Source of the DNA: Octopus bimaculoides
Lineage: Eukaryota
Length of the DNA: 64,000 bases
Reading direction: 5' to 3'
Assembly: GCF_001194135.2 (NCBI RefSeq)
Contig: NC_068991.1
Coordinates: 24,564,209 to 24,628,208 of the forward strand
The notes under the pieces were generated by a model that worked only from the letters and a program-made list of their open reading frames with translations, was not told the origin of the DNA and searched no databases. Positions within the stretch are counted from its first letter, which is position 1; every line of letters starts with the position of its first letter. This document shows positions 1-64,000 of the stretch, in pieces. Both the position numbers and the translations under genes were made by a program.

Positions 1-724
1 TATAAAATTTAGATTAAAAATTGAATGTGGCACCAGAATAAAGTATGGTATTATCCAAATAATTTCAAAAACAAGGTGATCAAAAATCAAAAAAAGCAAC
101 ACGGGTTTTAAGGGTTATTGCAGTACGCACATTTCATGCTACTCCATTTATTTAAGTAATGCTAGCATTACATTAAAATGCAGAGCAATCTTCAGCTGCA
201 CAAGGATATAGAAAATTTACTGAAAATTTTATTTCAGCAGAATAGACATATTACTGTTGTGACAACATTTAAAATCTAAGTGGGGAAAGAAGAATACATA
301 AAAAAGCCATCTTGACATAGCCAAGGCTAGTAATTAATTCTAGGTAGAATTCTAACTGTCCCTGATTTTATTTGTTTCTTATCTAGTGATTTAAAGCTTA
401 AGGGGACAATCAACCTTTCACTTATAAAGAAAGGGAAGGTGTAAGCATTATACATGGATATGGTTGTAAAGATTCCTCTGGTCATAGTGGCAACACAATT
501 TTAGGTTGGGGTTAAGCATCTAGGTCAACAGGACTTTTTTCTTTAGTCTAAGCTAATATAGATATCTATAAGTTTTCATACTTACAAGTAGACACAGGTA
601 TCAAGGGTTCAAATGACAATTTCTGCCTGTGCTACAGATCTTTTTAATTCATCTTCACTAATTTTATCAAGCAACAACAACAACAAAATATAACAATAAG
701 TTTGATGAGCAGAAAAAAACTTAC

Positions 725-837
725 TTGTCTTCCAGAATCATAGTGACTCGATTAGCACATTTGTAGTTGTCAAAAAGATGTCGGTAGTGGATGGCCACAC
801 CTAAATCGCAGTCCCTACCCAAAGATAAGGTCGCCGT
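725..837 (-). CDS. Celsr: Celsr/flamingo coding exon (113 bp, phase 0 to 2): laminin-G domain 1, continued (not in the ORF track)
   Basis: Manual translation gives TATLSLGRDCDLGVAIHYRHLFDNYKCANRVTMILED(K). This resembles the fly-type segment xxTLxLDxCD...WxCANRTTLxLDKRC. Acceptor is ctttcag and donor is GTAAGT. It is in frame with the 3676-3880 exon. Confidence 0.9.
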
Positions 838-1261
838 CTGAAAGAAATAGTAAAATTAAAACACACATTGTTTATCTTGTCTTGATATTTTGTGTTTTAC
901 AATTATTATTTCATGATAAAAGAAACGGTAAAAAAAAGTCTTCCAAATGGATATAAAGTAACCTTTTCAGCCATGGATTTTTAATATATTATTCTGAAGT
1001 GAGAGTAGCCTTGTGGATTCATGATTGCAAAATTATGGATTCAATTCCAGGGTGGTGCATTGTGCTTGAACAAAATACTACATTGCTCTGCAATCACTTC
1101 AACATCTGATGTATGCCACACCATGCACTTGTACTGGCAATGTTGATTTAATTTGATCACAACAAACAAATCATCTGTGCAGGTTGTTCAACAAGAAATT
1201 GCAGAATTGTCTGTCTCAGACTTGAGAGACTACCATTTAAATTAAATTAATTCTGCATGTA

Positions 1262-2230
1262 CCTATTTTAAAGTCATCTATAAATTCTGCATGCTGCATG
1301 AATCCTGAAGGAGCCCTTCAGCAATGATAGCAGTGAGAAATATTTGTTTTATCTATGGAAATGAGACTTTAAGTGACTGGACATACCAATGATGGTTTGA
1401 CCAGTTTCAACCAAGAAAATTTTCTCCTCGATCTGGAAGACCAAGTTCTGTCAATGTTGAATTTATGAAAACTGTAGTCTAAGAAAACCTCAATCGGACT
1501 GCATGAAAATTAACAGAACAGCTCAATTCAAGTCACACTTCAATCATAAAACATGTTCATGAACTAGGAAAAAATGTCTAAACTTGGTCAGTGGGTACAT
1601 CATCATTTGACTGCTTCACAGCATGATCAAAGAGTTGCCCTCTGCTTGTTATTGAAGAGTAGACTTGCTATCAAAACTTTTTTGGGTAGAATCATCACAA
1701 GTGATGAAAAGTGGGTTCTATGTATAATCATTTCCAACAAAAATGACAATGTTTAGCAATCAATGGAAAGGGGAATCCATCACCAAATCAGGACTACACC
1801 CCAAAAAGTTTCTTCTGCGTTTGTTGGGATGTGAAGGATGTTGTCTAACCATGAAGTGTTAAGCTAAAATGAAACACTTAATGGAGAGAAGTACCACCAT
1901 CAATTGGAAGTATTGCACAAAAATTTCAGAAAAAGGAGTCATCATTGGTCAATCATAAGGGTGTGTTGCTCTTACATGATAATGTAAGATCATATATTGA
2001 CCAAATCACTCAGGAACAGATTATGGCACTAAATATGGATATCTTTCCTCATTCACCTTACTCTCCTGATCTTGCTCCATCTATCAACTTTTCAGATCAT
2101 TGCAACATATTTAGAGGAAAAAAACAATCTATTAATTATGAGAATATTTAAAATTATATTGAGTGCTTCTTTGGTTTGACAACAATTTTATATCATAAGG
2201 ATCAATAATTTGCCAAAAAGATGAGATTAT
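1262..2230 (+). mobile_element. Decayed mariner (Tc1/mariner DD34D) transposase
   Basis: Fragments read GQWVHHHL (WVPHEL motif), RIITSDEKWVL (TGDEKW), LLLHDNVRSY (HDNARPH) and PHSPYSPDLAPS. An RSGRP-like segment lies near 1430. Stops and frameshifts occur throughout. Confidence 0.9.
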
Positions 2231-2261
2231 ATTATCAATGACAAGGGGAGATTTAGCTTTA

Positions 2262-3416
2262 TTCATTATCATCGTTTAATGTCTGCTTTCCATGGTGGCA
2301 TGGGTTGGACGGTTTGACTGAGGACTGGCAAGCCAGGAGGTGGGACCAGGTTCTAATCTGATCTGGCAAGGTTTCTACAGCTGGCTGTCCTTCTTAACAC
2401 CAACCACTTCGAGAGAATAGTGGGTGCTTTTTATGTGCCACTGGTATGGAGGCCAGTCAGGCAGCACTAGCATCAAACACACTCAAATGGTGCTTTTTAC
2501 ATACCACCAGCATAGGAACCAGTCAGCTGGCACTGGCATAGACCACACTTGAATGGTGCTTTTCACGTGCCACTGGCATGGGTGCCCATCAGCCACAACT
2601 ACGATTTCGCTTGACTAAATAGGTCTTCTCAAGCACAGTATATTGCCCAATGACTGAAGGGTACTTTGAAACGGGCCAATTATGCAACACTGGCATCGTC
2701 CACAGCTACAATCTCACTTGACTTGCTGGGTCCTCTCAATCACAGCATATCTCCGAAGGCCTCAGTCTTTTGTCATTGCTTCTGTGAGGCCCAACATTCG
2801 AAGGTCATGCTTCACCACCTCATCCCATGTCTCCCTGGGTTGACCTCTTCCACAGATTCCTTCCACTGTTCGAGTGTGACACATCTTCACACAGCTCTCC
2901 TCATCCATATGCAACACATGACCATACTAGCACAGTCATCTCTCTTATACACCACATCTGATGCTTCTTATGTCCAACTTTTCTCTCAGGGTGCTTACAC
3001 TTTGTCGTATATGCAAACTGACATTACACTTCCAGCGAAGCATTTCTTTCAAGCCTACTCATGTCCTCAGCAGTCACAGCCCACGTTTCACTGCCGTGTA
3101 GCATGGCTATTCGCATACATGCATCATACAGTCAATCTTTCACTCTGAGCAAGAGGCCCTTTGTTACCAGCAGAGGTAGGAGCTCCCTGAACTTTGCTCA
3201 GGCTATTCTTATTCTAGCAGCTATGCTCTCAGAGCATCCCCCACCACTATTGATTTGGTTACCGAGGTAACAGAAGTTATCAACTACTTTTAGCTTTTCC
3301 CCCTGGCATGTGATGGAATCTGTTTTCTGTACATCTTCAGTGTTATTGCCCCTGTGCTTCTGCCAAAGAAACATTTGTTTCTTTCCCATCTTGAAATGCA
3401 ACAGGACTTTCTTTCC
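2262..3416 (-). mobile_element. RTE-clade LINE, 3' portion (RT C-terminus plus 3'UTR with GAT-repeat tail), ending at the assembly gap
   Basis: Minus-strand translation includes VVDNFCYLG...GGGCSESIAARIRIAWAKFRELLPLL...AMLHGSETWAVT, typical of the RTE RT C-terminus. The 3' end matches the catcatcgtttaa...catgggttggacg motif shared by many copies in the window. Confidence 0.88.
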
Positions 3417-3531
3417 NNNNNNNNNNNNNNNNNNNNNNNNNNNNNNNNNNNNNNNNNNNNNNNNNNNNNNNNNNNNNNNNNNNNNNNNNNNNNNNNNNNN
3501 NNNNNNNNNNNNNNNNNNNNNNNNNNNNNNN
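3417..3531. other. Assembly gap (N run); further gaps at 34730-35090, 39725-40073 and 55739-56096
   Basis: Runs of n in the sequence. ORFs that span them are artefacts. Confidence 1.
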
Positions 3532-3675
3532 ATATATATATATATATAAATAAAACACACACAATCATATATATTCAGAGCCAAATTGTGCTTGTGTAAA
3601 TGCATGTAGTACACACACACACACACACACACTGAAAGAGAAGCATGAGTGACAAACACTAGCAATAATACTGAC

Positions 3676-3880
3676 CCTATTGTGGTACTCCACAGTCACT
3701 TCATGCCATTTGCCATCACTTACACCACCATCAATTTCTGCCTTCACGGATGTTTTGTTAGCACCAAGAGAGAAGGAAAACTGCACTTGGCTATTTACTA
3801 TCTCCAGAGCAATGAAATCATGCTCGTCATTGAATCGGCTGTTGTAGAAGAGTAAACCATTCTTTTCCAAAGTGGTGAAA
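3676..3880 (-). CDS. Celsr: Celsr/flamingo coding exon (205 bp, phase 2 to 0): laminin-G domain 1 core
   Basis: Translates (N)FTTLEKNGLLFYNSRFNDEHDFIALEIVNSQVQFSFSLGANKTSVKAEIDGGVSDGKWHEVTVEYHNR, matching Celsr FATxxxNGLLLYNGRFNEKHDFIALE...VSDGxWHxVxVxYxN. Acceptor is tttcag and donor is GTCAGT. Confidence 0.97.
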
Positions 3881-4164
3881 CTGAAATGAAACAAAAATGG
3901 TTTACATATAAAAATAAATATACATGTTTGTTTTTTGTAGTGCAAAAATATAAAACTACTCAATACAACTTTGTAGTAAGAAGTGTTTAGAGTCTGTTAT
4001 ATATATATATATAAATTCAATAATAGGATGAATTCTTTTACAAGAATTTATTTAGTAGCTAGCGTGAAAAAAACCTCATAAGGGAAAAAAACCTCATAAG
4101 GGAAAAAAACCCAACATTTATTCCCAAAATATATATTTATTTATATAAGGGCATTACTATACAA

Positions 4165-4272
4165 TAATGCCTCACGCTATGAGGGACTCTAAGGTCAGAC
4201 TACCATAAAAAATGGTAAAAATGTGTTTTTTATGGTAGTCTGACCTTAGAGTCACTCATAGCGAGAGGCATT

Positions 4273-4273
<1 letters not shown>
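4165..4273. repeat. Near-perfect palindrome: 48-bp arms, 2 mismatches, 13-nt loop
   Basis: taatgcctcacgctatgagggactctaaggtcagactaccataaaaaa (4165-4212) is the reverse complement of 4226-4273. Confidence 0.95.
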
Positions 4274-4304
<31 letters not shown>

Positions 4305-6573
4305 TATATATATATACACACACACACATTGCGGTGTACATAAACAAATGATTCTCTAAACAAACAAATTGAATAACAAATGGTTTTTTCCCAAAAGAAA
4401 ATTAAAGTCACATTACAAGCTGTAATTCAATCAATGAATTGCAAGCAGACTATGAGCATGTAGAAGTGATAAGGAACTCATTTGCTTAATGAGGTGAAAT
4501 TTGAGCAACAAAACCACAAAAAGACTCCGCAGGTGTATAAGTGCTGGGACAACATATACACACAGCATGAGTAAACTATGCATGCATATAAGTGATTGGG
4601 ATTTTGTGTACCAATGGTTTATTAGCAACCATGTATGCATTTCATTCGTGTAACTTTCAAATTTTCAAAAAAGAAGAGATAGTTATGATCGAAAGGCCTT
4701 CGGCCATAGGTCTGCTCAATAAGGGTTGACAAGGGGCTAAACAACAACAGCCCATATATCCCTAAAAGCAAATGAATAAATAGATAAATAAAATCACTGG
4801 TGTTTTGTTTTCTTATGAAATATATTGCTGTTGTTTAGTCTCAGGTCATATGATCAAAAGAATTCCAACCATAGCCATCATGTCTTTATCCTATGTGCAA
4901 GGAACCCAAAATCACATTATCCAATATGTCATTTTTAAAAAATATGGTCAGGTACAATTTGAGGGAGAACTGGCTGCTGCTTCCAGCAGATGGAGTGATC
5001 CGGTAGAGGTCCCTTTCTCATTGATTTAATAAATATATGGTGGAAGTTTATAACATGAATTTAAGGTGACTACTCACTTTATCATCCCTACACATATTCT
5101 TAATTTACGACAGCCAAATTTCAGAGTTATCTCCCCCCCTCTCTCTCCCACTCTCTATCTCAAACACACACACACACACATACTTCCACAGTCATCCACT
5201 GGTCAATAAAAATGTATGCCTGTATCAATAGATGATGTTTTTAATACTTGGAGATGTTTGTGAAGAGGAAGTTGCTTCCGTTGGTGAGTGAACAGTTCAT
5301 AGCAACACTGACTGGCAAGAAACGTCTCATATTATCGATTGGTCTCTAGATTGATTTTGAGACACAGACCACACACACACATACACATGCACATACACAC
5401 ACAAACAAAACAAATATGGGAGTGTTGTCATTGGAAACAATGGACAGTAATAATTAGGCTTTACTACAGGGAGCAGAAAGAAAAAAGAATTGTTTGAAAA
5501 ATATTAGCTTCAAGTATTGATGCAAATGATTAAGGAATGTACAGTAGAATGTCTCCCGGTACTGTTGTTGTTGTTATTGTTGTTTGTAATGTTTTTGTAA
5601 GCATGTTTTCTGTTATTGTTACACACTGATGCTTGTTTTATAAAGGTTTTACTGTTGTTTTATTATTGGTGTAGTAGTAAAATATTAGAGAGAATATTAG
5701 TTTGTAAAGGCAAATAGCTTTTCAGTGTATCAATACCATTGGGTAGTGATAGAGGCATTGGTGAAAAGAGGAAATGTTGATGTTATTGTTGTGAATGTTT
5801 ACAATTGTATTTGTCATAACTGATTATAGTTCTTGATGCAAATGATGACAAGTAAATGATGGTAGTTCAGAGCTGATCATGTAGATAAAATATATCCCAA
5901 CCATAAGCTCCTTTATTTATAACAAACTCTCTCTCTCTCTCTTGCTTTTTTTTTTTTTTTTTTTTTTGTAAATGCTTGAATCTAGAAAATCCTGAGATAT
6001 GATCAACAAAGTTAATCCCTAAGGGATTGTGAACTTGCAAATTTATTTATAAATCATCATCTGCAACCACCAAATTCTTGGAATACAGATGGCTCTTCCA
6101 AGGTGTCTGGGGATTTTTAACTGTCAGTTAGGACCTTCTATCTTTACTGATATCACAGACAATGCAAGTGGTTTCCCATGGCCTGTGCGCACACGTGTGT
6201 GCGTGTGTGCAAGCAAGAGAAAGAAGAATGGCAGAGATGACCTCAGCAAGATTTCAACTTAGCATGCAGAGAGCTGGAATAACTATAATGGCTACTGTAT
6301 TAAAAGGTTGTAAAGGTTTACTGAACTGTTAGCTCTGCAAGCAAAAATGGACTTCTGCCTCTATACAAATGTCATCTAGTGTATATAAAATCTGTGGTGT
6401 ATGGCAGTGAAATATGGGGATATAAGCAAAGAAGAACTAAAATGGCTAAAAAAAATGAACTGAATAAGATTCTTTAGATATACAATATTGATTTAAGAGA
6501 AAGATTGATCATATGTGAGTAGAGAAAGCTACTAGGATTCAGCTATGTATTGGAGAAAGCACTGGTATGGAGA

Positions 6574-6574
6574 G

Positions 6575-6619
<45 letters not shown>

Positions 6620-6830
6620 GTTTAATGTCCACTTTCCATGCTAGCATGGGTTGGACGATTTGACTGAGGACTGGTGAAACCAGATGGCTACACCAGGCTC
6701 CAATCTGATTTGGCAGAGTTTCTACAGCTGGATGCCCTTCCTAACACCAACCACTCAGAGAGTGTAGTAGGTGCTTTTACGTGTCACCCGCACGAAGGCC
6801 AGTCAGGCGGTACTGGCAACGGCCACGTGA
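6574..6830 (-). mobile_element. 5'-truncated RTE 3' end with long (CAT)n tail, inserted into an older plus-strand RTE remnant (about 6300-6570)
   Basis: The (cat)n-cgtttaatgtccactttccatgctagcatgggttggacg... sequence is shared with the copies at 2262, 26571, 34421, 43770 and 62220. The upstream flank translates to an SVVYGSEIWG-like RTE motif. Confidence 0.8.
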
Positions 6831-6968
6831 AATGATGGTACAAGCTAGGCATGTAAAATGTAAGCTGATAGTATAATAAGGAGATTAAAAAACATTTGGA
6901 ATGAAGTCAGAATTGATAGAAAATGAACAAACATATTGTAAACCCGTGCCAGCATAGAAAATGGATAT

Positions 6969-7191
6969 TTAACTCTTTAGCATTCAGATTACTCTGTCAA
7001 ATGTAATGCTTATGTAATAAAATTGTTTTGAATTAATCATGCATTATCTCATAGCTTTGAGATTTTGAAGATGTGACTGTTTTTAGGATGACATTGTAGA
7101 TAGTTGTGAAATGCTCAGTTAGGTCAGTTTGAACAATAAAACAGGTAGAATGTTTTGGTCAGATATGGCTGGTTTAAATGCTAAAGGGTAA
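6969..7191. mobile_element. TTAA-flanked MITE (piggyBac-like ends); an inverted copy lies at 21615-21842
   Basis: The ends ttaactctttagcatt and aatgctaaagggtaaa form terminal inverted repeats. The internal cagattactctgtcaaatgtaatgct is found reverse-complemented at about 21800-21830. Confidence 0.7.
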
Positions 7192-9669
7192 ACAAAAAAC
7201 AAATGATGACAATAATAATATTTTCTATTAAAATTTTGGGTGATGGGGGCTAATCTATTACATTGCGCCCCCCCCCCAGTGCTTAACTGTTACTTACTGA
7301 ATTTCTTGACCCCAAAAGGATGAAAGACAAAGTCGACTTCGGCAAAATCTGAACTCAGAACGTGCAGACAGACAAAATACCACTAAGCATTTTACCCAGT
7401 GTGCTAATTATTCTGCCAGCTTGCCACCTTAAATAATGACAATAATAATAATGGCATTTGGATAGGTGGGTTTATCTTTACTAAGTACAACAAAGCTGGA
7501 TCAAGATATGTTAAAAAAAAGAAAAGACAATGAAAATGTACTATATTTACTTGACTCTATGATTGTGAAGTTAAGGCAACTGTAACATTTTGTACCTAAA
7601 AACCATTGGTATGTTTTATTCTCTTGTCTTTTTTCTACAATCAAGTATAATGCTAACTACCCCCCCCTCCACTTCAGTCTTTGAATCTGATTTCTTTAAT
7701 ATTAAATTTCTCATGTTATATGAGTAAATACAATAATATACAATAATTGCTATTGTTGCTGACATTGAGGCCCTGGATAGACCTGACTGAGTGGACCTAT
7801 AATCAAAAGCACTATAACTATGACCATGCTATCCTTTTTCCCATTGGCTCAGTCCTCTGGCTTGGCAGCCCTTATCAAACCATCACACCCATGCCAGCAT
7901 GGAAAACACATATTAAATTATGATGATATTAAATTTCTTATGTCATATGAGTAAATACAATAATATAGTTTAATATAATATAATTTAATATAATATAATA
8001 TAATATAATAATATAATTTATCTAAGACTAAATTATCTATGTATTATTTTTTTTTCAAAGACAATAGGGCATGATTTTTAAGGAGATTTAATTGTTATTT
8101 CTAGCAGTTTGAGCAACCTTGTAGAAATTACATTATTGACTCAATAACTTCCCTATCCAGGAGCCTACTGGCTTGATAGAACCCCCACCCTCATTGATTC
8201 ATTAGTCATGCTTTCATTGGTGACATCATAGCTCAATAACAAGAGTGTTCATAAAGATCATCATAGTTTCCCTTTTTATGTTTTCATAATATCAGCTCTT
8301 TTAAAATATTAATTTCACACAATATTAAGTTTCAGAAACAATATATTTTAAAAGATTTCAGTCTTTCAAAAGAATTTAAAGGATGTGTGATTAAGGAGCT
8401 GTACTGTTTACTGCCAAGTCTTAGGTTCACAACTTGCTATAACTTTTGGTTGTGTACTTAGAGCTAAAACACTTTGCTCCACAATAGATGGTGGATTTAA
8501 TTATGGTGTTAGATTATTAACTGATAAATCTTGAGTTCGAATCTACTGTATATCTTTCATTGTGTATTCAGATACTATGCTTAATTCTATATACACTCTG
8601 TTTATCTGTTTTTGAAAGACACATATAGCCCTGCATGTCACAGGAGGTAATACAAAGAGTTAGCAACAAGAAGAGCATCTGGTCATAAAATACTGCCTTG
8701 AAAAAGGAGTATGATTAGAAGTGTCCTCAAGGCCAACCAGACTTTAGTAGGTGAAAGGGCCTAAAAATATTTGTTGATTTTTGTATTTAATTGGACATAT
8801 CTGTGCCCACCGAGTTGTACCAGATCATTCGTCACCCACTGTAGAACATTGGGGGATTTATTTGTCATTTATTTAATTAACCACAGCTAACCACTGGCCC
8901 TTTTAAGACCTCTCAGGATTTAACAAACATGCAATGTTTTCTTTTTCTTTTATTGTTTTTCTTTACCTTAATCTTCTCAGATCAGTCTCTTAAGCTAAAC
9001 AGTCATTAGAGTATCAGTCAAAATGCTTTGTGTTCTAAGCCAAATCCCATCATGGTCAACTTTACCTTTCATCTTTCTTGGTATAATAAATAGAAGTATC
9101 ACTCTAGGGTGACAGACTAGCAGAATCATTAAAGCATTATTGAGAAGCTTTTGTTTTTTGTATTCTGAGTTCAAATTCTACTGGAATCAGTTTGGTTGGT
9201 AGACTTAATTCCTTGCCCAGTTTAATATCATGACCTCGTCTTTGGATAACTTTAGCAGGGCCACTCAAATTGTAAGTATTTAGATCAAGTCTCTAGTTTA
9301 AGTATATCCACTCTCTCCCTCCCATCCAGTCTCAAAGACTTTGAAAAGATATCAGGAGTACTATCATTTTTTTCTACCTGAAAAAAGAAAGAAACCAAGA
9401 GTAAAAATAATAAAATAAATAAATAAATGAAACAGAATCTAGGGAGAAACATTTGCTCTTTGTTTCTTCTCATACAACTGGATAGGCCCAAAATATCACA
9501 TTGCTCTATTCCACATTGCAAACAAATTTATCTTAATTAATGAGATTCCAGTGCCTTCAGTTTAAAAACCAAATATGCTTCATCTTGTGGACATCATTTG
9601 TAACTTCTTAATAGTAAATTTCATCAAATTAAACTGATGGCTCATTTTATCTTCAAGGCACTGCCTTGA

Positions 9670-9908
9670 AGGGTTTAGTCAAACAAATCAACTTCAGTAC
9701 TTTTGTTTTCAAGCCTGATACTTATTCTATTGGCCTTGTTTTGCTGAACTGTTAGGTTATAGGGATGTAAATAAACTATGAGCAGTTGTCGAGTGGTGGT
9801 GAAGGACAAAGGGACAAAGACACACAAAGATAGATAGATACATACATACATGCATGTTTGAGTGTGTGTATGTGTGTGCGTGTGTGTGTGTGTGCATATA
9901 TATGTATG

Positions 9909-9954
<46 letters not shown>

Positions 9955-10100
9955 CATACACATATATAATGAGCTTTTTCCAGTTTCCATCTACCAAATC
10001 CACTCACAGGGCTTTGGTTGAAGATACTTACCCAAAGTGCCATGCACTGAAATTGAACCCTGAACCATGTGGCTGGGAAGTGATCTTTTTACCATGCTTG
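9670..10100 (-). mobile_element. Abundant tRNA-derived SINE with internal TA/TG microsatellite (degenerate copy)
   Basis: Shares head (...gaaccatgtggttgg/ctgggaag), middle (tttccatctaccaaatccactcacaaggctttgg) and tail with the copies at 32700-33130 and 33851-34247. Confidence 0.8.
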
Positions 10101-10822
10101 TACCTATTTTAAAGCCATCTATAAAATTCAACTTCACCTATTTATTTATTTATTAGTTATAAATTTACTGCTGGATGCCTTCCATAAATAACTTGACCAT
10201 TCATTATTAATATACAATATGGATACATATCACAGGGTATTTAAATCCATGATTATCTTTAGTGGAGAGCTGATCCTTTAAATATACTGCTACAACTTAA
10301 ATAAAATTAAATAAAACATTGATATTGATATATTACTGTCCACAAATAATATATTGAAAAATCGAATCATCTTAACATTGTTGAACAAACACTGGTTAAT
10401 TAAAACCCTTTTAACTTCACTTATAAAAACCTCATTTGTAATGAAAATAATGCAACATTATATATTGTTGCTGTTCTTCAATGTATACGTGTATGTGTAT
10501 GTGTGTGTGTAAATGAGAGAGGGAGAAAGAGAGAAAGAAATGTATTTATGTGATTATTTTGAGTGTGTGTATTTATATATATATATATGCATACATACAC
10601 ACATGCATGTATATGTATATACCTACATACAAACATGTATACATACACAAATATGTATGTATGTATATAAATATATATAAATATATATATATATATCATC
10701 ATAAATATAAGGGATTAGCAATTGAGTTGCTTCTCCAACATACTGAAAATTCAGAAACAGCAGTCAAAGAACTACTGATTCTAAACTACAAATTTTTCTC
10801 TAAAACGGATGGCGATATTTCT

Positions 10823-10888
<66 letters not shown>

Positions 10889-10889
<1 letters not shown>

Positions 10890-11080
10890 GGGGAGAATTC
10901 ACACAAAAAAAACAACAGACGAAGACAGGTGGTGTAGAAAACAAACAGATGTATTAGTATAACGCTTGGGAATTGAAAAAGTCTTTAACGTTTCGAGCCT
11001 ACGCTCTTCCACAGAAAGGAACACAGAAAGAAACAAGGAGAGAAAAAAAAATGCTTGTAGTGGTTAGCAATCTATCATGG
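10889..11080 (-). mobile_element. Penelope-like terminal-repeat fragment carrying a minimal hammerhead-ribozyme motif (10983-11018)
   Basis: The minus strand reads CTTT-CTGTGGA-A-GAGC gtag GCTC-GAAAC-GTT-AAAG. It is embedded between TA/CA microsatellites. The Penelope assignment is inferred from the known link between minimal type I hammerheads and PLE terminal repeats. Confidence 0.55.
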
Positions 11081-11118
11081 CATACATACAAACATATATA
11101 CACACATACATGTATATA

Positions 11119-11540
11119 AGAGGGGGCACCCAAAAGAAATCAGAATTTTGCAATATTCATTTAGTTTTACGTGTTTACACTTTTATTGCCTTCAAAGTAT
11201 TCTCCATTTGAAGCAATGCATCGTTCCAGACACATATTCCACTGTTCAAAGTAGTTCTGGAACTCTTGCAAAGTGATGCCTTTTAATGCCTCTGTCATTT
11301 TTTTTCTTCACCTCTTCCATATCTGCAAATTCCGTAGTACCAGCATTTGTCACCAGTGATGACCTTTTAAAACTTCCAACTGTTCTTTCAGTTCACAACA
11401 TGCATTCAGTCATGACTGCTTTTGATCTTCTCTGAGCAAGTGAGGCACAAATTTTGCTGCAACTCTTTTCATTTGCAATTTCTCACTCAAACTTCATTGG
11501 GAGGAGCTCCAGGATACATCAGTTATATCAACAAGTTCAT
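11119..11540 (-). mobile_element. Internally deleted mariner element: 3' TIR, transposase C-terminus and a piece from before the first catalytic Asp
   Basis: Minus-strand translation gives FADMEEVKKKMTEALKGITLQEFQNYFEQWNMCLERCIASNGEYFEGNK, the typical mariner C-terminus ending in G.YFEG. It is joined near 11331 to MKRVAAKF...EQLEVLK plus a VITGD-like segment. TA followed by agagggggcacccaaaag is TIR-like. Confidence 0.8.
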
Positions 11541-12169
11541 CAATTTTTTAGATTAGCTTATATAAGCTACACACACACATACACAAATACATACATATAT
11601 TATGTGTGGGCATGCATACATATGTGCATGTATTTATATGTAATGAGTATTCTATACAAGACTATATTTCAAGCGTTATTTGAAAACAATTACAAGGTTG
11701 TTGTTATGAGAGAATTTGCAGAGTTAACAACTGCAGAATTGTGTAGTTGGATTACAGTTAACTTTGGCCTCATCAAAACCCTGAATACTTTCTCACTGAG
11801 ATCAGTTTATATAATTACATCTGTTATCCAAAATAAATCATGTGATGATGATGATGGTGGTAAATATTTAGGTTATCCTAAAGAAAATTGTTTAAAAGCA
11901 AGGGTATAAATTTACTTCTTATATAAAAGTAATGTATATCGTTTATGTTATGTTATGTAATTCTTCACATGTGAGCACACATGCATGTGTGTGTGTATGT
12001 TATGTGTGCATTCATGTATACACACACATGTCATATGCATATAGAGTTACATCCACAGAGAAAAAAAAAACATGTTTTCGCTTTATGTATAAATATTGAG
12101 GTTTTATTTTTTATCATAGACACAAAAACCCCCCAAATTTTGAGGGGATGTGCATAGTCAGTTTAATCC

Positions 12170-12423
12170 AGTGAGTGTAAACTATTTTTTGCCTATGGAC
12201 CCATTTGATTCCTATTTTACTCTACTGGACCTCCACATTCATTCAATGTATATAAAAAAAATCTTACTGTATTTTTATGATTGAATATTATTAGGAATTG
12301 TATAAAAAATTTTTAATCTTTTATGTATTGTATAAGTGTAAGCAACTTATGGCACATAAATTTCAACAAGAAAATCTTATATGGACTCACAAGGGCCATA
12401 CGGACCCTGGTTAAGAACCATTG
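12170..12423. mobile_element. Probable hAT-type MITE remnant
   Basis: Ends in ggaccctggttaagaaccattg, which resembles hAT/Charlie-type termini, and starts with cagtg. No TSD could be established. Confidence 0.4.
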
Positions 12424-14436
12424 ATCTAATTAATCACAGGACTTCACTGGTACTTATTTTATTGTCAGTGGAAGGGTGAAAATCTATTAGACTTCAGTGA
12501 AATTTCAAATCACAACATAAGGGGACATGAATAAACAGCAAAAGGCATTTGTCTGATGCTCTACTGATATGTTTATATATAATAATAGAATATATCTTCA
12601 AATACTTAATGACATCTACTAAATACATGTGAACATGCATTCACACACACACATAAATACACACACATCAGATCAATACTGTGATTTGAACTTGGAAACT
12701 CTTGGTTTCCAAACATAAAATGTGGTAACTGGTATTTTGTTGCATCAGTAAAAATCCGATCAAAAATTTTCACGGAATTTTTGGAATCTGGTGAAAACAA
12801 CTTGTAATGTGATGATGTCAAAAAAAAATCTAACCAATGACACTCAACAACTACACATCCTACTCTTTGAACGATGTTATCAAAAATTCTAACAAATCCA
12901 AAATTCTTTTTTCTTTGTCATTGTCATCATCATATGTCTATGTTCTATGCAGGCAAAAGTTGAATACTTTCACAGGATCAGATGGGCCCAAAGACCGCAT
13001 CATGCTCCAGTGTTTGTTTGGCATGGTTTCCATGACTGGATACCCTTCCTAATGACAATCACTTAAGTGTACCATCAGCACTTGTAAGGTTACCAAGCAG
13101 CTTGCAAGATTATGACCCTCGAGTGGGGAGGGAGACTTTATACTGGGAAGATAAGGAGAGAGGTGAGGCATGTGAGAAAGGGCTAGAGTAGAAAGGATTT
13201 CTTACTGTAGAGGGGCAGTACAACCACCTGCATTTTAGAAGAGAGGGTGGAGTGGGAAGTTGGAAAGTGATATAAGTGGTAATGAAGTGTCAGAGTGTAC
13301 CTTGAAGGTGCAAGGTGGGTAGGAACAGGTGGAGCAAAGGTACCAAGAAAGAGTGTATGGGTAGAGGAATAGAAATGATGCAGAGCAGTGGAATAGAAAT
13401 GATGATACAGTATATGTGGAGGTAAAAGGGAGACAGCCTGGTGGTTAGGTTGCAGGGGTGGGTGAGGAAGAGAGGCAGGTGCAGAGTATGAGAGATTGAA
13501 ACATGTGGAGGTAGGAGAGAAGAGGTACTTTGATGGCAAAGTAGGAGTGGGCGGGGTCATCAATGAAAATATGGATAGAGATCAGTATCAAAGGACAACA
13601 ATGGAGAACAAATGAAAATTGTTGATTGAAAATAAATCAAACTTTGCTTATGTTAATCACAGCTTATAAAAAATGTAGCAAACAGCTTGCAGAGGAACAG
13701 AGTTAGACAGAGGTGGGAACTTACTTGATCAGTGAGCAACAAGTTGATGAGATAAAAGCTATTGACAGGTAAAAACTACAGAAGCAAACAGTCATAAGCA
13801 ACAAAGCATGAATGCAAATGAAATTCTTTCTCTAACAGATACTACCAATCAACAAGGCCATCACAACTTTTCTCTTCTGAACCTGTTTCAAAAACATGGC
13901 TATCAGCAAAATATAAGAAATGCTACATAAGCTAACCACTCCAGTATATCAATATTCATCACCACACAGAAAAATTCCTACATGATATTGTAAAATGAAC
14001 TCTGTCTTTTGAATCTCTGTTTTTTTTCTTTCTAAAGTAACAATAGATATGTGATGAAGAACAGACTTCAACTTTTATTCATTTCATCACCATATTGTCA
14101 CACACACAAAGAAAATAGTTTCCAAATTAAGAAAAGGTTAAAGAAAAATTAATATTCAAAAGAGCACACCAGCCAGTAAGAAAGGCAATTTCTAAAACAA
14201 TATAAATTAACAGTAATGGCTAAATATATATTCATTGAAGATCTAGTGACCACCATCATCACTTTAATGTAAGTTTGTTTGTAACAGTAGTGCAGGGTCA
14301 GTACAGAGTGCCAGCAACAGGCCCAGACTTTGGGGCGACAACAAGAAACTTGATTCTTTTGTAAAGTCTTAGCAGGTCATGTCACTGTCACATACGTTAC
14401 CTAGTTACCATACTCAGATATACACACACACACACT

Positions 14437-14495
<59 letters not shown>

Positions 14496-14862
14496 TCACA
14501 CACACACATTTATAATGAATAGCTAACAGTACAACGAAAAATATATATTACAATAAATGTCAGTAAGTGTTCATGTGTTGGTGTAGGTGTTAAACGTGTT
14601 ATGTGGTGTTGTGAAATATCTACCATGTGGAAAGAGAAAGAGAGCAACAAGTGCATAGATAAAGAAACGCACATGTGTGCATGAACAAACATATGCACAC
14701 ACACACAATACAGCATTTTTTTAATATCTTTAAACATACAAAATACACACAAAAGTTTGCACAAAGGCACAAGAATTATTAAATGAGTATCATGCATCCA
14801 CAATACACAGGTAGACACATCACACACACACCATGTGCAAGAAGACATATATAAATGTCATA

Positions 14863-14927
<65 letters not shown>

Positions 14928-16149
14928 CTATGATGGGTGGCTCCTGGTACTTCAACCAGCATATATGATGTTAAAAATCAAAGCCTAATAATTGAAATAG
15001 GATATATATAGCATACATCGCATGAATTCTCTTTCTACCTGTCTCTCATAAAAATGAAAAATATATTAAAATCTGTTTTGTTATTCACATTCAGTTTTGC
15101 ATGCCTTGAATTCATACAGGGAACACTATTGTTTGCATATACGTATGTGAGCATATGTGTGTAGAAGTGTGGATGCACATACATTTAAATGTATGCGTAA
15201 AATAATAGTTGTTCAACATTATTTAGGCTAATAATTATTTAGCCATAATTTGGAGGAAGGATTAAAGCCCACCAGAAACTTAAAATCTCAGAATATATTC
15301 AACCCAATCCCCATCATGAAACTTCACTGCTTTCTGTTAATCTTACTGTCATTTCACATTAGAACAATACCAAATGTCAAGATGACTTGAAAATGACAGA
15401 CAATTTAAACACTAGAAGTACTCATGGCTTCGTTTTTCTACAAGGACTTAATAAAAAGTTGGTTATTTATGCAAGGACAATCAAACATGAATAAAACATC
15501 ATCTTTATCCATATAAAAATCAATGCAATACCAGCGATACTGCACAATCTACTTTTGTTTTATACTATTTGCCTTTCATCCTTCAGTAATTGAATATTGG
15601 ATTGATGTAACCAACAATATTTGAGACATATTATCATTATTTGTTTTTATTCTTTCTTTTGCAGGCTTTACACAATCTCCTACTGGACTATTACCTGTGG
15701 TCTGGGGCAAGAGAAAGTGATAGGAAGTTGTTCCAGCTACCTGCATAACGGGTACCAAGAAACCCCACATTATTTACATGAAGAAACGTGTTTTGTACAT
15801 ATGATTTGATGCTGGATATATATGAAGGCATATAAAGCTTTAAATTCAAATTTGATAGAGAATGCCTATTTTTAAGGTATGTCACATTCATTTTCAAGTA
15901 ATCCTGTAATTCATATTTACATATGAAGGGCTATTTTTAGCATATGTACAGAGCAGGTTAATATTAATTTTTGAATTTCCTGGAAAGTCAGTTCTCCTGA
16001 GATGTTTCTTACATATTTTTCTTACCATATCTAAGGCTCATCTGATGAGTGGCACTGTTTTTCTTTTAAGGTGTCACATCTGTAAGTCTTTGGTTGTTTT
16101 TTTTAAACTTTTTCTACAGATGTTTTTTTTTTCTTGTTTTCTAGAATCA

Positions 16150-16584
16150 TTAGAAGCATTGGAAAAATTGCAGTGTTTGCTTTTGGTCTTTTTATATTGT
16201 GAGCTCAAATCCTGCAAGGTCAACTTTGCTTTTCATCCTTCTGGAGATGGTAAAATAAAATAACAGTAAAGTACTGCTGTCAATAGTATTGACTAATCCC
16301 CTCCCCTTAAAATTGCTGGGATTGTGCCCAAATCAGAAACAGTTATCATCATCACCATCATCATTATTAAGGCAGTGAGCTGGCAGAAACTCTAGCACAC
16401 TGGGCAAAATGCTTTGCAGCATTTCATCGGTCTTTATGTTTTGAGTTCAAATTCCACCAAGGTTGATTTTACCTTTCCATCCTTCAAGGGGTCAATAAAT
16501 TAAGTATCAGTCAAGCACTGAGACTGATATAATTGACTAGTCCCTACCCTCAAAATTTTATGCCTTTTGTCGATAGTAGAAAGG

Positions 16585-16634
<50 letters not shown>

Positions 16635-16900
16635 CGTTATCATTATTATTATTATTATTATTAAACATATCATTATTGTTGAAATAAAAAAGGTGGTGAA
16701 CCAGCAGAACTGTCAGCACACCAGACAAAATGCTGAGCTGCATTTTGTCTTTCTTTATGATCTAAATTCAGATTTCACCAAGGTCTACTTTGCTTTTTGT
16801 CCTTTCAGGGTCAATGAGGTAAGTACTGAGCACTGGGGGTCAATGTAATTAACTATCCCCACTCCTCAGAACTTTCAGGTCTTGTGCCTATAGTAGACAG
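16150..16900 (+). repeat. Head-to-tail array (about 3.5 units) of an approximately 210-bp SINE-like unit, with (ATT)n spacers
   Basis: The motif ttctgagttcaaattcc..aggtcaactttgcctttcatcctt..ggggtcaat...aagtac...cactggggtcaat..aatcgact..ccctccc..aaaatt recurs at about 16200, 16440 and 16760. Confidence 0.8.
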
Positions 16901-17007
16901 GATTATTATGGCAATAAACAATAATTATAAAAATGTCCATTTTTTTTTTTATATACCACAAGAATGATGGATGGGAATGTATGATAATAATAATAATAAT
17001 AATAATA

Positions 17008-17054
<47 letters not shown>

Positions 17055-17597
17055 GCCACAGTCTTGACAGCTAACAGTTGTCAACTAAGAGCTATGATTT
17101 AGAGCCTATGCTTATAAGCAAAGTAGATTTAGAAACTGGTTCCCAAGACAAGTACCAGAGAGGTACAGAAATATTGATTATTTTATCATAACATCACAAC
17201 CACCAGTTGCTTGGTCATCATTGTCGTCGTATTCTTCTTCTTCTTCTTCTTCTCCTTCTACTACTACTACTACTACTACCACAACCACCACAACCACCAC
17301 CACCACCACCACTGCATGTAGTAGCAGTAGAAAAATCCACTGCTATAACTTCTGGTAGTAATGTCACCACAATAGAAACTAGTAGTAGTATTGCACACCA
17401 ACACCGTTACTATGAATAATACTACAACTGCTACTATTACTACTGCTAACACTGCCAGCAACATAAGCACTAGTTGATGCTACTTGTCTGGAGAGAATAA
17501 AAATACACATATGATGTAACATATTTTGTGATATATAAGAGAACAGTAAATATTGTACTACACTGCATGACAAATAAGAATGTACTCTGCATGTGTA

Positions 17598-17638
<41 letters not shown>

Positions 17639-17905
17639 TTATTAATGTGTATACATACACACACATGTGCACACACAAATGTACATACACATGCATGTGG
17701 AAAAAATATATTACGAGGAAAATATTTTGGACGCAATTCATTTATAGATATACAGTCAGTTATTTAACTAGATGCATGTATGTACATATACATATATATG
17801 TATAGATATATATATATACATACGTTTATATAGAAACATATATATACATAAATATATACAAATATATATATATATATATGTTTATATAGACACATATATA
17901 TATAT

Positions 17906-17972
<67 letters not shown>

Positions 17973-17980
17973 TACACATA

Positions 17981-18139
17981 ATAGGCACAGGAGTGGCAGT
18001 GTGGTAAGAAGCTTGCTTCCGAACTACATGATTCCAGGTTCAGTCCCACTACATGGCACCTTCTACCTTAGTCTCTGGCTGACCAAAGCCTTGTGAGTGG
18101 ATTTGGTAGACGGAAACTGAAAGAAGCCTATTGTGTATA

Positions 18140-18150
<11 letters not shown>
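17981..18150 (+). mobile_element. 5' half of the abundant tRNA-derived SINE
   Basis: aggcacaggagtggcagtgtggtaagaagcttgcttcc...ccaggttcagtccc contains A-box and B-box-like sequences and is the reverse complement of the heads at 33000-33130 and 34090-34247. Confidence 0.85.
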
Positions 18151-18177
<27 letters not shown>

Positions 18178-18270
18178 CAGTGCCACTTTGGCGTGTGCTC
18201 TACAATTTAAAGGGAGATTAGTTTAGGTTACTTTTTTGTTTACTTTATGTTAGTACTACTTTGCCATGTG

Positions 18271-18654
18271 GAGGCACAATGGCCCAGTGGTTAGGGCAGC
18301 GGACTCGCGGTCACAGGATCGTGGTTTCGATTCCCAGACCAGGTGTTGTGAGTGTTTATTGAGTGAAAATACGTAAAGCTCCACGAGGCTCCGGCAGGGG
18401 ATGGTGGCGAACCCTGCTGTACTCTTCCACCACAACTTTCTCTCACTCTTACTTCCTGTTTCTGTTGTGCCTGTAATTCAAAGGGTCAGCCTTGTCACAC
18501 TGTGTCATGCTGAATATCCCCGAGAACTACGTTAAGGGTACACGTGTCTGTGGAGTGCTCAGCCACTTGCACGTTAATTTCACGAGCAGGCTGTTCTGTT
18601 GATCGGATCAACTGAAACCCTCAGCGTTGTAAGCGACGGAATGCCAACAACAAA
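18271..18654 (+). mobile_element. Full-length young tRNA-derived SINE with a 13-bp target-site duplication
   Basis: A box tggcccagtgg, B box ggtttcgattccc and a (caa)n tail. actttgccatgtg flanks it at both 18258-18270 and 18655-18667. Many CpGs are retained. Confidence 0.9.
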
Positions 18655-18797
18655 ACTTTGCCATGTGATCTAAATAAAATACAGACAGGCAGACAGATTA
18701 TGAATTTTATCCCGTATGAGATACGAGATAAAAACATTGTCTGTTTAGAGAAACAATTGTAATGTCAAGTTGATTTCTCCTTTCCTCTTTGAAATTA

Positions 18798-18850
<53 letters not shown>

Positions 18851-19323
18851 CAAATACAAAATAAATGAAAAAAAAAAATTACGAGAGGGGTCCACTGCAT
18901 GAAAGCTCAATAGTAAAGCTAATATATTTATGTAGCAAGCCAAGAAATTTTAATTAACTTAAATTACACATTTAATAACAAGAATAATTATTTTCTGAAT
19001 AACTAATCATGTAAAAAAAAAAGGTAGCAAAGGAGACAATTCTGTACTTAATTAACTAAGTGAAATATGAAACGCTGTGAGGTGTGTGTTTTATCTTTAG
19101 CAGTTTGGAGACAACTCAACATGCACCAGTGTTATGCATAGACATGTATGTGTGTATGAATATAATATGTATATGTACATGTGTGTGATATACATATATA
19201 TATACATGTGAATTTATATATTTATATATATATATGTGTATACATTTTCATATATGGGTATTTATGTATACATGCATGTAAATGTGTCTATGTGCATGTA
19301 TGTGATGTAGGTATTCTTATATA

Positions 19324-19372
<49 letters not shown>

Positions 19373-19544
19373 CTCACCATTGCTTAGACTGTCATGAGAA
19401 GTATGAGTTGTAAATGAACACAGAGTGGTGTTATAGTTTAAGACAATAACAGGAAAAAAAAATATCTAGAACTGCCCTCTGCATGAAAGCTTCATAGCAA
19501 AGTGGGATAAAAATGCATATTTGATGTAGGAAGAAATTTAGATT

Positions 19545-19920
19545 ATAGGTGCAGACATGGTTCTGTTGCTAAGAAGTTCACTTCACAAATGCGTGGTTTT
19601 GGGTTCAGTTCCACTGCTCAGCACCTTCGCCAAGTGTCTTCTAAGCCAACAAATGCTTTGCAAATGAGTTTGGTAGACAGAAACTGTGTAGAAGCCCATT
19701 GTTTGTTTGTTTTCTTGTGTGTATGTGAAAGTGTATGTGTGTATGTATGTATGCATGTGCATCGTCCTTCACTGCTTGACAACTGGTGTTGGTTTGTTTA
19801 TGTCCTCTATAATTTAGCAATTCAGCAAAAAAGTAATGACATAATAAAATACTTAACTTCAAATAAATACAGTACCCTAGCATGGTTGTAGTTCAATGAT
19901 TGAAACAAGTATAAAATTAA
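19545..19920 (+). mobile_element. Degenerate full-length copy of the abundant SINE
   Basis: Head, TG-rich middle and tail (tgattgaaacaagtataaaa) are colinear with the reverse complement of 32700-33130. Confidence 0.75.
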
Positions 19921-20329
19921 AAGACAAAAGTCTAAAAGTACACCCTTAGTGATGAAAACAATAATTTCGCAAAGAAATAATCTTAGTCCAAAAAATGTGG
20001 TATTTGACCCTGAGTATTCTTTTAATTCATAATGCTACTCTGTATTCATTCACAAAAATTCCATATGCTTCTCTAGGCCTTCTAAGATCTACAGTAAAGT
20101 TTAGATTGTGCATAGCTGAGGAGGTTCAATAAGACTGAAATATATCTGGAGTTGTCCTCATACTACTAAAAATCAAACTTATTTGACACTGCATTTCATA
20201 TTTAGTTAATTTTAAATGAATTCCAGGGTCGTAACTTCTTGCCATTTTTTACTAGAATTAACAATTGAGAAAATGATTATTCTCATTACTGTGAAATCTT
20301 TAATAAATTAAAATTCTTTGGATTATTAC

Positions 20330-20760
20330 ATAAAGGCAGTGAGCTGACAGAATCATTAGCACACTGGGCAAAATGCTTAGCAGCTTTTCATCTATCCTTA
20401 CATTCTGAGTTCAAATTCCACGAAGGTCAACTTTGCCTTTCATCCTTTCGGGGTCAATAAATTCAGTATCAGTGAAATACTAGGGTCAATATACTCAACT
20501 AGCCCCTCCCCAAAAATGTCAGGCCTGGTACCTTTAGTAGAAAGGATTATTACATCAAGTATACAACCACCAACTTTACTCACCCTCTCTTTCTTTCTGC
20601 CTGCCTACCTGCCTACCTATTTATCTTTCCATATCAATTTCATCTTTCACCCTTTCAGAGTTGATAAAATAGGTATGAGTGGAAAACTAGGGACAATATA
20701 ATCAAATTACCACCTCCCACAAAATTGCTGGCATTGAGCCAAAATTTGAAATCACTGTCT
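20330..20760 (+). repeat. Tandem pair of the approximately 210-bp SINE-like unit
   Basis: aaggcagtgagctgacagaatc...ctgagttcaaattcc...ccctccccaaaa followed by a second partial unit. Confidence 0.75.
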
Positions 20761-22417
20761 ATCTATCTACATACATACTCATATGTATATATACATACAT
20801 ACACACATAACTACAGATAAGTCTACCTACATCACATATATGCATATACATACATACACCACACATATACATAAACACATACACACACAAATACATACAC
20901 ACATATACATGAATATATGTAAATCCACATGCATATATACATATCTTGCACACACATTCATACATACACATACATATACATATACACACATACACACACT
21001 CAGCCATATTACAATATTATCATTCTATCATATACTACAGTACTATATTACTTTTTTCTTGATACAATTAACATTAATCCATCACCCTCTGTAGTATGTT
21101 TGGCATGAGAACATTCCCAACAAAGTTGCTTGCAGACTGGTTTTACCCATATTCCATTTCTTGAACTGGAGATTTCTTGTAAGGTCACTTGATCACCTGC
21201 TGTCTGCCTATATTAACCCCACCATCACTGCCAACACCACTCCTATGCAGATGATAGCACCTTTTACTAAATAAGCATCACACACATGCAGTTTAGACAC
21301 CTCATGCCATATATGCAGTACTTCTAGGACTTAAGAACATTCTCCACTTGGGATATAACAACTTTGCTACATACATTAGCACCAAAAAAATCAACCACTC
21401 TGGTGGATTTTTAAACAATGATAATTCAGTTGTTCAATCAAATAATTTAACCCTGAGTAGTCTTATGTAGAAAGCCTTTGATCATAGGTCTGTTCATTCA
21501 GTGTGGACCACTGCCAAGAAGAACAACAAAGTAGAGAAGGTCTCATTTCTTGCGAGAAAAGGATGTATACATAACCAGAAACATAGATGTTAGTGCTGGG
21601 ACAAGTCACTGGATTTAATCCTTTAACATTTAAACAAAGCATATCAGACCCAAATACTCTACTTGTTTTATGTTCAAACAGGCGAGATCTGGTCTCTCAC
21701 ACCTACCCTACAATGTCATTCTAAAAGTAAACCATCACATCACTGAGCTCTCAAAGCTACAGGATAATGCATGATTAATTCAAAACAATGTGAATATATA
21801 AGCATTACATTTGACAGAGTAATCTGAATGCTAAAGGATTAAAAAAGAAGTAGGAAAGACTGTAGCTTGTGTCACCTGTCAAGGAATGATTCAAGATTAG
21901 TGATGATGAATGACAGGATATTTTTGATGAAGGAGAGTTTTTAAAAAAAAAGAAAGATGACAGTTCCTTGGCTGATACCACTGTTTAGTGAAGAGAACTG
22001 AGAGGATGTTGTTAATACTGATGAAGATGAGAAAAGGAAGGCGATAGTTAACAACTTAAATCTGTTCTCTCTTCTTTATTTATTAATCTTTCTCTCTCCT
22101 TTTCTTTTTAGTATGAAAGCAAACGTTTTTTTTCCCAGACCATATCCACCCTGACTTAAGTAGAGATTGTCATTCAGCTGTATGTCAGCTGATCCTCAAC
22201 TGCACAGATTTATAATCAGAGGCATTCCAGCCATGACTACACCATTTTATTTGTATATCAAGATCTACATTACCCAAAGTAATTCTGTTATACTGAAGAT
22301 GCTAGAGTGTGAATTGATTGCTATTATTTCTAGCAAATCATGCTACCTCCAGAAGATACATTGCTTTAAGGTAATAGTGGAAATACAGTTCTATATTTAA
22401 GAGATGAGAAATTATGC

Positions 22418-22563
22418 ACATTATTTACATTAATTACATTTGATGGATATTTGTCCTCATCTTGTTTGTTGTTAACACGTTTCAGCTGGTATATCCTCCA
22501 ATCTTCATCAAGTGTCTTGGAGAAATTTTGAACCTGGGTTCTCATTCCTAAGGTATTTTTTGA

Positions 22564-22610
<47 letters not shown>

Positions 22611-22882
22611 TCACTGCTTGGAATCAAACTCAGAATCTTGGGGTTAGTAGCCCATGCTCTTAACCACTACGCCATATGCCCATGGGCATATGGCATAGTG
22701 GGCAGTGACCTGAATAATAGCATCATCATCATCATCATCATGAAAAATACCTTAGGAGTGCAAACCAAGGTTCGAAATTTCCCCAAGACACCTGATGGAG
22801 GCTGCAGGGTATATCAGCCGAAATGTGTTAACAACAAAGATGAGGACAAATATCCATCAAATGTAATTAATGTAAATAATGT
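22418..22882. mobile_element. 465-bp palindromic element: head-to-head tRNA-like heads, trinucleotide spacers and Penelope-like tails with hammerhead-like cores
   Basis: The outer 44 bp of the two arms are perfect reverse complements. There is an inner IR (tattattcaggtcactgc / gcagtgacctgaataata) and a central 38-bp palindrome at 22664-22701. A tRNA-like sequence with A/B boxes lies on the minus strand at 22607-22681. Confidence 0.85.
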
Positions 22883-24289
22883 ATAGTTGAAATAGTCTCT
22901 GAACTTTTAGATTTGGCAGTGTTTAAAAAACAAGCCTTGGTGTGGAATTGGTGGGGGGGGGGACAGATGAAATAGGATTTATCAACTTTAACAGCAGTGA
23001 GAAATGAAGGAGTAAAACTAGCAGAAATGTATGTAGGTAGGATTGATTTAGTTGTGCCAAAAGGGGAGGTTTATGTTGCACATAGTAGAAAAGGTGGGGA
23101 GGGGGTAGTGGCAGTGTTGGTGATGAGAGGTGGGGTGGCATTGGCAGTGGAGGAGATGGTTCTAGCAGCTGAAATTGGTGGAAATGTAAATGAATGCAAA
23201 ATAAAAATGATATCCCACCCCCATCCTCAACCCAACAATATGAACACAGAAATATTAATTCTTAAAAGATGAAGAATAAAATAAAAATAAAACACTCTTA
23301 ATTTTTGTTTTAAAATATATGTTGTTTTTTTAAAGGAAAACTAATAGAGAGGAATTATAATTTATTATAAAGAACAATTGTTGAACAGCTTCCGGTTATT
23401 TTGGTTACCTTTATAGACTTATGTACATGACATTTAACAAAGTTCTTAAGAGATTAAGGGTTATTACATGCCAAATGGTACAGGTCAAACATGAGTGACC
23501 CCAGGTTGGATTGATTGCCAAGGAGGATGGTGGTTTAGAACTGTTTAAGGCAGAGTAGCAGAAAGGGGAGAATATTTTAGCGCTTTATCTTCTTCATTGC
23601 CCCTGTCACTTTAATATAGGATGATGATGGCAAGAGCGCACACACACACACACACACACACACATGTATACACATGTCTGTGTATTCACACACAAAAACA
23701 CAATATAGAAATATATATACATAAAATTACACAAACATATACATATATACAATCCCGTCAAACACAATAAATAAATATATAAAAACACAGCTGATGCTAG
23801 CTACTTAATAAGAACAAGTGACAAATGCCATGGCAACAAGCCAGTAAGCTATGAAAACTGAAACTAATAAAAGGCAAAATAAATCAATAAGTAAAATAAG
23901 AAATCCTTATTTTTACTACCAAAAACACTGTTTATTAAGTAATTAAAGACAATTAAACTATAAGGTTATATTTAATTATCCCTAGTCTACAATCTATTCA
24001 AATGGAATTAATAAAATGGATAAAAAAAAAAAACAAGAAAAGAAACAAGTATTTTATCCAGAGTGGTGTTTGTTTTAAACTGCTAGAGATTTATAGTAAA
24101 GGCCACTTTAAACTTAAATCATCATGAATTTCTGGAGCTTAGATGAGTGTTTACCTAAATTTGTAGTAGGCCTTAGTCTTTGGGACTAAGAACTCAATCC
24201 GGTTAAAGACCTATGCCAATATTGACTGTTTCCATACAAACACTTCTTGTACAACTTAAACTAGACAGGCTATATAAAATATACATTAT

Positions 24290-24610
24290 TTTATCAATCC
24301 CTTTGATACCAACCTACTGAGACCACCTTTTGCTCTATGATGTAAGCTTCCTGCTTTAAAGTGTCTTTGTGTCTTGACATCCTGTGATGGTTGTAAGCAA
24401 ATGTCACCGTCATACAAGCAGTGTTGTGAATTTCCAGTCTTCCATGAAAACATGTCCAGACAAAGGGAAATATTACCTTACTTGGGAACAAGTGAAGGTT
24501 GATGACAGGAAGAACATCCAGCTATAGGAAATATTCCTCAATAATTCCATTTGATGAATGCAAGTCGGGTAAAGAGGACATCAAAATGATGATAATGATG
24601 ATGATGACAA
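24290..24610 (+). mobile_element. SINE-like element with RTE-type (GAT)n tail; related copy at about 59200-59390
   Basis: The segment tttccagtcttccatgaaaacatgtcc...aaatattaccttacttgggaacaagtgaaggttgatga is shared with 59257-59340. Confidence 0.65.
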
Positions 24611-25199
24611 AGATGATTTTATTTCTTTATTCTCTAACATTGTTCATACCAACAGAAAATTGACCTTATGTTCATCAAAAGAGAATTAATACCTAAAGAC
24701 TTGTAACAACAAAAGGACTTAAAGGTGAAAGAGAAGTCAATGATAACAATTTTTTAAAATGAGAATGAAACTATAAAAAAAAGGAAAAAACAACAAAAGT
24801 GACTATTTATATCTCCTAAACCTTAATCTTAATTTAGCTTCCTATTATATGAGTAAAAAGTGAAAGGAAAGAAAGTTTTTAAACAGGATTATCTGAATAC
24901 TAGAAACTTATACAAAAGTTGATAGGTTAAATAGCTGAGCTATAAACATATAAGAACATTGGTAAAAATTAATCTGAGGGATTATATCGGCTAAAGCACA
25001 AAATAGATTTGCATTAGAGATAAATAATCTTGAAGAATGAAATTTGCTAAATAATTCAAAGAATGAAATATTCTACTCCAAATGGTTCTGTGTTTAATCA
25101 CAGGATCTGGAACATTTATTTAGGTGGGTGACTATATGATTCAACAACTCTGCATTCACATCCTATCAAAATTGATTTAGTCTTATACCTTTCTCAGGG

Positions 25200-25470
25200 A
25201 TGATGAAACATACTTTTGTTATAATAGCTGAGACAATTAACTAAATTGATAAGGGACAAGAGTGACTTGATGTCTACCAAGAGAACAAAGTCAGATAACA
25301 AAGAGATCATCATTTCTCTCCTACACTTATCGAGTAGAAATATTCAAGTTCAGCCTCTTCAATCAATATCTGTAGACAATTTCTGAAGCCAACATAATTA
25401 GGTTGTGCATTATGAACTGAACAGAATATGACTATCCAGCTGACATCCTCATCAGTTTGGTACCATTCAG
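25200..25470 (+). mobile_element. Ancient non-LTR reverse-transcriptase remnant
   Basis: Traces read NKVR*QRDHHFSPTL (compare GVRQGDxLSPxLF) and DYPADILI (compare YADD). Very degraded. Confidence 0.35.
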
Positions 25471-26570
25471 TGAGCATATCCTTCTATTGATTACATCTAT
25501 CCTGCCCACATCTAGAAGTTATTTTAATCTAGACTAGTCTATATCATTAACTCTTTCTGATCGATCATTTTTCTCATAAAGCTATATTCATTCATTTTAT
25601 ATTTACTTTTCCATGAGTTGGATGAATATGTTATTTTAGACTTAGTTTTACAGCCAGACACCTTTCTTAGCACTAACCCTTATCTGATTACAAGCAAGAG
25701 ATCATTTATATTACACAGCTTCAATGATACAAGATTCTCAAACAATTTGATGACAGAAAAAAACTGACAACAACACTGCCCATTGTATTTTTGTATAAAA
25801 GATTGCAAATGTAAGCACACACTCTCTCTTAAACACGCACACACGCATACACACACACACGTACACACAAATATTTATAATATGTGATGGTATTCTTTCA
25901 GTTTCCATTGACCAAAAGTTTCTGACAGCCCTGGACTATAGTAGATAACACTTGCCCAAAGGGCCATGCAGAGGGACTGAAACTAAAACCAAATGATTGA
26001 GAAGTGAATAATCAACGATTTATAGGGATTTTATAAAATAATTAAGTTCGGCATTATTAAACTGGTGTTTAGAACAACTTAACAAAGAGATTCATATAGA
26101 AAAGAATGAAAGGTTTCAATTTACATATGAATATATTAAAAGAAGAGGTTTCGCATCATAAAACCATATCTCACATATCCAAGTCAATACTGATGATCTT
26201 TATGTACACATATTTGGTAAAGACCTATAACTAGAAAGTTCTCTAATTTGAGCAAGATTACTCAAATTTGCATAAATTTGTATATAGTTGGATGAATACA
26301 AGAAATTTCATGCATAAGTGTATCTTAGGCAACATGTTTATACTATGGGTAGTAGATGTAGTTATGCCTGATTAAGTACAAAGTAACAGAAAAATATAAC
26401 AAAATGATACAATATCAAAATAACATAACAAGTAACTGTAGATGTGTCGCTAATTTAAGTTTTACTACCTAACCATAAACATACTTGAGTTCACAACTCC
26501 TTGTCAGAAAAGTTAATATGTGTTCTCGTCAATACACTGGGTAAATGAAAGGATGCAAGAAACAGGTACA

Positions 26571-26677
26571 ATCATCATCATCATCATCATCATCGTTTAA
26601 CGTCCGCTTTCCATGCTAGCATGGGTTGGACGATTTGACTGAGGACTGGTGAAACCGGATGGCAACACCAGGCTCCA
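26571..26677 (-). mobile_element. Extremely 5'-truncated RTE 3' end
   Basis: About 100 bp nearly identical to 34421-34520, including the diagnostic gtgaaaccggatggcaacaccagg. Confidence 0.85.
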
Positions 26678-29600
26678 GTATCAGAAATGTTCAGAGATAC
26701 TAAATATGTACTTCTACATATCCAACTCTTCTCTGCAGTTCAGAGTAGGGTTCTGCTTCTTAATAAGGTATAACTTCACAAGGGAAGTAAGACACCATTT
26801 ACACTGGGAGTTGGACATGCAGAAACATGCGTATACCTGTACTGCCCATTTAGAAGTACATACTAAGTATGTACTTCAAGTGTCCAACTCCCCTCTGCAG
26901 ATTAAGCTGCAATTCAGAAGTTTATAACATTGATGTCTTTAACTAAGACCTGAATGTTTATCATTTTGGGGGCAGGTTAATCAGTGTTGGAATACTGCAC
27001 TAGGTGGTATTACTCTGTAAAAGTACTCTATTCTTAACATGTATCTCTTGTTCTAGTGATCCAATGTATGTGTTCCTGCACTGGTAGGATAATTAATAAA
27101 TGTAGTTTAAACAATCACTCTCTGGTGATTCTTTCTCTGACCGGACTGAACAACGATCTATATGATAGATTTCTTGTGCTTGAGTTGTTGAGTAGTTTCA
27201 TTGGTTATGAGAGGAGTCACTCTATTTTCTGGAGTGGATATTAGATGTTTATGATGACTAAACTTATCTCTAGTCATCCCAGATCATAGGCATTTTTCTG
27301 GATTTTAATTGTGCAGTAAAACCATAATATAGTGGAGTAGCATGCGAGGAAGCTTTTGCATGTGTAAGTTTCCATTGAAGCTCTTCCACCAATTGTTTCT
27401 AACCTGTTCACAGTGGTATTGCAACAGTAGGTATAAACATTGCTTTGTGAGAGGTGCAACTTTATCAAATGAGTTCCTTTGGTGGTAATATACATTAATC
27501 TTGATCTTTAGTAATTTAATGACAGATTTTCTCCTGACCTAAACTTTCTCAAAACTTAAATCAGTAATAGTTGACAATTATTAGTTACTTTCATATTATG
27601 TCATAATATTACCATCCTGTTGTCATTTTGCAGTAAATCAAAGGTAATGTAGTGTTGCAAACCACAATTTCCCATTTCCTTTCTCACATAAATCCAAAGA
27701 ATTGTGTTAAGGTAAAAAAAAAAAAGAGATTAATATTTTATGATTAATAATCATAACTATTTCACTTCACCTGCATCATGAATACCTTTGAGAAAGGTAT
27801 AAGCATCACAAAATCTTATTTACCTTCCTTAAAGATCTGCAGTTCCTTGATCTAGAATTGCATCCATGTTCCTCAAATTATGTTCTATCAGTTTGAAAAA
27901 TAGAAAGACACATCATATAATTTAAATCTAGATATATTAAAAGACACGAAGGTCAAGGTTAGACTGCCTCTGATCCTATGTCAGCTTGATCAAAACAGAC
28001 CTGGAGCTAAACAATAATGTACGTGGATAATGTAATCCTGGATACATTATGCCAAAACAAACCAAAAAAGGAACTGGTTTTGATGAAGAAATGGTTGAAT
28101 GATGAAAAGGTGACAGAAAAAAGAAAACACTGAACATAACAAAGCTTTGAAGGTAACAAACCTCTACAATAGAAATAAGTGCACCCCAATACAAAATGCC
28201 CATGTGTGGAAACAGACAAACGAAGCACTGAAATCTCACTCAAACATACCCTAGACCACAACAAAATTCAACATAGAAAACTAAAAATATCACCAGTATA
28301 TTTCTATAAAAGATTTTCACTCCAACATCAATCTTGTCTCAAATAATATTATGACTGCTACAAAAATAACCAATACATTAAAAGCCAAGAAAATCACAAA
28401 CGAAATACAGAACCACAACCAAAGCAGTCTTTGTACACAAAGCAACCATAATATAAAAAAGCTAACTTCACTGCAGGACAATACTAACAAGTTAACAGAA
28501 AAAAGACCGTTTGGAGGAAAAAGCATTTCATTATGCACTGGTATCCATATTTCAAACTATAATGGAAGCCTTATAACATACATAAATGTCAAACATACAT
28601 AAAATTCTGTATCTAATACATAGCTATCATAAATAACAAATACCAATAGTGCATGACAACACACTAGAGCACTGTCTACAATAAGTTCATTATTACTATA
28701 AATGCAAACATTCAGAATAATGGCCAACATCACAAAATACATTAACCCTCTCAGACCTGTGTTCCTGTGTCTGACTTTACTCTCCACCTGGGCTCCTAAG
28801 CAAAAAAAAAGAATAAATAGCTCAAGAGTAACTATTATAGGCAAACTAATGGACAAAATCAGCTGCATCTTCTTTTTCTATGTGTGTTGTTCATTACTGT
28901 TTTACCAAGAATCTGGCAGCGATGACATTTAACCTATTCCCACCATAGCAGGAATACAGTGTGACAGGATTAATACAAGAAATAATCACTCCACAACCAG
29001 CTTCAACAATATCTCAAACCCACCAGATTATACCAGTCCTGCCTATGCTTGCAAATGGAAGGTACCCACCCTCAGTCACACCCTACCATTAAAAAAACCG
29101 CAAGGTCATATTGGATAATGTCATCTTAGATATACTATGTTTGAAAGAAAGGTGGAATGGTCAAGGCTGGAACAACTTTGAGGATAGGTCTAGTTGATCA
29201 GGTCTGACCGAGGCTAAACAACAAGATACACAAATCAGCACTTCTGGTATCATCACAAGCTATGCACTGACTACCTACACAATGAAGGGAAAATACTCAG
29301 TGAAAAGATTATTTAGATATATTGTGAGGCACAATTTGTTGATATAGCAACTTCCAATCCTCAAAGTCTTTACCATTACATGTACAACTGACATTAAGTA
29401 CCATGCACATAAACAACAATCCAGAATACAACTTCTTCATAAGGACACTAGCTTATGTAACTCAGTCCAGATAGAGAAAAATAAAATATAAAAAACAAAA
29501 CAAATGAACATTAATAGCTTCATTAGCCTCACACACGAGGTTATAGACTTCCAATGATAAGTGCAGATGAGCAAGAAATCCCATGCTGTGTTTATGTTTA

Positions 29601-30489
29601 TATTGCCTGCCTCCTCTGCAGCCCCTCTGAATTTAGATATACTGGCGTTCAAGCTGACACACCACTAATAGGTCTCCCACTAGCTTGATGTATCTGAAAG
29701 AACAGATCTATGAATTACACCAGGACATTCAATTGACTATGAAGATGACATAAGGTCTACTCAGTCAGATATGATCTGACCTAAACAACATCCAAAATTC
29801 AAGCCTACTTAAGAAAATAAAAATCAATATTCATTGATTCAAAATAGTAATTCACATTCATTAGATACAATTTACACAGAAGACAGTTTACTGAATCAAT
29901 TTAAGATATTACTGGGACTTATTTTACTGATACTGCACATTTTGATTTGATCTTAGAAAAATGAAATCATAGAGTAGATTATGAAAGTTGGCATTCTACA
30001 AAGAATAGCATAATACCATTTTTTAAATGGTTTAGATTGATAAAGATCTTCATCTCGCTGACGTTAAAAGGTCACTTGATGGAAAGCACACATGTTACAT
30101 ACAGTTTATGGTCTCAAACAGGGAAGCTGATATCTTCCTTGGTATTTATACCCACTTTCATTTGTGTATACTTGTTTGGGAAATATGAGAATGGTAATGC
30201 TTCCGGAGATAACAAAGTGATGGACATGAGTTGACAATACACAATTAAATAGCAAGTGAATTTGCTTTGGCTAATAATTCATTCTTTTATAAGAATAGTG
30301 AGATTTCTTGAAAACAGGAAGCTAGTAAATGGATGTGGAGACTCTGCACACAGGCTGCCTGTAGAAATGTTTGAAAGAGTTTCATCCAAAACCATAAGCA
30401 TTCAACTGGAACAAGTATTCTAAAATTACTGTCTTTTATTCTTTGACAGAGAAATGGCTCCTTGCTGAAAGTACTATTATTTGGATAAC

Positions 30490-31460
30490 AGAATTTTTAG
30501 TGTATTGAAATAAATACCTTTATATTCTGAGTTCAAATTCCACTGAAGTCAACATTGCCTTTCATGTCTCTGGGGTCAATAAATTAAAATACTAGTCAAG
30601 TACTGGAGTTGCTGTAATCAATTCTTCTCTCCTAAATTTCAAACTTGTACCCATATCAGAAAGAATTATTAGGGTGATGGACTTGTAGAATGGTTTGAAC
30701 ACTGGAAAAGTTGTTTAGTGGCATGGCCTTTTAGGACTTTACATTCTGTGTTCAAATCCTGTTGAAGCTAACTTTGCCTTTCACCTCTCCAGGATCAATA
30801 AAATAAAGTCAAGTAGTAGGAAATATTGTACCAACTAAATTCCTTCCCTACAAAATTGCTGAGCTTGTACCTAAATTAGAAATAATCACTACCTCCTCCT
30901 CCAAAATTTCAGATCTTGTACTTATGGTAGAAATTATTATTATTTTTATCATTTAAGACATCGCACAGTATCCAATATTGTGAAACTGTTGATTGAAGAT
31001 ATTGTATCTACCAGAGGATTGCAGGATTTTGCAGAATCAAAGACTATCAGACAAATTACATTGCGATGCTTACTTATATATTTTTACATTCTGAGTTTGA
31101 ATCCTGCTGAGGCTGACATTACCTTTCATTTTTCTGATATCAATAAAATAGAATACCCATTCAGTGCTAGGGTCAATATACTTGACTAAATCCCTTCCCC
31201 AAATTTGGGACCTTGTATCCATCTCATAAATCATAAATTGCTGGTAGAATCATTAGAGCATTGATAAAAAATCTTTGCAGTATTTGTTCCAACTCTTTAC
31301 ATTCTGAAATCAAGTCCTTCTGAGATTAACTTTGCATTTCATTCTTTTGGAGGTCAATAAAATAAAGTACCATTCAAGCACTGGGGTCAATAGTATTGAC
31401 TAATCCCCCCCCACCACCACCACCTCGAAATTCTTGGCCTTGTACTTAAATCAGAAAGTT
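30490..31460 (+). repeat. Head-to-tail array of 4-5 diverged copies of the approximately 210-bp SINE-like unit
   Basis: A ttacattctgagttcaaat-like core recurs at about 30522, 30740, 31083 and 31298. A tail-only unit lies at about 30885-30950. Confidence 0.8.
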
Positions 31461-31535
31461 AATTATTATTATTATAAATTATGGCGATGTACTCGATCAG
31501 AGACCATGTGCTGAAATTAATACAATTTCAGCATG

Positions 31536-31751
31536 CAGAAACATGCAAAGACCATTAACTTCACTTAAATATTTACTGTATGTAATATGGTGTCAAAATT
31601 TTTGTCACTCACAACTGCAACTTGGTCACTGAAAATATGTGCTGCACATATTTGCCAGTGTAAAACTCACACTTTCAGATGATGAAAATTCTGATACTGT
31701 ATTATACACAATAAATGTTTAAGTGAAGTTAATGGTCTTTGTGTGTTTCTG
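31536..31751. mobile_element. MITE-like foldback with approximately 47-bp terminal inverted repeats
   Basis: cagaaacatgcaaagaccattaacttcacttaaatattta matches the reverse complement of taaatgtttaagtgaagttaatggtctttgtgtgtttctg. Confidence 0.75.
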
Positions 31752-32151
31752 AATGGCTAACGTGTGTCCTCCATGCTGCAATCATGTTATTATAAATAAT
31801 TTTGGTATAAAGTATCATTGCTACTATCAAAACAAACCACTGCCAATGATCAGAAAGAAAAACATCATTGGTTATATTTCCCATAATAACAGAAACAACA
31901 CAGTGTCCCAGAGAACATATTGAGTGTCACAAGAGAATAATCTCACATTTCTATGGTTCTAGATAGGGATAACCTTATTTTAGCAATTCAGCCAACAGTA
32001 ATTTAAGACACGAAACAAGTCTTCCATGACACAAATGTTAAGATCTAACATTAATAAACACAGTTAATGGGTATGTGAATGACTGAGATTGCATGCGCGT
32101 GTTAACGTATGTATGTTTGTATCTATCTATTATTATTTGTAGTAGTAGTAG

Positions 32152-32202
<51 letters not shown>

Positions 32203-32231
32203 TAGTAGCATTGGGCTCACAATCATGAGTT

Positions 32232-32515
32232 AGTGAGTTCCGTTCCCAGACTGGGTTCTGTGTTGTGTTCTAGAGCAAGACACTTTACTTCATGTTGCTC
32301 TAGTTCACTCAACTGTAGAAATGAGTTGCAATACTGGTGCCAAGCCGTATCAGCCTTTGCCTTTCCCTTGGATAACATTGGTGGCATGAAGAGGGGAAGC
32401 TGGTGTGCATGGGTGACTGCTGGTCTTCCATAAATGACCTTGCCCGGACTGATACCGCGGAGGGTAACTTTCTAGGTGCAATCCCATGGTCATTCATGAC
32501 CGAAGGGGTTCTTTT
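32232..32515 (+). mobile_element. SINE body with B-box remnant and conserved-domain-like middle
   Basis: gagttccgttccc is followed by gagcaagacactttacttcatgttgctctagttcactcaactg. It ends in a (ttca)n tail. Confidence 0.55.
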
Positions 32516-32699
32516 CATTCATTCATTCATTCATGCATGCATGCATACATACATGCATACATGCATACATACATATGGAGCATGGCCAGTGCAAGGCAAA
32601 GTGGACCATAGTTCAAATAAAGATTCAATACACAAGTTGCATAGAGTGAGTGGATATGCTTATGAGTAAACAAAAGGCTCTACAGAAGACTCATGTTAC

Positions 32700-32899
32700 T
32701 CTTTTACTTGTTTCAGCCATTTGACTGCGGCCATGCTGGAGCAGCGCCTTTAGTCGAGCATATCGACCCAGGGACTTATTCTTTGTAAGCCTAGTACTTA
32801 TTCTATCGGTCTATTTTGCCAAAGCGCTAAGTTACGGGGACATAAACACACCAGCATCGGTTGTCAAACAATGCTAGGGGGACAAACACAGACACACAA

Positions 32900-32949
<50 letters not shown>

Positions 32950-33130
32950 ATATATATATACATATATATGACGGGCTTCTTTCAGTTTCCGTCTACTAAA
33001 TCCACTCATAAGGCTTTGGTCGGCCCGAGGCTATAGAAGACACTTGCCCAAGATGCCACGCAGTAGGACTGAACCCGGAACCATGTGGTTGGTAAGCAAG
33101 CTACTTACCACACATCCACTCCTGTGCCTA
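32700..33130 (-). mobile_element. Young full-length copy of the abundant tRNA-derived SINE
   Basis: CpG-rich and colinear with 33851-34247 over its whole length. Confidence 0.92.
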
Positions 33131-33850
33131 TGTTATTTGTTATTGTAGAAAATAACAAAACCTTTACTGTTGGTGAGGCTCTATATATTTAATAGAATAA
33201 AATTTATTGATTATTTTGTGTTGATTGGAACTTTATGCATTAATGCCAGAGAATCCAACACAGGGCATTATAGCTTCTGATTGAAGTAATTATGCATTTA
33301 TAAATGTACCGATGTTAACTCTCAGTTGATTTCATCACAATAAGAAATGGGCGTAGCAATATGAAGCAATAGCTCTCAACTAGACCACTTTCCCATGGAA
33401 ACAAGCTTCAAAACTGCAGAAAGATAACAACATATATCAAAGTTCAAATAGCATGTAAACAATTCCAAAAATAGATGTAAAACCAAAACATATAAGAAAG
33501 GAAGGGAAAAAGTAATAAAATTATGAAAAAGTAATAAAATTATGAAAAAGGTTTTATAACATTTTCACAGAAATTTAAGATACGTGTTGAAAATTTTTAT
33601 CAAGATATCAGATTGTATTACAGTTATATCGCATGTATATATCTTGAAAGAGTTAGTATTTACTGTAAATATATCCCATGTAAAGAAACACTGTTTCCTT
33701 TTCCTTTGTTTCTTTTGTTCTTAGTCTCTGTCACTTCCTCTCTTTGATTTTGATCACACACACACACACACACATACATACACAAAAAAAGAATCAAACT
33801 GCTGACATTTTCGTATGTAACCATCTTGATTTGTGAAAATATCTTGGACA

Positions 33851-34039
33851 TACTCTTTACTTGTTTCAGTCATTTGACTGTGGCCATGCTGGAGCACCGC
33901 CTTTAGTCGAGCAAATTGACCCCAGGACTTATTCTTTGTAAGCCTAGTACTTATTCTATCGGTCTCTTTTTGCCAAACCGCTAGGTCACGGGGATGTAAA
34001 CACACCAGCATCGGTTGTCAAGCAATGCTAGGGGGACAA

Positions 34040-34072
<33 letters not shown>

Positions 34073-34247
34073 CATATATATACGATGGGCTTCTTTCAGT
34101 TTCTGTCTACCAAATCCACTCACAAGGCTTTGGTTGGCCCAAGGCTATAGTAGAAAACACTTGCCCAAGGTGCCACGCAGTGGGACTGAACCCGGAACCA
34201 TGTGGTTGGTAAGCAAGCTACTTACGACACAGACACTCCTGCGCCTA
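33851..34247 (-). mobile_element. Young full-length copy of the abundant tRNA-derived SINE; further partial copies at about 25870-26010, 35262-35570, 38510-38660, 52862-53045, 53620-53765 and 59020-59190
   Basis: High identity to 32700-33130, with A-box and B-box-like head at the right end. Confidence 0.92.
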
Positions 34248-34420
34248 AGGATAAAAACAGAAAATCTTGTTAAAATCCTTACTTACTGAACAAGCTGATA
34301 AGGCAAAACTTGAAGTCACATTAACTCAAAATAATTAATGTGTGTGTATGTGTATATATACACCCTTAAAAAGAAATGTAATACAATCTGATATCTCAAT
34401 AAATATTTCCAACTTTCAAC

Positions 34421-35250
34421 ATCATCATCATCATCATCGTTTAACGTCCGTTTTCCATGCTAGCATGGGTTGGACGATTTGACTGAGGACTGGTGAAACC
34501 GGATGGCAACACCAGGCTCCAATCTAATTTGGCAGAGTTTCCACAGTTGGATGCTCTTCCTAACGCCAACCACTCAGAGAGTGTAGTGGGTGCTTTTACG
34601 TGTCACCCGCACGAAAACGGCCATGCTCGAAATGGTGTCTTTTATGTGCCACCCGCACAAGAGCCAGTCCAGGGGCACTGGCAACAATCTTGCTCGAAAA
34701 CCCTACAAGGCCAGTCAGGCGGTACTGGCNNNNNNNNNNNNNNNNNNNNNNNNNNNNNNNNNNNNNNNNNNNNNNNNNNNNNNNNNNNNNNNNNNNNNNN
34801 NNNNNNNNNNNNNNNNNNNNNNNNNNNNNNNNNNNNNNNNNNNNNNNNNNNNNNNNNNNNNNNNNNNNNNNNNNNNNNNNNNNNNNNNNNNNNNNNNNNN
34901 NNNNNNNNNNNNNNNNNNNNNNNNNNNNNNNNNNNNNNNNNNNNNNNNNNNNNNNNNNNNNNNNNNNNNNNNNNNNNNNNNNNNNNNNNNNNNNNNNNNN
35001 NNNNNNNNNNNNNNNNNNNNNNNNNNNNNNNNNNNNNNNNNNNNNNNNNNNNNNNNNNNNNNNNNNNNNNNNNNNNNNNNNNNNNNNNNNATTACACATC
35101 CAGCGGAGCATACTGGCTTCATTCCTTGCGAGCTTATGCATGTCCTCAGCAGTCACAGCCCATGTTTCACTGCCATGTAGCATGGCTGTTCGTACACATG
35201 CGTCATACAGTCTGCCTTTTACTCTGAGTGAGAGTCCCTTTGTTGCCAGC
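34421..35250 (-). mobile_element. RTE-clade LINE 3' fragment spanning an assembly gap
   Basis: Minus-strand translation gives PLLATKGLSLRVKGRLYDACVRTAMLHGSETWAVTAEDMHKLARNEASMLRWMCN. The 3'UTR and (CAT)n tail are at 34421-34729. Confidence 0.9.
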
Positions 35251-35555
35251 AGAGGTGGGAACATAAACACAGCAACATCGATTGTCAAGCAATGGTGGGG
35301 GTACAAACACACCTCAAACCTTGCTCTATATATACATACATATGCACATCTATACACATGTGTATGTACGTATATGTGTATATATATACATATATATATC
35401 TTACTTGTTTCAGCTGCCTGAATGTGGCCATGCTGGAGTATTGCCTTTTAGTTGAAGAAATCAACCACTGGACTTACTCTTTGCAAGCTTGGTGCTCATT
35501 CTACCAATATCTTCTGCCGAATCGCTAAGTTATGGGGGAGAGGAGAGAGAAAACA

Positions 35556-35594
<39 letters not shown>

Positions 35595-36161
35595 ACAGAC
35601 TTCTGCATACATCTTAAATCTTAGTGAAAATGTTATAATGACCTATTTCATAACTATTTTATACTTTTGCCTTCCTTTTCTTGCTTTTAGTTTTACATTT
35701 AGTTTTGGAAGATTTAACATATTTTTGAATTTTAAATCCATCATTGTTTTTCTATTGTATTGTAACATGTTTCCATAGGAAAAGTAATCTAGTTCAGAAT
35801 AGTTGCTTCATACAGCTTCACACCATTCTTAGTGCAAACAAATCAACTGAGAATTAACAATAAAGGTGGTATTGGAGCACCGCCTTTATTGTTTACATGC
35901 TTTTTGGATTTTGACATATGTTGTTATTTTTCTGCAGTTTTGACTGAAACAAGTAAAAGAATAAATGGTACATTTATAAATGCATAATTACTTCAACCAG
36001 GAGTAATAATGATGGGTGTTTCATTCTCTGGCTTTTTTGTGTAATATTTTCTTAAGTCTCAATCAGCATTAGAATACATTATTATGATCTAATAAGTGAG
36101 CTTCTAGATGATCATCCAAATTATAAGGGTTGATATCAAAATGAGAATCTCCCATAAAATG

Positions 36162-38127
36162 TGTTGTATAATGAAACTGTATACCCCTCCCGGTAAAAAG
36201 TGGTAGGAATCAACCATTATAAAAAGACCAGTAGCTGGTCGTCAAGAGAGGGTTGAGAGTTGATCGTTTTAGTCAGTGTCTTGTGGAGCTATCAGCAATA
36301 GTATGACAGAAGAAGTTAGTGTATTACTATTCTAGTACAAAGAAATACAATGGCATCTGATGACTAGTGACTGTTGTGGCTACTAGTGTAAAACAGCAAT
36401 TACAGTACATCAGCAGTCACATATTACACCAGTGGGAGGAACCCACTTCACAACAGTGACGATGATGAAAAACAAATTGATGCAGACTGAAAAAAAAAAG
36501 ACATTCACACAGAGAGTTTAAACTAATTCACATGGAAAATTAAATAACTCGACAAAAAGAAACAAAAATCTTGTGCAAACTTACGAAAATCATAAAATAT
36601 GAAAGACTTGTTAGCTGGGGTAGTTGAGTTGCAAAAATAGCAACAACTCAAGGAACAATGAGAACAACAAGAATTGCAGCAGCAAATGTTACAACTAATG
36701 AAGTTGATGACCAAACTGGATATTATATTTTCGTCTGACCATGTAGCAAATTTCATAAGCAAATTCAAATATGACACCAAAGGAGTAACATTCGAGGCTT
36801 ACTTTCAAAGATTTGAACAAATTTTTGAAAACATGTCTAGTTTTAAGAAAACTAGCAACAGTAGAGCATGAGAAGCACAGTAACTTCATACTGCCAAAAA
36901 AAGCATCCAACATAAATTTCACCAACACAGTTGACGTTTTGTGCAAAATGTTTAGTGAAGTGAGCTCACTGTTTAATACTAGATGGAAATGTTTAAACAT
37001 AGAAAAGATCAAAGATGAAGACTTCACTACTTACACAGGCAGCATCAGTAAAGAATGTGAGAGATTAAGGATGAATATGCTTACTCCAGATTCTTTCAAG
37101 TGTTTGCACAAGGATTGACAGATAAAAGAGATGCAGAAATCTGAACAAAAAGTCTAGCAAAACTGGAAACGGACCAGGATTTGACACAGACATGGAAGAA
37201 ATTCAACAGAAAGAGTGTTTTCACATAAGACCAGGGCAAAAAAGTTGGAAGACAAATAAAGTGTTGCAGGAAAAACAGAAAAAGTATTGGGATGTAAATC
37301 CATCTATGACATGTGGTGGGATGCACCTGAAAAAAAGATTGTCCATATAAAAAAGCAAAGTGTTTTCACTGCGTGTTTAAGGACATGTAAAATTGCTCTG
37401 CAAAACTAGAATGATAGGAAAATAGAACAAACATGAAAAAATAAATAGTTTGTCAGCAGGAAAAATTGTGACTACAACCAACAGAAAATTTGTGAATGTG
37501 AGAATTGAAACCTCAGAATGCAATTAGATATGGGAAGTGACACACACAATCATAAATGAGAAAATATGGGAACAAATGGGTAAACCAAAATTATGTAGTC
37601 CAAACAAAATAGCGTATGGTGTTATGGGAAGAAAATTATATTTCGCAGGTGAACACGTTTGTAATATAATGTTCAATGGTCAAACCAAAAAAGTGAATGT
37701 TTATGTGTTGAAAAAAATCCATGAATTTATTTGGCATTAAATATATGGAGAGATTCAATTTATAGGATACACCCATAAGCGTTTTGTGCAATAACGTAAA
37801 CAGAGCAGTCAAACGATTGAACAAGGTCAATGAACTGAGACAAAAAATGAAAGAAACTTTCCCAAAAGTCTTTTCGGAAGGTTTAGACTGTTGCACAAAA
37901 ACAAAAGCAAGGACTGCCATCAAAGAAAATTCAACACCTACTTTCAGGCCCAAACGGAACGTGCCATTTGTGACGGTAAACCAGGTCAATAAAGAACTAG
38001 AAAGGTTGGAAAGCCTGAATATAATTGAAAAGATTGACCATGCAGACTGGGCAGCACTAGTGGTCTATGTAAAAAACAAAATAAGCTAAGAATGTGCACA
38101 GACTTCTCAATATGTGCACAGACTTCT
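36162..38127 (+). mobile_element. Decayed Gypsy-type LTR retrotransposon: 5' LTR (36162-36455), gag, protease and start of RT
   Basis: The LTR is bounded by TGTTGT...ACAACA and followed by the PBS-like gtgacgatga. Gag reads TFEAYFQRFEQIF and SLFNTRWKCL, with a Zn knuckle CGGMH..DCPYKKAKCFHC. Protease reads QLDMGSD. RT start reads FPKVFSEGL...PTFRPKRNVPF...KELERLESLNIIEKIDHADWAALVV. Many frameshifts. Confidence 0.9.
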
Positions 38128-38196
38128 GTGGTCCTACCCAATATTAAAATGAATTTGCTTGAAATTTTAAGGTGTTTCCATTATTCTGTCCAACCC

Positions 38197-38199
<3 letters not shown>
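38128..38199. mobile_element. Solitary Tc1-like terminal inverted repeat
   Basis: ggtgtttccattattctgtccaacccctg followed by TA; the reverse complement is TA-caggggttggacagaataatggaaacacc, a Tc1-type terminus. No partner TIR was seen. Confidence 0.65.
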
Positions 38200-38241
<42 letters not shown>

Positions 38242-38722
38242 AGATAAATAGGTAGATAGATACACATAAATTATGTATTTTACACACACACACACATACA
38301 GCTGATAGAAATTAAATGCCTCACAACTCAAGTTTCATACCACCACCACAAACTTAAGCTGAGATTACAGTGAGACACAAAACTTGAGCTACAAGGTAAC
38401 TATTCAATTTCAATTAATTCTAAAGTTTACAACATACAACGAGCACTTCTCTCCCAATTGTCCATCAAAATTCCACATTTGTACATACACAACGCTTGCA
38501 CACACATATGACTGGCTTCTTTTAGTATTTGTTTACCAAATCTACTCACAAGGCCTTGATCAGCCCAGGGCTATAGTAGAAGTATTGGTGCATGATGACA
38601 TGCAGAAGGACCAGACCCAAAACCACGTGATCAAGAAGCAAACTTCTTAAACGCACACTGTGTCTTTTGCTACATGCCTCTGTGTGTATCTGTTTGTCTG
38701 CATATATATGTATGTATATGTG

Positions 38723-38759
<37 letters not shown>

Positions 38760-39483
38760 GTGGGCACTAGAAATAGTACACAGTTAAAATATACATCAAT
38801 AATGCAAATACATCATTGAAAGGCAATTTACTGCAGTATTCATCCAGAGATAACAACTCTGTGTTTGAAAATACAATATATATTTCAGATGGAGATGAAA
38901 ATTGCAGCAGCAGTGGTTAATGAGAAAGCTAGATGCATTTCTGTCTAGTTGGGCCTCACCAAAGCCATGTATTCACAACCAACCATATGCCTGGGAGAAA
39001 CAAGAAGAGAATTTTCATCTCTAATATATAGGAAACAGTGAATAAAACAATCACTGATATTACAAAAAGCCACCTAGCAGAGTAAAAATCTGTTATATGC
39101 AATAGAAGTAGTATCTAATTGAAATAGCCATGTATGTATCATACTTAATGTGTATACATCATTTGAAGGCAATTTACTGTGGCATTCATTCAGAGATAAC
39201 ATCTGTAATGGATGAGAGGTACTCAAAATCCCTTCCAACAGTGACTAACAAGAATGCCAGATATATTTTGATCCAGCTGGGTCTTATGAATGGCATGTAC
39301 TCACAGCCAGCCACATACCTAGATTAGATTTGTCACATCCGATATAGAGGAAATAGCAATTATCTCTGGATGAATATTGCATATATATCAATGATGTATT
39401 TACTAAATACGATTACTTATGATATATAGATGACTACACACACACATATAGATGCATCTCTTTCTCTCTTTATACGCATGTGT

Positions 39484-39524
<41 letters not shown>

Positions 39525-39659
39525 CTTTATTTAAAAGCAGCAGAAATATAACAAAAAAACCGTTACTCTGATTTTCATGTTCCCGTTCATCTGATGAACG
39601 GGAACGTGAAACTCAGAGTAACGTTTTTTTTGTTATATTTCTGCTGCTTTTAAATAAAG
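39525..39659. repeat. Near-perfect palindrome (67-bp arms, 3 mismatches, 1-nt loop) centred on a hammerhead core motif
   Basis: 39525-39591 is the reverse complement of 39593-39659. The plus strand from 39591 reads CTGATGA-ACG ggaa CGT-GAAAC-TC a GA-GTA. Confidence 0.93.
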
Positions 39660-40073
39660 CATATTACTCTACCTCTGGTATTTGAGTACTCTTTTTTCCA
39701 CCTTGTTGCACATTTCATGTGCTTNNNNNNNNNNNNNNNNNNNNNNNNNNNNNNNNNNNNNNNNNNNNNNNNNNNNNNNNNNNNNNNNNNNNNNNNNNNN
39801 NNNNNNNNNNNNNNNNNNNNNNNNNNNNNNNNNNNNNNNNNNNNNNNNNNNNNNNNNNNNNNNNNNNNNNNNNNNNNNNNNNNNNNNNNNNNNNNNNNNN
39901 NNNNNNNNNNNNNNNNNNNNNNNNNNNNNNNNNNNNNNNNNNNNNNNNNNNNNNNNNNNNNNNNNNNNNNNNNNNNNNNNNNNNNNNNNNNNNNNNNNNN
40001 NNNNNNNNNNNNNNNNNNNNNNNNNNNNNNNNNNNNNNNNNNNNNNNNNNNNNNNNNNNNNNNNNNNNNNNNN

Positions 40074-40118
<45 letters not shown>

Positions 40119-40996
40119 TATGTATGCCTGTCTATACACACATAAATACACACATGCACATATATATTATATAAACTCACACAAATGCATATGCAGTTAG
40201 TAAGAACAAAGAGTTTTAAAAGAGAAAATGACCCAAATAGAACAGAAGAACAGAGATAGTATATATCCCCAAGGAGCCTATGTAATGCAGTAACTTGCAA
40301 CTCTTCAAAAGAAGCTATTCAGAACCTGGCTTTCTAAGATAGTACCTAAATGTAATGACTTTGTTGCAGTTCTCTTTTCTTTCCTTTCTTTTCTTGCTTT
40401 CTTTTTTCTTTTTTTTACTTAAACTGTTTTAAAGAATTCAAGCCCTAATGATTCATATGTTCTATTCTGGGTAGCTCACACCTAACAATCTAAAACTATA
40501 TTTGGTCAACTGTAAGAGAAAAAGATTTCCATGCCTGCAGAATTAACCAAAATATTTTCAAAGCTGGTAGAAGACTACAAAGTTAAAGCAGAAAGAAAAG
40601 AAGGGGGAAAACATAAAACACAAAACATTAAAAAAATAATAATAAATAAAACAAATCTCAGAAAACAAACAAAAATACTTTAAAATATGAAGTTATTTTG
40701 AACTAGTATCAAAGGAAATTCTCAGCTAAAAAGTAAATAATGGTCCTGGAATTTTAATTAGTAGTATTATTTTGAGGTATTTTCTTTTGATTAAAAAAGT
40801 GTTGAAGATAAAAACATAAGAATAAACCCTGTAGGAAAAATAATGCATGCGCACACACAAGTTAAAGCTGTAAATTATTTGAAAGAAAGATTGAAAAAAT
40901 CCACAAAGGAATCCATAGAAATATATGATAATGTATTTTGTTGAAGTTTTACTTGGAAAGATATATATATATATATATATAACCTGGTGTAGTACT

Positions 40997-41056
<60 letters not shown>

Positions 41057-41798
41057 GAAGCATTAGTTGAGTACAGAGTGGTAATATGAAAATGAGAAGA
41101 CAAAGGAATAAACGATTATCTTATGAACTTCATTAGCTTACAATAGTTTCTGTGATATGATGCAGTGGACTCATAGTTCAGTGCCTGAGTAACATTTTAT
41201 AGTTTTGTGCATAAATGTGATTTTTTTCCCAAATAAATTGCACTTCATATTCAAGGCTCCAATGAAACTATAAGGTGTTCTCATTTTGAACTGTTTCCAT
41301 CATAAACTAACATTATGGACACAGACATAGCTATGTGATTGAGAAGTTCATTTTGTAACCATGTGGTTTGGATCTCACGGCATGGGCAATTGTTTCTAAC
41401 ATAGCCACAGATCTGAGATTTGTGAGTGAAAGTGAGTACATAGAAATTGTAATTCATTTTGGGGTGCATAGATACATACTGCATAAGTTATGGTTTCATT
41501 CTCCCTTTCTTACCTCTAACCATAGAGGCCTAGAAAAGTAGTTATGGATGTTGTTCTTCCTCTGATCAAACTATAGTACAGAACATGCATGGACAACCTT
41601 TTATGAGAAGTGGGTCACATGAGACATAGCTTATCATCAGGTGGGCTGAACAATTGAAAAAATTTGAAGTAACTTTTCATTTGACACACCAATCTGAAAG
41701 ACCTGCAGGCTGCAAGTTGCCCACAACTGGTAAAGAAATTAAATAAACATGGTACCTGAATAGAAGAATGAAGACTGAAAACAAAACAAAATACTCAC

Positions 41799-42033
41799 TT
41801 CAGCTGAACCTTGAAATGATTCCGTTGCTTTATTGATGGGAAAGTCAGATAAGATCCTTTGAAGAAGCGGCGAGTAGTCAATTCACAGAATTTGTTATGA
41901 TAATCCATACCAGAGCATCCTTTACAATAGAAGCCACCAACTTCAAGAGGTTCACATACAGAAGGGGGTTTACATATATTCTTTGGACAATTCTTTCCAA
42001 AATTTTGAAACAGATCCATTTCACAATTTTTGC
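41799..42033 (-). CDS. Celsr: Celsr/flamingo coding exon (235 bp, phase 1 to 2): EGF-like repeat and start of laminin-G domain 1
   Basis: Translates (G)KNCEMDLFQNFGKNCPKNICKPPSVCEPLEVGGFYCKGCSGMDYHNKFCELTTRRFFKGSYLTFPSIKQRNHFKVQL, matching Celsr CExTTRSF...SFxTFxxLRQRFHF. Acceptor is ccag and donor is GTGAGT. Phases fit both neighbouring exons. Confidence 0.95.
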
Positions 42034-42302
42034 CTGGAATAATAATTATAACAAAGCATAAGACCAGAGTGTAAGAATATACACATAGCAATGTAAATTA
42101 TTCCTATAATAAAAATATTTATAGATGTGTGTGTGTGTGTGTGTGTGTGCACGCACACACAAGCATAAATGCTTGTGTCTATTACAGGCATGTTATATTT
42201 GTATGTCTATATGTATGTATGTGTGTCGATGGATGGATGGATAGATAGAAAGATGTAGATATAGATATAATGCATGGACAATGAACAAAAAAAATGTATA
42301 TA

Positions 42303-42333
<31 letters not shown>

Positions 42334-42344
42334 AACTCTGCATG

Positions 42345-42570
42345 TGTGTGTGTGTGTGTGAGGACAGCTGTGTGAAGAAGTGTCACATTCTAATGGTGCT
42401 GGGAACCTGTGGAAGAGGTAGACCCAGGAGGCCTCATGGAAGTAATGACAAGCAACTGAGACGTTTAGTGATATGCTGTGCTTGAGAAGACCTGTCAAAC
42501 CAAGTGAGATTGTAGTTATGACCGATGCCAGTATTGCATAACTGGCCCATTAAAAGCACCTTTGAAACTA
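42345..42570 (+). mobile_element. RTE LINE internal fragment
   Basis: Reads EDSCVKKCHILMVLGTCGRGRPRR. It is the reverse complement of part of 2600-2900. Confidence 0.75.
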
Positions 42571-43536
42571 TTCACAGAGGCTATCTTAGTACCAAACAGT
42601 TTATAGAAGAAAAAAAATGGAGAAAGCAAAACAAAACAGACTGATGAAGAGAGTATAAAAATTATACCTTAATAATTTCTATAGATGATTTGATATACTG
42701 AAGTAATTTCATTTATTAATATATTCTGTAAAGGAATTATAGGGCTTTTATTTTTTACCAAGTGATAACATTTATTCAATAAATCAACTATGATCAGGTA
42801 GGATTAAATAAAACAGACAAGGTAGATTTTTCTTCTTGTATATTTATAAACCTTTTAATGCCAAACAAATTTATATTGCTTGTACTAAAGTATTAGTTTT
42901 AAGTTAAAATCTCATGATAACATGAATGGTACATAATATGGGATTTCAGTTGGGTAACATCAGTGTAACATATAGTAATATACAAAGTTACAGATATTTT
43001 ACTACACACCTCTAAAATCTTGGTTATAATCAAAAATTAATGAAACACTCAGTCAGTCTACTTATTAGAGATATAGTCAGAAAAGGATTATGTCATGTAC
43101 AATCTACAGTGTATATAGCAACAAATTAGAATAAGTTTGCTTTGGGTTTTGCTCACAGTTGCTAGTTTAGATTGTCACAATTCTAGTAGCTAACTTGACA
43201 TGACATCTCACCATCACCACTACCACTACCATCAACACCACTAGTTTCTTGATCCACCTGTCTTTTAAAGGAAATGTCTGGCTGGTTTTACTTCTCAATC
43301 AAATACAACTACAGCCTATTGTTTACATTTGATTCCAATGGTACAGACATGTCTGAGAATGTCAACTTTTATGGTAATCTATGATATACACTTTCAGCTA
43401 AGGAACTAAATGTAAGAGTAAGGTATAGGGTTGTATGCCAGAGCAAGAGAGTAAGAGTTTTGTGTGTGTGTATAACACCTTCTCTATCTCTCTTTCCCTC
43501 TCTCTCTCTCTCTTTCCTTCTCTATCTCTCTCTCTT

Positions 43537-43620
<84 letters not shown>

Positions 43621-43769
43621 TATATAAATACAAAATACAAATACTATTCTTCTCATACACACATACATATTTTATATTTACATTAGATCCTAAGGTAAAA
43701 TTTCTATTGACTCACACCGAGATGTACATGAAATTTATTGATATAACATCTTTGTTTTCAATAGTTTAT

Positions 43770-44396
43770 TCATCATCATCATCATCATCATCATCATTTA
43801 AGGTCCGCATTCCATGCTGGCATGGGTTGGACGGTTTGACTGATGGCTGATGCCAGATGGCTGCACCAGGCTCCAATCTGATCTGGCAGAGTTTCTATAG
43901 CTGGATGCCCTTCCTAATGCCAACCACTCTGGGAGTGTAGTGGGTGCTTTTACGTGCTACCGGCACGAGGGCCAGTTGGGTGGTACTGGCAACGGCCATG
44001 CTCAAAAGGTGTTTCTATGTGTCACCTGCACAGGAACCAGTCCAGCGGCACTAGCAACATCCTCACTTGAATGTTGTTTTCCACGTACCACCGGCACAAG
44101 TGCCAGTAAGGCGACGCTGGTAATGATCACGTTCAAACGGTGCTTTTTACGTGCCACCAGCACAGGGGCCAGTCAGCGGCCCTGTCAACGATCACGCTCG
44201 GATGGTGCTCTTAGTGCTCCACTAGCATGGATACCAGTCATGCGGTGCTGTCATTGAATTTGATTTCGATTTCACTTGCCTCAACAGGTCTTCACAAGCA
44301 GAGTTTAGTGTCCGATGAAAGAAAGGTATGCCTAAGTGGGCTGGTTACACCACTGGCATAGGCCACAAGTTATGGTCTCACTTAGCTTGCCGGGTC

Positions 44397-44400
<4 letters not shown>
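43770..44400 (-). mobile_element. RTE LINE 3'UTR fragment with (CAT)n tail and internal approximately 55-60-bp tandem units
   Basis: Colinear with 2262-2720. The motif gtgctttttacgtgccacc..cac...gccagt...gg is repeated. Confidence 0.85.
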
Positions 44401-44452
<52 letters not shown>

Positions 44453-45226
44453 CATCATTATTATTCCTCATCATTAAGCTACAACTTCATCTATTCCATA
44501 AGCAACTACAGTTTCACTCCAGTCACACCACAGTACCATATATCAGTATACTCTTAAACCATTCTTTCAGCTTTAAATCACAGTTAATCTTGGTTTTTAC
44601 TTTCTCTGATAATTTAGATCATTGTGCTAAATCCCACTTTACACACATAAACATACATATACACAAACACACTCTCTCTCTCTCCCTCTCATTCTCTTTC
44701 TCTCCACATACAGACATATACTTACCTATATAAATTAAGTGCATATTGCACAATCATTTAAATGAGAAATTACCATCTTTAAAGTAAAACACATGAATTA
44801 GAGAAAAATGATGGTTTGTTGGCAAAAATAAGTTCAACAACACTCACAAATTGGAAATTTTTTTTTTTTTTTTTTTTTCTGTGAGAATAGAATTCCATTA
44901 GAATTCTCTATCTATTGCACAAGAACATATTGCATTAAAATGATAAATCTATTAACTTCAACTATCAGTTAAAATTGTAAATGATTTTATCTTCTAGTTT
45001 TATACCATATAACACAATTGTGAAGTTAACAGCTTTTGACAAACTTACTCTCCCCCCCATTTTTACACTCTCCCCATGGGGGGAAACTCAGCGATAAAAA
45101 TCCTTAGTTATATAGAGGGGGGCAAAAGAGAGAGAGTGGGAAGAGTGAGAGGAGAGTGAGAGAGATGAGAGAGGGAGGGAATGAGATAGAGATAGATATA
45201 CATATATATAAACATATACACACATA

Positions 45227-45410
45227 CAGTGTATCCCCCCTGCTTATTTGCAGTTTGGCATTCATGGTCCCAGTTATTTGCAGGACGAATATTTGTTTGC
45301 GGAAACCACCACATATTCGTAGAATCATAAATATTGTCCGCAATTTTTTATGACTTCTTTCATGACAATCCCTCTCCCTCTCTTATTATTATTATTGTTA
45401 TCATCATCAC

Positions 45411-45449
<39 letters not shown>

Positions 45450-46870
45450 ATAGATTACTGTATCTCACTAGATACAAACTAAACTTTTAAAACCATGATT
45501 ATTTTTAATGTCTGCTCAATTTCCCATTGGTGGTATGCACAAGGAAGATATTTTGTACGTTTTTGGGGGAAAAACTTCATCCAGTAGCTATCTCAAGTGT
45601 TTTGTTGAGTGTTGTGTTTTTTGCAACATGTTATTAAAGCCCTAAGATGCCACCCAAACACCCTACACCGTCTAAGGCTTCTGGCAGTGAAACTAAGCAC
45701 CAAAAAAAGATTATGATGTTCCATAAGAAGGCACAACTGCTGGATATGCTCCAGGAAGGTAAAAGTTATGCTGCAGTAGGTCACTGTTATGATGTCGACG
45801 AAAGCACTATATGCTACATAAAGAAGAACGAGGTGATGATCAGGACTACTGTAACAGTAAGTTTCTGTGAAAGTGCCAAAAAGATAACGACAGTGAGAAA
45901 TAAGTACTTCATCAGGATGGAATCTACCTTGACATTGTGGATCAGTAACTGCAAGAAAGTGCAGAAATTATACCAGCAGTTCGACAGACAAGATGGAGCA
46001 GAAAGCATTGGAGAACTGCAACCAAGACCATTGACAGCACTGGAGCCCAAAGATTTTCAAACCAGCAAGGGATGGTTTGACCATTTCCAGAAACGGTTTA
46101 AAATAAAGTGTGTATCCCTGCATGGAGAGACAGCATCAGCTGACAAAGAAGCTGCCGAGAAGTACCTTGAGATCTTCAGGCAGATCATTGAGGACAAGGG
46201 ATACAAGCCAGAACAGTTTTCCAATATGGACGAGACTGGCTTATTCTGGGAGAAGATGCCTTCCAGAATGTACAACATGAAGGATGAAGCCAAGCATTTA
46301 AGGCACAGAAAGTTAGAGTAATACTAATTATGTGTGGCAATGCTGCTGGATTCATGATGAAACCATGACTTATCTACAAGTCAGTGAACCCAAAGGCCTT
46401 CAAAAATAAGAATAAAAACCTGCTGCCTGTCCACTGGATGCACAACCCCAAGGCCTGGATTATAAAAACTCTAACTTTGAATTGATTCCACCAATGCGTC
46501 ATCCTTCAAGCCAAGGAATACTTCCAAAACATATGCATGGAATTCAAAGTGTCGCTGGTGATTATTCTTAGGATTTGAATCAGGAGGCAATCCAAGCCGA
46601 GTTCCTCCCTGCTAACATCACCTCCCTCATCCAGCCTATGGATCAAGGTGTGATCCATGCCTTCAAGGCACTTTACACTCAGAACTCTCTCCAACACCTT
46701 GTGGATGCAATGGATTCAGATGAGAATTTCAAGTTAAAGGAGTACTGGCATAATTTCACAATCACAACATGCTTGTCAGTCATGAAAAAAGAAACCCTCA
46801 TTGCATGCTGGACAAAGGTGAGGCCAGAGTGTGTCCAAGACTACGACGGCTTCTTACCTGAAGATATTCA
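45227..46870 (+). mobile_element. Tigger/pogo (TIGD1-like) DNA transposon, 3'-truncated; 224-aa ORF at 45647-46321
   Basis: TA followed by CAGT...cccccc forms a pogo-type TIR. The ORF has CENP-B-like HTH motifs, FQTSKGWFDHFQKRF, LHGETASAD and FSNMDETGLFWEKMP. Frameshifted continuation reads CGNAAGFMMKP...WMHNPKAW and FLPANITSLIQPMDQGVIHAFKALY. Confidence 0.93.
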
Positions 46871-46898
46871 GCATATATATATACATACTAGCAATGCA

Positions 46899-47165
46899 TC
46901 CCTTCCTCCACTTTGCCCATCCATCACCTACCCACTTTCAAAAAGCTAAAATCTCACAATGTTTCACGCATGCGTAGAATTGTACTGAAATAGCAGATAT
47001 AAAAAATACTAGAACACCACCAGAAAACCCAACATGCTAGAAACAATAGGTAAACAACATTACTTCTGAAGAAACTCTCTCACTGTCCAAAAAGCTAAAA
47101 GTGAAACATTGGGAGTTTGTAGCTTTTTGAAAGTGGTGAGGTGATGGGTGGATGTTTGGGAAGGA
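46899..47165. repeat. Imperfect inverted repeat (approximately 52-bp core arms, 133-bp spacer)
   Basis: catcacctacccactttcaaaaagctaaaatctcacaatgtttcac pairs with gtgaaacattgggagtttgtagctttttgaaagtggtgaggtgatg. Confidence 0.8.
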
Positions 47166-47959
47166 GATTTTAGTGTTTCTTTAAGAAAAAAAAGAAGAAA
47201 ATTCTTAAAGATTCGTACTCTCAATTTTTTTTTCTTCATGGATTACCAAGAAAACAATTTGGAAAAAAGTAAAAAATGAGGAATTTCGGGTGAGGAGGAA
47301 GAAAATTAAAATATTGAGAATGTGTTTTGTGAGTAAAATCCTAATCTCCTGTATCAAAAACATAGGAATCAGAAGAAATTTAGGAAAAAAAAATCAAGGA
47401 TGGGGTGGGGCACAAATTTTACCTCATACATACATGTTAATCTCTCCTACACTGGTATAAAAGCCACCAATTACCTGGAAGTTTCATAACAGTGCTCTTC
47501 ACATCCCTTATAGATTTTCCCTAAGCACTTTTCTAATAAGAATGGTTTACAAACCACCAGTTTTAAATTTCAACCAATACACATAAACTTTATTTTATTA
47601 TATTTAACTGTAAGGTTACATTCTCAATACTCAATGATAGATTATCCAATTCTTTGGAGGGTTTCATTCCTTGACTTCCTAATACCTATATTGTTTTTAT
47701 CTTTTTCTTGATTTCAGTCTTTTTACCTGAAATGTTAGGAATTTTTCAGCCCTAAATTTTTCATTTGTATTAGCCCTAACGCCTAATCCTTTACAAGACT
47801 TAATTTATTTCAAACTACATGGACAACAGGTTTCTGCTTTTACAATTTTCTTTAGTAACATAACTGAATCTTCTCCACCTCCATACATTTCCTTCTTTTA
47901 CCTTATTACTCACTTTGATCCCATGCACATTTTCACAGAGTATGTCTTAGACACATGTT

Positions 47960-48210
47960 GGTGTCACATAAAAAGCACCCACATTAGTGCCACATAAAAA
48001 GCACCTGTGCTAGTTCCACATTAAAAGCATCAAGTACACTCTGTAAAGTGGTTGGTGTTAGGAAGGAATCTGGCCATAGAAAGCTTGCTATAACAGACAA
48101 TTGGGGCCTGGTGCAGCTCTCCAGCTGACCAGCTCCTGTCAAACCAACCAACTCATGCCAGCATGGAAAATGGATATTAAATAATAATGATAATGATGAT
48201 GATGATGCCT
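47960..48210 (+). mobile_element. RTE-type 3' end, plus orientation, with (GAT)n tail; related remnant at 7810-7930
   Basis: ctcctgtcaaaccaaccaactcatgccagcatggaaaatggatattaaat...gatgatg is the reverse complement of the (cat)n-headed copies. Confidence 0.7.
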
Positions 48211-49209
48211 TAGATCCATTTCACTTCATCACACGTATCTATTTTGTGTAGCATTCTTCCATCTATCTTTAAGTTATACCTGTAATTTGTCATATTTCAT
48301 TTCCATTTTGTTTCATTTCACTTCTCCTTTAACCCTCTCATAACATCCCATCATCATCATCTACAGCCCAGTCATATGGGTATGTAGCATTTCTCTTGTC
48401 ATAACTCGAATATGTTTCGTAATAGCAGTAGCAGTATTCTCTTCCTCACTTGACTGTTCAGTTTACACCTTAAACTTATATTGGGTACTAACAATTTTAT
48501 TGCTCTACAGCCCATTATACTTCCCCCAATCACTCCCTCGTGTCCTTTGTTTCTGCCAGTCAAGCATAATTAACTCTCCACCTTGCAACATAGGAGTTTT
48601 AATTAACGAACTTACTAATTAGCTAATGAATAGGCTGTTCGTTTGCTTAATACTTAATCATGCTAAAATTTTATTTGATTCTATTAGTCCACTCATTCCA
48701 ATGGATTCTGTGTATGCTTTTACTCTTTTCATTTTATTTTTTTTTTACATTTTACCTTATAATTTTTTTATTTATTTATTCTCCTCCTTCCACTTCTCAA
48801 AATATGGAAATCAATGGTTCACTGATATATGTTTTGATGCATATGTCAATTTTCTGTCAATCCACTTTAACAGGCTGCAGTGGAATGCATATCAAACAAC
48901 AACCATCCACAACAATTTTGTAATCTTTATCCTTATAACTACTGCATCCCTCTACAGATTGCCTTAGAATTTTATTGCCAGTTACTTTTTCCCTCACTTA
49001 GAACACTCCTACATCCCAAATTATCACATTTTTACCCAAGCATTTATTTATTTATTTTTCCATCACCTTTATTACTGCTGCCATCATCATCATCTTCCTT
49101 TATCCTTATTATTGTTGCTATTATTAATGTGTTTGTTTCTTAATGGTGATAAGTATTAATTATTATTAAATATAATATAATAAATATAAGTTATTATTAT
49201 GACCCTTAT

Positions 49210-49661
49210 TGCGGCAGCAAGCTGGCAGATTTGTTAGCACAATGGACAAAATGCTTAGCAGTATTTTGTCTGTCTTTATGTTCTGCATTCAAGTTTTGCC
49301 AAGGTTGACTTCGCCTCTCATTCTTTCAGGATTGATAAACTAGGTACCACTCAAGTACTGCGGTTAATGTAATCAACTAGCCTCCTCCTCTAAAATTTCA
49401 GATCTTATGCTGATAGTAGAAAGGATTATTATCATTACTATTATTATTAAGGTGACAAACTGGCAGAATTGTTACTGCACTGGAAAAATGTTTAACAACA
49501 TTTTTTCTGGCTTTACATTCTGAGTTCAAATACTGCTGAGGTTAACTTTGCCTCTCATCTTTCCGGGGTTGATGAAATAAGTACCAGTTGTACACTCTGG
49601 TCAATGCAATCTACTAGCCTCCTCCTCATAAATTTCAGGCTTTCAGCCTATAGTAAAAAGG

Positions 49662-49690
<29 letters not shown>
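49210..49690 (+). repeat. Tandem pair of the approximately 210-bp SINE-like unit separated by (ATT)n
   Basis: Two complete units at about 49210-49445 and 49448-49690. Confidence 0.85.
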
Positions 49691-49692
<2 letters not shown>

Positions 49693-50267
49693 GTGTTAAT
49701 AATATTATTTGAATCTCCCGCTTTTCTTCTGACTTATTTGTTTTCTATTGTTATTATTATTGCTACATTTTTCTTTTATTATTTTTAATATGCTATCCTT
49801 GTCATCATCATTGTTGACTCTAATATTTTCTATATTGGTTACTACAAACATTTCTGATTTATTACTACCCTGGGTCTTATAAATGCCCCTTGTACCACTA
49901 CTATTAATTCTATTACTGTTGGCGTTTGTATTATTGTTGTTATTATTTTTATCCCTTTTCTTCTTCTTCTTCTTCTTCTTTCTTGTCACACCACCATCAT
50001 TATTATTTTGGTACTCATTGTCCTGTTTCTTCTCTATACACACCACAACAAATACATATTCTTTATACAATGCAAAGAGGCATGACTTAATGCTAGTCTC
50101 ATGAAATGTCATTCTAACATAATCAACCACACATATTGTGTGATTTTTTTCACACAGAATCATTTACATGCAATGTGGTTAGAAACAGAGTGGCACAGAA
50201 ACAATTGTAATGAATATTAAAGATGTGCTAAATTCATTCTTTGTTTTCTAGTATTATATACATATTA

Positions 50268-50370
<103 letters not shown>

Positions 50371-50795
50371 TAAATTAGGGTACCAGAATACAACTTGCTA
50401 GAAATAGGAGTTAACACCCCACTTCCACAAATCTCTTGCTATTAAGAAACACACATGAGGAATGTAACGAATATAATAAAAATAGGCCTTACCTTGCATA
50501 AACCACAAAGGAAGAACAGATATCTTGGTATCAATTGATTTCACCTTTTCTATGTTATTACTTAAGGATCATTAGCCAAGCCTACTGTATTCATCTATTT
50601 TTCAAAATATTCATTTCATTACACCGTGCGTGTTCCTTAATAGTGAGAAATTTGTGGATCTGGAGTATTAACTCCTATCTCTAGCAAGTGGCATTCCGAT
50701 ACCCTAATTTATTTATTTGTATATTTTACCTATATAGGTTAAACTAGCTGGGTACTTTATTATTATTGTTATTTTCAATAATGGTAATAATGCTT

Positions 50796-50855
<60 letters not shown>

Positions 50856-50991
50856 TAAAGTATGTATGTATGTGTGAATGTGTGCATACATATGTATATA
50901 TATATATATATTTTACAGGCAAGAAAATAAATTTTGAACACGGTTATAGGTGGAAAAACAGCAGAAAGATTGGGTATTTTATCCTTAAACA

Positions 50992-51062
50992 GACAGCTAC
51001 GGGACTCGAACTCGTACCCCTCAGATACTGGCTGAGTACTCTACCATTAAGCTAAACAGCCC
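50992..51062 (-). pseudogene. tRNA-like sequence (AGT anticodon position, Thr-like); pseudogene or SINE head, not a functional tRNA
   Basis: Contains tagcttaatggtagag (D-arm), ctcag-ccagtat-ctgag (anticodon arm) and gagttcgagtccc (T-loop). The acceptor stem does not pair and position 33 is C. Confidence 0.65.
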
Positions 51063-52493
51063 ACTGACAACAATCACCATCAAATTAAACGCTAAATAAT
51101 AATAGTTTTTGGAATACAACAACATTTTGTAAACAAACTTTAGAAGCATTGAATGTGTTTTGTATTTAACAGACAAGAAAGTAAATTTCGAATGCAGTAT
51201 AGCCATGAAAACAGCAGAAACATTGGGTATTTTACCATTATAAGACGGAAAACGTTATATACAAGTAGATACCTGTTTTAAAAAGAACTGGGTTTATATG
51301 TCTAAAAGTGTGGCTTAATACTTGGAACATACAAACATTTACATATCAAAATTTTAAAACAGGTATAGTTCATTTATTTACTTCTGAGAAAGGAATTTCT
51401 ATTCAGTTACACTCCTACATTCCAAATTATCGCATGGAATATGTCTTTTAGATATCGTACACGACAGTAATACTGTTGTAACCAATAAAATGAACAATTT
51501 ATCCATAATCTAAATTGTTGAAATATGACAAACATTTTGATATCAAGTTGTCAATAATCATGTTGGTCCAGATGCAACTGACCCAGGAATAATACATGCC
51601 CATACATGTTTTGCTTTTTCTATTTTTGATATTCATTTCCTGCGTATCTTAAATTAAAAGTTTTGTACAGGACTGATAAAAACAAGATTTATATGAATTC
51701 AGGAAATTAAAGTAACTGGTTGCAGTTTTGTGGCTTATGTCTTAACTGTTTGTACCTAGTTTAATCAGTGTCCATGACCTTTGAAGACCCTCTGGTATTG
51801 GTGAGATTGATATGACTCATGCTCAGTTTGATCATCTATAAGTTCATATCTGCAGGATAAAACTTAAGATATGGGCAGAATTTCAGTGGCTTGTTGCTCT
51901 AGAGGGCAAGTGTTGGCAAATAGTGGGGCATGGATGAGGTGACAAGATGAGAAAAAATGGGTACAGGTGTTATGCAACTAGCTAATTCAGGGGATCAGAG
52001 ACTGTTGTGGTGACAATAGAATAGGTAGAAAGATATGAGAGCTTTTTTTGGTAAGAGGCCTGCAACAGATCTACAAGAGGGATTACTTTGAAAATAAATG
52101 GTATCTTTTTTTACTTTTGGTAGGATAGGGTCAGCAACAAGAACAGCAATGAAATTCATGAATGTATTGAGAAAAATTTTTTATCTGTTGTAGTTGTTGG
52201 TGTTATTTTGATACTAGCCCAATTTTGACAAGTAGACCTATGTTCGAAGTCATTTCGGCCATGACTCACCCATCTTTTCCTTTCTTTCTTAGTTGATCTA
52301 GGCAATAATATCTAACGCATCTTCTCATTTTTTACCAATCAAGACAGTAGGGTGAGATTTGAGGGAGATTTATCTACGGTTTCTAACAAATTGTTGATCA
52401 CACTGGTCAATCACATAAATGTTTCTTCCTTGATATGTGCAACAACCATGAGAAAAAGTAGCAAACAAAAGAAAAAAAAATGTATATACTGAC

Positions 52494-52619
52494 CTGTATA
52501 TCCTTCTGGACATAAGCAGACATAACCTCCTTCTTTTGGAATGCATGTTCCATTCTGTTGACAAGGTGTTGAGTAACAGAAATTTACTTCAACATCACAG
52601 AGTAAATCAACTGTCATTC
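52494..52619 (-). CDS. Celsr: Celsr/flamingo coding exon (126 bp, phase 1 to 1): EGF-like repeat
   Basis: Translates (G)MTVDLLCDVEVNFCYSTPCQQNGTCIPKEGGYVCLCPEGYT(G), matching Celsr CDTEVDLCYSxPCxNGGxCxxREGGYTCxC. Acceptor is ttacag and donor is GTCAGT. The frame continues from the previous exon. Confidence 0.96.
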
Positions 52620-53863
52620 CTGTAAAGAAAATGAAATGAAAAGAGATACAGAATATGATTAGACAAACATCATTGTCACCACACTTCTGCCACAGCTGCC
52701 ATTTTAAAGTCCACTTTTTCATGCTTTAATGGACCAGATGGAATTTACTGACACAGACTTTTAGAGTTGGATGCCCTTCCTGCCACCAACCTGTATTTAT
52801 TTCCATGCAAGGTTTAAGTAGAATATTGGAAATGAATGCCACTCATTTACAACAGTCACTCAATGTCAAGACAAGGAGACATAAACATACACACACTCAC
52901 ACACACATACATAATACATATTATATATAATATGAGCTTCTTTCAATTTCCATCTACCAAATATCCATTTACAAGGCTGCAATTGGCCTGAGACAATAGT
53001 AGGAGATACCTCCCTGAGGTGCCATGCAGTGGGACTGAACTCAAATCTCTGACCCTCCTTACAAAACACACAAATGAGACCACATACTTATAATACACAA
53101 ATGAAACAATAATGTAGTCATAGTAAAATTTAAATTATAGCATTTAGTAACTCCCTTACTAAAATTATGTTCTTATAAAAACTATAACATTTAGTAAAAA
53201 CATAGTAAAATGAAGCTTCATTTACTAAAATCAATATGTATACAGGGTTTTTAGTTTTCTCTTAAACACAACAAAGTCTAGAGTCTTTCAGGATTCAGGA
53301 ACCAGGTAGTGGTATGCCTATGTTGAACTTCAATAGGAAAGAGATGGTTTGCTCACTGTTTCTAGAAGTTGGTTTACTGAAACAATGTATGTCAATAATG
53401 TCTGTAAGAGAGGCATCAATGTTGAAAAGTATACCAATTATTAACCTGTTATACTCAAACTTTCAGGCAGCTGATTCTCTTCCTTGATTTTTCTAGGTTA
53501 TATTAAACATAGTTGGTGGACCACACTATGTAAAGCCTTGGCATGAAATAAAAGAGTCACTGAGGGAAAATATTTTCCATGAACACTTCAAGAGTATTCA
53601 CACACACACACACACACACACACCACTCTGCATATCAAAATCCACTCACAAAGCATTGGTCAAAGAGAAGCTATGGCAGAAGACATTTAATTTTCCAAAG
53701 GTGGGATTGAACCTAGAACCATGTGGTTGTGAAATAAGCTTCTCACTCACAAGTCATACCTGCACCATATTTGTTCATATATATCATACCCACTGCAAAA
53801 TATATACATGTATACAATTGTAATTCATTTTATTAAAAAAGAACCAAAAAAACTTTGTTTTAC

Positions 53864-54038
53864 CTGTAAAACCCTTTGGACACCGGCACTGGTATCCATT
53901 GTTAGAGTGAATTGGTCGAAAAAGCATTGAATCAGACTTGATGAACGGTGCAGCACTTCCACTAAGGAGACGTGTCATACACACTTCAAAGTTAATACAT
54001 GGTTCCATCACACACAAGTTGTCATCAAATGACATCAC
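53864..54038 (-). CDS. Celsr: Celsr/flamingo coding exon (175 bp, phase 0 to 1): end of post-cadherin linker and first EGF-like repeat
   Basis: Translates VMSFDDNLCVMEPCINFEVCMTRLLSGSAAPFIKSDSMLFRPIHSNNGYQCRCPKGFT(G). This matches the Celsr/stan pattern xxPFDDNxCxREPCxNxxxC...FIxSxxxLFRPI...CRCPxGFTG, recalled from family knowledge. Acceptor is tttcag and donor is GTAAAA. Confidence 0.96.
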
Positions 54039-55511
54039 CTGAAACGAGGAATACAAACAAATGACTGACTATAATTAAAAATTTTGAAACTGTTATCAAT
54101 ATTTTTAGCGATGAAACCTTTATAATATTTATTCCAAAGGAGGAGGTAAGTTGGAAAAATCATTAGAATATCAAACAAAATATCTTGCAGTGTTTTGTTG
54201 CAGCTCTTTACCATTTTGAGTTAAAATTCAACAAAGTTAAACTTTGACTTATGTCTTTCCAGGCAAGTACTGGAATCATTTTAATCAACACTATCCCGCT
54301 CCCCAAATTTTCCAACTTGTATCAATGTTAGAAATTTTTATTCTACATCTATGCTACTACATATTGATCAATTTGACCACTGCTTGTCATCAGGCATCTT
54401 ATTCCTGGATACATACCTAGTACAAACCAACTGAAATGTAGTGTAGATGTAAATATTAAAAACTTTTTCATCTCAACTGATGAAGGCAATAGTTAGAAAA
54501 ATTAATCATATAGTTAATATAATATGATTAATTAATAGTATTTATAGTAACTCATCTCAGAAGTTTAGACACTTAATGCTCTCTAAACCTTCTAGTAATA
54601 GTGAACATGGTCAATATATTTTCTGTGTGCAACTATTGACAAAAATTGAAGATAAATAAATGGTAGTTACTTATGTTACAACAATGCCTCAAGGGACAGG
54701 GATATATAAGCAAGTACCTTAGCCTGGTACTTATTTTATAGAATTCTCCACAAACACAACAAATAAAAATTATCCCTGGTAACATCTGAAGCTCCAAACA
54801 TCAATTCACTAAACTGAATAAACTGGCTCAATCCTTGTATATTATTAGTACTAATTTTATCAGCTCTAGAGAGATGAAATGGAGAGCTAACAATGATGAG
54901 ATTTAAACTTATAGAAACTGTTGGATGGAATAAGAGATAATATAATGAGTGTAGCCTCTTTGTTAACTGTATGAAAATTATTAAAGGGAACAGTGAATAA
55001 TAGTTTCAAAGAAAGTATCAAAAAATAACACTGATGACGTTAGCAAACAGGAAATTGGTTTTATGTGAATCAGAGATATCATAAGCCTATCATAGCATCA
55101 AATATCACAACTAAGCAAGCTTTCTGTCTACATTAATCCCAGGTATGGTTTCACTCTAAACATGGCTTACATTAAGTCATAGGTTATCTAATGAGTCTGA
55201 CTTCATTGGTAAGACTAAATGCATGATAAATATATGAGTTTCTGGAAAACAAAAGCCGAGTGAGTTGAGCTACATCTCCATATCTTCATAGACATTATGT
55301 GATGACAAGATAGTAGTATTTGTGTCATCAATAAAACCACAACGATCAGTACTTTGGTCAAAATATATTTTATTTAACTCAGCCTATCTATATATGTACA
55401 GCTTTATTTTCAACAACAGCACAATTGGTTCACTTCACTACCAGCAGTACTACTACAAACATCACCAGTACATCATTACAACCATCATCACTTTTGATAA
55501 TTCATTCTACA

Positions 55512-55549
<38 letters not shown>

Positions 55550-55569
55550 ATATATATATATATATATAT

Positions 55570-55738
55570 GCACCATTTTGAGCGTGGCCGTTGCCAGTAC
55601 CGCCTGGCTGGCTCCCGTAGGATTTTCGAGCGAGATCGTTGCCAGTGCCCCTGGACTGACTTGTGCGGGTGGCACATAAAAGACACCATTTTGAGCGTGG
55701 CCGTTTTCGTGCGGGTGACACGTAAAAGCACCCACTAC
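55570..55738 (+). mobile_element. RTE 3'UTR fragment (young, CpG-rich), truncated by the gap
   Basis: Reverse complement of 34588-34729. Confidence 0.85.
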
Positions 55739-56096
55739 NNNNNNNNNNNNNNNNNNNNNNNNNNNNNNNNNNNNNNNNNNNNNNNNNNNNNNNNNNNNNN
55801 NNNNNNNNNNNNNNNNNNNNNNNNNNNNNNNNNNNNNNNNNNNNNNNNNNNNNNNNNNNNNNNNNNNNNNNNNNNNNNNNNNNNNNNNNNNNNNNNNNNN
55901 NNNNNNNNNNNNNNNNNNNNNNNNNNNNNNNNNNNNNNNNNNNNNNNNNNNNNNNNNNNNNNNNNNNNNNNNNNNNNNNNNNNNNNNNNNNNNNNNNNNN
56001 NNNNNNNNNNNNNNNNNNNNNNNNNNNNNNNNNNNNNNNNNNNNNNNNNNNNNNNNNNNNNNNNNNNNNNNNNNNNNNNNNNNNNNNNNNNNNNNN

Positions 56097-56189
<93 letters not shown>

Positions 56190-59100
56190 AATATATATAC
56201 ACACACACACATTCACATACACATACATAAACACACACAATAGTTACATCTCTCTGATGGCTTGGCATGATAAATATAGAATTTTATCATTGAAGTCTCA
56301 TTATAGCATTTTATCAACAGCATCACTACTACAATCAACACCTCAGTCATCTCTCTCTCTCTCTCTTTCTCCCTCTCATTGCTGTCATCACCATCACTAC
56401 CACCATTAACTCCATCCTCATGATCATCAGTGTCATCATAAGCAACAAAGCAAAGAAGTTAACAAAAACATGAACAAATTTTGTAATACAATTTCTATCG
56501 AAATGAGAGTAATTTAGCGATCTATAATTTACTGGGAAATCATGTTTAGAGCTTAATAATCTGCTTTCAATCAATCAAGACTGCTATTGTTAAATGGGAC
56601 AGGGATTTTGAAAAATAACAACAAAATAAAAATAAATATATATATATGACAAAATAAAAGAATGAAAGAAATGGAAAAGAAAATCCTGAAAGAGATGAGA
56701 ATGAAGTTCAGTCTGCAAAGCTGAGTAAAATGGATTTATTTTGAGATAATGTAATTCAATGTAGAAGAATGCCATCAAATCTTGCTGTAATGGAAGCTGA
56801 CATATTTTCTTTGAGAAAGAGTCTTTTATAAAGCTATTTCTCTATGATATAAAGAATAAAGCCCTTTAAACCAGTGGAAAAGATTTATTTTGTTTTAAAC
56901 TAAATACTACTCTTTTTTTCAGAATAATCTTTTTTGAATAACTTTATTGCTGAGGAAGCATCATATCTAAGCATATTAGAGACAATACACTTTGAACAAA
57001 ATACTTATTAAGAACATTATACATTTGGAAGTTTGTATCTTTTATTTAGGACAGCTACAAAAGATAGTTGCAAAAAGAAAATTACAAAGACAGAGGTTGA
57101 GCATGTTTATCACTTCTGCACCTCTGTAGAGTATTAACTGTCTGCTATTTCTAGTAGGTCATGTAATCTTATAAAGAAGCTCCTTTGGTAGGTCATGCAC
57201 AATTTATATAATTCCTCAACTTGCTGATATAACAACTAAAACTGATGCCTTAATACTACAATCATATTTCAGTGCTAAATTCTAAAATAACACACCAAAA
57301 CTCTTAATAAAGAAGAAGTAGAAATACTAGCCATATGAGGCATTTCAACCTGTTGACCATTCAACACCAGAAGGAAATAATCTGTATTCTAAAACCAATG
57401 CATTGCAAATACATACCTTATGCTGTGCACTTTATATGCCAACCCATGAAATACGAAACAACCACCCATAAATGTTACCTTAAAAGTTATAAAGGACCTT
57501 ACATCCAATTTTGACATTTTTCAAAAAAGGATTAATAAGTAATAAGAAACTGGTTTGTCAGTCAGATGCTTTTTTGTATAATTATGTTATAAGAAAAACA
57601 AAAATGAAGATATTTTTGTTTTCTTTCTTTCTTTTTTTAATACAGTATCACAACTGCTCTGGTTATTAAGCAAAGATTCCCCAAGATCTAATATTTCACT
57701 TCAGATATTTTAAAATTGAGATTGAGCAGAAAAGCATAATGGCTACAAACAAACAAATAAATAAATCTGAAACAGATTAAGTAACTGTCTGGTGTTTTAT
57801 TAGTAAGATAGCAATTACAGAACTCTGTTGTATACACACAAATGTCATCTAGTAAGTTATTTGACACAACTCTGAACATTTTAAATACAAGCTTAAAACA
57901 ATCCAAACAACAAAATAATAGAAACTTCTCCAAAAACAACGTTGATTTTGATTTTTACATTTGTTCTAATTCATTTTCCCCATTCTCAAAATACACAAGT
58001 GAAAACATAAATTCAGTAAATAATAGAGTGAACTTTTGGTTAAAAACAAACAAACGGGATGTCAGATCACTGGCACAATAACAAATAAACAAACACTTTA
58101 AACACAGAAACACACACAAACAAACACTTTAAATGCAGAAACACACACAAACACAAAGAGGTAAAGAGCCACTGAGAGAGCTTCTTTGTGTGCACTCAAC
58201 TTGCTAGAAATAAACACCAAATCTTTTTCAAATCACATCTGATCATTTTAAAACAGAATGACTACATCAGATAATGAAATGCCTATTATATAAAAGACAG
58301 CATGATGATGGTTACAATGCCTTTGAAGGCAGTGCTTCAGCATAGCCTCAGCCATAATAGCTAACACAAATTAAAGAACTAAGAAACATGGGTCTTTTCA
58401 ATGAAGGTTGACTTAAGAGCTAAACAAGTGAAAAAAGACAGCCTCTGCTACAGCAAAACTCTAAAGTAAGACAAGAACTGGCATTGCTAATACTAACCCA
58501 TTGTATTGCTTAGCCAAAGCTCTGTTCTGGCTGAGCTGACTTATTATGATCAAAATCACTACATCCATGACCAACCAGTCTTATTTTTTGACACTTTATC
58601 AAAAACTACATTATCTAGTGTCCTGCCTTATTTATGATGGTAAGGTGTAATTTGCAGGACAATTAGCAACTATTTGTAGCAGGTCAAACTACTACAGGTC
58701 TCCCTCTGTGGCTCATGAGCTATCGACTTGACCAAGGCAGTGACCCACATAGGAAGTGAAGAAATACCATTATTAAGATATTGCCACAGTGTTTTTTCTT
58801 TCTTTTTTAATCCCCAATTTTTAAATAACATCAACTTGGGCAAAAGTTTGTTCAGTTCTTATATGAAGGTACAGTTTCACACGTTTTACTTGTGGAATTA
58901 CTTGTGAAATTTTATAGCTTCTTAATAACTATGATTTTAGTCTAGGTCATTTATTTGAAAAACAGTCTCAATGAGATCATATTCTCATCTTCTTTAACAA
59001 ATTCAGACTCAGGCATACCTATGAGGCATGGACATGGTTGTTGAAGTCAAGAAGTTTGCTTTCCAACCACATGGTTTCAGGTTCAGTCCGACTTTATGAC

Positions 59101-60758
59101 ATGTTGTGCAAGTGCCTTCAACTACAGACTCAGGTTGACCAAAGCCCTATCACATGATTTGGTAGACAGAAACTGGATGAAGCCTCACTCTCTCTCTCTC
59201 TCAGCATTGCACAATAGTTGTAAACTAGTGTTACTGTTATACAAATAATGTCATTCATTTCCAATCTTCCATGGAAACATGTCCTATCATAGAGAAAATA
59301 TTACTTTGCTTGGAAACAGGTAAGGGTTGGTGATATGAAGGGCAGTTGCCTATAGAAAATCTACTTCAACAAACTAACATTAGAGCAATGATGATAATTC
59401 ACAGAAGAAACCATTGTCTTGCTTTCAATGTTGTATTTAACCAGATTAAATGCAAAATTACTGGAACTCAAGATAACCAACAAATCATTGAATGGCTACT
59501 TAGAGATTGTATAAGCTGATTAACTCTTTTGTTACAATATTCCTGCTGAAATACATTGTCTTTAGTTTAATTAATAATGAAAATAACGAAAAATTTAATA
59601 AAATAACTTTGACATTATTAAACTGGTGTTTAGAACATGAATTAACATGAAATTTTGGTGGAAGGTTTAATTCAAATCACTTTAAAACAGAAAGTTTGTC
59701 TCATAGAACCAAGGGCCTTTTCAAGATAAGTTGATATCAAAAGGGTTAAACTAGATAAACTCCAGAATCCTGGGAAATTTTACTTCCAGCCCAACAACAA
59801 CACTTCTTTTACCATCTATCTTCATGTTCAGATGAAGAGGAAAACCAAGAAAAAAAAAAAAAAAAAAAAAAAAGACAACAGTTCTTATGACAAACTTGGC
59901 TTGAACATTTTTAATAACTGACTTTACTCGCTGACCCTCACAACGCATATTTTCTCAATCTATTTTAATACTATATTAATCTGTCTTTCTACATCTATTC
60001 ATTGTTATTCTTTTATTTTATATGCAGCTGTACACACATAATTATGAATTTTACATACTTGTAGATATATAAACATGTGTATACAGGCACGTGCGCGCAC
60101 ACACACACGCACACATTCTGCAGCTCTATACATACATAAGCATGAATCTCCATGTTTGTAGATATATGTACACACACACACACATGCACACACACACACA
60201 AACACACACACACACACACAAACACACACAGACACACACACACATCCAGCAAAATACACAAACATGAATACATACATGCATGTATTAGGCTCATGTCCAT
60301 ACATTCATGCATTTACATCTTAATCTAAGTCACTGTTAATCCTACCAATTAGATTTAAAGGGAGGCAAGGAGGCAAAGGTGAGAGGGGGGGCACTTGTCA
60401 ATCAGCAACTTGACCACCTGTCAGATTTCAGGTAGTAGAAGGAGAACAATTAAATCCTCAGCCAACATTGAAGCCACCATATATGTTCTGGAGGACACTT
60501 ATAGTAAAAGTTCAGTAAAGTGTCACACTAAAGTTTTTTCTCAAAACAGTTTTATTGTTCTGGAGCCTTTTCTCTCTTATTATTTATTTTATATTGAAAA
60601 CTTTGTGGTTTGTGAGTTAAAGAAACTTTGTTATGGTGCAATTGGGACATTAAGTTTCAATAAAAGGGATTTGATTAGAGTTAAAAAAAACGAAAGAAGA
60701 AAAAGTGGTAGGTTATATTTTTTTCTTTGTTCTTCATTACTTTATTAAGTACAGAATA

Positions 60759-60795
<37 letters not shown>

Positions 60796-61216
60796 GGAAA
60801 AAATGACATAGAAGGAAGGAAGTACACAGACACACACCATGACAAATAAAACGGAGCCAACATAAAGGGACCAGAGAAGTCACTGTATGTATAACAATCA
60901 CACACATACAAATATACATATTCAAATGGGGTTTTGACCACTACTTGAGCTATGCTCTCTACTATCTTTCAAAAGATCAATAAATATTCAAATTTACATT
61001 TACATTTACATTCCTTTGTGGGTTACCTATCATTTTCATTGGTTAATCAATTGGTCAATCTGACTGTCATTGAACATTCCATTTATAGCCATATACATAT
61101 ATAAATGCTTGAATTCCAAGAACAATCCAATACTTCTTCGTATGGAAAAACTGATCTTGATGTTTAAATATGCTTCAGCAAGTACGAGTACACACTTATG
61201 TATTTACACACACATG

Positions 61217-61249
<33 letters not shown>

Positions 61250-62219
61250 ATGCTTATATGTGTGTGTGTGTCTATATACACAATTGAGAGAGAGAGAGAG
61301 AGAGAGAGAGATGATTGTCAACTCATAGATGAGTAGGAGCACTTTTAAATACAACAGTTTAGTTGTCAGATGGAATTCTTCTTTGATCAGCAAGCAATCT
61401 ATTCCACTTTATGAACAAAAAAATAACCTCTCATCCTTTTTGTCTATTTTTCATGCACAATTCTTTCCTAATCAATTTATCTTTAGATTTCATATCTAAA
61501 TGAATGGCTCTTACAAAATATCTTTGACAGACAATCTAATTCTGTATACTTTGTATATAAGGAATGATTTGAGTAGTTGCTATTTATACTGATAGAGTTA
61601 TTTCTGTAATAGTGGACAGTACACATGTACACTCATGATCTAGTTGGTTTTTTTATGTTTAAATCTTTGGAATCCTTCATAAGCATAAACCATCATCTTC
61701 CAAGCTGCTAAGTTAATATGAATTTGACCTAGTTGCTGGAAACAATAACCATTATACTTTCATATTTCAGGTAGTGAGCAAGGGTGCTTTACAGTACCTT
61801 CTTTATATTTAACTCTTCATAAAGATCTTACTTAGGCCTCAAATTGTATAACATTACCAACTCATTAAGGTTTGTACTTAATGATTCAAAAGTGGGGGAC
61901 ACAAGTCTGCTTAAGTTAAAACAATTCCACGTGATATTATTTATTCTAATAGGTGTTGACCTTTTGTAAATGAGTACCCCCTTTCACCGAATGGTGCAAA
62001 GCAGGGTGCTTTTACAAGCACCCAGTTTTGCATGTTCTGCAAAGAAGGAAGAAGGGAAAAACAGAATATTTTAATTAAAAGAAGCTAATTCTACACAGTG
62101 GTTTATCCATACTTTCTTACAGTATCCAATCCAGTATGTGTCTCTTATTAGATATTTGCATGGATTGGTATTACCTACGTTAATTTTTTATGGGAATTAC
62201 TAAAGAAGGTGAGGAGTTC

Positions 62220-62990
62220 ATCATTATCATCATTTAACATCTGCCTTCCATGCTGGCATGGGTAGGACGGTTTGACAAGAGCCAGCCAGGCAGAAGCCTG
62301 ACCCAGACTTCTATAACTGTTTTGGCAGGGTTTTTACAGGTGGATGCCCTTCCTAACACCAACCACTCAGCAGAGTGGACTTAGTGCTTTTTTATGTGGC
62401 ACAAGCACAGGTAAGGTCAGTTTTGGCAAGGTTTTTACAGCTGGATGCCCTTCCAAACACCAACCACTTTACATTGTGGACCGGGTACTTTTAAGTGGCA
62501 CCTGCACTGTCAGGGTCATCAAGTACTTGCAAGGAAAAAAAAACCTCTTTTGAGAAGGGAGGGGGCATTGGCGGAAGTGATCTTGTGTCAGATGATAAAA
62601 GGTTATAGTGAGGCAGAGAGATAGAAACAGGTGTCTTGCTATAGAGGAGGTACAATGTTACCCGGCCGGAGAGAGAGAGAGAGAGAGATCAGGAATGAAG
62701 AGAGAAACAGATGTGCTGCTGCAAAGGAAATACATGGTTACCCAAACTGAGGGAAGTGCAGCAGAAGGAGAGAGAGAGAAGGAGACAGCAGGATAGAGAT
62801 GGTAGCAAAGTGCCAGGCATACACAATGACCCGGTGAAACAGGTCATGGGTGGAACATGCAGGTTAGAAGCTAGCAGATAGCAATGATACAGTGACACAG
62901 GGCCAAGATGACAGGATTGGGGAGTGGGAGGCAAGCCTAGTGCATGAAGTGGAAATGTGAGGAAGAGAAGAGATGTAGTTTGGTTTGTTG
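62220..62990 (-). mobile_element. RTE-tailed element: RTE-type 3' end (62220-62500) plus a body that is purine-rich on the plus strand; related degenerate copy at about 13020-13560
   Basis: Contains catcatttaacatctgccttccatgctggcatggg. Both loci share caag(t/c)acttg(c/t)aagg followed by a ggg..gggg..ga-rich tract. Confidence 0.55.
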
Positions 62991-64000
62991 TGGTAGAGTG
63001 TGTGAGAAATTTTCTTGTTAAGTGTGGGTGGGATACACAGTGCTTTTAGAATTCAGTTTCGCTGACGTGGGTAGGTCTTCTCAAGAACTTCATATTGCCA
63101 GATATAATGAAATTATATTGCACCTTGGGTGCAGGATCAGTTTTGTTTCCTGCTCAATGTCAACACAATTTCTGATTTATGTTCTCATTCCAACAAAATC
63201 CCCAGTGTCCCATCTCCCTCCATAATGTTGCTCGACATTTGCAACCTCCTTGTGAGCTCACAAAGCCCCCAATGAGATGTTACCATCCAAGTTAAAAACA
63301 ACTGCTTTATATAGTCAACACAAATCCCACAACAGCTTCATATCTTACACCATGCTACATCTGTTATCACATACAAAAACTAGAAGCAAATTTGAATGAT
63401 TCATCACCTGGTTTATGCATCTTAAACAGTACATCACCAGATCAAAGTTGTACTTTTGAAGGGTCTCCTACCACCACCACCACCACTACAAACAAAACAG
63501 ACATCCTTTCAGAAGTCTTTCATAACTCTGTAGATGAAAATTCTTACATTCCTACATCTAAATCTGGAATTTTTCTTAATGTTCCTATTAAAACTAATTC
63601 TTGACTTTATATTATTTTGGCCCTGGTTAGGATATTAGTCTTAAACAGGTACGTGTGAGACAAACAACTAGTAACTCATTTTTAATTACTGTGTAAATAG
63701 TCTTACCCATATTGTTGTTCAGGTATGGAGAGTAAAGAGGAAGAGTGAAGTTAGGGGTTAGCATAAAGGAGCAGTGGCAGGGAACAAAGTAACAATGGCA
63801 ATGGGGTGGATTGAGTTTGGTGAACTTTGTGATGGGGGTGGGCCAGTGTGTCTGCTATAGCAACATAAGTTAGCAAAATTATACACAAACAAACACACAC
63901 ACACACACACATACATACACAAGTAGATAAGTGTACAAAGAAAATGGCTCCCACAATCATTCAGAAGTTCCTAGACACACGGACACATACCTGCCAGTCT

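What the first reader, a model, noticed from the sequence alone, without database searches (positions are those of the whole stretch)
3838..3876. Two genomic A-for-G substitutions at conserved laminin-G residues: candidate restorative A-to-I editing sites in Celsr
Seen: the exon encodes F-T-T (ACC, A at 3876) and Y-N-S-R-F (AGC, A at 3840). Recalled family knowledge: human CELSR and Drosophila stan have F-A-T and Y-N-G-R-F/Y at these positions. A single A-to-I change at each first codon position gives GCC (Ala) and GGC (Gly), restoring the consensus. The Ser site has a 3' G neighbour, which ADARs favour. Established: coleoid cephalopods recode neural transcripts extensively by A-to-I editing. 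Inference: these may be recoding sites in a neural wiring and PCP receptor.
Basis: partly seen in the sequence, partly recalled or inferred. Interest (0 to 1): 0.7.

Follow-up and report, generated by a model that had tools for sequence, protein, structure and literature searches.

The report
Octopus Celsr exon: two unusual substitutions
The two codons are real, derived G-to-A changes at conserved positions of an octopod Celsr (Flamingo) laminin-G exon, but nothing available here shows that RNA editing reverses them, and the indirect evidence and published base rates make ordinary, tolerated substitutions the likelier explanation.

Summary
On the minus strand, window 3880..3676 is an internal coding exon of a Celsr/Flamingo orthologue. 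Five exons in the window align colinearly with CELSR1. ACC (Thr) lies at 3876-3874 and AGC (Ser) at 3840-3838. The animal is an octopod: the Argonauta hians orthologue is 89% identical. Among about 115 representative Celsr sequences from cnidarians to vertebrates, the Ser position is Gly in 114 and Ala in 1. The Thr position is Ala in 83 of 95.

Editing itself could not be tested: no RNA reads and no other cephalopod copy of this exon were reachable. Indirect evidence is unfavourable:
- Both adenosines have a 5' C, which is depleted at squid editing sites.
- The exon folds no better than shuffled sequence, and no complementary partner lies within about 5 kb.
- The same gene replaces two equally conserved prolines by Ser through C-to-T changes, which ADAR cannot repair.
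- Published data show only 2.3-3.6% of such "potential restorative" sites are edited at all, mostly at low levels.

The best reading is ordinary GC-to-AT substitutions. I put detectable editing at either site at about 5%.

The parts
3676..3880 (-). Celsr exon D (205 nt): N-terminal half of laminin-G domain 1. It contains both flagged codons.
   Evidence: sequence, frame, AG/GT splice signals. CELSR1 8vy2_A 1232-1299, E 4e-25. Pfam Laminin_G_2, E 5e-17.
3874..3876 (-). ACC = Thr181 (exon position 2), where 83 of 95 orthologues have Ala. 5' neighbour C, 3' neighbour C.
   Evidence: Thr also occurs in Nematostella (P0121) and in one unnamed Logan animal (P0139).
3838..3840 (-). AGC = Ser193 (exon position 14), where 114 of 115 orthologues have Gly. 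5' neighbour C, 3' neighbour G.
   Evidence: All 21 named or long orthologues have Gly.
41799..42033 (-). Celsr exon C (235 nt): EGF-like domain plus the start of laminin-G 1. It ends in AA, which joins T3880 to make Asn179.
   Evidence: Identical in protein to Logan contigs L009-L011 and 85% identical to Argonauta.
52494..52619 (-). Celsr exon B (126 nt): EGF-like domain.
53864..54038 (-). Celsr exon A (175 nt): region after the last cadherin repeat and first EGF-like module.
725..837 (-). Celsr exon E (113 nt): continuation of laminin-G 1 (TATLSLGRDCDLGVAIHYRHLFDNYKCANRVTMILED).
   Evidence: tblastn with Lingula, Littorina, Patella and Biomphalaria proteins. (splice signals).

Best explanation
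Window 3880..3676 (minus strand) is an ordinary, functional coding exon of the single Celsr/Flamingo gene of an octopod. It encodes the first half of laminin-G domain 1. The Thr (ACC) and Ser (AGC) codons are lineage-specific G-to-A transitions from ancestral GCN (Ala) and GGN (Gly). They belong to the general GC-to-AT drift of this AT-rich genome and are tolerated by the laminin-G fold. They are translated as written, without any need for RNA editing to restore the ancestral residue. What is shown: the gene identity, the codons, the conservation in other phyla, the derived state relative to gastropods and brachiopods, the purifying selection on the gene, and the matching C-to-T departures. 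What is inferred: that the two residues are tolerated, and that editing is absent or trivial.
For: Gene and frame: (247 aa colinear with CELSR1 1061-1299, E 1e-78). Octopod origin: Argonauta hians protein 89% identical; Logan contigs with an identical exon C protein and 88.5% nucleotide identity. Functional gene: dN/dS 0.034 against Argonauta over 176 codons. Derived state: Patella, Littorina, Biomphalaria, Lingula, Terebratalia and Saccoglossus all have F-A-T and Y-N-G-R. AT-rich genome: 34.5% G+C. Symmetric drift: of 6 departures from columns at least 90% conserved, 2 are A>G-restorable and 2 are T>C-restorable (Pro to Ser at aa 3 and aa 45); with four lophotrochozoans unanimous the counts are 2 against 3.3. 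Argonauta keeps Pro at aa 3 and aa 141, so those C-to-T changes are recent and cannot be repaired by ADAR. Tolerance: position 2 varies naturally (S, V, T, R), and in HMMER's alignment the same Y-N-S tripeptide lines up with Y-N-S in one neurexin-1alpha laminin-G domain, so Ser fits the fold there. Against editing: 5' C at both sites, where squid sites have 5' C in only 12% of cases; exon z-score +1.59, with 193 of 200 shuffles folding at least as well; spliced A-D z = 0.0; best duplex partners within about 5 kb are no better than for shuffled probes; no inverted-repeat arm overlaps the exon. Base rate: only 2.26% (O. bimaculoides) to 3.55% of potential restorative sites are edited, with median level below 2.5%.
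Against: The Gly is almost invariant from cnidarians to vertebrates (114 of 115). A Ser there is therefore unusual, and a constrained site is exactly where the harm-permitting model expects a G-to-A change to need high editing. Celsr is a neural gene, and editing incidence is about twofold higher in neural genes. A3840 has the favoured 3' G. No RNA data were examined, and downstream exons outside the window could supply a pairing partner in the mature mRNA. The state of these codons in other cephalopods is unknown.
Confidence: 0.8

Rival explanations
1. The reader's hypothesis of restorative (harm-permitting) A-to-I editing. ADAR deaminates A3840 and/or A3876 in neural transcripts, so that part of the protein carries the ancestral Gly and/or Ala, and this is what allowed the genomic G-to-A changes to be fixed.
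For: Both sites are nonsynonymous A positions whose change to G gives the residue found in gastropods, brachiopods and nearly all other animals. This matches the definition of a potential restorative site. The animal is a coleoid. The Gly is nearly invariant. A3840 has a 3' G, and 41% of squid sites have one. Restorative sites are edited more often and at higher levels than synonymous sites.
Against: Only 2.3-3.6% of potential restorative sites are edited at all, and about 90% of restorative sites in O. vulgaris are edited at 0-20%. Both sites have the disfavoured 5' C. No double-stranded context was found in the exon, the spliced A-D mRNA or the flanking 5 kb of pre-mRNA. The same gene shows as many C-to-T departures at conserved prolines, which no editing can restore. 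No Celsr entry appears in the held supplementary tables.
Confidence: 0.05
2. A functional rather than neutral substitution. Thr181, together with Asn179 (encoded across the exon C/D junction as AA|T), creates an N-F-T N-glycosylation sequon on this extracellular domain, and the Ala-to-Thr change was retained for that reason.
For: Asn at position 179 and the N-x-T motif are unique to the window among 22 aligned Celsr sequences; the others have S, T, R, K, Q or M before the Phe. Exon C ends in AA in the window, in Argonauta and in the Logan octopod. Another sequon in the same exon (N-K-T) sits where many orthologues have N-I-T or N-I-S.
Against: N-x-S/T motifs arise by chance often. No evidence of glycosylation exists. 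Exon D of other octopods was not seen, so the conservation of the sequon is unknown. This reading does not explain the Gly-to-Ser change.
Confidence: 0.1
3. The two adenosines are assembly or sequencing errors, or heterozygous variants of the sequenced individual, in a draft assembly.
For: The window is draft quality, with four runs of N including one 145 bases from the exon.
Against: The exon reads cleanly, with an intact frame and splice sites. Two independent errors that both fall at first codon positions of conserved residues are unlikely. Other recent substitutions of the same mutational class occur in exons A and C.
Confidence: 0.04

Closest known systems
CELSR1-3 / Flamingo (Starry night), the adhesion GPCR subfamily ADGRC
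   Same: Exons A-E align colinearly with CELSR1 (8vy2_A residues 1061-1299, E 1e-78) through the post-cadherin region, two EGF-like modules and laminin-G 1. Identity is 52-55% to gastropod and brachiopod Celsr over 284 aa, and the intron positions around exon D are shared with many animals.
   Different: Thr for Ala and Ser for the nearly invariant Gly in laminin-G 1. Two or three conserved prolines are replaced by Ser. There is a unique N-F-T sequon. The cadherin repeats and the HormR/GAIN/7TM parts lie outside the window.
Restorative (harm-permitting) A-to-I recoding sites of coleoids (Jiang and Zhang 2019, PMC6881472; Shoshan et al. 2021, PMC8382921)
   Same: A genomic A whose conversion to G gives the amino acid found in outgroups, in a gene of the nervous system of a coleoid.
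   Different: Editing is not shown here. The 5' neighbour is C at both sites and no duplex context was found. By the published numbers about 96-98% of such potential sites are not edited.
GRIA2 Q/R site, the classical restorative recoding site
   Same: The idea that the edited form is the functional, ancestral-like one.
   Different: The GRIA2 site is edited nearly completely and depends on a defined intronic complementary sequence. No such partner exists near this exon.

Membership tests
Laminin G domain (Pfam PF02210 / PF00054) | Match to the family profile above the curated cut-off | tested here: met
   Laminin_G_2 63 bits (cut-off 22.9) and Laminin_G_1 53.1 bits (cut-off 24) for the 68-aa exon.
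Celsr / Flamingo (ADGRC) | Colinear EGF - EGF - laminin-G arrangement that is most similar to Celsr rather than to neurexin, agrin or laminin | tested here: met
   CELSR1 E 1e-78 in a single stretch covering 1-247, against neurexin at 7e-29; 75.5 bits for the exon against 25 bits for the best neurexin domain; the nearest full-length relatives are named Celsr or stan.
Celsr / Flamingo (ADGRC) | Nine cadherin repeats at the N-terminus; HormR, GAIN and seven-transmembrane region at the C-terminus | not testable with these tools
   These parts lie outside the 64-kb window. tblastn with full-length orthologues found only exons A-E.
ADAR recoding site | A in genomic DNA and G in cDNA or RNA reads of the same animal | not testable with these tools
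   No RNA reads are available. The published editome tables are not held or hold no Celsr entry.
ADAR recoding site | The target adenosine lies in a double-stranded RNA region | tested here: not met
   Exon z = +1.59. Spliced A-D z = 0.0, with A3840 unpaired in the MFE structure. Best duplex partners within about 5 kb are -27.6 and -33.5 kcal/mol, against -30.8 +/- 3.0 and -29.3 +/- 2.3 for shuffled probes. No inverted-repeat arm overlaps the exon. Caveat: exons downstream of the window were not available.
ADAR recoding site | Neighbour preference: 5' not G or C, 3' G | tested here: inconclusive
   The 5' neighbour is C at both sites, and 12% of squid sites have 5' C. The 3' neighbour is G at A3840 (41% of squid sites) and C at A3876.
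Potential restorative site as defined by Jiang and Zhang 2019 | A-to-G is nonsynonymous and yields the amino acid of an ancestral node | tested here: inconclusive
   Met relative to gastropods, brachiopods and all other phyla sampled. The cephalopod ancestral nodes (Nautilus, decapodiforms, other octopods) could not be sampled for this exon.

The most novel reading that the evidence does not exclude
The Gly-to-Ser change at a residue that is otherwise invariant from cnidarians to vertebrates became fixed only because A3840 is edited at a high level in neurons, a true harm-permitting site in a planar-polarity and axon-guidance receptor. Editing at A3876 would additionally switch the octopus-specific N179-F-T181 glycosylation sequon off (N-F-A), giving edited and unedited Celsr isoforms that differ in a glycan.
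Probability: 0.03. Interest if true: 0.45.

Novelty: already known. Interest (0 to 1): 0.15.

Why it matters
If the sites were edited, they would be two more entries among several thousand restorative recoding sites already catalogued in coleoids. They would be of some interest because Celsr controls planar polarity and axon tract formation, and because the Gly is so deeply conserved. As it stands, the finding is an ordinary orthologous exon with lineage-specific substitutions. Its main use is as a worked example. "Genomic A where relatives have G" is a weak predictor of editing: the published hit rate is 2-4%. The mirror-image class, T where relatives have C, is a simple internal control for that kind of argument.

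Tried and rejected
1. Other cephalopod copies of exon D. Two word-index protein searches with the exon and with exons A-D found the Argonauta model, but it stops at exon C. The Argonauta locus with 10 kb of downstream flank does not reach exon D. A profile search and the whole-library HMMER search gave no hit above 71% identity. Two JGI metagenome scans gave 32 invertebrate Celsr exons, none of them cephalopod.
2. Published editing tables. Liscovitch-Brauer 2017 is not held under the PMC id I recalled. The squid supplement of Alon 2015 and the Jiang and Zhang source data contain no CELR, STAN or Celsr entry. No paper combines 'RNA editing', 'octopus' and 'CELSR'.
3. Naming the Logan and ENA samples through their accession numbers in papers gave no hit, so the species of the window and of L009-L011 remain unnamed.
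4. An intronic editing-complementary sequence: none was found. The strongly negative z-score of the pre-mRNA segment 4180..3560 probably reflects the (TA)n tracts and half of an intronic hairpin (repeats), though I did not test this by removing them. In that fold A3840 sits in a run of only six consecutive paired positions.
5. Pseudogene or paralogue: rejected, because the splice sites and frames are intact and dN/dS is 0.034.
6. Structure prediction was considered but not run. The window lacks the C-terminal third of the domain, and the tool reports no per-residue geometry.

Full report
**What is at the coordinates**

Read on the minus strand, window 3880..3676 is a 205-nt internal coding exon. 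It has an AG acceptor at 3882-3881 and a GT donor at 3675-3674. Its translation is FTTLEKNGLLFYNSRFNDEHDFIALEIVNSQVQFSFSLGANKTSVKAEIDGGVSDGKWHEVTVEYHNR. An A-to-G change at each first codon position would give GCC (Ala) and GGC (Gly).

**Gene identity**

The exon matches Pfam Laminin_G_2 (E 5e-17). Its best solved-structure relative is CELSR1 (8vy2_A residues 1232-1299, E 4e-25). That sequence reads F-A-T and Y-N-G-R-F at the two places.

I found four more exons of the same gene on the minus strand:
- Exon A: 54038..53864
- Exon B: 52619..52494
- Exon C: 42033..41799
- Exon E: 837..725

Spliced, exons A-D give 247 residues that align in one colinear stretch with CELSR1 1061-1299 (E 1e-78, against 7e-29 for neurexin). 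The intron between C and D is about 38 kb. The gene is therefore Celsr/Flamingo. The flagged exon encodes the first half of laminin-G domain 1.

**Which animal**

- A hypothetical protein of Argonauta hians, an octopod, is 89% identical over exons A-C.
- Logan contigs from three sequencing runs encode an identical exon C. They are 88.5% identical in DNA over 689 bases that include intron.
- Gastropod and brachiopod Celsr proteins are 52-55% identical.

G+C content is 34.5%. dN/dS against Argonauta over 176 codons is 0.034, so the gene is under strong purifying selection and is not a pseudogene.

**Conservation of the two residues**

A HMMER search of 1.84 billion representative proteins returned well over a hundred Celsr laminin-G 1 sequences. 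Among 116 with at least 47% identity:
- The Ser position is Gly in 114 and Ala in 1.
- The Thr position is Ala in 83, Ser in 6, Val in 3, Thr in 2 and Arg in 1.

The named members span:
- Nematostella
- Insects, a tick and a centipede
- Ciona and amphioxus
- Hagfish, fishes and a frog
- Saccoglossus and a crinoid
- Two brachiopods
- Three gastropods (Patella, Littorina, Biomphalaria)

All the molluscs and brachiopods have F-A-T and Y-N-G-R. At DNA level, 24 of 24 independent genomic exons carry GGN. At the other position, 20 carry GCN and 3 carry TCN. The octopod states are derived, and each is one G-to-A transition away from the ancestral codon. Thr at the first position is also the genomic state in Nematostella. 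Ser at the Gly position was seen nowhere else.

**Is the pattern more than chance?**

I aligned the 284 codons of exons A-E with 21 non-redundant full-length orthologues. I then listed every column conserved in at least 90% of them where the window differs. There are six such departures:

| Single-base change that restores the consensus | Count | Sites |
|---|---|---|
| T>C | 2 | Pro to Ser at aa 3 (TCA, 54032) and aa 45 (TCT, 53906) |
| A>C or A>T | 1 | |
| More than one change needed | 1 | |

With four lophotrochozoans unanimous, the counts are 2 for A>G against 3.3 for T>C. Argonauta still has Pro at aa 3 and aa 141, so some of these C-to-T changes are recent.

C-to-T on the coding strand is the strand mirror of G-to-A. 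ADAR cannot reverse it. The gene thus departs from deeply conserved residues as often by the uneditable route as by the editable one. This is what plain GC-to-AT drift in an AT-rich genome predicts. The pair of A-for-G sites carries no statistical signal of its own.

**Indirect tests of editing**

ADAR needs a duplex.
- Exon D alone folds less well than its dinucleotide shuffles (z = +1.59; 193 of 200 shuffles fold at least as well).
- The spliced A-D mRNA has z = 0.0, and A3840 is unpaired in the minimum-energy structure.
- Probes of 51 nt centred on each site find no partner within window 1-9000 that beats shuffled probes. The best energies are -27.6 and -33.5 kcal/mol, against -30.8 +/- 3.0 and -29.3 +/- 2.3 for shuffles.
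- No inverted-repeat arm overlaps the exon.
- The only strong hairpin nearby has 84-nt arms at 4129-4309. It lies wholly in the upstream intron.

On neighbour preference, Alon et al. 2015 report that only 12% of squid sites have a 5' C and that 41% have a 3' G (PMC4384741). Both candidate sites have a 5' C, and one has a 3' G. One caveat applies: exons downstream of the window could pair with this exon in the mature mRNA, and they were not available.

**Base rate**

Their source data give the fraction of potential restorative sites that are actually edited:

| Species | Restorative sites edited |
|---|---|
| O. bimaculoides | 2.26% |
| O. vulgaris | 3.44% |
| Squid | 2.6% |
| Cuttlefish | 3.55% |

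The figure for synonymous sites is 1.4-3.1%. Median restorative levels are below 2.5%. About 90% of restorative sites in O. vulgaris are edited at 0-20%. Shoshan et al. 2021 confirm the enrichment. They add that editing incidence is about twofold higher in neural genes (PMC8382921).

I weighed the following together:
- In favour: a neural gene, the 3' G at one site, and the strong constraint on the Gly.
- Against: the 5' C at both sites and the absence of predicted structure.

This gives about 5% for detectable editing at either site. It gives below 1% for editing high enough to restore function.

**Best explanation and rivals**

- **Ordinary substitutions (confidence 0.8).** The exon carries two tolerated G-to-A substitutions. 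Position 2 varies naturally. In HMMER's alignment of the exon to neurexin-1alpha, Y-N-S lines up with Y-N-S, so Ser at the turn after the GLLFY strand is compatible with the fold.
- **Restorative editing (0.05).**
- **Functional substitution (0.1, not exclusive).** Thr181, together with Asn179 encoded across the C/D splice junction, forms an N-F-T glycosylation sequon. That sequon is unique among 22 aligned Celsr proteins.
- **Assembly error or polymorphism (0.04).**

**What could not be done**

No RNA reads, no held editome table with Celsr, and no second cephalopod copy of exon D were reachable. The decisive experiments are:
- RNA and DNA read mapping at 3840 and 3876.
- A look-up in the published octopus editomes.
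- An alignment of this exon from Nautilus, decapodiforms and other octopods.

**Verdict**

The editing inference is untested and unlikely on present evidence. The feature is an ordinary exon of a known gene, and the mechanism proposed belongs to a known, already catalogued class. Interest is low.

Noticed in passing
window 41800-41799 plus 3880, and 3879-3874 (minus strand): Asn179 is encoded across the exon C/D junction (AA|T). With Phe180 and Thr181 it forms an N-F-T N-glycosylation sequon. No other of 22 aligned Celsr sequences has Asn here. Editing of A3876 would abolish the sequon.
   Followed up: partly
window 54032-54030 (TCA), 53906-53904 (TCT), 41914-41912 (TCT), minus strand: Three Ser codons stand where orthologues have conserved Pro (two positions at 19-20 of 21 orthologues, the third unanimous in four lophotrochozoans). 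Each is one C-to-T change from CCN. Argonauta keeps Pro at the first and third.
   Followed up: yes
window 3864-3862 (AAG Lys), 3795-3793 (AAT Asn), 3792-3790 (AGC Ser), minus strand: Three further codons in the same exon would give the commonest orthologue residue (Arg, Asp, Gly) after A-to-G. These positions are variable, however, and Biomphalaria also has E-I-V-N-S-Q, so Asn-Ser may be ancestral in molluscs.
   Followed up: partly
window 4129-4309: An inverted repeat with 84-nt arms, 85% complementary, 13 nt apart, lies in the intron about 250 nt upstream of exon D. It is single copy in the window and flanked by (TA)n. It would form a long hairpin in the pre-mRNA and could itself be an ADAR substrate.
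   Followed up: partly
window 2265-2317, 6611-6663, 7875-7927, 34430-34492, 43787-43863, 48130-48192, 62223-62305; also 32970-33078 and 34083-34195 against L008 33132-33244: Multiple diverged copies of short interspersed repeats lie in the introns, in both orientations. One family is shared with the Argonauta locus at 83-86% identity.
   Followed up: partly
window about 3024-3416, minus strand: Open reading frames just downstream of exon D (for example ...KLKVVDNFCYLGNQINSGGGCSESIAARIRIA and MRIAMLHGSETWAVTAEDMSRLERN...) look like the C-terminal part of a LINE reverse transcriptase. They are interrupted by the N run at 3417-3531.
   Followed up: no
L008 (Argonauta hians BAAFZT010000019.1) 38485-38724: The annotated Argonauta protein P0158 ends by reading through the exon C donor into the intron (...KIQMK, then stop). 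The Argonauta Celsr gene model is therefore truncated, and exon D lies more than 10 kb further on, unannotated.
   Followed up: partly
window 3881-41798: The intron between exons C and D is about 38 kb, and exons A-E span 53 kb for 285 codons. The Argonauta introns A-B and B-C are much shorter (0.5 and 1.8 kb, against 1.2 and 10.5 kb here).
   Followed up: no
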